DNA of 64,000 bases from Acidimicrobiia bacterium (GTDB lineage: Bacteria > Actinomycetota > Acidimicrobiia > Spongiisociales > ZC4RG35), in contig JBGTNX010000017.1 in assembly GCA_041742825.1 (NCBI GenBank), forward strand, positions 7,716 to 71,715. Reading direction: 5' to 3'. A program made the position numbers and the translations under genes. The notes beneath the pieces are model-generated. The model saw only the letters and a list, made by a program, of their open reading frames with translations. It searched no databases and was not told the origin of the DNA. Shown here one piece after another: positions 1 to 64,000 of this stretch. Positions within the stretch are counted from its first letter, which is position 1. Every line of letters starts with the position of its first letter.

Positions 1-2
1 AG

Positions 3-374
3 TTTCCCGGGGAGCTCGAGGCGTACCTGGAGCATCCCGAGGCGCTGGGATTTGCCGATGAGACGCTTTCCGACCTCGCAGAGAGAATGGCCGAAGTCGC
101 TCGAAGGCTCGACCAGGTACACCCCCACGGTGACGTGGTGATCGTCTCCCACCAGGATCCGATCCAGGCGGCCCGGCTCCGCCTCATCGGCTCACCGCTC
201 TCCAATCTCCAGGAGGACAAGCCAGCGCACGGTGCGGTCGTCACATTGCGTCCCGGAACCACCTGGGTCGAGCAAACGATGTGGAGCCCCGGAGACACTC
301 CTGGCTTCGGCGAGCATGCCGATCTCAGGGCTGTGGCCAACGAAGACAAGCCCGACGGTCCAACTTCGGCTTGA
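3..374 (+). CDS. histidine phosphatase family protein, C-terminal part (5' end outside window)
   Basis: Frame open to window edge; ...HGDVVIVSHQDPIQAARLRL... resembles the C-terminal half of phosphoglycerate-mutase-like histidine phosphatases. Confidence 0.55.
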   Translation, partial: FPGELEAYLEHPEALGFADETLSDLAERMAEVARRLDQVHPHGDVVIVSHQDPIQAARLRLIGSPLSNLQEDKPAHGAVVTLRPGTTWVEQTMWSPGDTPGFGEHADLRAVANEDKPDGPTSA

Positions 375-399
375 AGGCACCGGCTGCGACAATAGAGCC

Positions 400-1140
400 G
401 TGAAACCGACCCTGATCGCTGCAACGCCGATGCTGGCGGTCTTGATCTGGCTCGGTGCCATCATGCTCGAACCAGGCCCCTACCACCCCAATTCTGTACT
501 CCTCGTCGGTCTCGGCTGGCTCCTCCTGTCAACTGTTGCCACTGTCGGCCTGGTGCTTGTGGGCGGGCGCTGGGCGCTGCGCACCCTCATCGTTGTCCTC
601 GGGACGACTCTCTGGGTCGGAACCGTGATTCCCCTCTCCTCCTGGAACATGGCTGGTCTGGGAGCTACGGCACTGGGCCTGATCCTGTTGCTGTCACCCC
701 GTCAACATCGGCTCATCAGGAAGCTCCCGTCCGCGAGTGGCCCTCCCGCCCGATCGGTGATCGTGACCCTCGGGGCTTTGGGTCTCCCCCTTGCCCTCGG
801 CCTGGTACCAGCCGACGCCAACGCCTGGGTGATCGTGATGGCGGCGTGTGGGCCTCTGACCGCCCTTCTCTACAGCCGGACCATTCCCGGAGGCCTCGCC
901 GCCATTCGTTTCGGGCTGATCGCAGCGTCGCTCGCACTCGCGGCGTTGATGCCTCTCCCCCATGCGATTGCTGCGGTGGTGTTGTCCGCAGCAATCACCG
1001 CGATTGCCTGGTCGTCCGACGTCGCTGTTGCCTTCCGGCCCCTGATCGAAAAGGGGACGAGTTATGCAATCCCTCCTGAACTGGCACCGAAGGAGATCCT
1101 CGACCGGGCCGGCATCGACGAGAAGGGCCAGGCCCTCTGA
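400..1140 (+). CDS. polytopic membrane protein, unknown function
   Basis: ORF 232..1140 trimmed to the first in-frame GTG after the upstream stop (alt ATG 430); a series of hydrophobic helices, no family recognised. Confidence 0.5.
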   Translation: MKPTLIAATPMLAVLIWLGAIMLEPGPYHPNSVLLVGLGWLLLSTVATVGLVLVGGRWALRTLIVVLGTTLWVGTVIPLSSWNMAGLGATALGLILLLSPRQHRLIRKLPSASGPPARSVIVTLGALGLPLALGLVPADANAWVIVMAACGPLTALLYSRTIPGGLAAIRFGLIAASLALAALMPLPHAIAAVVLSAAITAIAWSSDVAVAFRPLIEKGTSYAIPPELAPKEILDRAGIDEKGQAL

Positions 1141-1214
1141 GACGTACCCCGAACCCCTGGATTGTCATCCCATCCCTGACGGTCGGGCTCCTCGCAGGGC
1201 TTCTGGGTTGGTTC

Positions 1215-1421
1215 GTGACGGATCTGAGCTGTACGGCCTCCGACCCGGTCGGGGCGATGACCCACTGTTACGGCTGGTCGGCGGCGATGGCCGCAGGGGC
1301 ATTCCTCGTTGTGACAATCGGGATGGCACTGGTCCTGGTGCTTGTCTACCGCAGCCTTGGGGAATGGCAGGAAGCGCGGGCCAGGAACGAGGATCCTCCC
1401 GGCCCGGGATATGAGGTCTAG
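1215..1421 (+). CDS. small hypothetical membrane protein
   Basis: 68-aa ORF with one clear TM (AGAFLVVTIGMALVLVLVY). A second hydrophobic stretch lies in frame upstream but has no canonical start. Confidence 0.3.
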   Translation: MTDLSCTASDPVGAMTHCYGWSAAMAAGAFLVVTIGMALVLVLVYRSLGEWQEARARNEDPPGPGYEV

Positions 1422-1433
1422 TCGGACAGTTGG

Positions 1434-1679
1434 TTAGGCGTTGAGCTTGGTGTGGACGAGATCGACTGCCTGGCCGACCGTCATGATCGACTCAGCTTCC
1501 TCATCGGGAATCTTCACCCCGAACTCATCTTCGAGTGCCATCAGCAGCTCGACTACTCCGAGGCTGTCGACATCGAGGTCTTCTTCGAAGTGGGCTTCAT
1601 CGTTGATCTTCTCTGCGTCGAGCCCGAGTTCGGACACGAGCACTCCGGTCAACTTCTCCGATACTTCGTTTCTTTCCAT
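1434..1679 (-). CDS. acpP: acyl carrier protein
   Basis: 81 aa, acidic, phosphopantetheine attachment motif LDVDSLGVVEL; last gene of the fab cluster. Confidence 0.95.
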   Translation of the reverse strand: MERNEVSEKLTGVLVSELGLDAEKINDEAHFEEDLDVDSLGVVELLMALEDEFGVKIPDEEAESIMTVGQAVDLVHTKLNA

Positions 1680-1713
1680 TTCTCGTTTCTCCTATCTATC
1701 AGTTGGGAAGAAC

Positions 1714-2460
1714 TTACAGGGTGATCCCGCCGTCCACGGCCAAAACCTGGCCTGTTATGTAGCTGCTTGCATCGGATGCGAGAAATCCGACCGCCTCGGC
1801 GACCTCCTCGGGCTGTCCGAAGCGCCCCAGCGCAACGGCTGCGGAGGCCGATTCCTTGACACCCTCACCAAGGGCGTCCGTCATGTCGGTCTCGATGTAA
1901 CCGGGTGCAACCACATTCGAGGTGATCCCCCGGGAGCCGACTTCTTTGGCGATCGACTTGGCGAAGGCAATCATCCCCGCCTTGGATGCGGCGTAGTTTG
2001 CCTGGCCGGCGTTGCCGGAGATTCCCGCAACCGACGCGATCGAGATGATTCGGCCCCATCTCGCCTTGAGCATTCCCCGAAGCGACGCCTTCGTGCAGAG
2101 GAAGGCCGAGCGGAGGTTGGTCTGAATCACCGAGTCGAAGTCTTCGTGGGTCATCCGGAGCAGGAGATTGTCCCTGGTGATGCCGGCATTGTTGACGAGA
2201 ACATCGACCGTTCCCAGTTCGGCTGCGACCAGGGCGAAAAGGCCGTCGACCTGATCGGGATCGGAGACATCGGCTTGAGCGGACATCGCCCGGCCCCCGG
2301 CCGACTCGATCCGGGCAACTACGTCGGCGGCGGCAGACGAATTGGCCGAATAGTTGACCACAACCGCGTGGCCGTCTTCGGCGAGTCGTAGCGCAATTGC
2401 CCTTCCTATCCCCCTCGAGCTACCCGTCACCAGAGCTACCCGGGAATCACCGCCGGTCAA
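1714..2460 (-). CDS. fabG: 3-oxoacyl-ACP reductase (SDR)
   Basis: TGSSRGIG Rossmann motif, NNAG, YxxxK (YAASKAG); sits between fabH and acpP. Confidence 0.9.
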
Positions 2461-3542
2461 GCCAACTTCTCCGGGACCCCGAAGAAGTCGAAGTTCGACT
2501 GGAGTATCTCGAGCGTGGTGCGATCGACAGGGGGCAATTCGGCGTCGCTCTCCTGCAATGGCTCGACCCGGTCACCCCAGCGGACGATTGCCGAGCCCCA
2601 GGTAAGGCCGCCTCCGAATGCGGTGAAGGCAACTATGGAGCCGGGCGAGATCTGTCCCTGCTCCAAAGCCTCGGTTAGTGCAACCGGGATCGTTGCGGCA
2701 GAAGTGTTGCCGTATGAGTGGATGTTGACGAACACCTTGGCGCTGTCGACACCCAGCCGACGGGCGGTGGCGTCGATGATCCTGACGTTTGCCTGGTGCG
2801 GAATGAGGATGTCGACATCCTCCAATTCGAGGCCTGACTTCTCCAGGGCCTGGAGCGAGCTTTCCGCCATCTTGGTGACGGCGCGTCTGAATACCTCCTG
2901 GCCATCCATCCTGATTGCGCACTGATCCGGGGCGCGCTGCGACCAGTCGCCCTGGGTACCGTCTGCAGGCACCTCGAGGAACTTGCCCGCGGTCCCGTCG
3001 ATGCCGAGCTCGGAGCCGAGCACGCCAACACCGTCCTCGCAGGGTTCGAGGACCACGGCCCCCGCTCCGTCGCCGAAGAGGACACAGGTGGTGCGGTCGG
3101 TGAAATTCATCAGGTGATGGAGCTTCTCGGTGCCAACCAACAAGACGATCTTGTTGGTCCCGCCCCTGATCATGTTGGCCCCGGTAACCAGCCCGTAAAC
3201 GAAACCGGAGCAGGCGGCATTGAGGTCCATAGCTGCCGCGTTGATTGCGCCGATTTTCTCCTGCACCCGGGAGGCAGTCGAGGGGATGATCGAGTCGCCG
3301 GAGCATGTGGCGACAAGCAACAGATCGACGTCATCAACCGACCTGCCGGCCGCGGCGAGGGCGCGCATGCAGGCAACCGCCGCCAGATCGGAGGCCTCGA
3401 CATCAGAGATCCGGCGCTCTTTGATCCCGGTGCGCGTGGTGATCCAGTCGTCGGATGTGTCGATGATCTGTTCCAGATCGTGATTGGAAAGGACGTTGGG
3501 AGGCATGCACTTGCCCCAGCCGGTTATCTCAGCATTCATCAT
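2457..3542 (-). CDS. fabH: beta-ketoacyl-ACP synthase III with about 40-aa C-terminal extension
   Basis: KAS III features: NAACSGF active-site Cys, HQAN, GNTSAA; 4-nt overlap with fabG start. Confidence 0.9.
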
Positions 3543-3553
3543 TCACACCTTTG

Positions 3554-4492
3554 CTACTGATCCATCGTACCCAGTGACTCAACCGCTGAGTCGATGTCAT
3601 CCCGCGATGACACGGTAAACACGTTTGCGTCAGGAATCGTCCGTTTCGCCAGCCCCGCCGTCACGTCGCCAGGCCCGATGTGGACGAAGGTACTGACCCC
3701 GGATGCGGCCATGTTGCGGAGCGACTCCTCGAAGCGAACCGGTGAAGTCACCTGTTCGACGAGCTTCGCCCCGATCGAGTTTGGCTCATGTGGCCGGCTT
3801 GTCACGTTGGAGATGACATCGAATTTGGGTGTGGCGAAGCTGACATCAGCCGTCAATTCGGCAAGATAGCCCGCAGCCGGGGACATGAAGGAGGAATGGA
3901 ACCCGCCGGCAACTTTGAGGGGAATCACCCGTCTCACTCCGAGGTCCTTGCCATGTTCCTCCAGCCACTCGAGATCGGCGGAGCCTCCGGCAACGACGAT
4001 CTGGCCCGGAGCGTTCAGGTTGGCAAGCTGTAGCCTGCCCCCTTCGCTCTGGTTTTCGGTGACGACTCTCTCCGCGAGCGCTTCGTCGCCCCCGATCAGT
4101 GCTGCCATGCCCGACGGCTCCATGTCTGCGGCACTGGCCATGTGCTTCCCTCTGCCGGCAACCAACCGCAGACCGTCCTCGAAGCTCAGAGTCCCGGCTG
4201 CCGCGAGGGCGGTGTATTCGCCCAGAGAGTGGCCCGCAGCTGCGATGGGGAAAGTGCCCACCGCCTCCCGAAAAGAGAGCCACAGGGCGTAGGAGACGGC
4301 AAAGAGCGCGGGTTGGGCATGTTCAGTACGGGTCAGGTCTTCAGCAGGACCGTCGAGACACAGCGTCCGCAATGACCAGCCGAGGATCGAATCGGCGGTC
4401 TCTCCGAGCAGGACGGGGTGGGCTTCGAAGCTGTCAGCCCCCATGCCGACGCTCTGACTGCCCTGGCCGGGGAAGAGAATCGCGTAGCTCAC
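3554..4492 (-). CDS. fabD: malonyl-CoA:ACP transacylase
   Basis: FPGQGSQ N-terminus and GHSLGE active-site serine motif. Confidence 0.9.
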   Translation of the reverse strand: MSYAILFPGQGSQSVGMGADSFEAHPVLLGETADSILGWSLRTLCLDGPAEDLTRTEHAQPALFAVSYALWLSFREAVGTFPIAAAGHSLGEYTALAAAGTLSFEDGLRLVAGRGKHMASAADMEPSGMAALIGGDEALAERVVTENQSEGGRLQLANLNAPGQIVVAGGSADLEWLEEHGKDLGVRRVIPLKVAGGFHSSFMSPAAGYLAELTADVSFATPKFDVISNVTSRPHEPNSIGAKLVEQVTSPVRFEESLRNMAASGVSTFVHIGPGDVTAGLAKRTIPDANVFTVSSRDDIDSAVESLGTMDQ

Positions 4493-4523
4493 TGAGTTTT
4501 CGACCCCGCCGGCCCGTCAACGG

Positions 4524-5549
4524 TTACGACAGAGCGGCCAGCAGCCCATCGACATCGTCCCGGTCGACGTCGCGATGGGTGACCAGGCGCCAGCCACCGA
4601 GCATGGGCGGGTTCGCTCGCACTCCCGCGTTGTCCAATCTCCCTTTGATCTCATTCCAGGCCATACCCAGAGCCTCGCTATCGACGCGGACCATGTTGGT
4701 CTCCACATCTGCCACGTCCACCGACCCGGGAAATCGCTCTGCAAGGCCTGCGGCGAGGTAGGCGGCGAGGTCATGGTCCTCAACTAGCCGCTCCCTCTCC
4801 GAAAGTGCAACCCGCGCGGCAGCGGCGATGACCCCGGCCTGGCGCATGCCTCCTCCCAGCCTCTTCCGCAGGTACCTGATCTCGGATATCGAATCCCGCG
4901 GTCCGCAGACGATGGAGCCGACCGGCGCTCCCAGGCCCTTGGAGAAACAGAACTGGATGGTGTCGGCGTGTTTCGACCAGGTCGCCGCGTCGATTCCGGT
5001 TGCGGTGACCGCGTTGAAGATACGAGCCCCGTCGATATGGACCTTGAGCCCTCTTGCTGTCGCAGTTGCCGAAGTCTCTTTGAAGATCTCATACGGGATC
5101 ACCCGGCCGCCGGAGAGATTGTGGGTGTTTTCCCAAACCATGAGGCTGATCCTGGGAAAGAACCCGACTGCGTCCATTGCCCGGTCGACGTCTCCGGGCA
5201 TTATCTGACCGTTGGGGTTGGAGACGGTCCGGAACCCGACACCGGAGAGGGCCTGGGGTGCGCCGCCCTCGATGCTCCTGACGTGGCTAGCCTCGTTGGC
5301 CAGCACCTCCTCACCGGGGCTGGTGTGGAACATGATCGACAGTTGATTGCCCATTGTGCCGGTCGGGACGTAGATTGCGGCTTCCTTGCCTGTGACCTCG
5401 GCGGATTCCTCCTCCAGGAGGTTCACGGTGGGATCGTCGTGATAGACGTCATCCCCCACCGGAGCGTCTGCCATCGCCTCGAGCATTGCCGGAGTGGGCC
5501 GGGTGACCGTGTCGGACCTGAAATCGGCGCTGCCGTCGCGAAAAGCCAT
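4524..5549 (-). CDS. ltaE: low-specificity L-threonine aldolase (PLP-dependent)
   Basis: FRSDTVTRPT...GDDVYHDDPT...PTGTMGNQL and FSKGLGAPVGS (Lys) motifs typical of beta-eliminating lyase/threonine aldolase family. Confidence 0.8.
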   Translation of the reverse strand: MAFRDGSADFRSDTVTRPTPAMLEAMADAPVGDDVYHDDPTVNLLEEESAEVTGKEAAIYVPTGTMGNQLSIMFHTSPGEEVLANEASHVRSIEGGAPQALSGVGFRTVSNPNGQIMPGDVDRAMDAVGFFPRISLMVWENTHNLSGGRVIPYEIFKETSATATARGLKVHIDGARIFNAVTATGIDAATWSKHADTIQFCFSKGLGAPVGSIVCGPRDSISEIRYLRKRLGGGMRQAGVIAAAARVALSERERLVEDHDLAAYLAAGLAERFPGSVDVADVETNMVRVDSEALGMAWNEIKGRLDNAGVRANPPMLGGWRLVTHRDVDRDDVDGLLAALS

Positions 5550-5590
5550 GTGTGAAGGGTAGTGCCGCGCCTATTGCCCGATACAGAGTG

Positions 5591-6772
5591 TCACAGGCGG
5601 CCGAGTGCCGTCCCGATCCGCTGTGCCGCTTCGGTGATACGGTCCGCATCCTCGACAAGGGCAAAGCGGACATGGCCTTCGCCTGCGGTGCCGAAGCCCA
5701 ACCCGGGGCTCACCGCTACTCCGGCCTTCTCCAGCAGGTGGATGGAGAAGTCGAGCGACCCCATATCTGCGTACGCCTCCGGGATCCTCGCCCAGACGAA
5801 CATCGTCGCTTCCGGCGGGGCAACGACCCAACCAATTTCCTCGAGACCGTCGATCAGGGCATCGCGTCGCTGCCGGTAGATCTCGTTGACCTCGTCGACG
5901 AACCCGTCTCCATCGTTGAGCGCTGCAGCCGCCGCGACCTGGATCGGCTGGAAGGTCCCGTACTCGAGATAGCTCTTCAGTTTGGCCAGGGCGCCGACAA
6001 TCTCAGGGTTACCCGCCATGAAACCGACCCGCCAACCCGCCATCGAATGGCCTTTGGTCATCGAGTAGAGCTCGACACCAACCTCCATGGCACCGTCGAC
6101 TTCGAGCAAGGAAGGGGCCCGGTAACCGCCAAAGGCGATGTCGGCGTAGGCGAAGTCATGGACGACGACGACCTCCTGCTCCCTGGCGAAAGCCACGAGC
6201 CGCTCGAAGAACCCGATGCCCACGGTCTTTGTCGTCGGGTTGTGAGGAAAGCTGACGATGATTACCCGTGGCCGGGGCCATGAGTTTTTGAACATCCGGT
6301 CGACCACCTCGAAGTAGTCCTCCTCCGAGCCGATCGGGGCAATCCTGACCTCGGCCCCGGCAATCACGGGGGCAAAGATATGGATTGGATACGACGGGTC
6401 CGGGACGATTGCTGCGTCTCCGGGCTGGAGAAGCGTCCACATCAGATGAGACAGGCCTTCTTTGGCGCCAATTGTGGCGATCACCTCGGTGTCCGGGTCG
6501 AGGGAGACTCCGAACCGCCGTTTGTAGCGGGCAGCGAGAGCGATCCGGAGGTCGTCGATCCCTCGCGACGCCGAATACCGGTGGTTGCCGGGATTCAGGG
6601 CCTCCGCTCGCAGCGTTTCGACTGCGATCTCAGGCGAGGGGATATCCGGGTTGCCGAACCCAAGGTCGATGACATCGACGCCGGACTCTCTGACCTCCAA
6701 CTTGGGACGGTTTACCTCCGCAAACGCATACGGGGGCAGCGATCCGATGCGTCTGAAGTCCATTGAGGTCAA
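5591..6772 (-). CDS. class I/II PLP aminotransferase (AlaA/AspC-like)
   Basis: LPPYAF...DLGFGNPD...HRYSASRG...NPTT...YSMTKGHSMAGWRVG motifs. Confidence 0.85.
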   Translation of the reverse strand: MTSMDFRRIGSLPPYAFAEVNRPKLEVRESGVDVIDLGFGNPDIPSPEIAVETLRAEALNPGNHRYSASRGIDDLRIALAARYKRRFGVSLDPDTEVIATIGAKEGLSHLMWTLLQPGDAAIVPDPSYPIHIFAPVIAGAEVRIAPIGSEEDYFEVVDRMFKNSWPRPRVIIVSFPHNPTTKTVGIGFFERLVAFAREQEVVVVHDFAYADIAFGGYRAPSLLEVDGAMEVGVELYSMTKGHSMAGWRVGFMAGNPEIVGALAKLKSYLEYGTFQPIQVAAAAALNDGDGFVDEVNEIYRQRRDALIDGLEEIGWVVAPPEATMFVWARIPEAYADMGSLDFSIHLLEKAGVAVSPGLGFGTAGEGHVRFALVEDADRITEAAQRIGTALGRL

Positions 6773-6816
6773 TGTAGTCCCGGGGCAGGTGAATCCCGGG
6801 CAGTTGATTCCCTGGT

Positions 6817-7263
6817 CTAACCGTTGAGACGGTCGAAGATGCCCCTGATCTTGGTCGGGACGAGACCCCTCGCCAGTGACAGGACGTCCTCGATCAGCTT
6901 GAGCAGGTCGACCGGGCCGTCCCAGTGCTCCTCGACGATCTCGGGGCCGGAGCGAGTGATCAGCCCGTCGATGGCCAGCAGTAGAAAGAGGATGTCGTCG
7001 GCCCAGCCGACCACGGGGACGATGTCCGGGATGAGGTCGATCGGACTGGCCACATAGGCTGCGGCAGCACCGAGGGCAATTTTCGAACGGCGTGGCACCC
7101 GCGGATCGGCGAGCAGCCTTCCCACCAGCTTGACGAGGTTGGGCACGATCAGAATCGTGTCCTGGATCATCTTTCGTCCCTGCACGGCATTCCCACCGGG
7201 CGGGACCACTTCGTCGGGACGGACCCGCTCCGGATTGTTGTACGTCATTCGATTTCTATCCAT
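6817..7263 (-). CDS. DUF1232 (YkvA-like) membrane protein
   Basis: YVASPIDLIPDIVPVVGWADD signature of DUF1232; overlaps upstream small ORF. Confidence 0.7.
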   Translation of the reverse strand: MDRNRMTYNNPERVRPDEVVPPGGNAVQGRKMIQDTILIVPNLVKLVGRLLADPRVPRRSKIALGAAAAYVASPIDLIPDIVPVVGWADDILFLLLAIDGLITRSGPEIVEEHWDGPVDLLKLIEDVLSLARGLVPTKIRGIFDRLNG

Positions 7264-7436
7264 TCGGTCCCGTTTGCTGGCTGTTCTCGGTTCTCATTGT
7301 CACCCATTTTCCCCAGTTCGTCTATTACGGCTTCAACTGCCTTTACCCCTTCGATGGCGGCCTGAATCATATGGATCAACGCCCGCTTGCCCGCACGGGC
7401 CAGAGTGGCGAGGACCTCGTCACGGTCAGGCATCAA
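7245..7436 (-). CDS. small hypothetical protein
   Basis: 63-aa ORF, ATGA overlap with the ArsA-like stop suggests translational coupling; no family recognised. Confidence 0.4.
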   Translation of the reverse strand: MMPDRDEVLATLARAGKRALIHMIQAAIEGVKAVEAVIDELGKMGDNENREQPANGTEWIEIE

Positions 7437-8608
7437 GCATTGTCCGGTTCGGTGAAGGAAACGGAGAGGACGCCATTGTCCAGCTTGGCCCGGGTCACCT
7501 CACGCCGATGCAGTGCGTCGGGCAACACAAATGAGCGCCGGTAAGGCCCGAGTTGAACAAACAGCTCGTTTCCCTTGCGGTAGACGTCGAGGTCCGCCTT
7601 CTCGGCAAACGGGACGTCCAACTCCATCGTGACCCCTCCCGTGCCCTCGACGATGCGGAAGGGGCTAGTGGCGTGGAAGTCGGCGATCGGATCGGATTCG
7701 CCGTAGAGCTCCTGGCCCAGCCTCCGGAGCCGGTCGAGCCCGATCATCTCGTCGTCGAAGAGTCGCACCCGAAGTCGGGGCACATCGGCAAACGCCTCGT
7801 CGACCACATCGAGGTGCCCCTTCTGGATCGATCTCCAGCGGTCGAAGTAGGGGTCGGTAACATCGTCGGGGAGCACACGATTCACCACTACTCCGTCCAC
7901 CCCATACCCAAAAAGGCCCAGGTAACTGTAAGTGCGCCGGGCTTCGTCGATCACCATCTTCTCGGGGTTGACCACCAGGCGCGCCGAGGTGATCTCAGGC
8001 GAGCTCATCAGCTCCTTGACCCCCTCGATCGAGTCGAAGACCGACTGCGCAGCGCTGAAGACTTCGTCGCGCGGCAGCGGCAGATCCGTCATCCTGGAGA
8101 GAAGGGGGCGGGCTGCCTTCATCAGTTTCCGTTCGGTGGGCATCACCTTTTCGAAGTACCAGGAGAGAACTTCGGGCAGGGAGAGGAGGCGGAGAGTCTC
8201 TGCGGTTGGGGCGCAGTCGACCACGACCACGTCATACGCCCCGGAGCGGGCGTGCTCGTTGACCTCGATCAGGGCAAACAGCTCGTCCATCCCGGGGAAG
8301 ATCAAAAACTCTTCGGACTCGATTCCTCCCGCCCCACCCCAGTCGAGCACGTCCATGAGCTGGCGCCTGATCGAGCCCCAATACTTGTCGAGTTGACGCT
8401 GGGTGTCGATCTGCTGTCCATGGAGGTAGGGTGCGATCTCGGTCGGCTCGCTGCCCAGCGGCACCGTGAGGGCGTCGGAGAGGGAGTGCGCGGGATCGGT
8501 GGAGGTGACCATCGTCCGGTAGCCGGCGTCGGCAGCGGCCAGGGCGGTTGCCGCGGCGACCGTCGTCTTGCCCACGCCCCCCTTTCCGGTGACGAGGACG
8601 ATCCTCAT
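7433..8608 (-). CDS. ArsA/Get3-family ATPase with C-terminal Hsp20-like domain
   Basis: Deviant Walker A VTGKGGVGKTT, TDPAHSL switch motif; C-terminal ...LDNGVLSVSF resembles the alpha-crystallin fold. Confidence 0.85.
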   Translation of the reverse strand: MRIVLVTGKGGVGKTTVAAATALAAADAGYRTMVTSTDPAHSLSDALTVPLGSEPTEIAPYLHGQQIDTQRQLDKYWGSIRRQLMDVLDWGGAGGIESEEFLIFPGMDELFALIEVNEHARSGAYDVVVVDCAPTAETLRLLSLPEVLSWYFEKVMPTERKLMKAARPLLSRMTDLPLPRDEVFSAAQSVFDSIEGVKELMSSPEITSARLVVNPEKMVIDEARRTYSYLGLFGYGVDGVVVNRVLPDDVTDPYFDRWRSIQKGHLDVVDEAFADVPRLRVRLFDDEMIGLDRLRRLGQELYGESDPIADFHATSPFRIVEGTGGVTMELDVPFAEKADLDVYRKGNELFVQLGPYRRSFVLPDALHRREVTRAKLDNGVLSVSFTEPDNA

Positions 8609-9045
8609 TCAGCCTGCTCGGAGACCCTTTTACGCAGGCCCTTGAGGGCCGTTGTCACGATCTGGCGCTCCGCCTGGCTACGAATGAAGCCGGGGATCTT
8701 GAAGTTGGGCTCGACGCTCAGGGCATAGATCACTTCGACACCGTGCTCGGTCTCGTTGAATGTGTACGAGCCCTCGAGCATCTTCACGTCCCCGCTCGCT
8801 TCGGCCGTCCAACTGAGGGAATGCGGACGAGCGTGGGTGTAGCGCAGGACGTACTCGATCTCTTTGATGAACCCGTCGATAACGAATCGGGCCCGGATGA
8901 CGTTCCCCTGATCGTCGGTTTCCAGAACCTCGACTTCCTTGATCCCGGTAGCCCAGTCGGGGTAACCGGCGATGTCGGCGACGGTGTCGTACAGGTCAGT
9001 CGCAGGTGCGTCTATTTCCAGAGTTTGAAAGGTGCCTTCGCTCAT
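8605..9045 (-). CDS. SRPBCC (polyketide cyclase/dehydrase-like) family protein
   Basis: 146 aa, size and pattern (YPDWATGIKEVEVL...) typical of SRPBCC; 4-nt overlap with the ArsA-like gene. Confidence 0.7.
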   Translation of the reverse strand: MSEGTFQTLEIDAPATDLYDTVADIAGYPDWATGIKEVEVLETDDQGNVIRARFVIDGFIKEIEYVLRYTHARPHSLSWTAEASGDVKMLEGSYTFNETEHGVEVIYALSVEPNFKIPGFIRSQAERQIVTTALKGLRKRVSEQAE

Positions 9046-9078
9046 GTCGTCGCAGGTGAGGTTAGCGCCCGTCCCGGC

Positions 9079-9846
9079 CTAGAAACCGGTGGTCTCGAGA
9101 CGATATGCCCGGCCGGTTGCCCGGAAATACCCGACGTTGACGCACCTCGTCGCTCCGATGCGCCATCGGGATGCCTGGGGCTGGTGGACGTCGCCGAACA
9201 GGTGGATCCGGGGCTGGACGTCACGGATATAGTCGAGAATGGGCTGGGAACTGCGCTCTTTACGCCCGGTGACCACATCCGTTTCCAACGGGCCGAGGGC
9301 AGGGGCGACATGGGTGCACAAGACTTCGACCTCACCGAGTGAGTCCAGGGTTGCCCGCATCTCCTCGTCAGAGGTCTCCCCAGGAGCCTGCATCGGGGTC
9401 GCCACTCCCCCGCCGGCGAACCCGAAGCTCACCCCCTCGATTTCGATCCTCTTCCCGTGGACGTAGTCGAATCCAGGAGGGAGCGAGTCAGCAAGGATGG
9501 CTGGCCGGTCCACGTTCCCGTGGATCACGTAACCCGAAGCGTCCTCCAACGCGGCCTGGAGAAGCCCGTATTGGTCAGCTATGGCCCGCTCGATGTCCTG
9601 GCGCGCCTCGTCCGGGTCGCCAGGACGGTTTCGCCACATCGTCCGCATCTTTTCGAAGTCACCCTCACCCCTGGCGCGCGCCGAATCGCGGGCGAACTCG
9701 ATGCCGAGAGCCGCAGCGACGGCGCCCTCACCAGTCCGGTAATCGGTGAGGTTGGCCAGGTCGCCGAGAATGAGCAATGTCTCGCCTGCCGATGCAATTG
9801 CGGCAAGGGCATCGAAGGCACCGTGGACATCGGAGACGACGAGCAT
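9079..9846 (-). CDS. metallophosphoesterase
   Basis: ORF 9079..10173 trimmed to the internal ATG giving MLVVSDVHG...GDLAN...HGNVD...GDVH motifs. TGATG 1-nt overlap with the upstream membrane ORF. Confidence 0.8.
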   Translation of the reverse strand: MLVVSDVHGAFDALAAIASAGETLLILGDLANLTDYRTGEGAVAAALGIEFARDSARARGEGDFEKMRTMWRNRPGDPDEARQDIERAIADQYGLLQAALEDASGYVIHGNVDRPAILADSLPPGFDYVHGKRIEIEGVSFGFAGGGVATPMQAPGETSDEEMRATLDSLGEVEVLCTHVAPALGPLETDVVTGRKERSSQPILDYIRDVQPRIHLFGDVHQPQASRWRIGATRCVNVGYFRATGRAYRLETTGF

Positions 9847-10142
9847 CAGGCGCCGGCGCCCATCCCGGTGGCGTACCTGACCCAGAGCACACCGAGAAAA
9901 GCGGCCACCAAAGCAGCGACCAGGGCAACTGGCCAACTCAAATCGAGTGGGGAGAATTCGGCGGCCATGCCGCCGATCCCGAATCCGAGGACACCGCCCA
10001 CTACCAAACGACCGCTCTGCCCTATGCGCACCCCCGGATCGCGGTTCTCTCGCCCCAGGTTCTCCGCGAGCGTTCCCCCCATCAGGATCAACAGGAGGGC
10101 CAAAAAACCGACCGCAAGCGAGGTGGCATAGAAAACGACCAT
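9846..10142 (-). CDS. small membrane protein
   Basis: 98 aa, 3 hydrophobic helices, stop overlaps the metallophosphoesterase start. Confidence 0.5.
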   Translation of the reverse strand: MVVFYATSLAVGFLALLLILMGGTLAENLGRENRDPGVRIGQSGRLVVGGVLGFGIGGMAAEFSPLDLSWPVALVAALVAAFLGVLWVRYATGMGAGA

Positions 10143-10186
10143 CCCATTGAGGATAACTTGCGCAACCGCCCAATCGGGTCGGACTC

Positions 10187-10375
10187 CTAGGACGCCCGTC
10201 GATCGGTGGGAACGAGTCGGAGTTTGGGCACCAGCCCGGTTTCGGCGAGATTATCGAGGGCGGTCACCTCATCCTCGCTCAGTTCAACCGGCCCGATCTG
10301 GAACAGGACGGAGACCACGCAGTCATCACACGCCGATGTGTTCTTCATGGCGCAGACATCACAGTCGATCAGCAT
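10187..10375 (-). CDS. small Cys4 (CxxC-N7-CxxC) protein
   Basis: 62 aa, MLIDCDVCAMKNTSACDDC zinc-ribbon-like N-terminus. Confidence 0.45.
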   Translation of the reverse strand: MLIDCDVCAMKNTSACDDCVVSVLFQIGPVELSEDEVTALDNLAETGLVPKLRLVPTDRRAS

Positions 10376-10430
10376 CTCTCATCTCCTTCCTGTCAGCGCG
10401 AAACGTATCGCCCACCTGTGACAGATTCGG

Positions 10431-10465
10431 AAAGAAAAAGAGCCCCCTGGAATCCAGGGGGCTCT
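10431..10465 (-). terminator. intrinsic terminator after the opu-type operon
   Basis: 12-bp GC-rich stem agagccccctgg/ccagggggctct with 3-nt loop, followed on the minus strand by a U-tract (cuuuuucuuu). Confidence 0.8.
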
Positions 10466-10485
10466 TTTCGACTTCGTCGGAACGA

Positions 10486-11397
10486 TCAGCCTTCGATGAA
10501 CCCGTTTGCGGTGAGCCACTCGGTGGCCAAGGCCGCAGGATCCTCCTGGTCGATGTCGGCACGTTTGTTCATCTCGGTGAGATCCTCGGTGGTGAGGGCC
10601 TCCGAGATGCGATTCAGCAAGTTGGTCAGGTCGTCTCCGTAGGCGTCGACGACATCGGTCCGAATTGCCGGAACCAGGTTCTCGGCCGGGTTCAAGCCCA
10701 TGTCATCTTCGAGCGAGACCCAACCACGGTCGGCGATGATGCCCTGTGTTGTGAACAGGAGCGCCACATCGATCTCCCCACCGTCAAGAGCGGCGATCGT
10801 GATTGGCCCTGCAGTATCGAGGGAAACGAATTCGGCGAACTCAAGCCCGTATACGTCACTCAGGCCGAGCAAGCAGAGATCTCTCTCCGGACATTCGGGC
10901 GGGCCGCCAAAGACGAGCTCGCCCGCCACGGGCTGGAGGTCGGAGACCGTGGTCAGACCGTATTCGGCGGCGGTTTCGGCTGTGACCACGTAAGCGTTCT
11001 TGTCCTGCGCCGGGCTGTACTGGAGCAACGTCACACCGTTCTCCTCGAAAGCTGCCTTGGCGTCACTCCACGTCGACTCGGAATCGGCAGTGGGCGTGGC
11101 GCCGAGGAACGTGGCAAGGGTGCCCACGTACTCCGGGACCAGGTCGACTTCACCTGACTCGAGGGCCGGCTTGACTACCTCGCGGTTGCCGAGATTGAGC
11201 CTGCGCTCGACTTCGAAACCCTTGGACTCGAGGGCTTGGGCATAGATCTCGGCGACGATCACCGACTCGTTGAATGCGAAAGAACCAACGATTACCGGAT
11301 CTCCATCAACGGCACCGTCACCCGATCCACAGGCCGTTGCCACCAGGGACAAGGCCAGGATCGCCCCAACAGCGCGTTTGCGGACAATTTTCCGCAT
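10486..11397 (-). CDS. glycine betaine/choline-type ABC transporter substrate-binding lipoprotein
   Basis: Start set at MRKIVRK, preceded by AAGGAG; lipobox LVATAC; OpuC/ProX-like body; last gene of the ABC operon. Confidence 0.85.
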   Translation of the reverse strand: MRKIVRKRAVGAILALSLVATACGSGDGAVDGDPVIVGSFAFNESVIVAEIYAQALESKGFEVERRLNLGNREVVKPALESGEVDLVPEYVGTLATFLGATPTADSESTWSDAKAAFEENGVTLLQYSPAQDKNAYVVTAETAAEYGLTTVSDLQPVAGELVFGGPPECPERDLCLLGLSDVYGLEFAEFVSLDTAGPITIAALDGGEIDVALLFTTQGIIADRGWVSLEDDMGLNPAENLVPAIRTDVVDAYGDDLTNLLNRISEALTTEDLTEMNKRADIDQEDPAALATEWLTANGFIEG

Positions 11398-11510
11398 GGG
11401 TTTCTCCTTTATATAGCTAGCTAGGCGACCGTTTTCCATCGGTCAGTCACTGACCGAAACCCGGGCACCGGTTAGACCCAACCCTATGCGGGTCCGGGAG
11501 ATTCCCGAAT

Positions 11511-12218
11511 TCATCTGGCGACGGTGAGCCCTTTCGGAGTCACCGCGCGCTGGATGAGACTGAAACCCACTTCCGCGACAATCGCCAACAGCCCGACTGC
11601 AATCGCCCCGAACAGGATCTCGCCGTTGTCCCGCACGGCGAATCCGTCGATTATGTAGCGACCGAGACCGCCCCAGGCGACCAGGGCACCCAGCGTTGCA
11701 GTTGCAATCACCTGGACGAAAGCTATGCGAACCCCTTCCATCACCAGCGGCATTGCCATGGGAAGCTCGATACCGAATAGGACCTGCCTCCCGGTGAGCC
11801 CCATCCCGCGTCCCGCCTCGATTGTCGACGGCTGGACCGCCTGAATCCCGGCGATCGTGTTGGTGAACACAGGGGGCGCGGCAAGGGCGATCAGTGCCAC
11901 GAGGATCGACCACGGAGTCCGCACCCCGGCTCCCATCTCGACGAGGATGAGGAAGGCGATCGCAAGGATCCCGAACGACGGGAGGGCCCGGCCGATGTTG
12001 ACCACAGCCGTCGCCGCCTGCGAACCCTTTCTTACGTGCCCGAGGTAGAGAGCCAGCGGGAAAACCACCACAATGGCGATCACAGTTGCAGCCACCGATA
12101 CCCAGACATGTTCGAAGAGCCGGATCCAGAAGGATCCCGAGCCGGTCCAGGTCGCCGGATCGGTGACGAATTCGATGAGCTGGCCCCAGATGCCCATCAG
12201 GCGTTCGCCCTTGCCCAC
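11511..12218 (-). CDS. ABC transporter permease (OpuCB/CD-like)
   Basis: BPD-type permease with EAGRGMGLTGRQ EAA loop; an alternative ATG at 12197 forms a TGATG overlap with the upstream gene. Confidence 0.85.
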   Translation of the reverse strand: MGKGERLMGIWGQLIEFVTDPATWTGSGSFWIRLFEHVWVSVAATVIAIVVVFPLALYLGHVRKGSQAATAVVNIGRALPSFGILAIAFLILVEMGAGVRTPWSILVALIALAAPPVFTNTIAGIQAVQPSTIEAGRGMGLTGRQVLFGIELPMAMPLVMEGVRIAFVQVIATATLGALVAWGGLGRYIIDGFAVRDNGEILFGAIAVGLLAIVAEVGFSLIQRAVTPKGLTVAR

Positions 12219-12865
12219 GGGCTCAGCATTCGCTGGAGAGCGATGAAGGCGAGGTCGAGGATCGTGGCGAGCACGACGGAGAGGACGACGCCGACTATCA
12301 GCTGGGTCCAGAAGAAGGTGTTGATGCCGCGCAGGATGAAGAAGCCGTACCCGCCCAGCCCGATCGCTGCGGTCACCGTCACCAGGCCCACAGTTGTCAC
12401 CGTCGCAATCCGCAGTCCGGCCATGATCACCGGGAGGGCGAGGGGAACCTCCATCTTCCAGAACCTGGCTCGAGCGGTATAGCCCATTCCGTCAGCGGCC
12501 TCCTTTACGGCCTCAGGCACCCCGTCGATTCCGGCCACGATGTTCCGGATGAGGATGAACAGCGTGTAGGAGGTGAGAGCGATGATCGCTGTGGTTTCGC
12601 TCAGCCCGGTGAACGGGACCAACAAGGCGAAGAGGGCAAGCGACGGAATGGTGTAGAGCAGGCCGGCAAACCCTGTGATCGAGGGATAGGTCCAACGCCA
12701 GCGGAGCACGATGATGGTCAGGCCGACCGAGATCAGCAGCCCGAGGCCCACCGAGATGCCGGTGAGTATGAGGTGCTCCCAGGTTCGGTCGATGATCTGG
12801 CCCAGATTCCTCTCGACCCACGACCAATCAATCAGTTGGTCGGATTGCGCCAGAACGGGGCTCAT
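12197..12865 (-). CDS. ABC transporter permease (OpuCB/CD-like)
   Basis: EAA loop EAADGMGYTARARF; ATGA overlap with the ATPase gene. Confidence 0.85.
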   Translation of the reverse strand: MSPVLAQSDQLIDWSWVERNLGQIIDRTWEHLILTGISVGLGLLISVGLTIIVLRWRWTYPSITGFAGLLYTIPSLALFALLVPFTGLSETTAIIALTSYTLFILIRNIVAGIDGVPEAVKEAADGMGYTARARFWKMEVPLALPVIMAGLRIATVTTVGLVTVTAAIGLGGYGFFILRGINTFFWTQLIVGVVLSVVLATILDLAFIALQRMLSPWARANA

Positions 12866-13968
12866 TCGGTGATTTCCCCGGCAATTGCTTCGAGGTCGAG
12901 CATCCCGCGGTACTCATCGTTCTCGACAACAACCGCGATCCGGGCGTGACCTGTGACAACGGCATCCAGTGCCTCACGCAATGTGGACGAGGGCGTGAGT
13001 GACACCGCGAAGGGCCGCGCCTCTGCTCCCGCCAGGCCCGATGACTCGATATCGCCGCGATCGACCCAGCCGAGCAGTCTCTTTCCATCGAGGACACCGA
13101 TCCAGTCGATCCCATTCTCGGACATGATTCGTTCCGCGTCCTGACGCGATCCGCCGCGATCGATCATCGGGCCATGCACCATGTCCGCAGAGCTGATCGG
13201 CAGCAGCCCGAGTCGTTTCAGACCCCGCTCCCCGCCGAGAAAATCTGCGACGAACTGGTTTGCAGGCTCACTGAGAATCGCCTCAGGGCTGTCGTACTGT
13301 TCGAGAATTCCTCCCGTGTTGAGGATGGCGATCCTGGTGCCGAGAAAGATTGCCTCGTCGATGTCATGGGTGACGAAGACCACGGTCTTCCCCAGCTTGT
13401 CCTGAAGGTCGAGGAATTCTCGTTGGAGGTGGCCGCGGACGATCGGGTCGACCGCGCCAAACGGCTCGTCCATGAGCAGGACCGGAGGGTCGGCGGCGAG
13501 CGCACGGGCGACGCCGACTCTCTGCTGCTGTCCGCCGGACAACTCAGCCGGATAGCGTTCGAGCATCTCTGTCTCCAGACCAACCACATCGATGAGCTCC
13601 GAAATCCGCGCCCGGGTCCGCGGCTTGTCCCATCCCAACAGCTCCGGGACGGTTGCGATGTTCTGGGCGATCGTGCGGTGGGGAAAGAGGCCGATCTGTT
13701 GGATTACGTACCCGATCGATCTGCGGAGCTCGTGTGCCGGCACTGACATCGCATCAACCCCATCGACCTGGATCGAACCGCTCGTCGGCTCGATGATGCG
13801 ATTGATCATCTTGAGGGTCGTGGTCTTGCCGCAACCCGAAGGGCCGACGAGGGTAACGAACTCACCCCTGCCGACGTCGAGGCTCAAACGGTCCACCGCC
13901 GGGGAGGCTGCTCCCGGGTAGTGCTTCGACACTTCCTCGAGCTTGATCATCACTTCGCTGGCGACCAC
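12862..13968 (-). CDS. ABC transporter ATP-binding protein with C-terminal CBS pair (OpuCA/ProV-like)
   Basis: Walker A GPSGCGKTT, signature LSGGQQQR, Walker B LLMDEPF, then a CBS-like tail. Confidence 0.9.
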   Translation of the reverse strand: MVASEVMIKLEEVSKHYPGAASPAVDRLSLDVGRGEFVTLVGPSGCGKTTTLKMINRIIEPTSGSIQVDGVDAMSVPAHELRRSIGYVIQQIGLFPHRTIAQNIATVPELLGWDKPRTRARISELIDVVGLETEMLERYPAELSGGQQQRVGVARALAADPPVLLMDEPFGAVDPIVRGHLQREFLDLQDKLGKTVVFVTHDIDEAIFLGTRIAILNTGGILEQYDSPEAILSEPANQFVADFLGGERGLKRLGLLPISSADMVHGPMIDRGGSRQDAERIMSENGIDWIGVLDGKRLLGWVDRGDIESSGLAGAEARPFAVSLTPSSTLREALDAVVTGHARIAVVVENDEYRGMLDLEAIAGEITE

Positions 13969-14014
13969 ACACCTACTTCCTGGTTGGCGTGAAGGTTAGA
14001 AGGTGGGCCGGGAC

Positions 14015-14926
14015 TTATTCCAGGCTGGAAATGAACTCCAGGATCAAGGCCGTGTACTGCTCGCCGAGGACCTCGAGAGATTCGACGTGGTCGGCACCCT
14101 CTACCTGGACCAGCCGGACCAGCGTTGGGTTGATCCGGGCGAAGTCGACACTTGTGCTGATCGGGACCGTGAGATCTGCCGTACCGTGATGTACCAGGAT
14201 CGGAAGCTTCAGGCTCTCCGACGAGCTATCCACATAGTCGAGCGTCCTCCAGCTGATCCCGATCCGCAGCGACGTCATGAACTTGGCCACTGCGCTCAGG
14301 CTCTCAGGGACCTTGAAGGGCAGAATCGGGAGTTCTCTCTGGGATGCATTGTGAACGACCGTTTCGCCGAAGTCGATATTCGGAGAATCGAAATGGGCTC
14401 CAATTACGCGATCCCGGATCTCGCGATAGAGAAAACCGAGGGTGTGGGCGGCGCCGGTTGAGTAGGAATTCATGAATACCTTCTCGGCCCCATTCGCCAG
14501 GGCGTAGTCAACTGCATCACTGACATCGCTGTGCTCGGTGGCCCCGTACTGGTAGAAGCCGGAAGGATCTTCGGGCTGGCCGTCGTCGTTCCGGTACGTG
14601 ATTGCGAGCTGGGGATAGCCGGCATCCTGGAGCGGAGCGAAGAGCGGCTCAGCTTCAGCCGGAGTGGCGCCGAGGCCGTGGACATGGATCACCCACGTGT
14701 CTCCGTCAGAAGGCAGGTACCACGCGTCCATCGCGCCAAGCTCGGTCTCGTACTCGACGAGCTCCATCTCGTAGCCGCCGCCGGTAACGGTGATCGGGTC
14801 CGGATCGATGACAAAGGCATCGTCGATCAGCTCGCCGGAGAAGTACCAGCCGCCCGCCGCATAGAAAAGAATTGCCAGGGCGACGACCGACCAGAACAGG
14901 CCGCGAAAAATGGATTTGGTGTTCAC
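14015..14926 (-). CDS. alpha/beta hydrolase with N-terminal TM anchor
   Basis: HVHGLG oxyanion region, nucleophile elbow NSYSTGA, C-terminal GADH. Confidence 0.7.
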   Translation of the reverse strand: MNTKSIFRGLFWSVVALAILFYAAGGWYFSGELIDDAFVIDPDPITVTGGGYEMELVEYETELGAMDAWYLPSDGDTWVIHVHGLGATPAEAEPLFAPLQDAGYPQLAITYRNDDGQPEDPSGFYQYGATEHSDVSDAVDYALANGAEKVFMNSYSTGAAHTLGFLYREIRDRVIGAHFDSPNIDFGETVVHNASQRELPILPFKVPESLSAVAKFMTSLRIGISWRTLDYVDSSSESLKLPILVHHGTADLTVPISTSVDFARINPTLVRLVQVEGADHVESLEVLGEQYTALILEFISSLE

Positions 14927-14946
14927 CAGCCTGATTCTGCCTTATT

Positions 14947-15849
14947 TCAGGCCGCTGGCAAGGACAAACCGCCAACCAGATGATCGTCGTCGTCGGTGAC
15001 CGGAATCGGGTCGTCCCCGAATGTCTCTCCCAGTGGGCGGGCTTCCTCGATCGTGGCGTCGACCCTTGTCGACACCGGGTCGTCCATAACACTCGCCACT
15101 GTACGGTTCCCGTCGCCGTTGAGATCCTCCCGGCGCACCACCCCGACCAGCACCCCTTCTTCGGCAACCGCAAGGACACTTTCGGTGTGGAGCTTCAGAG
15201 TGTCGGCCGCCTGGAGGAGAGGCGCAACGTACACGGGCTCGCCCATGAACCGGTACACCCGGTCCGGCGCCGACTTGACCATGACGGCACCTGCTCGAGC
15301 TGCGCCCTTGATTCGGGCCCCGGAGCCAAAGCGGGAGCGTCGCAACCATGAGCCACCGGGAGCACCCACGACCATCAGCGAGCCGTCTTCGGCGGTATCG
15401 GCAAGCTCATTCATGTCCTGGGCCTGGACCACCCTTCGGTCGGCGCCGGGGAACCTTTCGCCGTAGAAGGCCACGATCCTCATCGCATCACCAAGGCCTT
15501 CGGAGTCCTGGTGGGCGGAAACGATTTCGAGGGGAACGCCGAGCGCGTTGGAGATGTGGGCAGCGGTGTTCACTGCCAGTTCGGAATGAGGGCCGCCGGC
15601 AACCGTCGCCGAAACCCTGGTAATCCGCTCCGGGTCGAAGTCGACCGGCACCGCCACATTGGCGAGGTCGAAAGAGCCTGGCATCTTCTTGGCGACGACA
15701 AAGTCGGCACGATGATCGAGACAGCCCCGGAACAGGTCACCTTGAATCCGGTCGGGCTCACCGGTGGAGAGAATCTCGGCCAGTTCGAGACAACCCTTCC
15801 CTCGCGTCCACACCACATTCTGTTCCGCCAGGGACTGTGAAGTCATCAC
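14947..15849 (-). CDS. hypothetical protein with C-terminal CBS domain (USP-like N-terminal half)
   Basis: C-terminal ...AVAEEGVLVGVVRREDL...VMDDPVSTRVD... looks like a CBS module; the N-terminal part is only loosely USP-like. Confidence 0.5.
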   Translation of the reverse strand: MMTSQSLAEQNVVWTRGKGCLELAEILSTGEPDRIQGDLFRGCLDHRADFVVAKKMPGSFDLANVAVPVDFDPERITRVSATVAGGPHSELAVNTAAHISNALGVPLEIVSAHQDSEGLGDAMRIVAFYGERFPGADRRVVQAQDMNELADTAEDGSLMVVGAPGGSWLRRSRFGSGARIKGAARAGAVMVKSAPDRVYRFMGEPVYVAPLLQAADTLKLHTESVLAVAEEGVLVGVVRREDLNGDGNRTVASVMDDPVSTRVDATIEEARPLGETFGDDPIPVTDDDDHLVGGLSLPAA

Positions 15850-15938
15850 TGCCTTTCGCTGCTACCGGGCCGCCGGTTGTGGCCCTTACTCACACCCAAC
15901 CCTCTGATCATCCTAGAGCGGTATGACAGAATGTCTCT

Positions 15939-16538
15939 ATGGAATTCAGAGAAGTGCTGGAACGTCGGCGGATGGTCCGGAACTACAAGGACGAGGAAAT
16001 CGACACCGATACCCTCGCCCGGGTTGCGGCCGCCGCCCTCCGCGCCCCGTCGGCAGGCAACTCCCAGGGCGTCTCAGTCGTTGTGGTCACCGATCGGCAC
16101 CGGCGTCAGGAGATCGCAGGCCTTGCCGACGAGGCCGCCTACGTCGCGGCCGGGTTCGACCCATGGATTTCCCGGGCACCGGCGCACATCGTGATTTCGA
16201 TGTCGGAGCAGATCTACCACGAGCGATACCGGGAACCGGACAAAGTCGACGGGCGGGGCGAGGAGATCCCGTGGCCGGTCCCCTACTGGTGGGTCGATGC
16301 CGGCGCAGCGATGATGGCGGTGCTACTCGCCGCTGTCGACGAAGGGCTGGCTGCGGGGTTTCTCGGCGTCCACTCGATTCCTGACCTGAAGGCGCTGCTC
16401 GCGATCCCCGAAGAATTCTCACCGCTCGGTGTGATCACTGTGGGCCATCCCGCTCCGGATCGGAGGTCAAAAAGCCTCGATCGGGGCCAACGCCCATTGG
16501 AGGAGACTCTCCACTTCGATACCTATACCGCTCGCTGA
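15939..16538 (+). CDS. nitroreductase family protein
   Basis: RRMVRNY...APSAGNSQG motif typical of the NADH oxidase/flavin nitroreductase fold. Confidence 0.8.
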   Translation: MEFREVLERRRMVRNYKDEEIDTDTLARVAAAALRAPSAGNSQGVSVVVVTDRHRRQEIAGLADEAAYVAAGFDPWISRAPAHIVISMSEQIYHERYREPDKVDGRGEEIPWPVPYWWVDAGAAMMAVLLAAVDEGLAAGFLGVHSIPDLKALLAIPEEFSPLGVITVGHPAPDRRSKSLDRGQRPLEETLHFDTYTAR

Positions 16539-17302
16539 CCCCGCTGACGGACCGCCTCATAGACAACCAGCGCTGCCGCGATCGCGGTGTTCAACGAGTC
16601 CGCTCCGCCCTGCATCGGTATCGAGACGTTGGTATGGGCGCTGACGAGGGTATCTTCGGTCAGCCCCGTCGCCTCCGCCCCGACCCAGATCGCAACCGCT
16701 CCGCCCAGCTCCGCCTCCCAATAAACCGACGGCGCCCCCGGAGTCGTGGCCACCGACCGGATGTCGTGATCGCGCAGCCACCCGATGACACTGGCCCGGT
16801 CCGCGATGGCCACCGGGACGGAGAAAAGGGTTCCTGTCGACGACCTGACCGTGTTCGGGTTGAACGGGTCGGCCGCGGGCTCGACCAGGATGACGCCGTC
16901 GGCACCAGCGCCATCGGCGATCCGGAGCAGTGCCCCGAGGTTGCCCGGCTTCTCCAGCCCTTCTGCCACCAAGAGCAGAGGATCGGCTGAGAGGGTCACC
17001 ATTTCCAAGCTCGTATCCCAGTAGGGAAACACGGCAATGACCCCTGTCGATGAGCGCCGGTAAGATGCCCGGTCGATCGCTTCACGGCTCATCGTCAACT
17101 GCGCGAGGTCGAACCGGGGCAGGTTGGCGTCGGGGCAAACATAGGTCTCAACCGGGCGATGGCCACGTTCAAGAGCGCGTTCTAGGATCCGGGGCTCTTC
17201 GACGACGAACAGCCTCTCCCCGTCGCGATGACGCCTCTGCTGGAGGCGAACCAGCCGCTTGACCTGATCATTCGCCGGTGAGGAGATGTCGTAGGCGGTC
17301 AA
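16523..17302 (-). CDS. TrmH/SpoU family RNA 2'-O-methyltransferase
   Basis: SpoU motifs LEKPGNLGALLR, WVGAEATGL, IPMQGGADSLNTAIAA. Confidence 0.85.
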   Translation of the reverse strand: MTAYDISSPANDQVKRLVRLQQRRHRDGERLFVVEEPRILERALERGHRPVETYVCPDANLPRFDLAQLTMSREAIDRASYRRSSTGVIAVFPYWDTSLEMVTLSADPLLLVAEGLEKPGNLGALLRIADGAGADGVILVEPAADPFNPNTVRSSTGTLFSVPVAIADRASVIGWLRDHDIRSVATTPGAPSVYWEAELGGAVAIWVGAEATGLTEDTLVSAHTNVSIPMQGGADSLNTAIAAALVVYEAVRQRGQRAV

Positions 17303-17305
17303 GCC

Positions 17306-17539
17306 TTACCCGCTATCGTCGGAGCCCGGCGGCAGCATCCGTTCCAGGATCTCCAGGGCCAGCTCGGTGTCATCGGCTCGGACCAACACCTTGACCCCGG
17401 AATATGCCTCGAGCTGAGGAACCGCCCCAGAGGCCGAGTCGGCCTGGATCATCGAATCGACGCCGCTCGAAGCGAGCTTGGCCTTGACCAGGTTCGCCTC
17501 GGCCGAAGAGCTATACATCCCGATCTGCACCAGTTCCAT
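17306..17539 (-). CDS. DUF2007-like small protein
   Basis: ORF 17306..17740 trimmed to the internal ATG (MELVQIG...) because the longer form runs into the divergent exonuclease gene; the AEANLVKAKLASSGV pattern resembles DUF2007. Confidence 0.45.
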   Translation of the reverse strand: MELVQIGMYSSSAEANLVKAKLASSGVDSMIQADSASGAVPQLEAYSGVKVLVRADDTELALEILERMLPPGSDDSG

Positions 17540-17596
17540 GACCCCTGACTCTAATACTTGCAGAAGCGAACATATGTTCGATAAGGTAACCCGGGC

Positions 17597-19234
17597 GTGG
17601 CCCTCCCCATCCAGCCCAGTTTCGACGACCTGTCGACCCCGCTCTTCGATGTCACCTTCTGCGTCCTCGACCTCGAGACCACCGGCGGATCGCCCGCAAC
17701 ATGTGAGATAACCGAGATCGGCGCGGTCAAGTACTGCCACGGTGAGGAGGTCGGATCATTCCAGACACTCGTCGATCCCGGAGCCCCGATTCCCGCTTCG
17801 ATAACAATGCTCACCGGGATCACCCATGCCATGGTCTACGACGCCCCAAAGATCGAGAACGTCCTCCCCTCATTCCTCGAGTTCATCGGTGACGCTGTGA
17901 TCGTCGGGCACAACGTTCGCTTCGACATGTCGTTCCTCAATGCTGCGACAGGCCGTCTCGGCTACCCCCCGCTGACCAATTCGCGGGTAGATACCGCTGC
18001 CCTGGGGCGACGGTTGATCCGGGGCGAGGTCAGAAATCTCAGGCTCGCCAGCCTCGCTGCTTTCTTCAGGAGCCCCGTGGTGCCCAATCATCGGGCTCTC
18101 GAAGATGCAAAGGCCACCGCCCATGTGCTGCACGGCCTTCTCGAGCGCGCCGGGTCGCTGGGTGTCACCAACATCGACGACCTGCTTGCCCTGCCTCGGG
18201 CGAAAGGCGCCCGCTATTACACGAAGATCCGCCTCTCCGACCAGCTCCCACCTGCACCCGGCGTGTACATGTTCCGCGACCGCAACGGCGCCGTGATCTA
18301 CGTGGGCAAGGCGACCAACCTGCGCCAGAGAGTCAGGCAGTACTTTTACGGCGATACCCGAAAGACAATCGGCAACATGATGCGGGAGATGGCAACCATC
18401 GATCATCAGGTCTGCCCCACCGTCCTCGAGGCCGAAGTCGCCGAACTGCGCCTGATCCATGCCCATCGACCCCGCTACAACCGGAGGAGCCGCCCGCCGA
18501 AGTCGTCTCACTTCGTTCGGGTGACCAGGGAGCAGTTTCCCCGGCTGTCGGTGGTGCGGACAGTCAAGGACGACGCACTGGCCCACCTCGGCCCGTTCCG
18601 GAGCAAGAAGGCGGCAGACATGGTGATGGCGGCGATCTGGGATGCGATCCCGGTGCGACGGTGCACGGGCAGGCCGGCGAGCCGGGGTGGTAGCGGCGCT
18701 CCCGCCCAGCTCGGGGTTGCAATGTGCCCGTGCGACGGCAGGCTCGACCCGGGCGCATATTCCCGGGTGATCGACGACCTTCTCAACGGCCTCAACCATC
18801 ACGCGGAGGTCCTCCTCGAGCCGCTCCGGGAACGGATGGACCAATACTCTGCCGAGCAGAGATTCGAGGAAGCGGGCTGGGCCCGCGACCGGCACAATGC
18901 ACTGGCTCGATCTCTCCTGAGACGCCAGCAATGGGCAGCCCTGGAGTCGGCAGGGGTGTTCGAGGCAGTCTCGGCAGCAGGTGAGCACGTACTGGTGGAC
19001 CACGGAATCCTCGTTTCCACCTGGAGGGACGCAGGCCGACCCCTGCTGGAAAGCCCTACAGTCAGTTCGCTCACCCGCCGGCAAGTCGCTCCCTCCGTGG
19101 AGGCCGCCGAAGAATCGGCGTTGATCTGGAACTGGTTGGAGAACTCGAGTATCGGGCTGGTCTCCGCGCAGGGTGGACTTGCCCTCCCCAAGGCCCCGGT
19201 GAGAATTCTCAAGGTGGGACACCGCGCCGCCTAG
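17597..19234 (+). CDS. DEDD (DnaQ-like) 3'-5' exonuclease fused to a GIY-YIG (UvrC/Cho-like) nuclease domain
   Basis: FCVLDLETTG Exo I, GHNVRFD Exo II, HRALEDA Exo III; then GVYMFRDRNGAVIYVGKATNLRQR, a GIY-YIG motif. Confidence 0.8.
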   Translation: MALPIQPSFDDLSTPLFDVTFCVLDLETTGGSPATCEITEIGAVKYCHGEEVGSFQTLVDPGAPIPASITMLTGITHAMVYDAPKIENVLPSFLEFIGDAVIVGHNVRFDMSFLNAATGRLGYPPLTNSRVDTAALGRRLIRGEVRNLRLASLAAFFRSPVVPNHRALEDAKATAHVLHGLLERAGSLGVTNIDDLLALPRAKGARYYTKIRLSDQLPPAPGVYMFRDRNGAVIYVGKATNLRQRVRQYFYGDTRKTIGNMMREMATIDHQVCPTVLEAEVAELRLIHAHRPRYNRRSRPPKSSHFVRVTREQFPRLSVVRTVKDDALAHLGPFRSKKAADMVMAAIWDAIPVRRCTGRPASRGGSGAPAQLGVAMCPCDGRLDPGAYSRVIDDLLNGLNHHAEVLLEPLRERMDQYSAEQRFEEAGWARDRHNALARSLLRRQQWAALESAGVFEAVSAAGEHVLVDHGILVSTWRDAGRPLLESPTVSSLTRRQVAPSVEAAEESALIWNWLENSSIGLVSAQGGLALPKAPVRILKVGHRAA

Positions 19235-19245
19235 CCGGGGTTTCC

Positions 19246-19279
19246 CTTTAGTATTCAACAGCTTGCATACTTATGCAGT
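19246..19279 (+). promoter_or_regulatory. putative ArgR operator (ARG box) upstream of argC
   Basis: Perfect palindrome TGCATA-CT-TATGCA at 19264..19277, about 20 nt before the argC start, with an adjacent AT-rich half-site-like tagtattcaaca; argR is encoded in the same operon. Confidence 0.55.
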
Positions 19280-19296
19280 GAAGCTAATGTCCCTTT

Positions 19297-20331
19297 ATGC
19301 ACAAGGTCGCAATTGTTGGCGCTTCTGGATACGTTGGCGCCGAGATCCTCAGGCTCGTAGCCGCCCATGAGGAGTTCGAGGTGGCGGCGGCCACCGGTGA
19401 CTCGGCGGCAGGGACATCGATCGCCCAAAGGTATCCCCACCTTTCGGGAGTCCTAGGTGATCTCGCGTTCAGCGAGTATTCGCCTGAGGTCGCAGAAGGC
19501 GCCGATATCACCTTCCTCGCCCTCCCCCATGGCCGATCCCAGCAAATAGTCCCCGAACTCAGCACCACCACCAAGCGGATCATCGACCTCTCGGCCGACT
19601 TCAGGTTTTTCGACGCCGCCATCTACGAACATTGGTACGGCGGGGCCCACAATCAACCGGCGCTTCTCGAGGAGTTCGTCACAGGCCTACCCGAGCTGTT
19701 CCGGTCCGGGCTGTCCGGGGCAAACCAGATCGCGGTAGCGGGCTGTTATGTAACTGCGGCTTCCCTTGCCCTGGCCCCACTCGTCGGCGCAGGATTGGTC
19801 GCACCGAAAGGGATCATCGTCGACGCTGCGAGCGGGACGTCCGGGGCAGGGCGCAGTTCGAAACCAGAAATGACGTTCTCCGCCGTCGACGAGAATTTCG
19901 TTGCCTACGGCCTTCTCGACCACCGCCACACCCCGGAGATGGAAATGGTCATCGGCCGGCACAGCGGCCACGACGTACAGCTGCTGTTCACCCCTCACCT
20001 CGCTCCGATGAGCCGGGGAATACTCGCGACGTGTTACGGGCGACCCGCCGGATCTCTCACAACCGAAGAGGCGCTCACCTGTCTCCGGGAGTTCTACTCC
20101 AACGAACCGTTCGTCACAGTCAGCGACGCCTCCCCATCGACGAAGTCGACCCTCGGTTCAAACAGCGTCCACCTGACCGCCAGGGTGGATCCCCGCACCG
20201 GATGGGTCGTCGTGATCGCTGCTCTCGACAATCTGGTCAAGGGGGCGGCCGGCCAGGCGATCCAATGCGCAAACATTGCCCTCGGGCTGCCCGAAACCAC
20301 CGGCCTTCCCATTTCCGGGATGTTCCCGTGA
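19297..20331 (+). CDS. argC: N-acetyl-gamma-glutamyl-phosphate reductase
   Basis: GASGYVGAE N-terminus, active-site AGCYVTA, conserved DNLVKGAAGQA. Confidence 0.95.
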   Translation: MHKVAIVGASGYVGAEILRLVAAHEEFEVAAATGDSAAGTSIAQRYPHLSGVLGDLAFSEYSPEVAEGADITFLALPHGRSQQIVPELSTTTKRIIDLSADFRFFDAAIYEHWYGGAHNQPALLEEFVTGLPELFRSGLSGANQIAVAGCYVTAASLALAPLVGAGLVAPKGIIVDAASGTSGAGRSSKPEMTFSAVDENFVAYGLLDHRHTPEMEMVIGRHSGHDVQLLFTPHLAPMSRGILATCYGRPAGSLTTEEALTCLREFYSNEPFVTVSDASPSTKSTLGSNSVHLTARVDPRTGWVVVIAALDNLVKGAAGQAIQCANIALGLPETTGLPISGMFP

Positions 20332-21563
20332 CCCTCTCCCCTCTCGCCCCATCCAGATTTCCCGAGCTCCCCTCCATTGCCGGTGTCGAATTGGGCACGG
20401 CGGCAGCGGGGATCAGGAAGAAGGGGCGGACCGACCTCCTCGTGGCGAAGTTTTCCCCGGGCACCACCGTCGCTGGAGTCTTCACCCGGACCCTATGCCC
20501 TGCCGCCCCGGTCGAATGGTGCCGGCGGATAATAGAAGGCGGCGAAGGCACGGCTGGTGCACTTGTATGCAACTCGGGCAACGCCAATGCATTCACCGGC
20601 AAGGCCGGCGAGGTCTCAACCGAGCTCACTGCGGTGACGGTGGCGACCACTGTGGGGATACCGGCTGACTCGGTTCTGGTTGCGTCCACGGGCGTCATCG
20701 GCGAGCCAATGCCCGACGACAGGATCATCGCAGCGATCCCCCCGCTGCTCTCCGGGCTCGCCCCCGCAGCTTCCGGTAGCTGGGAGCAGGCCGCCGACGC
20801 CATCCGGACCACCGATACCTTCAGCAAGGGTGCATTTGCCGCGGTCTCCGGAACCGGCGCCTCAGTTGTGGGTATTGCCAAGGGCAGCGGGATGATCGCT
20901 CCGGACATGGCAACCATGCTCGGATTTGTTTTCACCGACCTCGGCATCGCCCCCGAGATCCTCCAGGAGTCGCTCAACACCTCGGTAGACAGGACTTTCA
21001 ATCGGATCACTGTCGATTCTGACACGTCTACGAATGACACAGTGCTCCTCTTCGCCACCGGTGCAGGCGACGATGAACCCCTCACCTCGAGCGACGATCC
21101 GAGACTCCAAGCGTTCCAGGAGGCTCTCCAGGCCGTCACCCTCGACCTCGCCCATCAGATCATTCGCGACGGGGAAGGTGCTACCAAGTTCGTTGCAATA
21201 AAAGTCACCGGCGCGGTGAGCGAGGAGTCTGCGGTCGCAGTCGCCAGGTCGATTGCTGACTCCCCCCTGGTCAAGACCGCTCTTGCCGCCGGCGATGCCA
21301 ACTGGGGTCGGGTGGTGATGGCAGTGGGGAAGGCCGGCCAACCGGCGAATCGGGACAGGCTCGCAATCTGGATCGGCCCCGAACAAGTAGCGGCCTCGGG
21401 AATAGTCCTCGACGGTTATCGGGAGGAGGTCGCTGCCGCACACCTCGCCCTCGACGAAGTCGAGATAACGGTCGACGTCGGAGTCGGAGACCATGAAGCA
21501 ACCGTGTGGACATGCGATCTCACCCACGGCTACATCGAGATCAACGCCGGGTACCGGACATGA
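20328..21563 (+). CDS. argJ: bifunctional ornithine acetyltransferase/N-acetylglutamate synthase
   Basis: Start set at the GTG in the GTGA overlap with the argC stop; autoprocessing site region ATMLGFVFTD, C-terminal INAGYRT. Confidence 0.92.
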   Translation: MTLSPLAPSRFPELPSIAGVELGTAAAGIRKKGRTDLLVAKFSPGTTVAGVFTRTLCPAAPVEWCRRIIEGGEGTAGALVCNSGNANAFTGKAGEVSTELTAVTVATTVGIPADSVLVASTGVIGEPMPDDRIIAAIPPLLSGLAPAASGSWEQAADAIRTTDTFSKGAFAAVSGTGASVVGIAKGSGMIAPDMATMLGFVFTDLGIAPEILQESLNTSVDRTFNRITVDSDTSTNDTVLLFATGAGDDEPLTSSDDPRLQAFQEALQAVTLDLAHQIIRDGEGATKFVAIKVTGAVSEESAVAVARSIADSPLVKTALAAGDANWGRVVMAVGKAGQPANRDRLAIWIGPEQVAASGIVLDGYREEVAAAHLALDEVEITVDVGVGDHEATVWTCDLTHGYIEINAGYRT

Positions 21564-22435
21564 TCGGCACCACTACCTACGCACCCGAGCAGCGCGCCGA
21601 AGCGCTGGTCGAGGCACTCCCTTACATCAAGCAGTTCCGTGACGCGGTGATCGTCGTCAAGTACGGGGGCAGTGCAATGACCGACCCCGATCTCGCCACC
21701 ACATTTGCCGAAGACATCGTTCTGCTGCGTTCCGTTGGGATGCGCCCGGTGGTCGTCCACGGGGGCGGACCCCAGATCGGGCACCATCTGAAGAAGTTGG
21801 GCAAGGAGACCCGATTCCAGGACGGCCTGCGGGTAACCGACTCCGAAACCCTCGATATCGTGAGAATGATCCTGGTGGGCAAGATCGGGCGGGACATCGT
21901 CGGCGCGATAAACGTCCACGGCGCCTTCGCTGTCGGCCTCTCCGGTGAGGACGGCGGGATGATCACTGCCGAGGCTCATGATGAGTCTCTGGGGCTGGTC
22001 GGCAGGATCGTCTCTGTACAACCGGGGATCATCGAGCGTCTCCTCGCCGAGAACATGATCCCGGTGATCTCCACGATCGGCTCCGACCACGCCGGCCAGG
22101 CCTACAACATCAATGCGGACACCGTTGCCGGCGCCCTGGCGGCAGCCCTCCACGCCGAGAAGGTAATCTACCTCACCGACGTTCCCGGCCTCCTCGAGGA
22201 CCCTTCCGACGCCGACTCGCTGATTCGGAGGACTTCGGTCGGCGAGTTGGAGAAGTTGCTGAAGACCTCGACAATCACCAGCGGGATGATCCCGAAATTG
22301 CAGGCTTGCATCGCTGCTCTCAGGGGAGGGACCGCGTCAGCCCACATGCTCGATGGCACAATCCCCCATGTTCTCCTTCTGGAACTGCTCACAGATGCCG
22401 GCATCGGCACGATGGTGGGGAGCGATCCGCAGTGA
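21560..22435 (+). CDS. argB: acetylglutamate kinase
   Basis: ATGA overlap with argJ; VVKYGGSAM and VVVHGGGPQI motifs. Confidence 0.93.
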   Translation: MIGTTTYAPEQRAEALVEALPYIKQFRDAVIVVKYGGSAMTDPDLATTFAEDIVLLRSVGMRPVVVHGGGPQIGHHLKKLGKETRFQDGLRVTDSETLDIVRMILVGKIGRDIVGAINVHGAFAVGLSGEDGGMITAEAHDESLGLVGRIVSVQPGIIERLLAENMIPVISTIGSDHAGQAYNINADTVAGALAAALHAEKVIYLTDVPGLLEDPSDADSLIRRTSVGELEKLLKTSTITSGMIPKLQACIAALRGGTASAHMLDGTIPHVLLLELLTDAGIGTMVGSDPQ

Positions 22436-23646
22436 CAGTCGCACAAGCAACAGCCTGGGGCACCACCGGGGACCACAGCCCTTTGATGGACAACTACGGA
22501 TCGCCACCACGACTCTTCGTCAAAGGGCTCGGCCCTTACATCTGGGACCGTGAGGGCCGCCAGTACCTCGACTTCCTCGGTGGGCTTGCAGTTGTAGCGT
22601 TGGGGCACTCCCACCCGGCGATCACCAAAGCCGTCGCCAGGCAGGCGGGAGTCCTGGTCCATACCTCGAATCTGTTCGCCAACGAGCACCAGGCACCGGT
22701 GGCCGAGACGATCAACTCACTCGTTGACTGCGGCTCGGGCCAGGTGTTGTTCCAGAACTCGGGTGCGGAGGCCAACGAAGCGGCGATCAAACTCGCCCGG
22801 AAGCACCAAGGCCCGGGAAGGTATGTGGTGGTCTCGGCACTCGGCTCCTTCCACGGAAGGACCCTGGCCACCCTTGCCGCCACCGGCCAACCCGCCAAGC
22901 ACATCCCGTTCGCTCCGATGCCTGACGGATTCCGCCATATCCCCTTCAACGATCTCGACGCCCTCGAGTCGGCAATCGGTGACGATGTCGCCGCAGTCCT
23001 CCTCGAATCGGTTCAGGGTGAGGGCGGGGTCAACCCTGCTGCGCCGGGGTATCTCCGTGTAGTTCGGAGCCTGTGTGATCGGAGTGGTGTGCTGCTCATC
23101 CTCGACGAGATCCAGACCGGAATGGGCCGCACCGGCGAGTGGTTCGGATTCCAGCACGCCGGGATCAGGCCCGACATCGTCACAATGGCCAAGGCTCTCG
23201 GTAACGGTTTTCCTGTTGCCGCGGTATGGGCGACCGATGCTGTCGCCGCGGCCTTCGGGCCCGGGGACCACGGGTCGACATTCGCCGGCCAGCCAGTCGC
23301 TCTGGCCGCAGCCCGGGCTGCCCTCGACGCCTACATCGAAATCGACGCACCAACCCTCGTGCGGGAGATGGGGTCCTATCTGGCGCGGCGGGCAGAGGCC
23401 AGCGTCGGTGTCGAGAAGGTCAGAGGGCAGGGCCTGCTCCTTGCGCTCGAACTGAGCCCGGCAGCTCTTGGCGGCCGTACCGCAAAGGACATCGCCACGG
23501 CCTGTCTCGATCGGGGGCTGATCGTCAACGGTGTCACCCCGACCGCACTGCGCCTGGCACCGCCCTACATCGTCACCAAACAGCAAATCGACGAGGCAAT
23601 CGACATCATCTCCGATGCGATCGCCTCCGCACCCGAGGAGAGATGA
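22432..23646 (+). CDS. argD: acetylornithine aminotransferase
   Basis: GTGA overlap with argB; class III aminotransferase motifs FQNSGAEANE, DEIQTGMGRTG, MAKALGNG. Confidence 0.92.
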   Translation: MTVAQATAWGTTGDHSPLMDNYGSPPRLFVKGLGPYIWDREGRQYLDFLGGLAVVALGHSHPAITKAVARQAGVLVHTSNLFANEHQAPVAETINSLVDCGSGQVLFQNSGAEANEAAIKLARKHQGPGRYVVVSALGSFHGRTLATLAATGQPAKHIPFAPMPDGFRHIPFNDLDALESAIGDDVAAVLLESVQGEGGVNPAAPGYLRVVRSLCDRSGVLLILDEIQTGMGRTGEWFGFQHAGIRPDIVTMAKALGNGFPVAAVWATDAVAAAFGPGDHGSTFAGQPVALAAARAALDAYIEIDAPTLVREMGSYLARRAEASVGVEKVRGQGLLLALELSPAALGGRTAKDIATACLDRGLIVNGVTPTALRLAPPYIVTKQQIDEAIDIISDAIASAPEER

Positions 23647-24551
23647 TGCGCCATTTCCTGGACATCGACGAACTGAGCAAAGACGAGCTCGAGCACGTGC
23701 TCGACCTCTCGTCTCAACCGGCCACGACCGCTCCCCTTGGCGGCAGAGGCATGGCCCTGCTCTTCGAGAAGCCTTCCGCCCGAACCCGAAACGCAATGGA
23801 GATGGCGGTGGTCCAGCTGGGGGGCCATCCCATGTACATCCGGCCCGACGAGCTCGGCCTGGACGTGCGTGAGACCGTTGAAGACGTCACCCGGACGTTC
23901 GCTTGTTACCACGACCTCCTCGGGGCAAGGGTGTTCTCCCATTCCACGGTGGAGCGGATGGCAGCTCTGGACGTGATCCCGGTGGTCAACCTCCTCAGTG
24001 ACAAATCACACCCGATGCAGGCGCTGGGAGACCTGCTCACGATGCGCTCGGAGCTGTCGGTGCTGGAGGACCGCACCATCACATTCATCGGCGACGCCAA
24101 CAATGTTGCACTTTCTCTGGCCAAGGCGGCCGGGTTGGCCGGAATGAGATTCCGCCTCGCCGGCCCGCCCGGGTACTCCTTCTCAACCGACGACATCGAT
24201 GAGATCAACGCGTCTGGCGCTGAAGTCGAGATTTTCCGCTCGCCCTACGAGGCAGTCGCCGACGCGGACGTCGTCTACACCGACACCTGGGCGTCAATGG
24301 GCAAAGAAGACGAGACCGAGGCGCGGGTTGATGCGTTCCAGGAATTCCGGGTCGATACAAATCTGATGTCAGCCGCAGGCGAGAAGGCGATCTTCCTCCA
24401 CTGCCTGCCGGCCAAGCGGGGCAACGAAGTAACCGACGAGGTGCTCGACGGCGCACAAAGTAGGGTCTGGGTCCAGGCCGAGAATCGGATGCACTCCGCC
24501 CGCGGGTTGCTCACCTGGCTCATCGAGGAGAACGGGACGGGTTGCTTATGA
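23643..24551 (+). CDS. argF: ornithine carbamoyltransferase
   Basis: ATGA overlap with argD; SARTR carbamoyl-phosphate motif, HPMQ, HCLP. Confidence 0.93.
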   Translation: MMRHFLDIDELSKDELEHVLDLSSQPATTAPLGGRGMALLFEKPSARTRNAMEMAVVQLGGHPMYIRPDELGLDVRETVEDVTRTFACYHDLLGARVFSHSTVERMAALDVIPVVNLLSDKSHPMQALGDLLTMRSELSVLEDRTITFIGDANNVALSLAKAAGLAGMRFRLAGPPGYSFSTDDIDEINASGAEVEIFRSPYEAVADADVVYTDTWASMGKEDETEARVDAFQEFRVDTNLMSAAGEKAIFLHCLPAKRGNEVTDEVLDGAQSRVWVQAENRMHSARGLLTWLIEENGTGCL

Positions 24552-25009
24552 ACAAGAACCAGCGCCAGCACAAGATCACCGATCTGCTCCGGAATCAGCC
24601 AGTGACCAACCAGGGGCAGCTCGTCGAGCTTCTCGAACAGGAAGGCGTGGTCGCCACTCAGGCAACTGTGTCCCGGGACCTCGACGAACTCGGCGCCGTG
24701 AAGGTGAAATTGGGCGGCGGAGATGCCGTCTACGCAATACCCGAAAACCCCGCTGACCGGGTCGTGCCCGAGGATCTGCTGAAGCGTGTGCTCAGCAACT
24801 GGGTCGTCGATATCCAGTCTTCGGCGAACATCGTCGTGATCCGCACACCCCCGGGCTCGGCACATGTCGTGGCATCGGCAATCGACCGGGCGGGCATGCC
24901 CGACGTACTCGGCACGGTTGCCGGTGACGACACCATGTTCGTGGTGACCTACGAGGGGACCGACGGAAGAGACCTCGCCGCGAGATTCAAGGAGATCGCA
25001 GGATTGTGA
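24548..25009 (+). CDS. argR: arginine repressor
   Basis: ATGA overlap with argF; winged-helix [14 protein letters not shown] and C-terminal GTVAGDDT arginine-binding motif. Confidence 0.9.
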
Positions 25010-26232
25010 GTATCAATAAGCAAGATATCAAGAAGGTGGTCCTCGCCTATTCGGGCGGCCTCGACACCTCGATCATCCTGCGGTGGCTGCAGGAGACCTA
25101 CGAGGCGGAAGTCATCTGCTTCACGGCGGACATCGGCCAAAAGCACGAGACCGGCCCCGCCCGCGCGAAAGCCTTGAGCCTCGGGGTTCCCGAGAGTGAC
25201 ATCCACATCGAAGACCTCCAGGAAGAATTCGTCAGGGACTACGTATTCCCGATGTTCCGAGCCAATGCAGTTTACGAGGGTGAATATCTCCTCGGCACCT
25301 CGATCGCCCGCCCCCTGATCGGAAAGCGGATCATCGAGCTCGCCCAGGAGAACAGTGCTGACGCAATCGCCCATGGCGCCACCGGCAAAGGCAACGACCA
25401 GATCAGGTTCGAGTTGGCCGCATATTCATTCGCACCCGACATCGAGGTGATTGCCCCGTGGCGGATCTGGGACCTCGACTCGAGAGAGTCGCTGATGAAG
25501 TACGCCAAGGACCGGGGCATCCCGATCGAGAAGACAAGGGGCAAGGAGTCGCCCTTCTCCACCGACGCCAACCTGCTCCACATCTCATATGAGGGCGGCC
25601 CGCTGGAAGACCCCTGGGCCGAGGCTCCGGCGGACATGTGGCAGTGGAGTGTCGATCCGGCCCAGGCTCCGGACCGGCCCACCTTCCTCAACCTCGAGTA
25701 CCAGGGCGGCGACATCGTCGCCATCGACGGCCAGCAGCTCTCGCCTGCTGATGTCCTCACCACCCTGAACGAGATCGGGGCCGCCAATGGAGTCGGCCGT
25801 ATCGACATCGTTGAAAACCGCTATGTCGGGATGAAGAGCAGAGGGTGTTATGAGACTCCAGGCGGGACGATCATGCTCAGGGCGCACCGCGCCATCGAGT
25901 CGATAACCCTCGACCGGGAGGTGGCTCATCTCAAGGACGGTCTCATGCCCAAGTACGCCGAGCTGATCTACAACGGCTACTGGTTCAGCCCCGAACGTAA
26001 GATGCTGCAACTGGCGATCGATCACAGCCAGGAGCACGTCAACGGAGAAGTGAAGGTCAAGTTGTACAAGGGCAACATCGACATAGTGGGGCGGAGGTCG
26101 AGCGAATCGCTGTTCGACGCCCGCACCGCCAGCTTCGGCGAGGACGAGGGTGTCTACAACCAAGCCGACGCCGACGGATTCATCAAGCTCAATGCCCTCC
26201 GCCTTCGCAATCTGGCGCGTAAGCGGCCCTGA
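25006..26232 (+). CDS. argG: argininosuccinate synthase
   Basis: GTGA overlap with argR; [12 protein letters not shown]-binding motif, [10 protein letters not shown]. Confidence 0.95.
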
Positions 26233-26235
26233 GGG

Positions 26236-27612
26236 ATGACCTTGTGGCAGGGTCGGTTCGATACCGGGCCGTCCGACGATCTCCGTGCGCTCAACGACAG
26301 CCTGGCCTTCGATGCCCGCATGTTCCGTGAGGACATCGCCGGTTCGAGGGCGCACGCCCGGATGCTGGCCAAGGTCGGGCTCCTCAGCGGAGACGAGGCC
26401 GACGAGATCATTGCTGCTCTCGACACCGTCGAAGCGCGGATTGCCGGTGGTGAGTTCGAGTTCGAAGAGAGCGATGAGGACATCCACACCGCCGTCGAGC
26501 GTGGGGTCACTGCGATCACTCCCGCCGGGGCCAAGCTCCACACCGGGCGGAGCCGCAATGATCAGGTGACAACCGACCTCCGTCTCTGGACCAAACAGGC
26601 GATCGACACCACCCTGACTCTCGTTCACCAGTTGGAGAAAACCCTCCTCGCCAGGGCCGCGGAGGCGGATGAGGCAATCCTCCCCGGTTACACCCATCTC
26701 CAGCGGGCGCAACCGGTAACGCTCGCCCACCACCTGCTCGCCCACGGCTGGGCACTGGGCCGCGACTTCGAGCGCCTCCTCGATGCGAAGAAACGCCTCG
26801 ATGTCTCCCCGCTGGGTGCCGGGGCGTTGGCCGGCTCGACCCTTCCCATCGATCCCGAGCTCACAGCCGCCGAGCTGGGGTTCGCGGCGGTGTTCGAGAA
26901 CAGCCTCGACGCAGTCAGCGACCGTGATTACGTCGCTGAGACCTTGTTTGCTCTCAGCCTGCTCGGGGTGCACCTGAGCCGTATCGGCGAGGAGCTGATC
27001 GTTTGGTCATCCACCGAGTTCGCCTATGTGCGGATGGGCGAGAGCCACTCCACGGGATCTTCGATGATGCCGCAGAAGGCAAATCCCGATATCGCCGAAC
27101 TGGCCCGGGGCAAGGCGGGGCGGCTGATCGGCAACCTGACCGGGTTGCTGGTCACCCTCAAGGGCCTTCCCCTCGCATACAACAAGGATCTCCAGGAGGA
27201 CAAGGAGCCCCTCTTCGACTCCTTCGACACGATCCATCTCATCCTCTCCGCTGTCGACGGGATGATCGCCACCCTCACCTTCGACATCGAGCGGATGGCT
27301 GCCGGAGCCGGCTCCCCCTACCTCTACGCCACCGACCTCGCCGAGTGGCTGGTGGCCCGGGGAACGCCGTTCCGCGAGGCTCACGGGATCGTCGGCGGTC
27401 TGGTCAGCCAGGCTCTGGCCGGAGACCAGTCATTCGCTGATCTGGTCCGGGACTCCTCCGCTCTCGGTCCTGAGGCTGCCGCGTTCCTCGATCCTGCTCC
27501 GGGCCGACGGGGCACACCGGGCGGGGGGACGCCACAGGCCGTTGACCGCCAGATGGCCCGCTTCGAAGAACTGATCACAACGCAAGAGAATCTGGTGAAG
27601 CACCTCAGCTGA
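26236..27612 (+). CDS. argH: argininosuccinate lyase
   Basis: LWQGRF N-terminus, GRSRNDQ, fumarate-lyase signature GSSMMPQKANPD. Confidence 0.95.
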   Translation: MTLWQGRFDTGPSDDLRALNDSLAFDARMFREDIAGSRAHARMLAKVGLLSGDEADEIIAALDTVEARIAGGEFEFEESDEDIHTAVERGVTAITPAGAKLHTGRSRNDQVTTDLRLWTKQAIDTTLTLVHQLEKTLLARAAEADEAILPGYTHLQRAQPVTLAHHLLAHGWALGRDFERLLDAKKRLDVSPLGAGALAGSTLPIDPELTAAELGFAAVFENSLDAVSDRDYVAETLFALSLLGVHLSRIGEELIVWSSTEFAYVRMGESHSTGSSMMPQKANPDIAELARGKAGRLIGNLTGLLVTLKGLPLAYNKDLQEDKEPLFDSFDTIHLILSAVDGMIATLTFDIERMAAGAGSPYLYATDLAEWLVARGTPFREAHGIVGGLVSQALAGDQSFADLVRDSSALGPEAAAFLDPAPGRRGTPGGGTPQAVDRQMARFEELITTQENLVKHLS

Positions 27613-27696
27613 CCCCGGCTGGAACTCATACCCGCGCCGGGTGACTGCAGCAAAGTCGAACTTGAGTGTTGTGCTCGCGACGGGGAGACTCCTCAC

Positions 27697-28341
27697 GTGA
27701 GTGAACTGATGCGACTGGATTCTGTGGGAGTGTCCCTCGGGGGCGTGACTGTGCTCGCTGACGTCAGCCTCAACCTTGGTTCCGGGGAGGGGATCGCTAT
27801 CGTCGGCCCCAACGGGAGCGGGAAGACTACGGTTCTCCGGCTGATGGCCACCCTGCTCCGGCCCGCCTATGGCACAGGGACCATCCTCGGGGCAGACCTG
27901 GCGGGGGTTGTCGACCGATCGGTGCGGACCTCGATTGGCCTGATCACACATGCTCCGGCCCTACTCGACGAGTTGACGATCTCGGAGAACCTCATCCACT
28001 TCTGCCGGGTGTCGGGGCGCGCTGAAGCGACGGTACCGAAAGCCCTCTCCGCTGTAGGTATGGAAAAAGTGACTGACCGGCCGGCGGCTCGATGCAGTTT
28101 CGGGATGAAGCGCAGGGCGGAGATTGCCTGGCTGCTTATCGCCAAACCGCGGCTGCTGCTCCTGGACGAGGCCCGCTCGGGCCTCGACGCTGAGGCAAGA
28201 ATCCTCGTCGACTCGCTTTCCCGACTCACCCGGGAGCGTGGCGGAGGCGTAGTGGCAGTGTCCCACGAGGAAGGCGATTTAGGCACGGACCTGGTCGCGG
28301 TGCACCGGCTCGAAAACGGGCGGCTGGGGCAGACCTCATGA
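27697..28341 (+). CDS. ccmA: heme exporter ATP-binding protein CcmA
   Basis: Walker A GPNGSGKTT, signature-like CSFGMKRR, Walker B LLLDEA; first gene of the ccm cluster. Confidence 0.8.
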   Translation: MSELMRLDSVGVSLGGVTVLADVSLNLGSGEGIAIVGPNGSGKTTVLRLMATLLRPAYGTGTILGADLAGVVDRSVRTSIGLITHAPALLDELTISENLIHFCRVSGRAEATVPKALSAVGMEKVTDRPAARCSFGMKRRAEIAWLLIAKPRLLLLDEARSGLDAEARILVDSLSRLTRERGGGVVAVSHEEGDLGTDLVAVHRLENGRLGQTS

Positions 28342-29012
28342 GTCTCTGGCGTCAGTCGACCGAGGTGATGAGGGTCGACCTGGTCGTAGAGCAACGTATC
28401 GGTGACACCTTCCGTATCGTGCTCCCCTTTGCCGTTGTCGCTTTGATGATCTTCTCCCTGGCGATGCCGGCCGGCGTCTCCGATGTCGGGGATGTGGGAA
28501 CGGCTGTCTTCTGGGGTGTGGCCATTCTCTACGGGATGCAGGTTGCCCTGCGCACATCGATGAGCGAAACGGAGCAACGCAAAGACATCGCCATGCTCCT
28601 CGGCCTCGATCCGGCAGCACGCTTCCTCGGAAGGTCGATTGCCGCCGCCCTGCTCTTGACGGGTTTCATGGCGGTCCTCTTCATTGCGATGGTGCTGCTG
28701 TTCACCCCTGACCTCCCCCGGGGTTGGGCCTGGCCAACCGGCCTGGCTATCCTCCTGGCGGCAGCCGGTCTGGCGTTGCTCGCCACCCTGGCCGGCGAGG
28801 TGGCCTCAGGACTCCGCAACCGCTCTGCACTCGCCTCTCTGCTGATCGCTCCCCTCGCCATCCCCCTGGTCGTCGGGGCCTCACAGGTGCTGGAATCTAT
28901 GGCGGGGAACAACGGTATCCTGATCTGGATTTTGCTTCTGATCACAACAGATCTGGCCCTGCTGGTCGCAGGAGTCGGGCTCTCCAGACCGCTAGAGGAA
29001 GCGTCACGATGA
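28338..29012 (+). CDS. ccmB: heme exporter membrane protein CcmB
   Basis: 224-aa six-helix membrane protein, ATGA-coupled between ccmA and ccmC. Confidence 0.75.
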   Translation: MSLWRQSTEVMRVDLVVEQRIGDTFRIVLPFAVVALMIFSLAMPAGVSDVGDVGTAVFWGVAILYGMQVALRTSMSETEQRKDIAMLLGLDPAARFLGRSIAAALLLTGFMAVLFIAMVLLFTPDLPRGWAWPTGLAILLAAAGLALLATLAGEVASGLRNRSALASLLIAPLAIPLVVGASQVLESMAGNNGILIWILLLITTDLALLVAGVGLSRPLEEASR

Positions 29013-29719
29013 GACGAGTACAGATAATGCTCCTGATCGCCGCATTGGCCCTGGCCTTCGGCGCTTACCTGGCATTCACCGCACCGCACGACGCCCTGCA
29101 GGGTGAGTTCACGGCGATGCTCTACATACACGTTCCGACCTTGTGGCTTGCCTTCCTCGCCTTCGGGATCACCGCACTCGGGTCGATAATGTATCTGATC
29201 GGCAAGAAAGCCCGTTGGGACCGCGCTGCGGAGGCGTCGGCGGAGATCGGCGTTCTCTTTGCGGTGGTTGGAGTCTTCACCGGGATGGTCTGGGGCCAGG
29301 CGGTGTGGGGCCAGGCCTGGGATTGGGGCGACGCGAGACTGGCCACCACTGCAGTGATGATCTTCGTCTACATCGGATATCTGGCATTGCGCAAGGCCAT
29401 ACCCGACCCTGAGGTCAGGGCACGGAGATCTGCCATTCTCGGGACCATCGCCGTCATTCAGGTGCCGCTCGTCTACTTCTCGGTCAACCTCTTCCGTACC
29501 CTCCACCAGACCCAATCGATCCGGCCCGACGGGTCGACAATGGATTCTGAGATGCTGGTCGCACTGCTGGTCAACGTGGTCGCCTTCACCATTCTCTATG
29601 CGGCGCTGTTCATGGGGCGCACCTACGTGGCCCGCCTCGAGGCTGCCGGGGTGACGCAAAGGGCACCGGCAGCCGACTCTGTCTCCTCTCCGCGTCTCAA
29701 GGAGATCGAAGATGTCTGA
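29009..29719 (+). CDS. ccmC: heme exporter/heme lyase component CcmC
   Basis: Start at the ATGA overlap with ccmB; WWD motif WGQAWDWGDARL. Confidence 0.9.
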   Translation: MRRVQIMLLIAALALAFGAYLAFTAPHDALQGEFTAMLYIHVPTLWLAFLAFGITALGSIMYLIGKKARWDRAAEASAEIGVLFAVVGVFTGMVWGQAVWGQAWDWGDARLATTAVMIFVYIGYLALRKAIPDPEVRARRSAILGTIAVIQVPLVYFSVNLFRTLHQTQSIRPDGSTMDSEMLVALLVNVVAFTILYAALFMGRTYVARLEAAGVTQRAPAADSVSSPRLKEIEDV

Positions 29720-29813
29720 CGCCTTCGTCGTGTTCGTGTCTTACGCGGTTGTCTACGGCTCAACTCTGGGTTACGCCGCCTATCTCCACTTCCGCCGGAA
29801 GCGAGCTCAGTAG
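29712..29813 (+). CDS. ccmD: heme exporter protein CcmD (33 aa, below ORF-track cutoff)
   Basis: Hand-translated: MSDAFVVFVSYAVVYGSTLGYAAYLHFRRKRAQ*. One TM followed by a basic tail. It overlaps the ccmC stop by 8 nt and ends 2 nt before ccmE, the canonical ccmD position. Confidence 0.75.
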   Translation: MSDAFVVFVSYAVVYGSTLGYAAYLHFRRKRAQ

Positions 29814-29815
29814 AC

Positions 29816-30223
29816 ATGGAGCACCGCACTCTGGTTCTTTCTGGAATCGGAGGGATCATCGCTCTGATCATCACCATGTCGCTCGTCGGCCTGGGCGACA
29901 ACCTGACCTATTACCTATATCCGACCGAAGCAGTCGAGCGACGAGCTGAGTTCCCCGACGGGGAGAACTTCAGGCTGGCCGGAGGCGTGGTGGAGGGCAG
30001 CGTCTCCGCGGAAGGTGAAGACCTTTTCTTCGACGTCTCCGATGGCGGCGCGACGATATCGGTCAAGCTGGTCGACACTCCTCCCCCGCTGTTCGACGAC
30101 ACTGTCCCGGTCCTCCTCGATGGAGCCTGGGACGGTGACACCTACGTCGCGACGAATGCTCTCATCCGCCACGACGAGAACTATGTCGTACCGGAAGAGG
30201 GAACCCCGGCCGAGGGCGACTGA
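29816..30223 (+). CDS. ccmE: cytochrome c maturation heme chaperone CcmE
   Basis: N-terminal TM, OB-fold body, heme-binding RHDENY (HxxxY) near the C-terminus. Confidence 0.9.
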   Translation: MEHRTLVLSGIGGIIALIITMSLVGLGDNLTYYLYPTEAVERRAEFPDGENFRLAGGVVEGSVSAEGEDLFFDVSDGGATISVKLVDTPPPLFDDTVPVLLDGAWDGDTYVATNALIRHDENYVVPEEGTPAEGD

Positions 30224-32250
30224 TGGCGTTGTCTCTGCTCGGGACTGCGGGGATCCTCGCCGGGCTGCTCGGTGCCATCCTGCTGACGTATCGCGGGGTA
30301 CAGACTGCCACGTCGGCTACCGGCGTCGGCGATCTGGGACCACCCGCAAAACTCCTCCTCGGTGGGTCGGTCATCGCGATTGTCGCAATCGAACTGGCGC
30401 TGCTCACCAACGACTTCGCAATTTCCTACGTCGCCAACCACCACGCCTCGACCACACCGTTCCCGTTCAACGTGGCGAGTGCCTGGGGTGCCCTCGAAGG
30501 CTCGATCGTGCTCTGGGGTCTGGTGCTGGCCGGTTTCACCTGGTTCGTGGTGAGGAGGTACCGGAACGGGCCTGATCACCTCGGGGCGGGGGCGTTGGCA
30601 GTTCTCGGAATGATCTCTGTGTTCTTCTTCGGGATGATGATCACAATCTCCAACCCCTTCGAGGTTTGTGTGCAGGCCGCCGAGCAGGCATGTGCCGCTT
30701 CCAGTCCGTGGCCGTTTTCACCTATAGACGCACCGCTCGAGGGCGCTGGTCCCAATCCGCTCCTCCAGAACCACATCCTGATGGCTATCCACCCCCCGAT
30801 GCTCTACCTCGGATACGTCGGCATGTCGGTGCCTTTTGCCTATGCGATCAGCGCCCTAGCCCTGCGCATCCCGGGTCCGGTCTGGCTCCGGCGTTCCCAC
30901 CGTTCGACCCTGGTGGCGTGGAGCTTTCTCACCGCGGGCATCGTCCTCGGCGGCTGGTGGGCGTACGAAGTCCTTTCCTGGGGTGGGTATTGGGCGTGGG
31001 ACCCGGTCGAGAACGCCTCGTTCATGCCCTGGTTGGTGGCAACCGCTTTCCTCCATTCCGCCATCGTCCAACAACGTCGCGACATGCTTCAGGCCTGGAA
31101 CTTCGTCCTCATCATCTCAGCTTTCTCGCTGACAATCCTCGGCACCTTCCTCACCCGTTCGGGAACGATCAACTCGGTCCACTCCTTCACCCAGAGTGCA
31201 ATCGGACCGGCGCTGCTCGGATTCCTCGCCCTGGTCCTCGTTGGGTCTTTCACTCTGTTCGCCAACCGTTCCCACCTGGTCAGCTCGGCGCCGCGCATCG
31301 ACAGCTTCGTCAGCCGGGAGGGGGCGTTCCTCGCCAACAACCTTCTCCTCACCCTCTACGCCTTTGTGGTCCTGATCGGGACCACATATCCCCTTCTCGT
31401 CGAAGCGTTCACCGGCATCCAGGTGGGGGTGGGAGCACCCTTCTACAACCGGCTCGCTGTTCCGCTGACCTTCGCCCTGCTGCTCGTGATGGGTTTCGGC
31501 CCGATCACACCATGGGGAAGTGCGTCGCCCGGTGTCATCTGGAGACGGAGCCGGCTTCCGCTATTTGTCTCAGTTGGTGCCGGCCTCGCAGTTGCCCTCT
31601 TCGTCAGCCGGATCGGATGGGTGGTGCTGGCGGTTGTCCTCGCCACATTCGTGACCGGCACGATCATCGGTCTCCTTATCGAACAGGCCCGGCGGCGCGC
31701 CGGCCGACGCGAGCTCACTCTGGTCGGCGGCCTCCGCGAAGTGGTCGGAGGGGACACCGCATTCTGGGCGGGACAGGTGAGCCACATCGGAGTGGTGCTG
31801 GTGGCGGTGGGAATTGCCTTTGCCGCGAATCTCGCACTTCACGACACGGTTGTCCTCGAGCCCGGTGAGTCGGTCGAGTTTGCAGGTTATGAGCTTGTGT
31901 ACGAGGGCCCGTTCCAGTTCGAAGAGCCGCAGCGGATAGTGCGCGGGGCCCGCATCACCGTCTTGAGAGACAACCAGCTCGTGGCGGGGATGGAACCAAC
32001 CAACAATTTCTATGGGTCCCAGGCTTCAGGCATCATCACCCCCGACGTTCTCACCCGACCTGAAGGTGACCTCTACCTGACCTTGCGCGACCTCGACGAG
32101 GTAAGTGCCACGTTGTCCCTCGATACTTCCCCCCTCATCTGGCTGCTCTGGTTCGGGGGGCTGGTAGCCGCGGGGGGTGGTTTCTGGGCCATGGCCGCCC
32201 GCGCCTCGGAGCGAAGCCTGATCAGCGAGAGTGCACCGGCGGATGTCTGA
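30223..32250 (+). CDS. ccmF: cytochrome c heme lyase subunit CcmF
   Basis: 675-aa polytopic protein with WWD motif WGGYWAWDPVENASFMPW. Confidence 0.92.
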   Translation: MALSLLGTAGILAGLLGAILLTYRGVQTATSATGVGDLGPPAKLLLGGSVIAIVAIELALLTNDFAISYVANHHASTTPFPFNVASAWGALEGSIVLWGLVLAGFTWFVVRRYRNGPDHLGAGALAVLGMISVFFFGMMITISNPFEVCVQAAEQACAASSPWPFSPIDAPLEGAGPNPLLQNHILMAIHPPMLYLGYVGMSVPFAYAISALALRIPGPVWLRRSHRSTLVAWSFLTAGIVLGGWWAYEVLSWGGYWAWDPVENASFMPWLVATAFLHSAIVQQRRDMLQAWNFVLIISAFSLTILGTFLTRSGTINSVHSFTQSAIGPALLGFLALVLVGSFTLFANRSHLVSSAPRIDSFVSREGAFLANNLLLTLYAFVVLIGTTYPLLVEAFTGIQVGVGAPFYNRLAVPLTFALLLVMGFGPITPWGSASPGVIWRRSRLPLFVSVGAGLAVALFVSRIGWVVLAVVLATFVTGTIIGLLIEQARRRAGRRELTLVGGLREVVGGDTAFWAGQVSHIGVVLVAVGIAFAANLALHDTVVLEPGESVEFAGYELVYEGPFQFEEPQRIVRGARITVLRDNQLVAGMEPTNNFYGSQASGIITPDVLTRPEGDLYLTLRDLDEVSATLSLDTSPLIWLLWFGGLVAAGGGFWAMAARASERSLISESAPADV

Positions 32251-33244
32251 GCGCTTGAAAAGCCTATCGATAGTAGGGGTCATCCTGGCAATGGCGATTG
32301 CACTGGTGTTGCTGGTCGTCACAAATGAATCTCCCGACGACAGGGTGGAACGCATCGGCTCGTCGATCAAATGCCCGGTCTGTCAGGGAGAGGCAATCGC
32401 CGACTCGCCCGCCCAGATGGCAACGGACATGATGGACCTCGTCGAGGAGCGGGTCGCAGGAGGCGCAACCGACCAGGAGATAATCGACGAGTTGCTCGGC
32501 TCGTTCAGCGGTGCCGTGCTCCTCGATCCACCTCTATCCGGGGCAACCCTGATTCTCTGGTTGGCGCCGGTCGCAGTCCTCGTCGGCGGAGTGGCAGTGG
32601 TCCTCTGGTGGAAGAAGCACCCTGGCGGAACCGCACCTGACGAGAAGCCTCAGTCCACTCGCGCCAGGCGGCTGGTAGGAGGACTCGTCCTCATCGGCGG
32701 TTTCGCCGCCATAGTCCTCGTTGCATCAACTCTGCTCCAGGACCGTGCTGGTCCCAACGAAGGCGTGGCCGATGTCGCCGACGAGAACCTCGCCGAGGCA
32801 AGCAACGAGACCATGGAGGCTGTGATCGCGGCCAACCTGGACAACCCCCAGATCAACGGGATGCGTCTGGCCCTCGCCGAGAGATACTTCGAAGCGGGTG
32901 ACTACCGCTCTGCCTTCCCCCACTATCTCCAGGTCGCACAACACTCCCAGTCAACTGACGAAGAGGCGACCACTGCCCTCGTCCGGCTCGGGTGGATGGC
33001 CTTTGACGGAAACGGTGAGGTCGACACCGCGATCACTCTCCTCGACGAGGCTCTCGAGATCAGCCCCGGGTTGCCGGGAGCCCTCTACTTGAAGGGTCAG
33101 GTGCTGTGGTGCGGGTCCGGTGAGAACGAACAGGCGGCGGAGCTCTTCGAGCAGGTCCTTGGCGACAGTGAGCTCGAAGATGACACACGATCACTCGTTG
33201 AAGCCGACCTCGCCCTGGCCTCAGCAGGGGAGCCCTGCATATGA
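32243..33244 (+). CDS. ccmH: CcmH (CxxC) fused to a TPR CcmI-like domain
   Basis: SIKCPVCQGE thiol motif, TM, then TPR-like repeats (LALAERYFEAGDYRSAFPHY...). ATG 32243 overlaps the ccmF stop by 8 nt; the ORF-track GTG at 32231 is the alternative. Confidence 0.85.
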   Translation: MSERLKSLSIVGVILAMAIALVLLVVTNESPDDRVERIGSSIKCPVCQGEAIADSPAQMATDMMDLVEERVAGGATDQEIIDELLGSFSGAVLLDPPLSGATLILWLAPVAVLVGGVAVVLWWKKHPGGTAPDEKPQSTRARRLVGGLVLIGGFAAIVLVASTLLQDRAGPNEGVADVADENLAEASNETMEAVIAANLDNPQINGMRLALAERYFEAGDYRSAFPHYLQVAQHSQSTDEEATTALVRLGWMAFDGNGEVDTAITLLDEALEISPGLPGALYLKGQVLWCGSGENEQAAELFEQVLGDSELEDDTRSLVEADLALASAGEPCI

Positions 33245-33834
33245 GAGGCAGCGCGGTCAAGTGGGCGGGCATTGCGATTGCTGCCGGAGCGGTGATCTTC
33301 TCGGTAGTCCTTGCCAGCCGGTTCGGCACCGATCCCGGGCTCGTCGAATCTCCGCTGCTCGGCGAGGCCGCCCCAGTGCTCGAGCTTCCGCTCCTCGACG
33401 GTTCAGGAACCTTCGACACCACCGACCTGAATGGCAGGGTGACAGTCATCAACTTCTTCGCATCCTGGTGTCTCGAATGCCGGAACGAACATGCCGACCT
33501 CGTCGCCACATCCGACGCCTTCGCCGACAGGGGGGTGCGCTTCGTCCAGATCTCCTATCAGGAGGGCGCCGGTGCCTCGGCCACATACCTCGATCAGGCG
33601 GGTCGGTCAGATTCGACCTTGTACCTCCACGACCCGGGGAGCAGGGCCGCAATCGCCTACGGGGTGTTCGGGATCCCGGAGACATTCTTTATCGACGAGT
33701 CAGGGACCGTGGTGGGGAAGATCATCGGTGAGGCAGATGCATTCGTCCTCGGAGCCACCCTGGACACGATCCTCGGCGGGGATGTGCCCGGCCAGCAGAT
33801 CACCGGTGACACCCAGCAGCGGCCCGAGGGTTAA
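33241..33834 (+). CDS. thioredoxin-fold thiol:disulfide oxidoreductase (CcmG/DsbE/ResA-like)
   Basis: N-terminal TM, FFASWCLECRNEH CxxC motif, GVFGIPETF cis-Pro region; ATGA-coupled to ccmH. Confidence 0.85.
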   Translation: MRGSAVKWAGIAIAAGAVIFSVVLASRFGTDPGLVESPLLGEAAPVLELPLLDGSGTFDTTDLNGRVTVINFFASWCLECRNEHADLVATSDAFADRGVRFVQISYQEGAGASATYLDQAGRSDSTLYLHDPGSRAAIAYGVFGIPETFFIDESGTVVGKIIGEADAFVLGATLDTILGGDVPGQQITGDTQQRPEG

Positions 33835-35249
33835 CTGTCCGGTATCGGTTCCTCGTCGGGCCGCAAGACCTCGAGGGCAACTTCGTCGAAGCTGACCGTG
33901 TCGATCGATGCCGGGCCGGTGTCGAGGAGGAAGACGTCGAAGAACCCGATCAGATACTGATTGAGGATGGGAATCATGCGCCCGACTCCGATCGGCCCGC
34001 GCAGGCCCATCTCGTCGGCCAGAGGCGAGAACAGGGGGAACATCAGGAAATCATTGTGCCCTGCGCCATCGATCCCTATCCAGTAGGTGGTTGTGACACT
34101 TCGCTCAGCGATGCCGCGCAAGATCGCGTCATTGGGCAATTCATCCCATTCGGCCGACCGGAGGAACATCGCCGGCCTGGTCGCCGAAACTGCGAGGGTC
34201 CGATCAGGCAGGTGCTCCACCCAGGGGTCCATTCCGAGCACGGCATCGCAGCGCTCGTCAGTGAGGCACACACTCACCGCCGCACCGCCGCCGACACCGT
34301 GGCCGTACATGCCGATCCGGGTCATGTCGATGCTTCCCGTCACCTGTCCAAACGGGCCTGCGTCGCCTTCCTCCAGGGCGTTGACTATCCCGACGAGATC
34401 GTTGGAATGGGTTTCGACCAGGAGAGCAGCCGCCTCGTCGTATATCTCGGGGTTCACATCTTCTCCGCCGGGGATCGCTTCGGGCCAGTACCGGACCAGG
34501 TCTCCGTCCTCGAACACCGTTGCCACCGCCGAGTAGGTGTGATCGGGGGCGATCACCACATATCCATTGGAGACGAGGTTTTCGATCTGGTTCAACGCCA
34601 GAGACCGATACCCCTGCCACCCGTGGCTGTAGATCACCACCGGAAAGGTGCCCGGCGCCACCGTCAAGCCCTCATAGGTATGGGTTTCGGTGTACCTGAG
34701 ATGGCTGAGAAACCACGAGGGAAGACCCACCGAGCGGGATAGTTCCGGTCCGATCACCGGCCAATCCGGGTGGATCATCCCCGCAACAGTCTCGCTATCG
34801 GGGAGGGCCGGGTAGAACACCTGGACCACCAGTTCACGGTTCCGGCCCGGCCGGGGGCCGTACACCTCTTCGGATTCGGGGATTGAAAGCTCGAGGGTGA
34901 CCGTGCCCACGGTTTCCGGGCCTGACGGTGCCGGCAACTCCGGAACCGGAAACAGCCAGGCGGGCGACGAGACGAGCAGGAGCCCGGCCAGCCCGAAGAC
35001 GCCACGGGCAATCCGGCTCGACCACTTGAGGTTGCGATCGAGAAAAACGATGTCGCCGATGATCAGCCCGATAGCCGCGGTATAGAGAGGGATCAGCTGC
35101 CAGCGAAATCCTCCGATCTGCAACTGGGCGATCAGCATCGCGAACATCAAGCCGGAGGCAATCCCCCGCCTCGGGCGAACCCCGAAGACCGCCGGCCACG
35201 CCACGGCGAAGACACAGGTGAAAAGGAGAAGAAGCTCGAATTGTCTCAC
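33831..35249 (-). CDS. membrane-anchored lipase/cutinase-fold (PAF-acetylhydrolase-like) protein with Ser-to-Gly nucleophile substitution
   Basis: Four N-terminal TM helices; VVIYSHGWQG oxyanion region; nucleophile elbow reads GHGVGG (Gly codon GGT at 34298..34296) instead of GHSxGG; downstream Asp (LGMDPW) and His (GAGHNDF) are retained. Confidence 0.7.
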   Translation of the reverse strand: MRQFELLLLFTCVFAVAWPAVFGVRPRRGIASGLMFAMLIAQLQIGGFRWQLIPLYTAAIGLIIGDIVFLDRNLKWSSRIARGVFGLAGLLLVSSPAWLFPVPELPAPSGPETVGTVTLELSIPESEEVYGPRPGRNRELVVQVFYPALPDSETVAGMIHPDWPVIGPELSRSVGLPSWFLSHLRYTETHTYEGLTVAPGTFPVVIYSHGWQGYRSLALNQIENLVSNGYVVIAPDHTYSAVATVFEDGDLVRYWPEAIPGGEDVNPEIYDEAAALLVETHSNDLVGIVNALEEGDAGPFGQVTGSIDMTRIGMYGHGVGGGAAVSVCLTDERCDAVLGMDPWVEHLPDRTLAVSATRPAMFLRSAEWDELPNDAILRGIAERSVTTTYWIGIDGAGHNDFLMFPLFSPLADEMGLRGPIGVGRMIPILNQYLIGFFDVFLLDTGPASIDTVSFDEVALEVLRPDEEPIPDS

Positions 35250-35303
35250 CGGGTGACAGGTCCGGTCGGAGCGACAGCCATCAGTTGTCGTCCCGGTTGC
35301 CGG

Positions 35304-35669
35304 CTACCACGAATCAGGGATCGGCGTCCCCTGGTGAAAGCTCATGAGCCATTTACCCGACCGTTTCACCCAAATCGAGCTGCGGCGAACCTCCCTGCCG
35401 GTCGGGCCGGTTGTCAGGTAGGTGCAGAGCATCACCGTCGGATAGATCTCGCGGACCTCCCAGTCCTTGACCACCACCTCTTGGGAGCGGCCCCGTGACA
35501 TCTCCCTCACGATGCCTACCAGGTCGTACTGGCGCCCTCTGGTCCCGATCTCGGTGAACTCGTCGGTAAGCAGTTCCATGACCTTTGACGTGTCCCTTCT
35601 GAAATCGGGGTCCAGAAGCTGCATTTCGAGATCGCGAAGCAGCTCCTCGGTGGAGATTTCAATCGGCAT
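35304..35669 (-). CDS. DUF4440/SnoaL-like (NTF2 fold) protein
   Basis: 121 aa; the ...FTEIGTRGRQYD...SSIWVKRSGKWLMSFHQGT pattern is typical of DUF4440. Confidence 0.65.
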   Translation of the reverse strand: MPIEISTEELLRDLEMQLLDPDFRRDTSKVMELLTDEFTEIGTRGRQYDLVGIVREMSRGRSQEVVVKDWEVREIYPTVMLCTYLTTGPTGREVRRSSIWVKRSGKWLMSFHQGTPIPDSW

Positions 35670-35692
35670 GACGCGAGCGTAGCGACAGTCTT

Positions 35693-36295
35693 CTATTCAG
35701 TCAGACCGATGAGGTTCTCGAGCGCCGCTCTGATCTCATCTTCTGACCTGATCCCCGGCCAGGAATCGACGACTGTGTGGTCGGCAGCGATCAGAACGGT
35801 GACCGGTTGAAAGGGAACACCGTAGAGGGCGAATATCGCCTCTTCGGCATCCAGACCCCACTGGATCTCACCGGAGAGAAACAGCTCCTCGGCCCTCGCC
35901 TCGGTCAGTTCGAAGCTCGACTTCCAGGCCGGTGCGACGAAGTCGACTCTGTCGGCGTATTCAGAGGCAAGTTGGTCGACGACGGGCAACTCCCGTCGAC
36001 AGGTCGGTCACCACTCGGCCCAGAAGACGAGATATACCGGCCGGGCTCCTTCGGAAAGGGTGTAGCTGCCACCATCCCCGAGTTCCAAAGTGAAATCAGG
36101 AGCCAGTTCCCGGTCCGACGTTGTCGTCGTCTCCCCCTGGCTTGTTGTGGTCTCACCCGCCCCGGGCAGCGTTGTGGTGTCTGAGGTGACGACAGTCGTC
36201 TCACCGGGGTCGGCTATCGACGTTGTCGTTCCGGCGTCACCGGCACAAGCTGAGGCCACCAACACGAGGAGACCGAGAGTAACCGACTTTCTCAT
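35693..36295 (-). CDS. thioredoxin-fold (TlpA/ResA-like) lipoprotein, candidate selenoprotein with UxxC motif (in-frame TGA at 36010..36008)
   Basis: ORFs 36008..36295 and 35693..35989 are in one frame, separated by a single TGA: ...VYLVFWAEW-TGA-PTCRRELPVV... Lipobox LVASAC and a Thr-rich linker at the N-terminus. SECIS-like hairpin downstream. Confidence 0.7.
35975..36000 (-). promoter_or_regulatory. putative bacterial SECIS stem-loop
   Basis: mRNA UGA-CCGACCUGU-CGACGGG-AGUUG-CCCGUCG: a 7-bp GC stem (35998..35992 / 35986..35980) with a GU-containing apical loop starting 16 nt after the UGA. It can extend via the flanking GUCGAC palindromes. Confidence 0.55.
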
Positions 36296-36371
36296 TGGTC
36301 TAAGGCTAAATGCTGTCGTGTTTACGTGGAATAAATAAGATCGGATCGGAGAACATTACACTTGGGACTTC

Positions 36372-36830
36372 GTGGCAGATACCCAGCTCTATTTTGCATA
36401 CGCTTCGCTGCTCGATCCCCAGCAGCTGGCGGAGGCAGCACCCGGTGCCAGATTCCGGTTCAGTGCCCACTTCCCCGAGACCAGGCTTGTCTTCGTTGCC
36501 AATGGGGCCGGTCCTGTAGCTTCACTCGTGGAGTCGCCAGGTTCGACGGTTTGGGGTGGAATCTTCGAGGTACCACTGCCCGAAGTCGACCAGCTCGTCC
36601 AAATCGAAGCCCTGGAGCGCCGTGCCCCGACGTGGGAGATGAAAGCAGTTGACCGTGCCGGCAACAAACACGACTGTCTGGCCTTCGTCGCCGACGTAGC
36701 CGGTGCAGAGCCCGGAAAGCCTTCAGCGGATTACCTGGGGAAGATGATCCGCGGCGCACGCCACTGGGACCTCCCCGCCGGTTGGGTGGTCGGACTCGAA
36801 GATCTGGCCGAAGACCAGCCTCTCACCTGA
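36372..36830 (+). CDS. gamma-glutamylcyclotransferase/AIG2-like family protein
   Basis: N-terminal LYFAYASLL (YFAYGSN-like) motif and size typical of the GGCT/AIG2 fold; GTG start. Confidence 0.6.
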   Translation: MADTQLYFAYASLLDPQQLAEAAPGARFRFSAHFPETRLVFVANGAGPVASLVESPGSTVWGGIFEVPLPEVDQLVQIEALERRAPTWEMKAVDRAGNKHDCLAFVADVAGAEPGKPSADYLGKMIRGARHWDLPAGWVVGLEDLAEDQPLT

Positions 36831-36842
36831 GTTCTGACGCAG

Positions 36843-36870
36843 AAACCACCCGGCGCGAGCCGGGTGGTTT
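36843..36870. terminator. bidirectional hairpin between convergent genes
   Basis: 12-bp stem aaaccacccggc/gccgggtggttt with gcga loop, between the GGCT-like (+) and aquaporin (-) stops. Confidence 0.7.
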
Positions 36871-36882
36871 GATCCTCTGGAC

Positions 36883-37530
36883 TCAGACCTCTTCGGCTAC
36901 CGGGAACAACCGGTACAGCCCGAAGGCCACCAAGGCCCCGACGAGGGGAAACACCAGGTAGACCCAGACGTCAGTGAAATTCCCGGACACGATCGCCGGG
37001 GCGAATGAGCGGGCGGGATTCACAGAGGCTCCCGAGAACGGGATTCCGGCGAGGTGGACTCCGACGAGGGTGAGAGCGATCGCAGTGGGAGCGGCCTTCC
37101 CACCAGAGCGGACCGCGGCCATAACCACCCAGACTAAGATGGCAGTGAGCGCTATCTCCATGAGAATGCCCGTGCTCAACTGTTCGAACGTTGTCCGGGT
37201 CCCTGCGACCACGTCGGTGCTGGAAGCACCGGCGACGATGAGTGATCCCACTGCAGCGCCGGCGAACTGGGCCACCCAATACCCGATCGAATCACTCAAG
37301 GTGATCCTCTTGTCGAGGAGCATCGCCAGGGTCACCGCAGGGTTGAAGTGGGCACCGGAGACATGCCCGAGGGCCCATATGCCGGCAAGCAGTGATAGGC
37401 CGAAAGCGAGTGCGATCGCGATGATCTCAGCCGCCCCGGTTGCCCCGCCGACTGCGAGGATCCCCATCGTGCCTCCGAACACGAGGATCAGGGTCCCCAT
37501 GAATTCAGCCAGATATTTGTTGATAACCAA
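36883..37530 (-). CDS. aqpZ: MIP-family aquaporin
   Basis: Two NPA boxes (HFNPAVT, SVNPARS), six TM helices. Confidence 0.9.
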   Translation of the reverse strand: MVINKYLAEFMGTLILVFGGTMGILAVGGATGAAEIIAIALAFGLSLLAGIWALGHVSGAHFNPAVTLAMLLDKRITLSDSIGYWVAQFAGAAVGSLIVAGASSTDVVAGTRTTFEQLSTGILMEIALTAILVWVVMAAVRSGGKAAPTAIALTLVGVHLAGIPFSGASVNPARSFAPAIVSGNFTDVWVYLVFPLVGALVAFGLYRLFPVAEEV

Positions 37531-37649
37531 GACGAGCTCCTCCTGTAGTCAAGCCAGACCTTCGACCCGTCGGCCATCCGAAAGGTTTCCAAACAGGCTC
37601 AGGCTATGCCGGGAGAAGTCTCACGGGACGGATTCCCAGGTCACGGCGA

Positions 37650-37677
37650 CAAGAAGGCCCCCGGTGGGGGGCCTTCT
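37650..37677 (-). terminator. stable hairpin, probable ancestral rnpB 3' terminator/processing hairpin
   Basis: 11-bp stem aagaaggcccc/ggggccttctt, 6 nt beyond the distal copy of the rnpB 3'-end repeat; no clear U-tract. Confidence 0.45.
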
Positions 37678-37683
37678 TCACGT

Positions 37684-37711
37684 CTGCGAGTCGATCTGTA
37701 AGCCGGATTCT
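37684..37711. repeat. 28-bp direct repeat (displaced copy of the rnpB 3' end; att site)
   Basis: ctgcgagtcgatctgtaagccggattct is identical to 39397..39424. Confidence 0.9.
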
Positions 37712-38127
37712 TTTACGAGCATCGTGCTGACCTGGAACAGTCCCCGGTTTTGGCCGTCTGACCTGGACAAACAATCTCCCGGTAGTTCTATCGGGTTCTA
37801 AACGTTTCTATCTGATTCAACGACCGCTTGTTGAAAAATCTGTTGAACGAAAGCGCCCGACGCCGGGCCGCATAGCTAGTGCCATTCACACGTTTAGATA
37901 CCTCAGCACTGCGGCCGGTCCTACGACATTGAACAGGCGATCTTCGATCGGCGGCATACTGTTCTCGCAGGGCGACCTTTGGGAGCCATTCGCCCGATCC
38001 GACTTCGACGATTCCGAAGACCACCCTGGCATTGACGGGCACCGATTGGCCCGGGCATCGTGCAGGAGAGGCGCGGCCACGGTCTACAGCCGGCGCGATT
38101 GATGTGCCTGGGGCCGCGCACCGACGG

Positions 38128-38724
38128 CTATGGAGCGCCAACGCCCAGGGGACTTGCTGTGGCCTCGTAGCTCGGCGAGCTGTACGGAATGCTCAACGAT
38201 GCGAGCCCGAGGAGAAGCCAACTAACGCCGATACAGGCGTACCAGATAGCGTCTGAAGGGTCCCAGACGTCGGGTGCGAGGGCGTGAAATCCGTAAGTTA
38301 TGGCACCGGCAGCGGCCGTCGTTAGCGGGACCCACTTCGCCCACCCCGGAAAGACCACGGAACGCAGGACCCCAAAACCAAGGACGATAAAGGCGACCGG
38401 GAGGACGAAGAGCCCGACGGAATAGGCGAGCAAGAAGGCGAGGAAGGTGTCACCTGGCAATAGTTCGAGTCCAAACCCGACACCGAGCACCGTTGCACAT
38501 GCTCCAACCAATCTGCTGCCGAGGCGAGGGGTCCTACGGTCGATCGACCGCGCCACTGACCAGAGCCCCCACCCAACCGAAAGACCGGCAAGAAGCGCGA
38601 GGAGGGGAAAGGCTATTGGGAACGAGTCGTCAGAGTCCTCATACGTCAATTCCAAGACGACGATGCCGGCGAGCCAGGCCATGCCACCAGCCGAGATGAT
38701 GAAACCACGCGCTCTTGCTGTCAT
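38128..38724 (-). CDS. hypothetical polytopic membrane protein (island cargo)
   Basis: 198 aa with about 6 hydrophobic helices; no family recognised. Confidence 0.5.
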   Translation of the reverse strand: MTARARGFIISAGGMAWLAGIVVLELTYEDSDDSFPIAFPLLALLAGLSVGWGLWSVARSIDRRTPRLGSRLVGACATVLGVGFGLELLPGDTFLAFLLAYSVGLFVLPVAFIVLGFGVLRSVVFPGWAKWVPLTTAAAGAITYGFHALAPDVWDPSDAIWYACIGVSWLLLGLASLSIPYSSPSYEATASPLGVGAP

Positions 38725-38847
38725 CCTGGGAACCTAGTCCCGACAGTCTCGACATGCTCCCCACAATCAACGAGACATCTCGGCCCATTTGGCGAATTCC
38801 AGCTCCCGATTCCTCGATCCACGCCGGGACGCGCTCCAACTTCCCTT

Positions 38848-39266
38848 GACCGCGTCGACTTTCTCAGAGGTAGGTCAGGGTCGACAGGCAATTAGTAACC
38901 CCGGCGAAAGGTGACCCCCATTTCGGTCCGGTAAAGCGTGCCGCGTCAACCCGGGTAGTTCCACTTCCGAAAGTGGTAGGGGACGCGCTTACTTTCCACT
39001 TACAAGAGTTCGGCGCTGGCCCGGACGGGCTGATATTCACAAACGAGCGAGGGACACCGATCCGGCGCAGCCCGATCTCGACAGTCGTTCGGCGTGCTGG
39101 TGATGTGGTCGGGATTGCGAAGGGTTATGGATTCCACGAGTTGCGCCACCACTACGCATCTCTGCTGATTTCATCAGGTTGTTCGGTATCCGTCGTGCAG
39201 CGTCGTCTCGGCCATGCCACGGCGCAGAAGACGTTGGACACCTGCTCGCAACCTATGGCCGGATGA
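38848..39266 (+). pseudogene. tyrosine recombinase/integrase, C-terminal catalytic fragment (truncated, frameshifted, Tyr to Cys)
   Basis: ...DRVDFLRG (one frame) then VRVDRQLVTPAKG..PVKRAASTRVVPLP...GFHELRHHYASLLISSG..VQRRLGHATAQKTLDTCSQ (next frame). The HxxR box is present, the catalytic Tyr codon reads TGC, and the N-terminal domains are missing. Confidence 0.8.
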
Positions 39267-39365
39267 CGACGAAAAGACCACTCAGGCCGTCGATTCGCAG
39301 CTCGGGCCAGCACTGCTCGTCGAATCTTGTTTGAATCAAGATGTCTCACAACCATCCGAAATGGC

Positions 39366-39393
39366 CTAAACCCCCTGGTTAAAGGGGGTTTAG
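39366..39393 (-). terminator. hairpin immediately 3' of the current rnpB
   Basis: 10-bp stem ctaaaccccc/gggggtttag with 8-nt loop abutting the proximal repeat; supplied by the inserted DNA. Confidence 0.45.
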
Positions 39394-39396
39394 ACG

Positions 39397-39424
39397 CTGC
39401 GAGTCGATCTGTAAGCCGGATTCT
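39397..39424. repeat. 28-bp direct repeat (3' end of intact rnpB; att site)
   Basis: Identical to 37684..37711. Confidence 0.9.
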
Positions 39425-39775
39425 GTGACCTGTCGCGCTCTGGCAATGCCGGAACGACAGTAACGACCATCCATCTAGGCGAACTGTCTCCAGTTCGCTC
39501 GAGCGGCCCACCCGGGATATTCAGCGGGCCGCTGATCCCTGCTTGGCCTTGCTCCTGGTGGGGTTTACAAGCTGCCCCGGTCGCCCGGGGCACTGGTGGT
39601 CTCTTACACCACCTTTTCAACCTTGCCTGTGTCCGGAGACCATCGGCGGTTTGTTTTCTGCTGCACTTTCCGTCGGGTTGCCCCGCCTGGGAGTTACCCA
39701 GCACCGTGCCCTGTGGAGTCCGGACTTTCCTCGTCTCCGCAAAAGCGGAGCCGCGGCCGTCCAATCGACTCGCTG
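39397..39775 (-). ncRNA. rnpB: RNase P RNA, bacterial type A
   Basis: The minus strand reads GCGAGUCGAU...GAGGAAAGUCCGGACUCC (CR-I)...GGUGUAAGAGACCACC...ACAGAAUCCGGCUUACAGAUCGACUCGC. The P1 strands GCGAGUCGAU/AUCGACUCGC pair. Length about 380 nt; ends approximate. Confidence 0.9.
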
Positions 39776-39783
39776 ATCCAATT

Positions 39784-40152
39784 CTACCTGGTTCTACGTC
39801 CCCCGATGACCCCGCCAATGCCACCGACGACTATTGAGACCAGGGCAAGCAATAGGACATTCCAGATCGATGCCGACGCCCCGCCGAGACTTGCGAGCAG
39901 GATCAGCATTCCCCCGAGAAGAAGGCCGCATACCGACCCGTGGAACCGGTTGGAGTGGAGCGCCATCCTCCCGGCAATCCATCCTCCGACAACGAGACCC
40001 GCGAGGAGCCCGATCAGCAGCCCGATGGTCGGGCCGTTATTCACATCGGCGAGAGCCAGGCCGCCTCCGACGAGAAACCCCACGACCGTAATCGCGAGTC
40101 CCCCTGCAGCCACTCCCATGACCACGGCCTGAATACTCAAGGCTGCGAGCAT
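39784..40152 (-). CDS. glycine-rich small membrane protein
   Basis: 122 aa, four Gly-zipper-like TM helices; unknown family. Confidence 0.5.
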   Translation of the reverse strand: MLAALSIQAVVMGVAAGGLAITVVGFLVGGGLALADVNNGPTIGLLIGLLAGLVVGGWIAGRMALHSNRFHGSVCGLLLGGMLILLASLGGASASIWNVLLLALVSIVVGGIGGVIGGRRTR

Positions 40153-40269
40153 GAAGCGTCCCCCATCAGGTCGCGCGGAGACAATCCGTGGCTCTCATTT
40201 TCCGTCAAGTTAGTGGCGGGCACTGCTCAAGCTTCGTGAAAACCGCCAAACCGGGGATAATCGTGTTGG

Positions 40270-40689
40270 ATGGACCCGATTTCAGCATCTGAGACAACCC
40301 ACCCCTGGGGCGACGCCGAGACGCCGTTTGCCGAGATTGGCGGCCCCGAAGAGGTACGGCTGCTGGTCGAGGAGTTCTACGACATCATCGAAGACGAATC
40401 GCCCTCTCTGCGAGAGATGCTGCCGCGCAGCACCAACGGCTCACGGTTGAAGCTCTATGAGTTCATGAGCGGATGGCTGGGAGGTCCCCAGCTCTACCAG
40501 AACAAGCGCGGCCACCCCCGCCTCCGCATGCGCCATTTCCCGTTCTCGATCGGCGACGAAGAGGCAGCCGAGTGGATGAGGTGCATGGTGAAAGCAATGT
40601 ACCGGCGCAAGCTTCCCGCCCAATTGATCACTTTCCTCACCGAGCGTCTCAACGAAACCGCCCTCCACCTGCGGAACCAACCCGTCTGA
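40270..40689 (+). CDS. group II truncated hemoglobin (trHbO/YjbI-like)
   Basis: ...FYDIIEDE...YEFMSGWLGGPQLY...GHPRLRMRHFPFSIG...WMRCM pattern of 2-on-2 globins. Confidence 0.7.
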   Translation: MDPISASETTHPWGDAETPFAEIGGPEEVRLLVEEFYDIIEDESPSLREMLPRSTNGSRLKLYEFMSGWLGGPQLYQNKRGHPRLRMRHFPFSIGDEEAAEWMRCMVKAMYRRKLPAQLITFLTERLNETALHLRNQPV

Positions 40690-40693
40690 AACC

Positions 40694-41377
40694 ATGTGCG
40701 GACGTTTCTCCATAACCGGTGACCTCGATTTCTACGCCGAGTATTTCGGCATCGACGACGTCCGGACCGACCCGCTCGAACCAAGCTGGAATGTGGCACC
40801 AACCGACCGCGTCTATGTGGTTGCCGAAAACGACGGCAAACGCTCGCTCGGATCGATGAAGTGGGGTTTGGTCCCCCACTGGGCCAAAGACAGGAAGGCG
40901 ATCCAGATCAATGCCAGAGTGGAGACGGTCGCCACCACATCGATGTTCCGCGACTCGTTTGCTCGTAAGCGCTGTCTGATCCCCGCCGACGGATTCTACG
41001 AGTGGGAACCGCCCGAGCATGGGCGATCGCCGCACTGGATCTACCGTGCCGACGGACACCCTATGGTCTTCGCCGGGATCTGGGCATCGCGGATGAACGA
41101 GGACACCCAGGAGTGGGAGCGAACCTGTTCCATCATCACCACCGAGGCCGACGGGCCCGTGAGCGACATCCATCACCGGATGCCGGTATCGCTGGTGCCC
41201 GACGTCTGGGACGCCTGGCTGGATCGGGAGATGACCGATCCGGAGGAAGCACTCGGCCTGGTTCGGACCGTCTACGCCGAAGAGATCATGGAACATGAGG
41301 TTTCGAAGCGGGTCAACTCCGTGAAGAACAACGACCGGGACCTCACCGCTCCGGCCGCACCCGACACTCTGTTCTAA
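40694..41377 (+). CDS. SOS response-associated peptidase (SRAP/YedK family)
   Basis: N-terminal MCGRF catalytic Cys2, WGLVPHW, PADGFYEW motifs. Confidence 0.9.
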   Translation: MCGRFSITGDLDFYAEYFGIDDVRTDPLEPSWNVAPTDRVYVVAENDGKRSLGSMKWGLVPHWAKDRKAIQINARVETVATTSMFRDSFARKRCLIPADGFYEWEPPEHGRSPHWIYRADGHPMVFAGIWASRMNEDTQEWERTCSIITTEADGPVSDIHHRMPVSLVPDVWDAWLDREMTDPEEALGLVRTVYAEEIMEHEVSKRVNSVKNNDRDLTAPAAPDTLF

Positions 41378-41465
41378 ACCAGGACAAGGCGATGAGGCAG
41401 ATTATCCTTGGGCTGTTCTGAACCCGACGAAAAACCTTGCGCGCGTACTGGCGCTATCTCTTGCG

Positions 41466-43115
41466 GTGGCGGCGTGCTCGCCCGCGAGCACGAGCTCATC
41501 GACGAACGCCACACAACCCGATGGAACACCTGTAACTACGGCTCCGACTTCGACCGAGCCCGGACCGCGCCAGTGTGTCCGCCCGGCAACTTCTACCGCT
41601 ACGGTCTCCACCGGGTCAGCTGCGGCCGACGCACTGTTCCTATCCGGTGAGATCTTTGTCTGCGCAGACAGTGTTGTGGTCGTCAGTGAGACTGACGTCA
41701 ACCAGGTTGCCGCCGCAGCCCAACTAGCTGCTGCGCTCGGTGGGCCGCTCCTGTTTCCCCATCCCCAGCTTGCTGCCGAAATCGGGCGACTCAAGCCCCT
41801 ACACATTTACATCCTGGGCGAAGTCGAATTGACGCTGCCACCGGGCTCAGCGGTGTCGCGTCTCGGCATGACCGAAGCGGTGGACGCGGCGAGGGCGGCT
41901 CTCGGCGTCGTCGAAGAGCTCCGATTGCCGGCAGCCCCCGACGCCTCGACGATCGTTGAGACGGTGAACGCCATTTCGGATGCCAGCAGGGTGGTGATTC
42001 CCCAGACCGCACCCGGCGACACCACCGAATCACCCGCTCCGACCTTTGACGCTGCAGCGATCGTTGCCGGCCTTGCGGTACCAACCGAGGCCCCGACGAT
42101 CTGGTTGGTCAACGCCTCCGACCCGGTGGGGCTGCTGATGGCTGCCGCTACCGGTCAGGCGGTAGGTGCCCGCGTGATGGGCATCGATACCGCCGACATC
42201 CTCGGGTACCCCGAGGTCGGGACTGCGATTGGTGGTCGGAGCGCAGAGGCATTGCGATTCGTCGGCTCGGCGCCCGAGACCGGCGCATGGGAGCTGGCAG
42301 TCCTCCTCAACGGAAGGCAGCTGCCCGGCGGGGGGTACTCGATTCTCGGCGACGAGCAGCCGAAACGCTACGTCGCCTTCTACGGTCATCCGGAGACCTC
42401 GGCCCTCGGGGTGCTCGGAGAGCAGGGCCCGCAGGAGACGCTCGATCGCATGGCTCCTTTCGTCGAGTCGTACACTGCCGATGGCCATCTGGCGATACCC
42501 ACCTTCGAGATGATGGCATCGGTGGCCGCCGCAGACATCACCGATGACGGCGACTACAGCTTCGAGTGGCCTGTCTCCACATTCACCGGCTGGATAGACG
42601 TCGCTGCCGAGCAGGGTGCGTATGTAATACTCGACCTCCAGTCGGGGCGTGAAGACTTCCTCTCCCAAGCCCAGCAGTACGAGGAGCTCCTCCTTCAACC
42701 CCATGTCGGGCTCGCCCTCGACCCAGAGTGGCGGCTCGCTGCCGATCAGATCCATCTGCAACAGATCGGAAGGGTGGACGCTGCCGAGGTCAATCTCGTG
42801 GTCGACTGGCTCGCCGACCTGGTACGCGACAACGGTCTCCCCCAGAAGATGATCATCGTCCACCAGTTCCGTGAGTTCATGATCCAGGATCGGGACACTC
42901 TCAAACTACGCCCGGAACTGCAGATGGTGCTGCAGATGGATGGGCAGGGCCCGATCGCAACGAAAGACACGACCTGGGCTGCCCTCACCGGGGGAACCGA
43001 GGACAACCACTGGCGCTGGGGATGGAAGAATTTCTTCGACGAAGACAGCCCGACTCCGAGCCCGGAGCACACAATGGGCAAAGTGCCTGTGCCGGTTTTC
43101 GTCAGCTACCAGTAG
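41466..43115 (+). CDS. hypothetical secreted protein/lipoprotein
   Basis: 549-aa ORF. AACS follows the annotated GTG directly, and a signal-peptide-like segment (KNLARVLALSLAVAAC) lies in frame upstream without a canonical start, so the true start is uncertain. Confidence 0.6.
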   Translation: MAACSPASTSSSTNATQPDGTPVTTAPTSTEPGPRQCVRPATSTATVSTGSAAADALFLSGEIFVCADSVVVVSETDVNQVAAAAQLAAALGGPLLFPHPQLAAEIGRLKPLHIYILGEVELTLPPGSAVSRLGMTEAVDAARAALGVVEELRLPAAPDASTIVETVNAISDASRVVIPQTAPGDTTESPAPTFDAAAIVAGLAVPTEAPTIWLVNASDPVGLLMAAATGQAVGARVMGIDTADILGYPEVGTAIGGRSAEALRFVGSAPETGAWELAVLLNGRQLPGGGYSILGDEQPKRYVAFYGHPETSALGVLGEQGPQETLDRMAPFVESYTADGHLAIPTFEMMASVAAADITDDGDYSFEWPVSTFTGWIDVAAEQGAYVILDLQSGREDFLSQAQQYEELLLQPHVGLALDPEWRLAADQIHLQQIGRVDAAEVNLVVDWLADLVRDNGLPQKMIIVHQFREFMIQDRDTLKLRPELQMVLQMDGQGPIATKDTTWAALTGGTEDNHWRWGWKNFFDEDSPTPSPEHTMGKVPVPVFVSYQ

Positions 43116-43124
43116 GGTGGCCCG

Positions 43125-44093
43125 ATGACGAAATTCGCATATTTCTGTGGCCATGAACAGTGGCAGCCAGAGGTTCTGGTCGAGCATGCCCTCCTCGCCG
43201 AGGCAGCCGGGTTCGACATGGTCGTCGTCTCCGAGCATTTCCACCCCTGGGTCGATGATGAGTCCGCCTCCGGTTTTGCCTTCTCCACCATCGGGGCAAT
43301 GGCGGCTGCCACCTCGTCCATCGAGTTCGCCACCGGCGTCACCACTCCCCTCTTCAGGTACCACCCGGCGGTTGTGGCTCAGGCCGCTGCGACGCTCGAC
43401 CGTCTCTCCGGGGGACGGTTCACGCTGGGAGTCGGAACCGGAGAGAACATCAACGAAGGCCCTCTCGGCTACGAATTCCCGGCGTACGCCGAGCGCAATG
43501 CACGAATGCGTGAAGCCCTCGAGATCATGCGCCGCCTCCTCGACGGTGAGAAACTCACATTTGACGGCGAGTTCTACAAAACAGACAGAGCCAAGCTCTA
43601 CTCCCCTCCCACCGGGCCCGTCCCGATTCTCCTCGCGGCCGGCGGTCCAAAGTCGGCGCAGTTGGCGGGAGAAATGGCCCAGGGTGTTGTCACCTCGGTG
43701 AAAGACCCCGCCGAGACCAGGGAGAAAGTGATCGAGCCGCTGCAGGCCGCAGCGAGCTCCGACCCGATCGTCCTGGCCACGAGGTGGTCTCTGTTCGCCG
43801 CAAACGAAGATGAGGCATGGCGGGCGCTCTACTCCTGGAGAGGGCTCCGCGCCCCGGGCAGGCTCGAAGCCGTCGACCCGGCCACGTTGCGCGAGCGGGC
43901 CGACGAACTCCCACGAGACGAGGTTCTCGGCCGCTACACGTTGGTCAACAACGCCGATGAGATCGTCGCTGCATACAAACCCCTTGTAACCGAGCTCGAG
44001 GCCGACATCGTCACCTTTCAGATGGCGTCACTCGACCAACCTGAGTTGATCAGGCTGATCGGCAGCGAGGTCCTCCCCGTCCTGCGCGGGTAA
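43125..44093 (+). CDS. luciferase-like (LLM class) F420-dependent oxidoreductase
   Basis: ...GFDMVVVSEHFHPW...LGVGTGENINE... typical of the LLM family, G6PDH-related F420 subgroup. Confidence 0.75.
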   Translation: MTKFAYFCGHEQWQPEVLVEHALLAEAAGFDMVVVSEHFHPWVDDESASGFAFSTIGAMAAATSSIEFATGVTTPLFRYHPAVVAQAAATLDRLSGGRFTLGVGTGENINEGPLGYEFPAYAERNARMREALEIMRRLLDGEKLTFDGEFYKTDRAKLYSPPTGPVPILLAAGGPKSAQLAGEMAQGVVTSVKDPAETREKVIEPLQAAASSDPIVLATRWSLFAANEDEAWRALYSWRGLRAPGRLEAVDPATLRERADELPRDEVLGRYTLVNNADEIVAAYKPLVTELEADIVTFQMASLDQPELIRLIGSEVLPVLRG

Positions 44094-44098
44094 GGCCA

Positions 44099-44761
44099 CT
44101 AGGAAAGTCTGGTAATCAACTCGATGAGTTGCAGCAGGTCCTGTACGACATTCGGCGCCAGGTTCGGAGTCTCCGCAGCCATATAGAACGACGGCACTTG
44201 TTGTCTCATTCGGGTGAGAATGAATGACGCATCCTCTGAGGGCTGGTCGAAGAGAAGCTCGATCTGCGGGTAGAGCCGGCCGGCAAGTGAGGGTCCGAAG
44301 GTTGCGAGCAGGTCGACCCGAAAGCCATCCACTTCCCTGGTGGCGATGTGGTAGCTATCTCCCGAACCGGTGATGATCTCGACAAGCGTGAACTCCACGT
44401 CCTGGGTGGTGGTCACCGACGACCCGACCACCTCGACGCTGCCAATGAGCAGTGAATCGATGCTCTGGGCGAATCCGGACCAGAAATTGGAGGCGATGCC
44501 GGCGTCCCCATCCCGAAGACCCGAGGCGACATCCTCTACTGAAGCACCCTCCGCAAGAGATGCAAGCGCCGACTGCTCCGGCACGGCCAGCGCGGCGGCC
44601 GAGCCGAACTCTCCTGCCGCAAGCATCGAAAAGAGGTCTTCCACGGCTTGTTCGGCAGTCTCGGCCCCCGAACCCGATTGCAGGGACGGATCATCGTTGC
44701 CCGAACACGCCACGAGCCCAGCGACGAGAATTGCGACAGCGAACAGTTTCTCAGACCACAT
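44099..44761 (-). CDS. hypothetical lipoprotein
   Basis: Signal peptide with lipobox LVAGLVAC; no family recognised. Confidence 0.55.
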   Translation of the reverse strand: MWSEKLFAVAILVAGLVACSGNDDPSLQSGSGAETAEQAVEDLFSMLAAGEFGSAAALAVPEQSALASLAEGASVEDVASGLRDGDAGIASNFWSGFAQSIDSLLIGSVEVVGSSVTTTQDVEFTLVEIITGSGDSYHIATREVDGFRVDLLATFGPSLAGRLYPQIELLFDQPSEDASFILTRMRQQVPSFYMAAETPNLAPNVVQDLLQLIELITRLS

Positions 44762-45281
44762 GTTCGGGGATCCTGCCCGTCTTCAACAGGCCACTCCTGC
44801 GATCAGCCGAGTTGAGGCCTACAGCGAACCACATCCACACCAGGTAGAGGATGCCCACGGCCTCCAGCACCCATCGCCACGGGTCGGTGAGCGCACGCTC
44901 CCAGGCAAGGGGCCAGAAGGGGGACGGCCCTGGCGCTAATTCGAAACCGAAGAAAGGCCAGAAGAAGACCTCGGGGTTCGCCCACATCCCGTCCAGCAAC
45001 AGGTGGAACAGCCAGGCAACGCCAACCGCCATGAAGGCTCTCCTTCGCCTGCCCCGCCTCGTCAACAAAAGCACGAAGACCATGTAAACACTTGCGAGGG
45101 TAAGGGAGTGGGCCCACAACTGGCTGGTCGAGTAGCGATCGGCGAGAAGGAGGGTGCCGATCGGCATGTCGATCAGGTCGGGGATCATCACCCCGAGGAA
45201 CAAGAATCGAACGTCGACTTTCGGATCCCGGAAAATCCACCGGAATAACCAGAGGGTTGTCCCGAGCCGCCAGATCAGCAT
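44751..45281 (-). CDS. DUF457-like membrane-bound metal-dependent hydrolase
   Basis: Polytopic; PDLIDMPIG, WAHSL and HLLLD motifs resemble the YdjM/DUF457 family. Confidence 0.5.
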   Translation of the reverse strand: MLIWRLGTTLWLFRWIFRDPKVDVRFLFLGVMIPDLIDMPIGTLLLADRYSTSQLWAHSLTLASVYMVFVLLLTRRGRRRRAFMAVGVAWLFHLLLDGMWANPEVFFWPFFGFELAPGPSPFWPLAWERALTDPWRWVLEAVGILYLVWMWFAVGLNSADRRSGLLKTGRIPEHVV

Positions 45282-45302
45282 TTCAGGGAGCCCCGGGCCG
45301 CT

Positions 45303-46010
45303 CTACGCGACGAGGATGCGCCGGCAGTGGACGCAGCGAGGGATCTCGGCGCTGAGCGCTTCATCTCGCTCGGCCGGCGAAAGTGCCATGTTGCAGCCAC
45401 CGCACACCCCGTTCTCGAACCGGCCGACGGCCACACCCTCCTTGGAGGCACGCAGGGTCTCGTACATCTCGAGAAGGTCGGGGGCTACCGGTTTGATTGC
45501 CTCCACTTTGCGCTCTTCCTTACGGGCGATCTCGGCATCGATTCGCTTCCAGTCCATCTTGATCGATGCTTCGAGCCTGGCCTTCTCCGCGACGAGCACA
45601 TCATGTCTCGTCTCCAGGGAGCCGACTTCCTCCCGAACCGGGTCGACGTTGTCGAGAAGCTTCAGGACCCGGCTCTCCATCGCCTCACGCTGGCCGCGCA
45701 GGCTCTCCACCTCCAGCCGCATGTGCTCGGTCTCCCGGCCGCTCATCGATCCGGCGAACAGCCTGGTCTCGTGCTCCTTCAGTTTCGACTCGAGGATCTC
45801 CAGCTCACCCTCCGATTTGTCGAAGTCGAGTTCGAGTGTGCGCAGGGTTCCGCTTGCCTCGGAAATCTCTTTCGCCAGCACCTCGATCTCATCGTGAGCG
45901 GTCTTGTAGGCAGTAAGATCCGGGAGATTCTGACGCTCTTCGAGCAGGCGGTCGATCTGCGAATCCAGATCCTGGACATCGAGGAGGTCAGCGAGGCTGG
46001 TTAGTTCCAT
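45303..46010 (-). CDS. coiled-coil C4 zinc-ribbon protein (COG1579/DUF164)
   Basis: Long coiled coil, then CGGC...CVHC; usual partner of Nif3, which lies just upstream. Confidence 0.8.
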   Translation of the reverse strand: MELTSLADLLDVQDLDSQIDRLLEERQNLPDLTAYKTAHDEIEVLAKEISEASGTLRTLELDFDKSEGELEILESKLKEHETRLFAGSMSGRETEHMRLEVESLRGQREAMESRVLKLLDNVDPVREEVGSLETRHDVLVAEKARLEASIKMDWKRIDAEIARKEERKVEAIKPVAPDLLEMYETLRASKEGVAVGRFENGVCGGCNMALSPAERDEALSAEIPRCVHCRRILVA

Positions 46011-46069
46011 GCGTACCGCAGGCTAGTGCCCTGTTCGAACCTGTCTGCCGGGTCGAGCGGTGTCGCCGG

Positions 46070-46843
46070 TCAACCCCAGGTCTCGGGGTCGACTTCGGTG
46101 AAGTCGACTACCTCGACACCGGAGATCGTCGAGGCGAGGGCGACGAGGCCCGGCATTCCGGGGCGCTCGGTTGCGACATGGCCCGGATCGACAACTGCCA
46201 GCCCGAGGTCGAGCGCCAGGACCGCGCGATGATGGGAGACGTCGCCCGTGACAAGGGCATCCGCTACGCGCGATGCTTGCTCGATCAGCTCCGAACCCGA
46301 ACCGGGAACTACCGCGACCCTTTCCAACATCCTTTCGCGGTCTCCCGAGACCCGCAGGCCCGCGATTCCGAAAGCATCGGTTGCCATCGCATCGAGGGCA
46401 CCGAGCTTCGCCTCGAAGGTGCCCACCCGGCCTATTGGCGGGAAGCCCTCTTGCTCATCTTCGCCAAACGGCTCGATGTCCCGAAGCTTGAAGACTGACG
46501 CCAACGCTTCGGCCGTGCCGCCGGGGGCGGCGTCGAAGTCGGTGTGGGTGACCAGGAGGGCGGCCCCTGACTGAATTAGACGCAGCGCCCGGGAGGCCGG
46601 AGACCGGCCGTCAACGATCCGGTTGATCGGTGCAAAGAGCAAAGGGTGATACGTGATCAGCAGGTCAACCGGGTTTGCCTCGATAGCCGCCACCACCTGT
46701 TCGGTGACCTCGTGACAGACACCCAGGCGCTCCACCCGATGCTTCCGGTCCCCGAGTTGCAAGCCCACCGGATCCCAGGAGGCGGCAGTCTCCGGGCGGG
46801 TCCGTTCGGCGAGTTGGTCCGCAATTTCGTTGACTGTTGGCAC
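46070..46843 (-). CDS. Nif3-like dinuclear metal centre protein
   Basis: ORF trimmed to the GTG giving VPTVNEIADQL...; WDPVGLQLGD, LLITYHPLLF, VTGDVSHH motifs. Confidence 0.8.
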   Translation of the reverse strand: MPTVNEIADQLAERTRPETAASWDPVGLQLGDRKHRVERLGVCHEVTEQVVAAIEANPVDLLITYHPLLFAPINRIVDGRSPASRALRLIQSGAALLVTHTDFDAAPGGTAEALASVFKLRDIEPFGEDEQEGFPPIGRVGTFEAKLGALDAMATDAFGIAGLRVSGDRERMLERVAVVPGSGSELIEQASRVADALVTGDVSHHRAVLALDLGLAVVDPGHVATERPGMPGLVALASTISGVEVVDFTEVDPETWG

Positions 46844-46884
46844 CAGGGCAGGGTAACCCAAGCCGGAGGGGATACGCTCACGCC

Positions 46885-47928
46885 ATGGATACAACCGCGG
46901 CCACCTCCTGGCGACCCCCGTCGGGATGGTCGTCACTGACGGTGATCGACTCACATGCAGGTGGAGAGCCGTTCCGGGTAGTGACCGACGGACTGCCGGA
47001 GATACCGGGGGCAACCGTTCTCGACCGTCGTCGCTTCGCTACAGAGCACCTCGACAACCTGCGCCGGGGGTTGATGTGGGAGCCGCGCGGGCACCGTGAT
47101 ATGTACGGAGGTTGGATCGGCGAGGCGGTAGAGCCCGATTCGGACTTCTCCATCCTGTTCACCCACAACGAAGGATTCTCGACGATGTGCGGTCACGGCA
47201 TCATCGCGGTCACCAAGCTCGCGTTGGACACCGGCATGGTCGACAGCTCGGACATTGTTTCGACCCTGCGAATCGACACCCCGGCCGGACAGGTCGTCAG
47301 CGTCGCCGAGCACGGCGCAGGAGGGATGGTTGACAAGGTCCGTTTCCGCAACGTGGCCTCCTATGTCGAAGCTCTCGACGAAGTTGTCGATGTCAGCGGG
47401 CTCGGCGAAGTGAGGTACGACCTGGCATTCGGCGGCGCCTACTACGCCTACGTCGATGCTCCATCCCTGGGTGTCGACTGGCCGCCAGATGGGACGGGCC
47501 TGCTGGTCGACCTCGGACGACGGATCAAAAACGCGGTCATGGCCAGCCGTCCGATTGTCCACCCGCTCCACGCCGACCTCGGGTTTCTCTACGGGGTGAT
47601 ACTCACCGGGCCTGCCGTCGACCCGGCGAACTACCGCAGAAACGTCTGCATATTCGCCGACGGCGAGGTCGACCGCTCCCCCACCGGGACGGGCGTCTCC
47701 GGCCACGTAGCCATCGAGGCTGCCCGGGGAAACCTGCAGCCCGGCGACCGCCTGGTTGTGGAGAGCATCGTGGGCAGTGAATTCGCCGGGACCCTGGCGG
47801 AGCTCACCCGGATCGCAGACATCGAAGCGGTGGTCCCGGAGATCGAGGGAACTGCGCATATCACCGGCAGGTCCGAGTTCTGGTTCGACCCGGAAGACAG
47901 TCTCAGCCCGGGATTCCTGCTTCGCTGA
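46885..47928 (+). CDS. proline racemase-family enzyme, Cys/Thr type (trans-3-hydroxy-L-proline dehydratase-like)
   Basis: SHAGGEPFRVV, first catalytic Cys in STMCGHG, second site reads DRSPTGTG (Thr rather than Cys); start set at MDTTAA. Confidence 0.75.
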   Translation: MDTTAATSWRPPSGWSSLTVIDSHAGGEPFRVVTDGLPEIPGATVLDRRRFATEHLDNLRRGLMWEPRGHRDMYGGWIGEAVEPDSDFSILFTHNEGFSTMCGHGIIAVTKLALDTGMVDSSDIVSTLRIDTPAGQVVSVAEHGAGGMVDKVRFRNVASYVEALDEVVDVSGLGEVRYDLAFGGAYYAYVDAPSLGVDWPPDGTGLLVDLGRRIKNAVMASRPIVHPLHADLGFLYGVILTGPAVDPANYRRNVCIFADGEVDRSPTGTGVSGHVAIEAARGNLQPGDRLVVESIVGSEFAGTLAELTRIADIEAVVPEIEGTAHITGRSEFWFDPEDSLSPGFLLR

Positions 47929-49096
47929 CTTGGCCGCGTCCCGGATGTGAAACAGCCGTCTTCGCCGCCAGGTAGGTCGTCAGCGGAACTGCTGCCACCA
48001 GCCCGACCGATCCGACCAGGGTGCGGACGATCTCAACTGCGACCACCTCCGAACTCACCACGAACCCCGCGCTCATCCCGGACAGGCTGAACAGGATGAG
48101 CAGCGGCATCGCCGCTCCTGCGTAGGCGAGGAGCAGGGTGTTCACCGTCGAGGCGATGTGATCCCGTCCGACCCTCAAGCCGGCTGCAAACAACTCCGCA
48201 GATCCGAGATTCTCGTTGGCTGACCGAACCTCCCACACCGTCGAAGCCTGGGTGACGGTGACATCGTCGAGCGCACCGATTGTCCCCAGGACTATTCCTG
48301 CGAGGAGCAGCCCGCTGAGGTCGATTCCCGGCACGGCTGTCAGGTAGAAAGCCTCTTCGCCGGCGAAGCCCGAGAACCTCGCGAGGTACAAGACGATCCA
48401 GGAGAGAGCCACGGTGATTCCCAATGCCCCGAAGGCGCCAATGGCCGCCACGTGTGTCAGCGGGTTCGGACCGTGGGTCACGTAGAGCGAGATCAACGCG
48501 ATGGCGCCGCCGCCGACGAGGGCGACCAACACCGCATCGCGGCCGGCGACGATCGCGGGGACGATGAACAACAACAGCACGATGACACTCGCAGTGAGCC
48601 CGAAGAGCGCAAACAGCCCCCTGATCCGCGCCAGGGCGACAACGGCGAGGGCAAAGACCAAAACCACGGCACCGATCAGAGCCCGCCTGTCGCGATCGGC
48701 GTATTGATAGGAGATAGAGCCGTCGTCGAACTCGGTGACGTTGATGAACACCGCGTCCCCGAGCTCGAATACCGGCTGTCCTTCGCCCTCGGAGAACTCC
48801 TGGACTATCGGCTCTCCACCATCACCGAGGTCGAACGCCACTTGATAACAGACGAGGTCAGCCGAGTAGCTGCACGGCTCGTTGGCGACAGATTCAACCG
48901 TTGCGGGGACCGCCTCGTCGGCAAAACCGAGGGCGGTGAGATCGACGTCTGGAGCTTCCCTCGGCACGAGCACGATGAGGCCCACGGTGATGAACAGGAC
49001 CATCGAAACCACCGCTGTCGCCTGCCAGCCAGGAGGCTTCAATCGTCGCCGATCGGGGCCGATCAGGGTTTCAAGGTCGTCAGAGCCGTCGGGCAT
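47903..49096 (-). CDS. YibE/F-like membrane protein
   Basis: N-terminal TM plus extracytoplasmic domain, then about 7 TM helices, typical architecture of the YibE/F family. Confidence 0.6.
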   Translation of the reverse strand: MPDGSDDLETLIGPDRRRLKPPGWQATAVVSMVLFITVGLIVLVPREAPDVDLTALGFADEAVPATVESVANEPCSYSADLVCYQVAFDLGDGGEPIVQEFSEGEGQPVFELGDAVFINVTEFDDGSISYQYADRDRRALIGAVVLVFALAVVALARIRGLFALFGLTASVIVLLLFIVPAIVAGRDAVLVALVGGGAIALISLYVTHGPNPLTHVAAIGAFGALGITVALSWIVLYLARFSGFAGEEAFYLTAVPGIDLSGLLLAGIVLGTIGALDDVTVTQASTVWEVRSANENLGSAELFAAGLRVGRDHIASTVNTLLLAYAGAAMPLLILFSLSGMSAGFVVSSEVVAVEIVRTLVGSVGLVAAVPLTTYLAAKTAVSHPGRGQVSEAGIPG

Positions 49097-49137
49097 TCGA
49101 CGAGGTTAGGCCGAGTGCTGCGCTCGGCGGTGTCAGG

Positions 49138-50847
49138 TCAGCGGTTTGAGTCGACCAGCGAGGACGGTATTGCGTGCTGTGCGACAGCGTCAGGCAGGAC
49201 GAGGGAGAAGCAGGCGCCCCCGAGGCGTTCGGATCGGCGATAGGTAGCCGAGCCGCCATGTGACATCACTATCGCCTCGACTATCGCCAGTCCAATTCCG
49301 AGTCCAGGGTTGGTCGCATTCAAACGATTCGCCCCGCGCTCGAAACGCTGCCAGATGATCGCTTCGTATTTGGTCGGTACGCCGTTGCCATTGTCGTGCA
49401 TCTCGATCACCAGGTCATTGCCCACGACCTTGCTCACCAGGAGCGCTTTATCCCCGCCATAGCGAACTGCGTTGCTGAGGAGGTTCGACAGCGCTTGCTG
49501 TATTCGGCCCGAGTCAACCCGAACCAATGCGTCGGATGTGATCTCCAAATCGATGCTGGTCCCCTCGGATTCGACGCCCCGGAGCGCCGCATGCACTATC
49601 GAGGAGACCGAAACTTCGGCGATCTCGAGGGGGAGATTGCGGTGGACGCCGCGAGCCAGCATCACCAGGTCGGAGACGAGGCGGGCCATGTGGTTTGCCT
49701 GCTCGCTGGCCTCGGCGATCATCTCGTTGCGAGCGTCTTCGGGGAAGTCGTCTCCATCATCGGTCAGCAGGTTGAGATATCCGACGATTCCAGTCAGCGG
49801 CGTGCGCAATTCATGGCTAACCGAAGCAACCAAATCGGAGCGTTGCTTCTCGACCCTCCTTTGGTTGCGGCGGATTGAAACCATCTGGCGAAGGAAGATG
49901 AGGATTCCAACGGCGAGCACTGCGTCGAGGAGAAGCCGCGCATTCTCTTCCGTCGCATTCTCGCGATACGTGTAGACATGGACAGTCAAAAGGCCGGCAC
50001 CGAGCAAGTAGGGCCAGACCAGGGCCATGAATGGCACCTCCAGCTCGGGAAACTCCCGTTTCGCCGGCGTGATGTCGACGATGGCTGCCGCTGCCACATA
50101 CATTGCCGACGCCAACAAGAAGAGGGGCCACGCTGGGGCGGCGTCGGCGAACGAGACGTTGACAGCTGTTTGCAAGTAGATGAAGTCGGAGACCACTTGC
50201 ACGCTGAGGCCGAGGGCGAGAAAGATCAGCCGGGGGTCGAAGCGAAAGTGGCTGCGCCGGATGACCAGAATGATCAGCCCGAACACAACCGCCACATCGA
50301 GGATCGGGTAGGTGGCTGCGATCAACGTCCGCCACCAGGGCGCACCTTCAAAGCTGTTGATCAGGTCCTTGAACAGTGTCGTCCAAACCAGAACCGCCAG
50401 CGAGATTCCACCGACCAGGGCATCGAGGATTGTCGGCAGCCACTCCCTACCCCCGGATTCGACGCGCGCAAGCATGATCAGCGCCACCAGCAACGTTGCG
50501 TAGGCCCCGAGAAAGAAGACATCCAGTGCGCCTACGGATTGAATCTGGAAACCGAGTTCAGTCAGAACTCCGGTCACCAACACGCCCGTCATTGCGAGGA
50601 GCGTTCCGGTGCCGATCATCCGCCAGACGATGCGCTCGGTGCGTTCCAGGCTCTTGGATCTGCGCAAGAACAGTATGCCTGCCGTGGACATCCCCAGGAC
50701 CATTCCGAGGAACCCGATCATATCCCGGGTCTCGGAGCCTTCCGGGAGGACAAGCACAGCAATGATTCCCGCGGCGAGAAGCACGATGACAATGCCCGGG
50801 GCGAGCCATCTCTTGGTGCCCGCTCCGAGGAACGCGGTCGAAATCAT
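49138..50847 (-). CDS. polytopic sensor histidine kinase (no receiver domain, no adjacent response regulator)
   Basis: About 330 aa containing about 10 TM helices, H-box SHELRTPLTG, N/G boxes (LLSNAVRYGG, DNGNGV, GLGIGL). Confidence 0.9.
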   Translation of the reverse strand: MISTAFLGAGTKRWLAPGIVIVLLAAGIIAVLVLPEGSETRDMIGFLGMVLGMSTAGILFLRRSKSLERTERIVWRMIGTGTLLAMTGVLVTGVLTELGFQIQSVGALDVFFLGAYATLLVALIMLARVESGGREWLPTILDALVGGISLAVLVWTTLFKDLINSFEGAPWWRTLIAATYPILDVAVVFGLIILVIRRSHFRFDPRLIFLALGLSVQVVSDFIYLQTAVNVSFADAAPAWPLFLLASAMYVAAAAIVDITPAKREFPELEVPFMALVWPYLLGAGLLTVHVYTYRENATEENARLLLDAVLAVGILIFLRQMVSIRRNQRRVEKQRSDLVASVSHELRTPLTGIVGYLNLLTDDGDDFPEDARNEMIAEASEQANHMARLVSDLVMLARGVHRNLPLEIAEVSVSSIVHAALRGVESEGTSIDLEITSDALVRVDSGRIQQALSNLLSNAVRYGGDKALLVSKVVGNDLVIEMHDNGNGVPTKYEAIIWQRFERGANRLNATNPGLGIGLAIVEAIVMSHGGSATYRRSERLGGACFSLVLPDAVAQHAIPSSLVDSNR

Positions 50848-50922
50848 GCCTACCTATCGGCAGGGCAATGCCGTCTATTTAGGGCTGAAAGTGGCCGGAA
50901 ATGTCATGGTGCCCCGAATCGC

Positions 50923-52179
50923 TCAAACATCACCGGTCAGATCGATTTCGATTTCGGTTTCGGCGGACAGTGCCAGCCAGACCCGTTTCAGTTCGACCAA
51001 CATTGCCTCTATCTGAGACAGAGGGTTGTAGTTGGTGACTGTGAAGCGCAAGCCGCCATGATTTCTCGGAACAACGGGGAAAACCGCGCCATTGACGAAG
51101 AAGCCCGCTGTCTTCATCATCGAGAGGCCTTCGAGCACTTTCTTCGACGCGCCTACCTCGATGAACCAGAGCGGCGTCTCGTCGAAGCTCGCCAGCGGCA
51201 ACCCGATGCTGTCAGCGAAGGCGTTTACGAACTTGATTCGCCGATCCAATTCTTGCTGGAGCCGGGGTAGTTCTGGGGAGAGGTGGATTTCAGCAGACGC
51301 GATGCTCGCTCCCAGCATCGGAGGTGGGATCGGCCCCCCGAAGACGAGGGGTGAGCCCGTGAGGTTGATCATGTCGATGAAGTCCAGGTTGGGGGTGGCC
51401 ACGACGCCACCCATGGTCCCGAACGACTTTGCGAGACCGACCGAGATGACTAGGCGCTCATGCCATCCCGCCCTGCCCATGTAGTTGCCGCATCCGTATT
51501 TCCCGGACCACCCGAAGCCGTGAGCGTCGTCGCAATAGATATGGAGGTTGGGGTGCTTCTCCAGCAATCGGTGCACCCGTTCCACGGGAACCGTGTCCCC
51601 GTGCATCGAAAACACACCGTCCGTGATGAACCACGATGCCCCGTTGTCATCCGAATCGATCAGGCGCCGGTCGAGCTCGTCGACGTCGTTGTGGGAGACC
51701 ATCTCCACCTGGGCACCATTGGACGCAAGAGTCGGAGTCACCGCTAGAAGCGAGGCATGCGCCTGAGCGTCGACATATACGGTGTCACCACCGCGGATGA
51801 GAACCGGCAAGGCAGCGAGGTGGGCCAGAGTTGTGGTGGCGGCCAGGATCACCGGTGCCCCCATCATCTCCTCGAGCCGGTCGCTCAGCTCTCCGTACAT
51901 CCCGAGGGCGGTGTAGGCGATCGACGATGAATACGACGTCCCAAATCGCTGCGCGGCCTCGACGGCACCAGCGATTACCCGTTCGTCGGTTCCCAACCCG
52001 AGATAGGAGCACAAGCCGAAGTTCGCGACTTCCTGTCCCTGGATGATGATCGTGTCGCCGGCGAAGGACTTGTCTTCGATGAGTTGGCGACCTACTCCCA
52101 GCTCATGCGCTGCGGTGCTTGTGGCCCTGAACATGTCAAGTACCCGTTGCGCACGCGTATGGCTGAAGCCCTTTTCCAT
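50923..52179 (-). CDS. alpha-oxoamine synthase family PLP enzyme (divergent BioF/Kbl/SPT/CqsA-like)
   Basis: NFGLCSYLGL, DGVFSMHGD, DDAHGFG, PLP-lysine GLAKSFG; no bio or tdh genes nearby. Confidence 0.8.
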   Translation of the reverse strand: MEKGFSHTRAQRVLDMFRATSTAAHELGVGRQLIEDKSFAGDTIIIQGQEVANFGLCSYLGLGTDERVIAGAVEAAQRFGTSYSSSIAYTALGMYGELSDRLEEMMGAPVILAATTTLAHLAALPVLIRGGDTVYVDAQAHASLLAVTPTLASNGAQVEMVSHNDVDELDRRLIDSDDNGASWFITDGVFSMHGDTVPVERVHRLLEKHPNLHIYCDDAHGFGWSGKYGCGNYMGRAGWHERLVISVGLAKSFGTMGGVVATPNLDFIDMINLTGSPLVFGGPIPPPMLGASIASAEIHLSPELPRLQQELDRRIKFVNAFADSIGLPLASFDETPLWFIEVGASKKVLEGLSMMKTAGFFVNGAVFPVVPRNHGGLRFTVTNYNPLSQIEAMLVELKRVWLALSAETEIEIDLTGDV

Positions 52180-52359
52180 ATATTTTCCCTGATCAGGAGC
52201 TTAAGACAGGTGTCCGGCGTTCCCCGGTATTTGTCGACAGAATGTCGGCAAGATGGCCCGCAGGGCGCTGCGAGGGAAAGAGTTGGGGCCGCTCGAGCAG
52301 GCGATGCCCGCTCCGCGCGGCAGTGTTCGACTGGTGCTCGCCGGTGACCGGACTAGGGG

Positions 52360-53148
52360 CTAACGCAGAGTGTCGGTGAAGAGTCGGGCAATCTTCTTGT
52401 ACCCGCTGTCGTCGGGATGGAGGCAGTCGTCGCCACCGACGAAGTCATCCCGCCTCAGCTCGCCATAAGTCTCCACAACTGTCACGCCGGTGGCCGCGGA
52501 GACACCGCGGATGATGTCATTGAGCCCGGCCGGGAGCGGCCCACCGCCCTCGAGCACCAGATCGGCCAGCGGGGCAAGGTCGGCGAGGAAACAGGCACCA
52601 AGTGGGTTGTAGTAGGTCATAATCGCGATCTCGGTGTCAGATCCCGCCGCCGCGCGGAGCGAGCCAAGAATCTGGCCGAGATTCGCCGTATAGGTGGCGA
52701 ATCCACTGGCGATCACCTCGGTGCACTCCGGCGTCACCCCTCCGGCGCACGCAGCAATGACCGGGTTGAAGAGGTCATTGCCGCCAACGGTCACCGTGAC
52801 CAGGACCACATCGTTGGAGGGGTCGGCATCGGCATTCCGGGCAGTCAACAACTCCAACGCCGGCTGCAACTGATTGGCGATGAGCGAGGTCGAGGTTGCG
52901 CCGGGCACTGCGAGGTTGACCAGGTCGACCGGGGCACAACCGGACGCTACTTCCACGCAATAGAGGTCAGACGCGCGCTGGTTGACGAGCGGAACATACC
53001 CTGTGGTAGCGGGGTCGGCCGCACCATATCCCCAGGCAACTGAGTCGCCCAGTCCGAGATGGACGGGGTTCGCCTCGGTGTCGGCTCCCGCCGTGAGCGG
53101 GACCATCGCCATTGCCATCACCATGGCCAGTACTAACAACCTTCGCAC
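52360..53148 (-). CDS. secreted SGNH/GDSL hydrolase
   Basis: Signal peptide, block I LGDSVAWG, block III GGND, block V DCLHP. Confidence 0.8.
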   Translation of the reverse strand: MRRLLVLAMVMAMAMVPLTAGADTEANPVHLGLGDSVAWGYGAADPATTGYVPLVNQRASDLYCVEVASGCAPVDLVNLAVPGATSTSLIANQLQPALELLTARNADADPSNDVVLVTVTVGGNDLFNPVIAACAGGVTPECTEVIASGFATYTANLGQILGSLRAAAGSDTEIAIMTYYNPLGACFLADLAPLADLVLEGGGPLPAGLNDIIRGVSAATGVTVVETYGELRRDDFVGGDDCLHPDDSGYKKIARLFTDTLR

Positions 53149-53273
53149 AATTCCTCCTCAGACGTGCGCGTCAGAACTTACACCATCCCGCTGGTCGGGA
53201 ACGACATAACCGATTCGATCGATGCCGACTCCTCTGGCGGGCGGCAAGGGTGAGCGTGCCTACTATTGATCGC

Positions 53274-53684
53274 ATGACCGACGACCTGAGTCCCGTCCCC
53301 CAGCCGCCACGCCCGATGAGCGATGCGGACCGAAAGAACTGGGCGATGGCTGCCCATCTGACGGCGTTGATTGCCTTTGTCGGGATCCCGTCACTCATCG
53401 GCCCGCTGGTCGTATGGCTGGCGAAGAAGGACAGCGATGCATATATCGCCGCTCACAGTGCTCAAGCCCTCAACTTCAACATCTCGGTTTTGATCTACAC
53501 AATCGTGGGCTCGATCGCCCTTGGCATCATCGGGCTCGTCACCCTCGGGATCGGGTTTCTTCTGGCAATTCCCGTGGTGATCATCGCCCTCATCGTCTGG
53601 TTGGTCTTGGTAATCCAGGGCGGGCTGGCGGCTTCCCGCGGTGAGCAGTTTCGCTATCCGATGACGATCGACTTCGTCAAGTAG
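53274..53684 (+). CDS. DUF4870-like membrane protein
   Basis: Trimmed to MTDDLS...; WAMAAHLTALIAFVGIP...AHSAQALNF pattern. Confidence 0.6.
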   Translation: MTDDLSPVPQPPRPMSDADRKNWAMAAHLTALIAFVGIPSLIGPLVVWLAKKDSDAYIAAHSAQALNFNISVLIYTIVGSIALGIIGLVTLGIGFLLAIPVVIIALIVWLVLVIQGGLAASRGEQFRYPMTIDFVK

Positions 53685-53685
53685 C

Positions 53686-54213
53686 TCAGCGGCACATCCC
53701 CCGGACGTAAGGGCTCCATGCATCCCAGCCCTGCTGGTCACGGATAACAGCAGCAACTTCGAGGTTGGTCCAGGGATCGAAGAGGTCCAACGCGCTGTAG
53801 CCGAAATGCCCGGCCCAGAACGGCATCACCTGCATCAATCCCGAAGCGCCCGACGTCGGGTTCTTCGCTCCGGGGTCCCCGGCGCTTTCAAACTCCATGA
53901 GACAGAGGGCGCGCGATACATCTTCAGGGCGGAAGTACGACGCAACCAGGGGCGCCCAGCGATCAACACCGGAGCTCGAGCCGACTGACTCACTGGCACA
54001 AGCTTCGACAATCGGGATGAAGTCGTTGAGGTTCTCGATTCGTTCGACGTTCAGCCCTCCGCGGACAGCCTGACGCACGATCGTTGCGAACTGGTCCCAT
54101 GCCTGGCCGCACTCGACGGATGTGGCCAAAGCGGGGGTCCTGGGGACCACGGCCAATGAAACAGCGACGAGGAATACGCAGCAGCGGACGAGCGCGGTGG
54201 ATGATTTGAACAC
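53686..54213 (-). CDS. secreted lytic transglycosylase (SLT-domain) protein
   Basis: Signal peptide; catalytic ...MEFESAG...SGASGLMQV... motif. Confidence 0.7.
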   Translation of the reverse strand: MFKSSTALVRCCVFLVAVSLAVVPRTPALATSVECGQAWDQFATIVRQAVRGGLNVERIENLNDFIPIVEACASESVGSSSGVDRWAPLVASYFRPEDVSRALCLMEFESAGDPGAKNPTSGASGLMQVMPFWAGHFGYSALDLFDPWTNLEVAAVIRDQQGWDAWSPYVRGMCR

Positions 54214-54329
54214 GGTTTAGGCGTTCCTTTCTGGTCGAACGCCTCCGAAGCAACACGACCTGGGCAGATGAGTCGCAACGCCTTTCCCTCCGGGGCTACG
54301 GCTCAAACATCCTTGTTGGCGGCCGGACT

Positions 54330-55007
54330 TCAGCCTGTGGTGCGCCGGCGCTCCTCGTCCCGGGAGATCCCGAGGGTCCTGAGGAGATCTTCGTGGAGCT
54401 GGAACCAGACTGTGTGGTAGGAGTCGAGGTTGTCACTCACATAGGCCGATTCGCCGGCGAGGGCGCGGTCGATTGCTCTCGATAGCCGATCGGCGTAGCG
54501 GCCGAACCGGAGGAGGCGGCCGGCGAGGTCGGTGCATATCGGCTGGGCCCTGTAGTCGATTCGGATCAGGCGGGAAAGGATCTTGTTGTCGTAGTCCGGG
54601 TCGGAATGGTCATTCATGCCCTGAGAGGTACCGAACCGACGTATTTGCCAGTCGGTTGAGATCTGGAGGAGCTTCGGGTTGAGGACCAGGAATCGCTCGT
54701 AGCAACCGTTCACAACCTCACGGGCGTTAGCAAGGTGGAGCTCGACCTCGGTGAGCTCCCGTTCCATTGTTTCACCGTCCCCGGTGAGGCTCCAACCTCC
54801 AAACGGGCCGGAGTCCAGCGAAACCAAGTGCCTCCCGGCATTGCCGTGCAAACGTGTGAGGGTTTCATCCAGCGACAAACCCGCAGCCGTCGAGATCCGC
54901 TCCGGACTCGCCACCCCGATACATCTCAGGGTGTGCAGAACCAGAAATTCCGGGTCCGAGCGGTGAGGCTCGGGGGTACCGCCCTGGTTCACGCCTCCAG
55001 GTCCCAC
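54330..55007 (-). CDS. hypothetical protein, possible N-terminal winged helix
   Basis: 225 aa; LHTLRCIGVASPERISTAAGLSLDETLTRL looks HTH-like; overlaps the APH stop by 19 nt. Confidence 0.45.
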   Translation of the reverse strand: MGPGGVNQGGTPEPHRSDPEFLVLHTLRCIGVASPERISTAAGLSLDETLTRLHGNAGRHLVSLDSGPFGGWSLTGDGETMERELTEVELHLANAREVVNGCYERFLVLNPKLLQISTDWQIRRFGTSQGMNDHSDPDYDNKILSRLIRIDYRAQPICTDLAGRLLRFGRYADRLSRAIDRALAGESAYVSDNLDSYHTVWFQLHEDLLRTLGISRDEERRRTTG

Positions 55008-55783
55008 AACCCGCGGTAGTAGCGAATGCGTTCCCCGTCGGGCTCGATGCCGTACTCATCGAACAGTTCACGCTGGTGACCCTGACCGAAATTCCAGTCG
55101 AGGCTGAGGGACGCGATCGCGAGGTCGGCCCAGCGGTCGCCGACGGTGAGATCGCCGAGGTCGACGTGGCCCACCCAATCGCCGTCGGGAGAGATCAGGG
55201 TGTTTGGGGCACACGCGTCACCGTGGACGACAACCGGGTCAACCAAAGGCGGGGCCGGGCCCAAGGATTCAGGTCGGCGCCCGGCCCACGAGTCAGCTAC
55301 CCAGGCTGGTGGGAAGTCGGCGGTCGGAAGCGAGTGAATTTCCCGCAGGCCGGTCGCAATCGCCCGAACGGCGTCGCGCCGGCGGGCCCGCCATGTGTCT
55401 CCAACAGCGTGGGTGCCGGGCAGCGCCGCGGTCATCAGCCATTGCGCCGTCTCATCCGCACCGAAGTCGATGACACGGGGCGCAGGATGCAGTGGGGAGA
55501 GCCACTCGAGGCGGACCCGTTCCCGATCGAGATCGATACCGGTGGTTCTTGGGTTCCACTTGACGAACCGATCGGCGAACCCAAATGTCAGTCCGCCCAG
55601 ATCATTTCGCCAGACGAGTTCGACCTCGCTTCCGTCCGAGTACTCGAGAACGACCCCGGGGATCGGCTCATCGCCGAGCTTGTGCAGGTCTTTGAGCTCT
55701 GAAAAGTCCGGGTCGGCCATATCGACCGACTGTAACGACACCCTGCGAGCGGCCAGTTCGAATTTCCCGGGCCGTCGACGCAC
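54989..55783 (-). CDS. aminoglycoside 3'-phosphotransferase (APH(3'))-family kinase
   Basis: VVHGDACAPNTL catalytic loop and HVDLGDLTVGDRWADLA motif; the start may be the internal MADPDF (55720). Confidence 0.8.
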   Translation of the reverse strand: MRRRPGKFELAARRVSLQSVDMADPDFSELKDLHKLGDEPIPGVVLEYSDGSEVELVWRNDLGGLTFGFADRFVKWNPRTTGIDLDRERVRLEWLSPLHPAPRVIDFGADETAQWLMTAALPGTHAVGDTWRARRRDAVRAIATGLREIHSLPTADFPPAWVADSWAGRRPESLGPAPPLVDPVVVHGDACAPNTLISPDGDWVGHVDLGDLTVGDRWADLAIASLSLDWNFGQGHQRELFDEYGIEPDGERIRYYRGLWDLEA

Positions 55784-55807
55784 GTACTGCCGACGCTGAC
55801 GAACCGG

Positions 55808-55984
55808 TCAGATCTTGTTGAAGACGACCCCGAGAACGAGAAGCACCGCCCCTCCGGCGAGGGCCCAGAACGAGTACTCGGTGAATTCGGTGAGGAGGCC
55901 TAGTTCATCGCTGGCCACGATGCCGAAGACGATCGCAAGCAGTGACAGCCCGAAAGTTGCCTTGGTGGGTGGTGTGAGTCTCAT
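55808..55984 (-). CDS. small two-TM membrane protein (58 aa, below ORF-track cutoff)
   Basis: Hand-translated MRLTPPTKATFGLSLLAIVFGIVASDELGLLTEFTEYSFWALAGGAVLLVLGVVFNKI*; preferred over the overlapping + strand ORF 55815..56030. Confidence 0.45.
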   Translation of the reverse strand: MRLTPPTKATFGLSLLAIVFGIVASDELGLLTEFTEYSFWALAGGAVLLVLGVVFNKI

Positions 55985-56220
55985 GGCTCCATTATCTCAA
56001 GACGGCCCGAGCGGCGACGGCATTCTTTAAGCCCATTACCGATGGCTAACCAGCGTCAGCGGGCCCGCCGCACGGCAACGTTTCTGTCCGCTCAACTGGC
56101 TACGGTGCCGACCGCTCGAACCGTTCCGGTGACACGACGATGCACAGGATGACACGAAACTAGCCCTTTTCTGGGGGGACCGGAGAGGACATGAAAGGAC
56201 AGACCACATGACGTCAACCT

Positions 56221-56246
56221 CAAAACCCCCTGCTAACCATTGGGGG
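56221..56246 (-). terminator. intrinsic terminator after tRNA-Val
   Basis: Minus strand CCCCC-N11-GGGGG followed by UUUUG, preceded by a second small hairpin CCCGU-GGCG-ACGGG. Confidence 0.6.
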
Positions 56247-56273
56247 AACCCCCGTCGCCACGGGCCTCTCCGG

Positions 56274-56350
56274 TGGTGGGCGTTGAGGGACTCGAACCCC
56301 CGACCCCTGCCTTGTAAGGGCAGTGCTCTAGCCAACTGAGCTAAACGCCC
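56274..56350 (-). tRNA. tRNA-Val (anticodon TAC), CCA encoded
   Basis: Hand-folded cloverleaf: acceptor GGGCGTT/AACGCCC, D-arm GCTC-AGTTGGCTA-GAGC, anticodon arm CTGCC-CTTACAA-GGCAG, T-loop TTCGAGT; 77 nt. Confidence 0.92.
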
Positions 56351-56540
56351 GGAAGCAGCGATTCTACGACAAGTGGCTCCATTCACCACCCCGCGACCGG
56401 GACTAGACCGTTCGCGCGAGGCCAGATTGGTCCCCGGGAACCATTCAGTTTTTCTACGGCTCATCCGATATACGAGCCTGTTGATAAATCCTCAATAGAG
56501 GCCAAGCGTGTTCCTACGCTGGCCAAGGAATAGAACCACT

Positions 56541-57473
56541 ATGGCAAAGAGCGCATCCATCAGACGAGAAGTAAGCGACGAGGCGGTCCGACAGTACCTC
56601 GACGGGATCGGCACATACATGCTGCTCACCGCCGAAGACGAGGTCCAACTCGCCAAGGCCATAGAAGTTGGCAAAAAGGCCGAAGCTGCCTTGCCCGACG
56701 AAACAGATTCTGCCAAACGGCGCGACATGAAGCGGTTGATCCGCACCGGCGAGGAAGCCCGCCAGACCTTCATCCGGGCCAATCTGCGACTGGTCGTGTC
56801 CATCGCCAAACGCTACGGACACGCCCGCCTCCCATTCCTGGACCTCGTTCAGGAAGGCAATCTCGGTCTGATCCGGGCTGTGGAAAAGTTCGAGTATCGC
56901 AAGGGTTTCAAGTTCTCCACCTACGCCACCTGGTGGATCCGCCAGGCCATAACCAGGGCAATCGCGGACAAGAGCCGGACGATCCGGGTGCCGGTGCACA
57001 TGATGGACACCATCACCCAGATGCAGACCGCCGAGTCGAACCTGACCCGGCGCCTCGGGCGCAAGCCTTCAGACGACGAACTGGCCGAAGAGTCCGGGCT
57101 CACGGTGAAGAAGATCATCGAGGCACGGAAAGTTGCACCAGAGCCGATCTCCATTTTCGAGCCGATCGGCGAGGACAACGCAACATTGGGAGACTTCATC
57201 GCCGACGACGAAGCCGCCACACCCTTCGACCTCATCGCCTCCAAACTCAACATCGAAGACCTGCGCAACATCCTCGAGCGGCTAAACGAGCGGGAGCGCA
57301 CCATCATCCAGATGCGCTACGGGCTCGACGGGACGGTGCCGGCGACCCTCGACGAGGTTGGCCGTCACTTCGACGTCACCCGCGAGCGGATCCGCCAGAT
57401 CGAAGCCAAGGCACTCGCCAAGATGAGGCACCCGTCGACACCGGGCAGCCTTCGCGAGCTCGCAGTTTACTGA
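56541..57473 (+). CDS. RpoD-family (group 1/2) sigma-70 factor
   Basis: Start at MAKSAS; region 2 [16 protein letters not shown], region 3, and region 4.2 [24 protein letters not shown]. Confidence 0.9.
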
Positions 57474-57515
57474 GCCTGGCTCCGTCCGACGTTTGGTTTG
57501 GTAGCGGGGAGCCAA

Positions 57516-57830
57516 TCAAGCGGACTTGACCAGCTCCCACAACTTGGACAGATCTGCCTCCAGAGGCAGGCCTTTGTCGGAATGGCTGGGCCGCCCTCGA
57601 CCACGGCGTCGGTGGAACGGCTGGCCATCCCAGAAGATGACACCGCCCCAGACCCCCCAGTCGTGACCCTCGCTCAGAGCAACCTGAAGGCATCTCACTC
57701 TCAGGTCACATCCGGCGCAGATCTCCTGGGCCTGGGCCATATCTGCGGGACGTTCCGAGAAGAACCACTCGTGCTCTCCTTCGGAACTACATCGTCCGTT
57801 CTCTTGTATTTCTCGTAATTCTTTGTTCAC
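57516..57830 (-). CDS. whiB7: WhiB7-like transcriptional regulator (4 Cys, GVWGG turn, C-terminal AT-hook)
   Basis: C-x23-CAGC-x5-C cluster, HDWGVWGG, AT-hook RRRGRGRP. Start set at the GTG at 57830, preceded by AGGA. The longer ORF to 57905 would contain the leader terminator. Confidence 0.75.
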   Translation of the reverse strand: MNKELREIQENGRCSSEGEHEWFFSERPADMAQAQEICAGCDLRVRCLQVALSEGHDWGVWGGVIFWDGQPFHRRRGRGRPSHSDKGLPLEADLSKLWELVKSA

Positions 57831-57866
57831 TTCAAAATCCTGATTCTCTTCTTCGTTTGATCGGGG

Positions 57867-57897
57867 CAAAAAGAAAGCCGCCGGGTGATCCGGCGGC
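57867..57897 (-). terminator. intrinsic terminator inside the whiB7-like 5' leader (attenuator)
   Basis: GCCGCCGG-AUCAC-CCGGCGGC followed by UUUCUUUUUG, 36 nt upstream of the proposed start. Confidence 0.7.
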
Positions 57898-57925
57898 CTG
57901 TTCACGAAACGATTGTGAGATCAAA

Positions 57926-58039
57926 TCATGGATCTAGAGGCTGCCGGTTGACAGTGGCTGCGCCGCCGTCGGACGTGGGAACGGGCGCGACGAAGCCAGC
58001 CTGCTGCTGGGTGAATGCGATATTGCGCTGCTCGTTCAC
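57926..58039 (-). CDS. leader peptide uORF (37 aa) of the whiB7-like gene
   Basis: GAGAGG SD 5 nt before the GTG; MNEQRNIAFTQQQAGFVAPVPTSDGGAATVNRQPLDP*; the stop lies 28 nt before the terminator stem. Confidence 0.5.
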   Translation of the reverse strand: MNEQRNIAFTQQQAGFVAPVPTSDGGAATVNRQPLDP

Positions 58040-58065
58040 TGTTACCTCTCTTACTCGACGGCACA

Positions 58066-58112
58066 ACAATATCGATCCACAACCATTCGTCAAGGCATTT
58101 AAGAGATTTGGT
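58066..58112 (-). promoter_or_regulatory. putative whiB7-like promoter with upstream AT-rich tract
   Basis: TTGACG (58093..58088), 16-nt spacer, TATTGT (58071..58066); AAATCTCTTAAATGCC lies immediately upstream of the -35. Confidence 0.45.
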
Positions 58113-58140
58113 TGCGGTTGAATTAGGTTGGGCCGCAACC

Positions 58141-58740
58141 ATGAGCGAATACCTCGAACTGGTCGACTACAGGAGCCAGGTCGCCGACCTCTACGGGGCC
58201 GTCCGCCATTCGGACCCATCTCGGTCGACGTGGGAATCGTGGCGGCAGTCGCGGGACCGCCTTTTCGCCACCCACCCCCAATCTCCTATCGAACACATCG
58301 AGACCTTTTCCTCCCTCCCCTTCTTCGAATACCAACCGTCATGGCGCACAGACGCTGTGTTCCAGCCCGACGACGGGTTCGAGCTGGACGTGGCCAACTC
58401 GGGGAGCGACGTCACCCGGTTCACAAGGATTGGGGATGTCGAATTCGACCTTTCGGGCAGCACCCACTCGCTCGGGGTGCTCTGGCTCGAGGCCTATGGA
58501 GGCGGAATGTTCATCCCGTTCCGCGACCACACCAACGGTCACTCCACGTACGGGGGCGGGAGGTATCTCATCGACACTGTCAAAGGTGCAGACCTAGGCC
58601 GAACCGCTGATGGCATCGTGCTCGACTTCAACTACGCGTATCACCCGAGTTGCGTTCACTCGCCACGCTGGTCTTGTCCCCTGGCGCCACCCTCCAACGC
58701 CCTCGACTTCGAGGTGACCTCGGGCGAACAGCTCGTCTGA
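58141..58740 (+). CDS. DUF1684 domain protein
   Basis: Trimmed to MSEYLELVDYR; ...GGGRYL...DFNYAYHPSCVHSPRWSCPLAP... characteristic C-terminal motif. Confidence 0.7.
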   Translation: MSEYLELVDYRSQVADLYGAVRHSDPSRSTWESWRQSRDRLFATHPQSPIEHIETFSSLPFFEYQPSWRTDAVFQPDDGFELDVANSGSDVTRFTRIGDVEFDLSGSTHSLGVLWLEAYGGGMFIPFRDHTNGHSTYGGGRYLIDTVKGADLGRTADGIVLDFNYAYHPSCVHSPRWSCPLAPPSNALDFEVTSGEQLV

Positions 58741-58774
58741 ACCGCTGGGCGCTGAATTCGGATAGGGTTATGAC

Positions 58775-59236
58775 GTGTTCAGATTCATATTCAAACTGAT
58801 GCGACTCGGCATGATGGCAGCCGTCGGCTCCGCCATCGTCGCCAAGTTCATGCTCAAGTCAAACGCACAACCCACGACCCAGGAAGTGGATATGGTTGCG
58901 ATCTTCGAGGGTGAAGATCTGACGTCGACCGCCGATCCGTTCTACGGGGGGAAGGTGCTGACGATGTTCGGCGGAACCCGCCTCGACCTGCGCCAGGTGG
59001 TCCCTGCCCCGACCGGGGTCTATCTCGACCTTGCGGTGGTATTCGGGGGCCTCGACCTGGTGGTCCCTCTGGGTTGGAAGGTCGATTTCACCGGCAGAGT
59101 CATCGCGGGAGGCTTCGACGATCTCACCGCAACCGACTCGAAGGCTGACGTGACCATCGTCCATATCGGGGGTTTCGTCGCTTTTGGCGGCGTGCGTGTG
59201 GCCAATATGGCTGCAGGCGAAGTCATCTCGGCATGA
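58775..59236 (+). CDS. LiaF-like (DUF2154) membrane protein
   Basis: N-terminal TM, then the FGGTRLDL...LDLAVVFGGLDLVVP repeat pattern of cell-wall-active-antibiotic response proteins. Confidence 0.5.
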   Translation: MFRFIFKLMRLGMMAAVGSAIVAKFMLKSNAQPTTQEVDMVAIFEGEDLTSTADPFYGGKVLTMFGGTRLDLRQVVPAPTGVYLDLAVVFGGLDLVVPLGWKVDFTGRVIAGGFDDLTATDSKADVTIVHIGGFVAFGGVRVANMAAGEVISA

Positions 59237-60465
59237 CCACAACCAGAATTGACGCCAAGAAGCTGATCCCTGGCCGCGGCGAGCCGATCAGCAACGGCAC
59301 GGTGGTGCTCGAGGACAACCAGATCTCGTATGCGGGCCCGACCGACGGCGCGCCTCAGGTCGGCGATGGTGAAACCGTCAAAACGGAGACGGTGATGCCA
59401 GGCATGTGGGAGTGCCATGGCCACTTCCTTGGCCTGCTCTCCTCGAACTTCGACGAGATGTCAGGGCTCCGTCCCCAAATGGCTGCAATGCGGGTCACCC
59501 ACGACGCCCGCAACGTTTTGGACGCCGGGTTCACCTCGGTTCGGGAAATGGGCGGGTACGGCACATTCCTGGGTCGCAGCATCGACGAAGGCTGGGTGGT
59601 TGGCCCCAACGTCTATGCGAGTGGCACGATGTTGTCTCAGACCGGTGGCCACGGAGACTTCCACGGGATGCCCCTGGACCTGGCAAGAGGCCTGGTCCAG
59701 GCCCACTGGGGAGAGGACAACATCTGCGATGGTCCCGATGAGTGCCGCGCCGCTGTGCGCCGGATGCTCAGGCTCGGCGCCAAAGTGATAAAGATCCATG
59801 CCTCAGGTGGCGTGATGAGCGAGCTCGACGACCCGATCCTTCCCCAATTCTCCAAGGAGGAGCTCGAGGCGATCGTCGATGAGGCAACCCGCATGGGCCG
59901 CCTCGTCGGCGCTCATTGTCACGGGAGCCGGGGCATCATCGCCGCCCTCGAAGCCGGGGTGAAGACCATCGAACACGGCACCTATCTCAACGAGGAGGCC
60001 GCCGAATTGATGGTTGCCAAGGATGCGACTCTCGTCCCGACCCGCTTCATCGTCGAACACCTGATGTCCGACGCGGGCCTGAAGGGGCTGCCCGAGTACG
60101 CGCGTCGTAAAGGCGAAGTTGCCGCCCAGAAGCACAGCGAGGCGGTATCGCTGGCTATCGACAAGGGAGTCCGAATTGCCCTGGGCACCGACATCTGGGC
60201 CACAGGGATGTGGGGGCGCAACGCCGAGGAGCTCGGCTGGATGGTCAAGGACGGGATGACCAATCTCCAGGCGATCGAAAGTGCCACCGCCAACGGCCCT
60301 GAAACCCTCGGCCCGCAAGCACCGAAATCAGGTCAACTACTCGAAGGCTACGACGCCGACGTCATCTGCGTGTCCGGCGATCCCTCGGAAGACGTCGACA
60401 TCCTCGCCGACCCCACCAACGTCACCCACGTCTTCAAGGGCGGCACCGCCTACAAGCAGCCCTGA
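59233..60465 (+). CDS. amidohydrolase-superfamily metal-dependent hydrolase
   Basis: PGMWECHGH metal-binding HxH, KIHASGG, HCHG, C-terminal DADVI; ATGA overlap with the upstream gene. Confidence 0.8.
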   Translation: MTTTRIDAKKLIPGRGEPISNGTVVLEDNQISYAGPTDGAPQVGDGETVKTETVMPGMWECHGHFLGLLSSNFDEMSGLRPQMAAMRVTHDARNVLDAGFTSVREMGGYGTFLGRSIDEGWVVGPNVYASGTMLSQTGGHGDFHGMPLDLARGLVQAHWGEDNICDGPDECRAAVRRMLRLGAKVIKIHASGGVMSELDDPILPQFSKEELEAIVDEATRMGRLVGAHCHGSRGIIAALEAGVKTIEHGTYLNEEAAELMVAKDATLVPTRFIVEHLMSDAGLKGLPEYARRKGEVAAQKHSEAVSLAIDKGVRIALGTDIWATGMWGRNAEELGWMVKDGMTNLQAIESATANGPETLGPQAPKSGQLLEGYDADVICVSGDPSEDVDILADPTNVTHVFKGGTAYKQP

Positions 60466-60595
60466 ACCCGCGTTCCTAATGCGTGCGAATCAATAGTGAT
60501 CCACGCGGACTCCGGTTCGGGCCTGGTTTTTGCCATCGGCCGTACTGTCCGCTCCAGGGATCAAATGTGAGTCGTGGCGCCTTAGGAACGGGGTA

Positions 60596-61231
60596 CTACA
60601 CGATCCGGCGTTTGCTGGCCCAACGGGCTAGCTCGTGGCGGTTGGAGAGTTGGAGTTTGCGGAGTACCGAGGACACGTGGGTCTCGACGGTTTTTATGGA
60701 GATGTTGAGTTTCCGGGCTACCTGTTTGTAGGCGAAACCACGAGCGATGAGGCGGAGCACATCCTTCTCTCTGACGGTGAGTTGATCCATCTCCGGGTCG
60801 TCTGCGGAAGGGATTGCCCCGGCGAACGCGTCGAGGACGAACCCGGCCAGCCGCGGTGAGAACACGGCATCCCCGACGTGGATACGGCGGATTGCATCAG
60901 CGAGTTCCTCGGGGCCGATGGTCTTGGTCACATAGCCGCGGGCGCCGGCCCGGATCATCGCGATTACATCCTCGGCCCTGTCGGAGACCGACAGGGCGAG
61001 GAACTTGATGTCCGGGTTTGTTTCCGCCACCCCCTCGACCACTGCCACTCCCCCGCCATCGGGCATATGGACATCGATGAGAACCACGTCGGGCTTGAAG
61101 CTCCGGATCCCGTCGATCGCTGCATCGACATCGTGGGCAGTGCCAACAATCGAAAACTCCTCTGCGAGCTCGGCACGAACTCCGGCAAGGAACAAACGGT
61201 GGTCGTCGACAAGGAATACCTTGGTGCTCAA
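60596..61231 (-). CDS. NarL/LuxR-family response regulator (LiaR-like)
   Basis: Receiver domain (VFLVDDH...DVHMPDG) plus LuxR HTH (LTVREKDVLRLIARG...NRHELA). Confidence 0.9.
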   Translation of the reverse strand: MSTKVFLVDDHRLFLAGVRAELAEEFSIVGTAHDVDAAIDGIRSFKPDVVLIDVHMPDGGGVAVVEGVAETNPDIKFLALSVSDRAEDVIAMIRAGARGYVTKTIGPEELADAIRRIHVGDAVFSPRLAGFVLDAFAGAIPSADDPEMDQLTVREKDVLRLIARGFAYKQVARKLNISIKTVETHVSSVLRKLQLSNRHELARWASKRRIV

Positions 61232-62388
61232 CTCCCCTCCAGACTCAGGCGGATCGCAACTTCGGTGCCCTCGCCCGGCTCAGACTCGATGTTCACCTGC
61301 GCCCCCGCCTTCTCGGCACGGGCGACAATCGAATTCTCGATTCCCTTTCGGTCGGGCCCGACATCGGCCGAAACGAATCCCTTTCCCTGGTCGGTCACGA
61401 AGATTTCGATGGTGCTCTCATCGACTTCCATGTAAGCCGAGACCCGATCCGCACCGGAATGTTTGGCTGCGTTGACCATCGCCTCATTCGCGGCCCCGAG
61501 CAGGGGGCGAAGCGATTCATCGAGAGTTGCGTCGCCCACCGTGACCACATCGATCGGGATCTGATGGTCCTGCTCAACCTTGCTCGCAATCCCGCGCAGT
61601 GCTGTCGACATGAGGTCAACGCCGTCGAGGGGAAAGTTCCCATAGAGCCAGTCCCGCAACTCCCCTTCCTGGTGGCGGGCGAGCAGGCCCATCCGCACCG
61701 GGTCATCGGAGCGCTGGATCAGGGCAAGCGTTTGCAGCACCGAATCGTGGAGATGGGCAGCCATCTCCGCACGCTCCTCCTGCCTGATCCGCTCACGCCG
61801 CTCGTGTCCGAGGTCCTGGGCAAGCCGGCGCACCCATGGGCCGAAGGCTACGAGGAGCCCGAGGCCGGTGAGGGCGACTGCAAGCAACACAGCACCCAAT
61901 TCGGCAATGGGACCGATCGTGCTCGCCATGAATGCGAGCCCACCAACCAGGAGGCTCACGCCGATGAGGACCCGGACCCGCCCCGGCTGTTCCACCCCGG
62001 GATCGAGGAGCGACGATAGAGGTGAAGGCAGGTTGCGATCGGTGAGGGCTGCAACACCGAAGGAGATTGCCGTCACGATCCATACCAACGCGTCGTCGGG
62101 CCACCAGCCGAGGACCCTGGCGAAGACGAGGAACCCGAGGAACGCAAGCCCGAGCCCGATGCCCTGTTGCCCGTCGACCAGCTCCACTTCCCGGTCGTCG
62201 ACGTCGTCGAAGCTGATGAGCCATAGGACGATGTAGAGGAAAAAGCCGAGGCCCCAGATGGTAGAGAGGCTGACGAAAGCGGCGCGGACGAAGCTGTCGT
62301 GGACGCGCAGCGAATCGGCGACGCCTCCGGCGACACCGGCTGCGACGCGATCAGAACGTCGCCGGTACAGGTCGAAACTGCCTTCCAT
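61228..62388 (-). CDS. PspC-domain-containing sensor histidine kinase
   Basis: N-terminal PspC motif (RRRSDRVAAGVAGGVA), TM helices, HisKA_3-like HLHDSVLQTL, HATPase N/G boxes; ATGA-type overlap with the regulator. Confidence 0.85.
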   Translation of the reverse strand: MEGSFDLYRRRSDRVAAGVAGGVADSLRVHDSFVRAAFVSLSTIWGLGFFLYIVLWLISFDDVDDREVELVDGQQGIGLGLAFLGFLVFARVLGWWPDDALVWIVTAISFGVAALTDRNLPSPLSSLLDPGVEQPGRVRVLIGVSLLVGGLAFMASTIGPIAELGAVLLAVALTGLGLLVAFGPWVRRLAQDLGHERRERIRQEERAEMAAHLHDSVLQTLALIQRSDDPVRMGLLARHQEGELRDWLYGNFPLDGVDLMSTALRGIASKVEQDHQIPIDVVTVGDATLDESLRPLLGAANEAMVNAAKHSGADRVSAYMEVDESTIEIFVTDQGKGFVSADVGPDRKGIENSIVARAEKAGAQVNIESEPGEGTEVAIRLSLEGS

Positions 62389-62472
62389 CGACTAGATCAT
62401 CGCTGGTATCTGCACGGACCTCAATCGGGGATTCCCCTGAGCAACTAGGGGAACCTTCAGGGTCGTCCCTGA

Positions 62473-63762
62473 TTGTCCCCCGCCGCCACAATGTGGATGA
62501 TTTCGAACATGGAACAAGAAACCACGACCGCGGAGAAGCCAACTTCGCCCCCGCCCCCGACAGGGAGCAAAGAACTAACCCGCCCTCTGGACGACCGGAT
62601 CCTCGGCGGTGTTGCCGCCGGCCTCTCCAAACGACTCGATCTGCCGGTGTGGCTGATCAGAGTGCTGTTCATAGTCTTCAGCTTCGGCGGAGGTCTCGGT
62701 CTCGCCGTCTACGCGGCACTGTGGGCCTTCATCCGCTCAGAAGACGAAACAGACACCATCGCCGAAAGGTTCTTCTCGAGGACCAGCGGCACCGGCTCGT
62801 GGATCGGAATCGCTCTGATCTTCATTGCGATCCTGGTCCTGCTCGACAATGTCGCATTCCTCTCCGGAGGTGTGATTTGGGCCGTCGGCCTGCTCGCGAT
62901 CGGCCTGCTGCTCTATTCGGGCGAACTCCCGCGCCTGTTCAACGAGTTCGACAAATCAAAGGAGGGAGTTCAACAAATGACAACCACAACCAGGGTGGAT
63001 AGCGGCACACCTACAACGGTCGACCGTGTCGATGGCGGAGCCGGGTCGGCAACCCCTCCGCCGCAGAGCCCGACGCCTGCGCCGACACCGCCGATACTGC
63101 CGCCGCCCGCAGCTCCGCGCCCCAAGTCGATCCTCGGCAGGGTGACATTCGGGGTGATGGCGATTGCTCTCGGTGTCCTGGCCCTTCTCGACAATGCGAC
63201 CAGCCTGATCGACCCGAGCCCGCGCCACTACATCGGCCTGGCGATATCGATCCTCGGATTGGGGTTGATTGTTGGGGCGTTTGTCGGCCGGGCGAGGTGG
63301 CTGATCCTCGTTGGGGTCCTCGGCCTTCCGTTTCTGTTCGGATCGCCTGCCCTCGAATACGACTTCTCGGACTGGGACTCGGCCACCATTCAGCACACGC
63401 CCGGCAGCTTCGACGAGTTGCAGGGCCGCTATGAGCACTCATTCGGAGAACTGGTGATCGATCTCCGTGCACTCCCCTGGGAGGGTGAAGCAGTTGACAT
63501 CGAAATCGACATGAACATCGGTGAACTGGTGATCCTCGTCCCTGACGACGTTGCGGTGACCGGCCTCGCCGAAGTGGGAATCGGCCACGTCGAATTCCAC
63601 CGGGCTCAATCATCGGGACTCGGCCCGGACCTGATCTTGAACTCCCCGGGCTCCAGGGGCTCGATCAACCTCAATGCATCGCTGGCAATCGGCCAAATCG
63701 ACATCGACGGCGACCCGAACGGTGCATTCCTCCCGCTCCCCCTGCCCCCTACCGCGCCTTAA
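62473..63762 (+). CDS. PspC-domain membrane protein with LiaF-like C-terminal domain
   Basis: LTRPLDDRILGGVAAGLSKRL PspC motif, multiple TMs, Pro-rich linker, DUF2154-like tail; the start may be an internal Met. Confidence 0.75.
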   Translation: MSPAATMWMISNMEQETTTAEKPTSPPPPTGSKELTRPLDDRILGGVAAGLSKRLDLPVWLIRVLFIVFSFGGGLGLAVYAALWAFIRSEDETDTIAERFFSRTSGTGSWIGIALIFIAILVLLDNVAFLSGGVIWAVGLLAIGLLLYSGELPRLFNEFDKSKEGVQQMTTTTRVDSGTPTTVDRVDGGAGSATPPPQSPTPAPTPPILPPPAAPRPKSILGRVTFGVMAIALGVLALLDNATSLIDPSPRHYIGLAISILGLGLIVGAFVGRARWLILVGVLGLPFLFGSPALEYDFSDWDSATIQHTPGSFDELQGRYEHSFGELVIDLRALPWEGEAVDIEIDMNIGELVILVPDDVAVTGLAEVGIGHVEFHRAQSSGLGPDLILNSPGSRGSINLNASLAIGQIDIDGDPNGAFLPLPLPPTAP

Positions 63763-63780
63763 ACCTAAAGGACCAAAGAA

Positions 63781-64000
63781 ATGAAACCACACAAATTCGA
63801 CACACTTTCCTTCATATCGGGGCTGGTATTTACCGGTTTCGGGCTCATGTTCCTGATCCCCAGCGACACCGGTGACCTGATCGATTTGTTCGTCGACGCC
63901 GGGAGCTGGGCCTGGCCCCTGATCCTGCTCGGAATCGGCCTCGCCATCGTCGTCCCCGTTTTCCTCAAGTCTGAAGACTCAGAGGAGGATCAGACCGAGG
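63781..64000 (+). CDS. small membrane protein, 3' end outside window
   Basis: Hand-translated MKPHKFDTLSFISGLVFTGFGLMFLIP...WAWPLILLGIGLAIVVPVFL...; open to the window edge. Confidence 0.5.
   Translation, partial: MKPHKFDTLSFISGLVFTGFGLMFLIPSDTGDLIDLFVDAGSWAWPLILLGIGLAIVVPVFLKSEDSEEDQTE

Follow-up and report, generated by a model that had tools for sequence, protein, structure and literature searches.

A probable active-site selenocysteine in a predicted ResA/TlpA/DsbE-class lipoprotein encoded near the cytochrome-c maturation genes of an Acidimicrobiia bacterium

The stretch of DNA analysed here (the window, 64,000 nucleotides of an Acidimicrobiia contig) carries on its plus strand a System I cytochrome-c maturation (ccm) operon and, convergent with it, a minus-strand gene whose reading frame is interrupted by one TGA (Table 1). 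A hydrolase gene and a DUF4440 gene lie between the two, and the end of the operon at 33834, in the ccmG-like gene, is 1.86 kb from the interrupted gene, in keeping with the distance of about 2 kb given by an earlier, sequence-only reading of this DNA. The order ccm, hydrolase, (DUF4440), interrupted gene, AIG2 and MIP recurs in about 28 genome loci, for forms of the gene with TGA and forms with Cys alike. A ccmG-like gene is already present within the ccm operon, and so the product of the interrupted gene would be an additional paralogue.

Table 1. Genes and features of the locus, with positions in the window and the basis on which each was assigned
Feature	Position	Strand	Basis or remark
ccmA	27697-28341	+	Pfam
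ccmB	28338-29012	+	Pfam
ccmF	30223-32250	+	Pfam
ccmH	32231-33244	+	Pfam
ccmG-like redoxin	33241-33834	+	Pfam; inside the ccm operon
System I cytochrome-c maturation operon	27697..33834	+	Convergent with the candidate selenoprotein gene
Hydrolase	33831-35249	-	Between the ccm operon and the candidate selenoprotein gene
DUF4440 gene	35304-35669	-	Between the ccm operon and the candidate selenoprotein gene
Read-through coding sequence	35693..36295	-	200 codons and TAG stop (35695..35693); predicted Sec is codon 96
Signal peptide with lipobox MRKSVTLGLLVLVASA-C17	36245..36295	-	Pattern read from the sequence; Cys17 is the predicted lipid-attachment residue
Thr/Gly/Ser-rich flexible linker, residues 18-63	36107..36244	-	16 Thr in 46 residues
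ResA/TlpA/DsbE-class thioredoxin-fold domain, residues 64-200	35696..36106	-	Pfam, AlphaFold, Foldseek
In-frame TGA, predicted Sec codon U96	36008..36010	-	N-terminal nucleophilic position of the W-U-P-T-C motif
Resolving Cys99 codon TGT of UxxC	35999..36001	-	Cys codon in 118 of 118 TGA forms
bSECIS-type hairpin, 7-bp stem CGACGGG/CCCGUCG, loop AGUUG (35991..35987)	35980..35998	-	Folding and covariation
Conserved cis-Pro-loop proline P164, QPV motif	35804..35806	-	Invariant in alignments A1 and A3

Read on the minus strand, 36295 to 35693 is a single frame and the TGA at 36010..36008 is its sole interruption. The two open reading frames of the sequence-only reading (36008..36295 and 35693..35989, in one frame with a single TGA between them) are thereby recovered from the strand itself, and the TTG at 35989, which that reading had taken as the only restart open to the downstream part, is the earliest candidate restart codon 3' of the TGA. 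The protein context of the TGA is FWAEW-TGA-PTC and the minus-strand DNA around it is TTC TGG GCC GAG TGG TGA CCG ACC TGT CGA CGG GAG TTG CCC GTC GTC GAC. Orthologues equal the read-through coding sequence in length and architecture, and in NCBI, JGI and ENA the gene is stored either as two fragments or under a wrong genetic code.

The N-terminal part of the predicted protein has a hydrophobic segment followed by a VASAC lipobox, which like the lipobox in 50 of the 54 N-terminal fragments of TGA forms is recognised as a pattern match only; in the family alignment 90% or more of the sequences retain the lipobox Cys. Downstream of this the linker varies across the family in sequence and in length. 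Details of the fold come from a model of the Cys orthologue P0002, which is 65% identical to the window protein and stands in for the window protein itself. In this AlphaFold model the linker-equivalent region has a pLDDT of about 60 and is without secondary structure, and the thioredoxin-fold domain has a pLDDT of about 98, with the CxxC motif (89-92) opening a helix of residues 90-106 and Pro157 placed directly before the strand 158-162. The position of the TGA falls at the N-terminus of helix alpha1. Foldseek returns Mycobacterium tuberculosis (Mtb) DsbF (3ios) and Bacillus subtilis ResA (2f9s/1st9) as the best matches to the model, with TM scores of 0.87-0.91 and rmsd of 1.4-1.5 A, and a sequence search of the PDB returns the same set. 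On this modelled structure the elements of a thioredoxin fold are all in place (a CxxC opening alpha1, the Pro loop, the N-terminal beta-hairpin and the central helical insert), and P164 would be expected, by analogy with the fold family, to adopt the cis conformation.

With Cys put in place of Sec for Pfam scoring, the read-through protein matches Redoxin PF08534 (46.3 bits against a gathering cut-off of 26.6, E 5e-12), AhpC-TSA PF00578 (42.3 bits against 26, E 8e-11), Thioredoxin (30.2 bits against 23.5, E 4.5e-7) and Thioredoxin_2 (29.3 bits against 27). None of the curated NCBIfam models covers it: scores stay below the cut-offs for CcmG/DsbE proper (TIGR00385, 23.7 bits against 123.15; NF011941, 23.5 against 359), for the ResA equivalog NF002854 (47.7 against 170) and for the TlpA equivalog NF047696 (27.6 against 230). 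Judged by these profile scores, the window protein belongs to the ResA/TlpA/DsbE class and lies outside the named ResA and TlpA families.

Comparison with orthologues was a check suggested for the idea that the TGA occupies a catalytic Cys position, and it bears that idea out. Some 65 full-length homologue protein clusters read WAEWCPxC, with the Cys, invariant among the Cys-form homologues, aligned to the position of the TGA, and FWAEW forms the very C-terminus of 54 of the 120 protein clusters listed. Of 130 orthologous DNA sequences, 118 have TGA at codon 96 and the remaining 12 have a Cys codon, TGC or TGT; TAA and TAG do not occur. The 118 TGA forms, of which 104 are distinct, come from Acidimicrobiia genomes and metagenomes, were independently assembled and share 45-85% protein identity. 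All 118 keep the frame open beyond the TGA for about 104 codons; among the 115 complete forms its length is 100-106 codons in 113, with the other two at 117 and 231, and differences by codon position are 0.32/0.26/0.52 downstream as against 0.19/0.19/0.51 upstream, a pattern which indicates purifying selection on the frame beyond the TGA. At least 10 changes between TGA and TGY are inferred on the tree.

Immediately 3' of the TGA the mRNA can form a hairpin with its stem beginning 9 nt and its loop beginning 16 nt past the UGA, and here the proposal of a 7-bp GC stem with a GU-containing AGUUG loop in the geometry of a bacterial SECIS holds in all its coordinates. The helix is extendable by U-G and G-C pairs to 36001..35977, and its minimum free energy (MFE) is -11.6 kcal/mol alone and -14.1 kcal/mol within the 42 nt after the UGA. 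Four criteria have been published for bSECIS elements in the bSECISearch consensus model, namely a loop of 3-9 nt with G in loop positions 1-2, a stem of 4-16 bp, a distance of 16-37 nt from the UGA and an MFE of -7.5 kcal/mol or below (PMC13188914 Fig. 2), and the hairpin agrees with all four: a loop of 5 nt with G at position 2 and then U, a stem of 7 bp, a spacing of 16 nt, which is the very bottom of the range, and the -14.1 kcal/mol already given. Against base composition its energy is unexceptional (z = -0.89, with 41 of 200 shuffles folding equally well), and this single-sequence energy was rejected as evidence by itself. Rfam is without a bacterial SECIS family, and so the lack of an Rfam match to the hairpin means nothing.

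It is the comparative signal that counts rather than the energy of one sequence, since most orthologues have TGA at codon 96 and the hairpin goes together with that state. A 6-bp core, found independently by RNAalifold, is intact in 100 of the 104 distinct TGA forms as against 1 of 11 Cys forms (Fisher p = 1.4e-10), and across the hairpin alignment 95% of cells are paired, with compensatory changes at 3 of the 9 pairs and 0-1 of 500 shuffles matching what is observed, the Fisher and shuffle statistics both overstating independence in that the sequences are phylogenetically related. One Cys form, L099, retains a relic of the hairpin. When the 3' partners are slid by +3 pairing is still 81%, because of the GTCGTCGAC periodicity. 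The loop AGUUG is near-invariant (97 of 104 TGA forms), 103 of the 104 have UUG or UUA as the Leu codon of the loop, with TTG making up 12% of Leu codons in the genes of the window, and the synonymous sites at nt 18, 21, 24 and 27 are 96-100% conserved. In E. coli the fdhF SECIS stem carries a bulged U. Like that of fdhF, the window hairpin is a stem-loop within the coding sequence directly 3' of the UGA, having a small loop with G-U near its 5' side, and differs from it in the minimum spacing, a short perfect G+C-rich helix of 6-7 bp and the absence of the bulged U.

The reading preferred here, held at a probability of about 0.88, is that 36295..35693 on the minus strand probably encodes one exported lipoprotein of 200 residues, a ResA/TlpA/DsbE-class oxidoreductase with selenocysteine (Sec) in the active site (W-U-P-T-C), its UGA being recoded by way of the hairpin. 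That Sec rather than another residue would be inserted at codon 96, and that this would depend on SelB, is what the position of the codon and the character of the hairpin point to. A programmed read-through independent of Sec is improbable: in that case the UGA would be decoded by a tRNA for Trp, Cys, Arg or Gly, near-cognate or suppressor, and the hairpin would act as a general stimulator rather than as a SelB-binding SECIS. The hairpin, with its minimal spacing and without a bulged U, is indeed unlike the E. coli model SECIS, and the neighbourhood offers nothing further of a selenium system. In the 64-kb window ARAGORN and Rfam gave only tRNA-Val and RNase P RNA, and tRNA-Sec was not found; ARAGORN detected no tRNA genes in 48 fetched loci of about 20 kb each; and tblastn with E. 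coli queries gave 0 matches to SelA, SelB and SelD in the window and 81 loci, all of which amounts to about 2% of a genome around one neighbourhood and is uninformative on whether the machinery is present in the genome. A scan for a second selenoprotein gene, defined by a redox motif and an in-frame TGA flanked on either side by coding-like base composition, gave none in the window, where only adjacent same-frame genes or shadow frames appeared, and no recurrent family in the flanks of the loci. Against such read-through stands the placement of the UGA exactly on the catalytic Cys of CxxC, a classic site of Sec/Cys exchange, at which Trp, Arg or Gly would inactivate the enzyme. The hairpin fits the bSECIS model down to the G-U of its loop, and the repeated TGA/TGY changes on the tree fit the known dynamics of Sec/Cys replacement (PMC1794560). 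Sec machinery is moreover known in the class, being complete in all 84 Actinomarina genomes of the Acidimicrobiia described in a 2026 preprint (bioRxiv 10.64898/2026.04.03.716425).

Less likely still is a split gene, in which translation stops at the TGA to leave a lipoprotein stub of 95 residues and the downstream part is made from TTG 35989 or is absent. This would match what gene callers have annotated in NCBI, JGI and ENA, and a GGGAG followed by TTG superficially resembles a Shine-Dalgarno sequence and start codon, except that the GGGAG abuts the TTG with zero spacer. The Cys99 codon lies between the TGA and the first restart codon, and so this stretch must be translated: the 18 nt from TGA to TTG are under selection at the amino-acid level, the codon being 77 times TGT and 41 times TGC in the 118 TGA forms and varying only synonymously. 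In eight TGA forms the first 15 codons 3' of the TGA contain no in-frame start. Begun at LPVVD, a separate product would have neither the signal peptide nor either of the active-site residues and would amount to half a thioredoxin fold, and neither half makes a domain alone.

A pseudogene or an assembly error, in which a decaying TlpA-like gene would have acquired a nonsense mutation or been given a wrong base call, could hardly be excluded from a single window, and the public records do annotate fragments; it is effectively refuted by the same codon being TGA in 118 independently assembled sequences of such divergence, never TAA or TAG, by the selected downstream frame, and by the relatives, in which differing disruptions would have signalled decay and which have the same single codon in every case with no other disruptions. 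A Trp at codon 96 in the JGI record P0054, considered as a natural UGA-to-Trp variant, was rejected: the DNA of that record has TGA and its product is not obtained from the locus under code 11, and so the 'W' is the code choice of the source gene caller. Reassignment of TGA to a sense codon throughout the genome (as in genetic codes 4 or 25), which that record would favour, is refuted, TGA ending 16 of the 24 long ORFs of the window and also closing most orthologues of this very gene.

For the preferred reading, a Sec lipoprotein, a route from mRNA to function can be proposed. The UGA at 36010..36008 would be recoded in translation, the downstream hairpin being bound by SelB together with GTP and Sec-tRNA(Sec), and the SelB complex, competing with release factor 2, would bring Sec to the ribosomal A site. 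Once complete, the protein would be exported and would receive a lipid at Cys17, with the Thr-rich linker tethering it to the outside of the membrane, export and lipidation being predicted from the N-terminal pattern. There the U96/C99 selenenylsulfide couple may reduce, or isomerise, disulfides of extracytoplasmic clients and presumably would be re-reduced by a membrane electron carrier of the CcdA/DsbD type. The redox direction and the client are in this scheme suppositions, and the leading guess for the client is the maturation of cytochrome c or of a respiratory oxidase, because of the conserved position beside ccmABC-EFH-ccmG.

Set beside what has been published, the protein represents a genuine but well-known type of bacterial selenoprotein, catalogues of UxxC members of the thioredoxin fold going back to 2005–2008. 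Families firmly recognised in bacteria include UxxC thioredoxin-fold, Prx-like and 'thiol:disulfide interchange' selenoproteins, with exported DsbA-like and DsbG-like proteins among them (PMC1794560 Table 1; PMC2398784 Table 2; PMC13188914), so that to call an exported Sec-thioredoxin near ccm genes unusual was an overstatement. Similarly overstated was the view that selenoproteins are uncommon in Actinobacteria, one of the three phyla rich in selenoprotein families in a 2006 count (PMC1794560) and the phylum of the 84 Actinomarina genomes (bioRxiv 10.64898/2026.04.03.716425). The window protein shares with the bacterial UxxC group the Redoxin, AhpC-TSA and Thioredoxin_2 domains and, as predicted, a Sec at the N-terminal nucleophilic Cys position, and the gene shares with them the existence of Cys orthologues and a bSECIS in the coding region directly downstream. 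By the naming rule of a review it would be placed in the published category PF00578 or PF13098 plus UxxC, both domains matching and the motif being U-P-T-C. The clade of the window protein is distinct from the published UxxC selenoproteins in being confined to Acidimicrobiia, in its FWAEW-U-P-T-C sequence, lipobox and Thr-rich linker, in its conserved ccm synteny, and in having Sec as the majority state among the sequences recovered; close orthology to the published representatives WP_010940744.1 and WP_011366075.1, of Geobacter and relatives, is unlikely. The ResA-like WAxxUGC selenoprotein NF041054 has in common with it a ResA/TlpA-like fold, a Sec in the active-site region and the preceding W-A-x-x context. 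Its motif is U-G-C, with Sec adjacent to Cys, as against U-x-x-C, and at 24.5 bits against a cut-off of 300 for a model of 354 positions the window protein is no member of that family.

The Cys-only relatives comprise ResA of B. subtilis, DsbE/MPT53 and DsbF of M. tuberculosis, Etrx1 and Etrx2 of S. pneumoniae, CcmG and TlpA, which by Foldseek have the same fold as the P0002 model (TM 0.83-0.91, rmsd 1.4-2.0 A). Common to them and the window protein are the W-C-x-x-C position, the Pro loop and an extracytoplasmic anchoring by membrane or lipid, which for the window protein is predicted, and a link to cytochrome-c maturation genes is common to ResA, CcmG and the window gene. They differ in that all use Cys, and sequence identity is just 24-29%.

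Acidimicrobiia are widespread in soil, sediment and marine samples, and it is possible, if doubtful, that over much of the class a lipid-anchored extracytoplasmic reductase linked to ccm has long been kept mainly in a Sec form. If so, part of the envelope redox upkeep or respiratory-cytochrome maturation of these monoderms would be selenium-dependent, and the near-invariant minimal hairpin, with its AGUUG loop and 16-nt spacing, would be a lineage-specific SECIS subtype that could be used to mine the remaining Acidimicrobiia selenoproteome, now missed by annotation. Annotation pipelines routinely split selenoproteins of such kind in two, and more than 100 Acidimicrobiia genomes and metagenome contigs appear to hold a mis-annotated active-site enzyme, an error that would be put right by a family model having Sec at position 96. 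The finding leaves knowledge of how selenoproteins work unchanged; it brings a well-supported selenoprotein to a class in which the use of selenium has come to notice only recently, and it gives a hint that an extracytoplasmic redox step beside cytochrome-c maturation gains from Sec. The orthologues also make up a large natural set of Sec/Cys pairs, and with their at least 10 switches and the relic in L099 they are suited to studying the rise and decay of a SECIS within a coding sequence.

UGA at codon 96 of the candidate gene is very probably decoded as selenocysteine (Sec) by the SelB/SECIS mechanism, to which we assign a probability of about 0.88. Sec at the first Cys position of the thioredoxin motif had been proposed by the sequence-only reading, and the proposal is now supported by the correspondence of TGA and Cys among orthologues, by conservation of what lies downstream and by a hairpin linked to the TGA. 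The frame, TGA, lipobox, linker, motif and hairpin it described were all found where it had placed them. The minus-strand sequence around the codon reads TTC TGG GCC GAG TGG TGA CCG ACC TGT CGA CGG GAG TTG CCC GTC GTC GAC, and the two ORFs share a common frame with this TGA as the sole interruption, the read-through product having 200 residues. The lipobox recurs in 50 of 54 N-terminal fragments of TGA forms (orthologues with TGA at codon 96).

Features of the candidate gene, its read-through protein and its surroundings in the window
Feature	Position	Strand	Detail
ccm operon	27697-33834	plus	ccmA, ccmB, ccmF, ccmH, CcmG-like redoxin
Hydrolase gene	33831-35249	minus	
DUF4440 gene	35304-35669	minus	followed by the candidate gene
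Candidate gene	36295..35693	minus	ORFs 36008..36295 and 35693..35989
In-frame TGA	36010..36008	minus	direct sequence reading
Hairpin	stem starts 9 nt and loop 16 nt past the TGA	minus	stem CGACGGG/CCCGUCG, loop AGUUG
AIG2-like gene, then MIP channel	beyond the candidate gene		
Lipobox	read-through protein		LVASA-C17, closing the hydrophobic N-terminus
Linker	read-through protein		46 residues including 16 Thr
Domain	read-through protein		Redoxin, AhpC-TSA and Thioredoxin (Pfam), each above gathering score
Motif	read-through protein		FWAEW-[TGA]-PTC

A protein search with the read-through sequence, Cys replacing the TGA, gave around 65 full-length clusters (~190 aa), every one with WAEWCPxC, and, among the 120 clusters listed, 54 of 110-270 aa that terminate exactly at ...VFWAEW. 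At the DNA level the codon following FWAEW was read at each orthologous locus in one-genome-per-species representatives and JGI metagenomes, and is TGA in 118 sequences (104 distinct) and TGC or TGT in 12, with no TAA, TAG or other codon among these loci. Cys thus falls on the TGA position in homologues, the alignment test that the sequence-only reading had proposed. The named records are nearly all Acidimicrobiia MAGs; the closest orthologue (L002, JBHJOQ010000061.1) encodes a protein 83% identical, with neighbouring genes at 85-93%. Sec and Cys states are interleaved on a neighbour-joining tree built from 177 domain sequences, where parsimony requires 10 or more changes, and this agrees with the published frequent interconversion of Cys and Sec. 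An apparent Trp at the Sec position of one homologous protein (P0054, WAEW-W-GSC; L164:99-716, JGI Ga0568846_0286704) was rejected as the DNA has TGA; the source gene caller evidently used a TGA=Trp code, an artefact that conceals a selenoprotein. One Acidimicrobiia genome (L041, CBDCBK010000010.1) has two tandem paralogues with TGA at the same codon (8876 and 10109) and the hairpin in both.

The claim of a SECIS-like hairpin holds for stem, loop and spacing, and the window hairpin agrees with every feature of the published bacterial SECIS model, in which the loop has 3-9 nt with a G in its first two positions, the stem 4-16 bp, the spacing is 16-37 nt and the MFE <= -7.5 kcal/mol (PMC13188914 Fig. 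2): it has a 5-nt loop with G2-U3, a 7-bp stem, -14.1 kcal/mol and a spacing of 16 nt, the lower limit of the model. Its folding energy is ordinary for the local G+C (z = -0.89; 41 of 200 shuffled versions are as stable), and so from the window sequence alone the hairpin proves nothing. Comparison is more telling. Across 45 TGA forms, conservation is 96-100% at four synonymous third positions (nt 18, 21, 24 and 27 past the TGA), against ~40-75% for third positions elsewhere. The specified stem is paired in 95% of cells, and three of nine pairs have changes on both sides (14/30, G-C to A-U or U-A; 15/29, A-U to G-C; 17/27, G-C to A-U), although 3' partners slid by +3 still pair in 81% of cells owing to GTCGTCGAC periodicity. 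RNAalifold recovers a 6-bp core unguided. Among distinct sequences, all pairs of this core are intact in 100 of 104 TGA forms but in just 1 of 11 Cys forms (Fisher p = 1.4e-10), and the observed pairing and covariation values are reached by 0-1 of 500 shuffles; owing to shared ancestry of the sequences, both statistics overstate independence. Leu in the loop is encoded by UUG or UUA in 103 of 104 TGA forms, although TTG accounts for only 12% of all Leu codons in genes of the window; in the Cys forms the R/K-E-L-P-V peptide is unchanged and is written with GAGCTC, GAGCTG or GAACTT instead of GAGTTG. A single Cys form, with TGC (L099, Ga0307505_10032536), retains the hairpin CGACGGGAGTTGCCCGTT, which differs from that of the window only at the last stem position; this form appears to have switched from Sec to Cys recently and to have kept its SECIS as a relic. 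Partly decayed versions occur in L107 and L155.

Neither tRNA-Sec, selA, selB or selD nor a second selenoprotein gene was seen in the 64-kb window or in any fetched locus; with the search spanning only these 64 kb and one neighbourhood per genome, the absence of the Sec genes neither supports nor refutes Sec. Since the machinery was not seen there, most of the remaining probability goes to a Sec-independent read-through of the UGA, which we consider very unlikely. Within the class Acidimicrobiia, selC, selA, selD and a divergent selB are reported by a 2026 preprint for all 84 complete Actinomarina genomes, with ~5 selenoproteins predicted per genome (bioRxiv 10.64898/2026.04.03.716425), and this is a precedent at class level and no evidence for the window organism.

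That the part after the TGA is translated seems clear. Of 115 complete TGA forms, 113 have 100-106 open codons past the TGA (117 and 231 in the other two), and the Cys forms have 103-108 past the matching codon. Averaged over sequence pairs, differences at the three codon positions are 0.32/0.26/0.52 downstream versus 0.19/0.19/0.51 upstream, and so both halves show the pattern of protein-coding DNA under purifying selection. The resolving Cys, three codons past the TGA and ahead of any possible restart codon, is kept in all 118 TGA forms with synonymous variation only (77 TGT, 41 TGC). A split gene with stop and restart is ruled out by the position of this codon, and by eight TGA forms in which the first 15 codons past the TGA include none of ATG, GTG and TTG. 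The open frame, the purifying selection and the resolving Cys likewise rule out a pseudogene or sequencing error. Genome-wide reassignment of TGA is dismissed because TGA ends 16 of 24 long window ORFs; it is also the final stop in most orthologues of the candidate gene. The 231-codon frame, in L044 (from 10322 onward, JAYEIJ010000060.1) where ~104 would be usual, suggests a C-terminal extension or fusion.

The fold was modelled for a Cys orthologue (P0002), 65% identical to the window protein, using a 55-sequence family alignment. The domain has pLDDT ~98 and the linker, lacking secondary structure, ~60; helix alpha1 begins with the C/U-x-x-C motif, and an invariant Pro precedes a central strand. 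Foldseek matched this model to M. tuberculosis DsbF (3ios), DsbE/MPT53, CcmG, B. subtilis ResA (2f9s, 1st9; TM 0.91, rmsd 1.4 A) and the pneumococcal surface lipoproteins Etrx1/2, and a PDB sequence search gave the same set. Scores for the NCBIfam ResA, TlpA, DsbE and WAxxUGC selenoprotein families are all far below cut-off, and together with the structural likeness this makes the protein a member of the ResA/DsbF structural class but of none of those named families.

A thioredoxin fold with Sec at the first Cys of CxxC is the commonest bacterial selenoprotein type, and Actinobacteria have been counted among three phyla rich in selenoprotein families (PMC1794560). The GOS survey turned up hundreds of UxxC Prx-like and Trx-like sequences, including a pfam08534 group (PMC2398784), and a UGC-type TlpA family figures in recent reviews (PMC13188914), so the kind is already known, exported members too, and the candidate will not surprise specialists. 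The Acidimicrobiia clade itself appears to be unrecorded so far, being present in public records as fragments with no curated model at threshold. The gene very probably encodes a mis-annotated selenoprotein, useful for annotation and for studies of Sec/Cys and SECIS evolution.

The gene order from ccm (System I cytochrome-c maturation) through to the MIP channel is kept in ~28 genome loci, including the Cys forms L022, L024, L025 and L030, which makes TGA and Cys forms positional orthologues. In the more distant TGA forms (L029, L034-L036, L038-L040, L043) another neighbourhood stands in place of ccm, and the same strand carries an ABC-ATPase gene ~2.5 kb downstream, so that only part of the family is linked to ccm. 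The window's ccm operon holds its own CcmG-like gene, the candidate protein being an additional reductase. Judged from synteny, it may help to mature cytochrome c or an oxidase, or may repair oxidised surface proteins as Etrx does. A DsbD_TM/CcdA-type membrane protein (weak Pfam match; L001:3189-4097, minus), ~6 kb from the TGA-form gene of that locus, may donate electrons to the reductase. System I operons (ccmABC-EFH plus ccmG-like) occur in the window and in the Acidimicrobiia loci L001-L041; cultured Actinobacteria mostly use System II (ResB/ResC/CcdA). Elsewhere in the window a bacterial class A RNase P RNA gene (305 bits) adjoins a short ORF (39396-39772, minus; 38973-39266, plus), whose product, …HELRHHYASLLI…RRLGHATAQKTLDTCSQ, by eye resembles the catalytic C-terminal region of a tyrosine recombinase in which another residue has taken the place of the last Tyr, and may be an integrase remnant beside rnpB.

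What the first reader, a model, noticed from the sequence alone, without database searches (positions are those of the whole stretch)
37684..39424. RNase P RNA gene (rnpB) used as an integration site: decayed island bounded by a perfect 28-bp repeat of the rnpB 3' end
The last 28 nt of rnpB (ctgcgagtcgatctgtaagccggattct, 39397..39424) cover the P1 3' strand and part of the conserved ACAGAAUCCGGCUUA element. They recur exactly at 37684..37711. Between the copies lie three things. One is a tyrosine-integrase C-terminal fragment placed next to the intact rnpB; it is frameshifted near 38870, lacks its N-terminal domains, and has the catalytic Tyr codon changed to TGC. The second is a single membrane-protein gene. 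The third is about 400 bp of visibly AT-richer non-coding DNA. A strong hairpin lies just outside each repeat copy (37650..37677 and 39366..39393). This is consistent with the original rnpB terminator having been displaced to the far end. The arrangement is the classical tRNA/tmRNA-type 3'-end integration signature, applied to rnpB. I do not know rnpB as a commonly reported target. The element appears immobilised.
Basis: seen in the sequence. Interest (0 to 1): 0.7.

Follow-up and report, generated by a model that had tools for sequence, protein, structure and literature searches.

The report
Decayed mobile element in RNase P gene
[quoted passage not shown] Its relatives show that a large group of actinobacterial integrases use this essential ribozyme gene as their landing site, a target I found in no paper searched.

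Summary

- **Site:** rnpB (Rfam RF00010, 305 bits) lies at 39396..39772 (-). Its last 28 nt recur exactly at 37684..37711.
- **Contents of the 1,685 bp between the copies:** the C-terminal 45% of a tyrosine integrase, a 198-aa hydrophobic ORF with no family match, and a non-coding arm. The integrase fragment carries two frameshifts, an in-frame TAG and a Tyr-to-Cys change.
- **Empty sites:** two related metagenome contigs show rnpB, then a GC hairpin, then about 110 nt, then the aquaporin gene. The 154-158 bp spacing matches what removing the island would give.
- **Occupied relative:** another contig has the same flanks, a 23-bp repeat and a different cargo gene.
- **Wider picture:** of the 80 best integrase matches in genomes, 61 had rnpB in the same locus. 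In 43 it lay 41-289 bp past the integrase stop, convergent, and most of those integrases are full length (about 365-430 aa).
- **Free and integrated forms:** eleven further loci show 23-37-bp repeats 2-10 kb apart. A 15-kb viral contig carries a free attP. Arthrobacter phage TripleJ has the rnpB 3' end right after its integrase gene.

The mechanism is the classical tRNA/tmRNA type. The target gene appears to be unreported.

The parts
39396..39772 (-). rnpB, complete bacterial class A RNase P RNA gene; the target gene, regenerated intact
   Evidence: Rfam RF00010, 305.3 bits, E 5.5e-99, model positions 1-367 of 367
39397..39424 (-). attL core: the last 28 nt of rnpB (AGAAUCCGGCUUACAGAUCGACUCGCAG in RNA sense), covering part of the conserved 3' element and the P1 3' strand
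   Evidence: Exact 28-bp direct repeat; 2 copies in the window, 0 in shuffles; position in rnpB from the Rfam alignment
37684..37711 (-). attR core: the displaced native copy of the rnpB 3' end
   Evidence: Exact repeat; colinear with empty sites L095/L096 from here through the hairpin to the aquaporin gene
39366..39393 (.). Element-supplied hairpin (CTAAACCCCCT-GGTTAA-AGGGGGTTTAG) between the integrase stop codon (TAA 39367-39369, inside the stem) and the rnpB 3' end; presumed two-way terminator that now ends rnpB transcription
   Evidence: -22 kcal/mol, z -3.9; the same hairpin type follows rnpB in the occupied relatives L001, L002, L005, L006, L007 and in L085 and L109, but not in the empty sites
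38839..39369 (+). Tyrosine integrase pseudogene, equal to residues about 202-367 of an intact 375-aa relative. Frameshift and in-frame TAG at about 38865-38873; catalytic Tyr to Cys (TGC 39243-39245); +1 frameshift at about 39250. The N-terminal 200 aa (arm-binding and core-binding domains, first catalytic Arg) are deleted
   Evidence: PF00589 E 4e-13; PHROG 1 E 2e-18; tblastn against L005 integrase, 74% and 86% identity in two frames; three-frame translation
38128..38724 (-). Cargo ORF, 198 aa, 5-6 hydrophobic segments, no known family; GC3 0.68 against 0.72-0.78 in three neighbouring core genes
   Evidence: ORF list; no hit in Pfam, PHROGs or NCBIfam; no tblastn relative in the loci fetched; composition and hydropathy. 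Not shown to be expressed
37712..38127 (.). Non-coding distal arm of the island. 37712-37855 is homologous to the same arm of the L002 island. It carries the only two CTGACCTGG copies in the window (37727-37735, 37758-37766), candidate integrase-binding sites
   Evidence: blastn 73% over 202 bp to L002 6361-6558; motif search; family-wide motif statistics; GC 58.7%
37651..37678 (-). Native rnpB terminator hairpin, now stranded at the far end of the island
   Evidence: -31 kcal/mol, z -5; a homologous hairpin directly follows rnpB in integrase-free relatives L095, L096, L100, L107, L122
36883..37530 (-). Aquaporin (MIP) gene, chromosomal flank on the distal side
   Evidence: PF00230 E 2e-48; MIP-rnpB neighbourhood conserved in 21 metagenome loci
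39784..40152 (-). Small membrane protein (weak DUF3792/TIGR04086 match), chromosomal flank upstream of rnpB
   Evidence: a DUF3792 gene is the called neighbour of rnpB in L001, and a 124-aa gene with no Pfam hit holds the same position in L002

Best explanation

The element carried, just downstream of its integrase gene, a copy of the last 28 or so nt of rnpB plus its own hairpin terminator. Recombination between that attP core and the chromosomal rnpB 3' end left an intact rnpB. Past the crossover point, its 3' end and terminator now come from the element. The native 3' fragment and native terminator were pushed 1.7 kb away, next to the aquaporin gene.

The element then decayed in place. About 200 N-terminal codons of the integrase and nearly all other element genes were deleted. 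The rest of the integrase gene collected two frameshifts, a stop codon and loss of the catalytic tyrosine. What remains is the integrase tail, one hydrophobic ORF, and the distal arm.

Shown: the repeats, the pseudogene, the empty sites, and intact relatives at the same target. Inferred: the recombination event itself, termination by the hairpin, and the order of the decay steps.
For: - Exact 28-bp repeat of the rnpB 3' end.
- Integrase pseudogene abutting rnpB.
- Empty sites L095 and L096 with the predicted spacing, and a homologous native hairpin.
- L002 has the same flanks, a 23-bp repeat and a different cargo gene (LPXTG protein), yet its distal arm is homologous to the window's.
- In L002 the rnpB-side copy gives a C.A mismatch with the P1 5' strand, while the displaced copy would pair perfectly. 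This shows which copy is native.
- 61 of 80 genome loci with a related integrase contain rnpB, and 43 have the same convergent layout 41-289 bp away. My estimate of the chance expectation for a 20-kb locus is about 0.5%.
- Eleven other loci show 23-37-bp repeats of the rnpB 3' end 2-10 kb apart.
- L174 holds a free attP: xis, four GCCAATC repeats, a 33-nt rnpB 3' core with no other rnpB sequence, then int.
- Phage TripleJ has the rnpB 3' end immediately after its int stop codon.
- A conserved element-borne motif lies next to the core in 39 of 45 occupied sites and 0 of 16 sites without an integrase.
Against: - No experiment was done; integration is inferred from sequence alone.
- The empty sites come from relatives whose aquaporin is only 65-67% identical to the window's, not from sister strains.
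- The window's two cores are identical, so the crossover point and the origin of the present rnpB 3' end cannot be read from the window itself.
- The origin of the 198-aa ORF (original cargo or later arrival) is unknown.
- The window's source organism could not be identified; exact-protein look-ups failed.
Confidence: 0.9

Rival explanations
1. The remnant is not dead. It is a non-autonomous island that a related, intact rnpB-specific integrase and excisionase, brought in by another element, can still excise and move.
For: - Both 28-bp cores are perfect.
- The distal arm keeps two CTGACCTGG motifs, and the integrase-side arm keeps the inverted TTAACCAGG.
- Intact relatives exist in the same bacterial class: L005 and L007.
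Against: - No circular junction or second copy is seen.
- The element lacks any replication, packaging or transfer gene, so excision would usually mean loss.
- Zero changes in 28 bp is expected by chance for a young remnant.
- The full set of arm sites is unknown.
Confidence: 0.15
2. The retained integrase tail and hairpin are kept by selection rather than by chance, because the hairpin now ends rnpB transcription. This would explain why truncated fragments beside rnpB recur in Acidimicrobiia.
For: - Truncated integrase tails next to rnpB recur in the window, L001, L002, L006 and L082, with different break points.
- L085 and L109 keep only the element-type hairpin after rnpB.
- The integrase stop codon lies inside the hairpin.
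Against: - The simpler reading is that deletions reaching an essential gene are lethal, so the adjacent piece is merely the last to go.
- The window copy carries frameshifts and a stop, so no protein function is retained.
- No test of selection was run.
Confidence: 0.2
3. The repeat arose without an integrase, by local duplication or illegitimate recombination, and the integrase fragment is an unrelated neighbour.
For: None beyond the fact that short repeats can arise by chance or slippage.
Against: - 28 of 28 identity, with none found in shuffles.
- The same architecture occurs with intact integrases in dozens of genomes.
- A free attP exists.
- Empty sites exist.
Confidence: 0.01

Closest known systems
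Genomic islands and prophages that integrate into the 3' part of tRNA and tmRNA genes through tyrosine integrases (the Islander class; for example the sublocation classes of Williams 2002, recalled from memory and cited in PMC12540744 and PMC4383910)
   Same: - Tyrosine integrase encoded next to the att site.
- The element carries a copy of the target's 3' end, so the gene is regenerated.
- The displaced 3' fragment marks the far end.
- The target is a conserved, structured, single-copy RNA gene.
- In-place decay leaves an integrase fragment beside the gene.
   Different: - The target is rnpB, the catalytic RNA of RNase P, not a tRNA or tmRNA.
- The core covers the P1 3' strand, which must pair with a 5' strand about 350 nt away. 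An element from a different host can therefore introduce a helix mismatch, as seen in L002.
- The element also replaces the gene's terminator.
Enterococcus phage phiEf11 integration into ffs, the 4.5S/SRP RNA gene (PMC12540744, 2025)
   Same: A temperate-phage tyrosine integrase with its attP core a few tens of nt from the integrase gene end, targeting a non-tRNA housekeeping RNA gene. That paper presents its site as novel and lists only tRNA/tmRNA and csRNA as known RNA-gene targets.
   Different: A different RNA gene, a different phylum and an unrelated integrase. The phiEf11 site was confirmed by PCR in lysogens; the rnpB site here rests on sequence comparison only.
Arthrobacter phage TripleJ (NC_049470), an isolated temperate siphophage listed as a singleton
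   Same: Its integrase is the closest phage relative of the clade in the phage collection (38.5% identity to the Mycolicibacterium clade member L035). An rnpB 3' end-like sequence, ACAGAACCCGGCGTATCGGTCAACCCATCCAC, starts 17 nt after the integrase stop.
   Different: - The core lies on the same strand as int, the opposite of the window's layout, so the integrase would end up at the distal end of the prophage, as in L004.
- It is a full 45-kb phage.
- I found no published statement of its attachment site.
Capsid-forming phage satellites (cf-PICI-like elements)
   Same: Intact clade members are small: 8.5 kb in L036 and 15 kb in L174. They carry integrase, a cI-like repressor and a replication initiator, plus head or packaging genes (major capsid; in L174 also portal, large terminase and an excisionase-like ORF). 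Pfam and PHROGs scans returned no tail-gene match.
   Different: Satellite status (dependence on a helper phage) is untested. The window's remnant keeps none of these genes.

Membership tests
Tyrosine recombinase / phage integrase (PF00589) | Catalytic domain recognisable by profile | tested here: met
   PF00589 E 4e-13, 50 bits against a cut-off of 27.1, profile positions 66-162 of 172; PHROG 1 integrase E 2e-18
Tyrosine recombinase / phage integrase (PF00589) | Complete catalytic set Arg-Lys-His-x-x-Arg-His/Trp-Tyr | tested here: not met
   In the window copy the first Arg region is deleted and the Tyr codon is TGC (Cys). Lys, HELRH and LGH are present. The set is complete in the intact relative L005. 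The window copy is therefore a pseudogene of a family member, not an active member.
Tyrosine recombinase / phage integrase (PF00589) | N-terminal arm-binding and core-binding domains | tested here: not met
   No homology upstream of 38839 to residues 1-200 of L005. L005 itself has Phage_int_M plus PF00589.
Integrase islands in the 3' ends of structured RNA genes (tRNA/tmRNA type) | Direct repeat made of the target gene's 3' end and a displaced copy, bounding the insert | tested here: met
   28 of 28 bp at 39397-39424 and 37684-37711; position within rnpB
Integrase islands in the 3' ends of structured RNA genes (tRNA/tmRNA type) | Target gene regenerated intact | tested here: met
   Full-length RF00010 match at 305 bits
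Integrase islands in the 3' ends of structured RNA genes (tRNA/tmRNA type) | Unoccupied site in related genomes | tested here: met
   L095 and L096 read rnpB, hairpin, aquaporin with a 154-158 bp gap. The relatives are moderately distant (aquaporin 65-67% identical).
Integrase islands in the 3' ends of structured RNA genes (tRNA/tmRNA type) | Target is a tRNA or tmRNA gene | tested here: not met
   The target is rnpB. The only tRNA in the window is at 56277-56350, 17 kb away.
Integrase islands in the 3' ends of structured RNA genes (tRNA/tmRNA type) | Demonstrated integration and excision (attP x attB recombination) | not testable with these tools
   Indirect support only: the free attP on viral contig L174 and the attL/attR pairs in 12 loci.
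Phage satellites (PICI-like) | Module of int, repressor, excisionase and replication genes, with packaging or capsid genes but no full virion gene set; dependence on a helper phage | tested here: inconclusive
   Gene modules are seen in the relatives L012, L036 and L174. Helper dependence cannot be tested, and the window remnant has lost these genes.

The most novel reading that the evidence does not exclude
A clade of tyrosine integrases spread across Actinomycetota uses the 3' end of the essential ribozyme gene rnpB as its attachment site, and this has not been described. Its carriers include Acidimicrobiia, Nocardioides, Mycobacterium/Mycolicibacterium, Janibacter, Terrabacter, Pseudonocardia and Geodermatophilus elements, small capsid-encoding satellite-like elements, and probably the isolated Arthrobacter phage TripleJ.

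Integration swaps in the element's own P1 3' strand and terminator. Mobile elements can therefore write mismatches into RNase P RNA, as in L002, and can blur rnpB's use as a phylogenetic marker. The site would also offer a new single-copy landing pad for integration vectors in actinobacteria.
Probability: 0.55. Interest if true: 0.7.

Novelty: new variant of a known kind. Interest (0 to 1): 0.55.

Why it matters
The mechanism is textbook, but the target is not. RNase P RNA is an essential ribozyme present once per genome, so it gives mobile elements a safe and universally conserved landing site.

- **Gap in current catalogues.** The published description of the Islander island finder limits it to tRNA and tmRNA genes (PMC12424338). 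Islands at rnpB would be missed or, I infer, filed as intergenic.
- **Effect on the ribozyme.** The element supplies the 3' strand of helix P1, which must pair with the gene's 5' end. This may limit host range, and it can introduce helix mismatches; one case, L002, is seen here. The element also replaces the gene's terminator.
- **Marker use.** rnpB is used as a species marker in mycobacteria (PMC6582537, PMC4524478). Element-derived 3' ends could distort such comparisons.
- **Practical use.** Intact members from Mycolicibacterium, Nocardioides and other cultured genera could give new site-specific integration vectors.

For this window alone the result is modest: a dead 1.7-kb remnant.

Tried and rejected
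- **Source organism.** Exact-protein look-ups of the window's aquaporin and of the 198-aa ORF found nothing on record.
- **Identity of the 198-aa ORF.** No hit in Pfam, PHROGs or NCBIfam, and no relative in the loci fetched by that point. I ran no further search on it.
- **An inverted att copy that could explain the inversion of the rnpB block among relatives.** None found with up to 3 mismatches or by the repeat finder.
- **Integrase relatives with no rnpB in the locus.** I first read these 18 loci as possibly targeting another site, then rejected that. They are scattered through the tree, and many carry a core-only rnpB 3' fragment next to int. Only one has tRNAs nearby.
- **First motif pattern.** My first regular expression for the conserved attL motif was too narrow (6 of 45). 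The corrected pattern gave 39 of 45 against 0 of 16. My first IUPAC search for the core in phage TripleJ also failed; reading the sequence showed it.
- **Literature.** Ten full-text searches and eleven papers read gave no report of rnpB as an attachment site. Williams 2002 (PMC100330) is not held, and the search for the 2020 TIGER paper did not return it, so neither was checked.
- **Not attempted.** dN/dS on the integrase tails, structure prediction, and the 1.84-billion-protein representative search. None would change the verdict.
Full report
**1. What is in the window**

Rfam finds one complete class A RNase P RNA gene at 39396..39772 on the minus strand (305 bits, E 5.5e-99, model 1-367 of 367). 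The 28-mer CTGCGAGTCGATCTGTAAGCCGGATTCT occurs exactly twice in 64 kb, at 39397-39424 and 37684-37711. No shuffle gave a match, even with three mismatches allowed. In RNA sense the repeat reads AGAAUCCGGCUUACAGAUCGACUCGCAG. That is part of the conserved ACAGAAUCCGGCUUA element plus the entire 3' strand of helix P1.

A strong hairpin lies just outside each copy. One is at 37651-37678 (-31 kcal/mol, z -5). The other is at 39366-39393 (-22 kcal/mol, z -3.9).

**2. The 1,685 bp between the copies**

There are three components.

(a) An integrase pseudogene on the plus strand, 38839-39369. It matches PF00589 (E 4e-13) and PHROG 1 (E 2e-18). It aligns to residues about 202-367 of an intact 375-aa relative, at 74% and 86% identity in two reading frames. 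Its lesions are:
- loss of the first 200 or so codons;
- a frameshift and an in-frame TAG at about 38865-38873;
- TGC (Cys) where the catalytic Tyr codon should be, at 39243-39245;
- a +1 insertion at about 39250.

Its TAA stop (39367-39369) lies inside the hairpin stem, 27 nt from the end of rnpB.

(b) A 198-aa ORF on the minus strand, 38128-38724. It has 5-6 hydrophobic segments and no family match. Its GC3 is 0.68, against 0.72-0.78 in three neighbouring core genes.

(c) A 416-bp non-coding stretch, 37712-38127.

The island is 59.3% GC against 62.4% for the window, in the lowest 1% of same-size windows. The non-coding part alone is at the 8th percentile.

**3. Empty and differently filled sites in relatives**

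A metagenome scan with the window's aquaporin returned 21 loci that also hold rnpB.
- In L095 and L096, rnpB is followed directly by a GC hairpin, about 110 nt, and the aquaporin start. The gaps are 154 and 158 bp. In the window the distance from the distal repeat copy to the aquaporin start is 154 bp.
- The alignment is colinear from the core onward and diverges exactly at the core's upstream edge.
- A homologous native-type hairpin also follows rnpB directly in the integrase-free loci L100, L107 and L122.
- L002 has the same flanks as the window, a 23-bp repeat 2,092 bp apart, a truncated integrase next to rnpB and a different cargo gene, an LPXTG protein. Its distal arm is 73% identical to the window's over 202 bp.
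- In L002 the rnpB-side copy reads GACGGACUC, which leaves a C.A mismatch against the P1 5' strand GAGCCCGUC. The displaced copy, GACGGGCUC, would pair perfectly. The displaced copy is therefore the native one, and the present 3' end came from the element.

**4. The integrase family**

All 145 protein hits to the repaired fragment carry PF00589 or match it. The closest are short or truncated pieces from Acidimicrobiia contigs. Four checked on long contigs all lie within 4 kb of rnpB.

A scan of one genome per species returned 528 relatives; the best 80 were kept. Among these 80:
- 61 have rnpB in the locus.
- 43 have its 3' end 41-289 bp past the integrase stop, convergent, as in the window.
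- 9 have the same orientation but lie 0.5-5.6 kb away.
- 9 have rnpB upstream and co-directional.

By my estimate a random 20-kb locus would contain rnpB about 0.5% of the time. Most of these integrases are full-length ORFs of 365-430 aa, including the Acidimicrobiia members L005 (375 aa) and L007 (378 aa).

Hosts named in the records include Janibacter hoylei, Nocardioides, Marmoricola, Mycolicibacterium, Mycobacterium, Terrabacter, Pseudonocardia, Geodermatophilus, Actinotalea, Actinomycetospora and Ornithinimicrobium.

The 18 loci with no rnpB are scattered through the tree. Many carry a core-only rnpB 3' fragment beside int. These could be free attP sites, tandem arrays or contig cuts. Only one has tRNAs nearby.

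**5. Ends, sizes and content of intact elements**

- Repeats of 23-37 bp of the rnpB 3' end lie 2.1-9.9 kb apart in eleven further loci (L002, L004, L012, L027, L036, L040, L044, L049, L067, L073, and L032 only).
- The identity block usually starts in or just after ACAGAAYCC and runs to the end of P1 or a few nt beyond.
- L012 (Nocardioides, 8.8 kb) carries int, a cI-like repressor, an excisionase and a replication initiator. L036 (Marmoricola, 8.5 kb) adds an HK97-type major capsid protein.
- Viral contig L174 (15.1 kb) shows a free attP. It reads: an excisionase-like ORF, four GCCAATC repeats, a 33-nt rnpB 3' core with no other rnpB sequence, then int, convergent. The contig also encodes portal, large terminase, HNH, a replication initiator, a repressor and a major head protein.
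- Several other viral contigs of 9.5-13 kb end at this integrase.
- In the isolated Arthrobacter phage TripleJ, whose integrase is 38.5% identical to the L035 clade member, the sequence ACAGAACCCGGCGTATCGGTCAACCCATCCAC starts 17 nt after the integrase stop. The RNase P model picks it up weakly (E 0.13 in 500 bp). There the core is on the integrase strand, which predicts the L004-type layout with int at the distal end.

**6. A family signature next to the core**

The motif T[GA]A[ACG][CT][AT]G[CG], typically CTGACCTGC or CTGACCAGG, sits 41-45 nt from ACAGAA in 39 of 45 occupied rnpB ends. It is absent from all 16 ends without an integrase. It occurs in 0.65% of random 22-nt windows. Its inverse, CCAGGTCA, lies upstream of the distal core in 8 of 11 islands.

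The window keeps both arms. TTAACCAGG lies within the hairpin at the rnpB side. The only two CTGACCTGG copies in the 64 kb are at 37727-37735 and 37758-37766. These are candidate integrase-binding sites; that role is inferred, not tested.

**7. Mechanism**

- Shown: the attL/attR architecture, the regenerated target, the empty sites, the free attP, and intact integrases at the same target.
- From established knowledge of tyrosine integrases: the element's attP core recombined with the chromosomal rnpB 3' end. rnpB now ends in element DNA and at the element's hairpin, and the native end and terminator are displaced.
- Inferred: the hairpin terminates both rnpB and int. Deletions then removed everything except the parts nearest the two ends and one ORF.

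Truncation points differ between the window, L001, L002, L006 and L082, and cargo differs between the window and L002. These are therefore independent decays, not one inherited remnant.

**8. Comparison with what is known**

This works like the tRNA/tmRNA 3'-end islands and like phage phiEf11 at ffs (PMC12540744). It fails one defining feature of the tRNA/tmRNA class, the target gene, so I file it as a variant of that kind and not as a member.

The window's integrase is a pseudogene of a PF00589 member.

Ten full-text searches and eleven papers read gave no report of rnpB as an attachment site. The 2025 ffs paper lists only tRNA/tmRNA and csRNA as known RNA-gene targets. The library lacks many subscription papers, and large island catalogues could hold such cases unremarked. 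Novelty is therefore probable, not certain.

**9. Verdict**

- The window's feature itself is an ordinary dead island.
- The interest lies in the target gene and in the breadth of the integrase clade that uses it.

Noticed in passing
window 36883-40152, compared with L001, L088, L090, L098-L100, L105-L122: The rnpB plus small-membrane-protein block is inverted relative to the aquaporin gene in most relatives (16 of 21 metagenome loci, and L001). The window, L002, L085, L095, L096 and L103 share the other orientation. No inverted att copy was found that could explain this.
   Followed up: partly
L002 8480-8827 and 6397-6419: The element-derived P1 3' strand creates a C.A mismatch in helix P1 of RNase P RNA. 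The displaced native copy would pair perfectly.
   Followed up: yes
L085 about 5260-5300; L109 about 892-952: rnpB is followed by the element-type hairpin (AAACCCCC...GGGGGTTT), but no integrase homology is detectable. These look like still more eroded remnants in which only the element's terminator survives.
   Followed up: partly
L174 7275-7390: Four GCCAATC repeats lie between the excisionase-like ORF and the 33-nt rnpB core on a 15-kb viral contig. They are candidate arm-type integrase sites in a free attP.
   Followed up: no
L166, L168-L171, L175-L179 (IMG/VR contigs of 9.5-13 kb): Many viral contigs of about 10 kb end at or near an integrase of this clade. Together with the capsid gene in L036 and the head and packaging genes in L174, this suggests a family of small capsid-encoding, satellite-like elements in Actinomycetota.
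   Followed up: partly
L072 4505 and 7783: Two rnpB 3' core copies 3.3 kb apart flank an integrase, and no full rnpB was detected in the 7.9-kb contig. This may be a contig cut just before rnpB or part of a tandem array.
   Followed up: no
L004 3701-8394: A 4.3-kb island with a 30-bp repeat has its integrase fragment at the far end, pointing at the displaced copy. This is the layout predicted for phage TripleJ, whose core lies on the integrase strand.
   Followed up: partly
L041 and L057: Two rnpB-adjacent clade members come from MAGs labelled Candidatus Sericytochromatia and Candidatus Dormiibacterota. This could be real spread beyond Actinomycetota or mis-binned contigs.
   Followed up: no
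window 56277-56350 (-): A tRNA gene, the only other Rfam hit in the window. It was not examined for an island.
   Followed up: no
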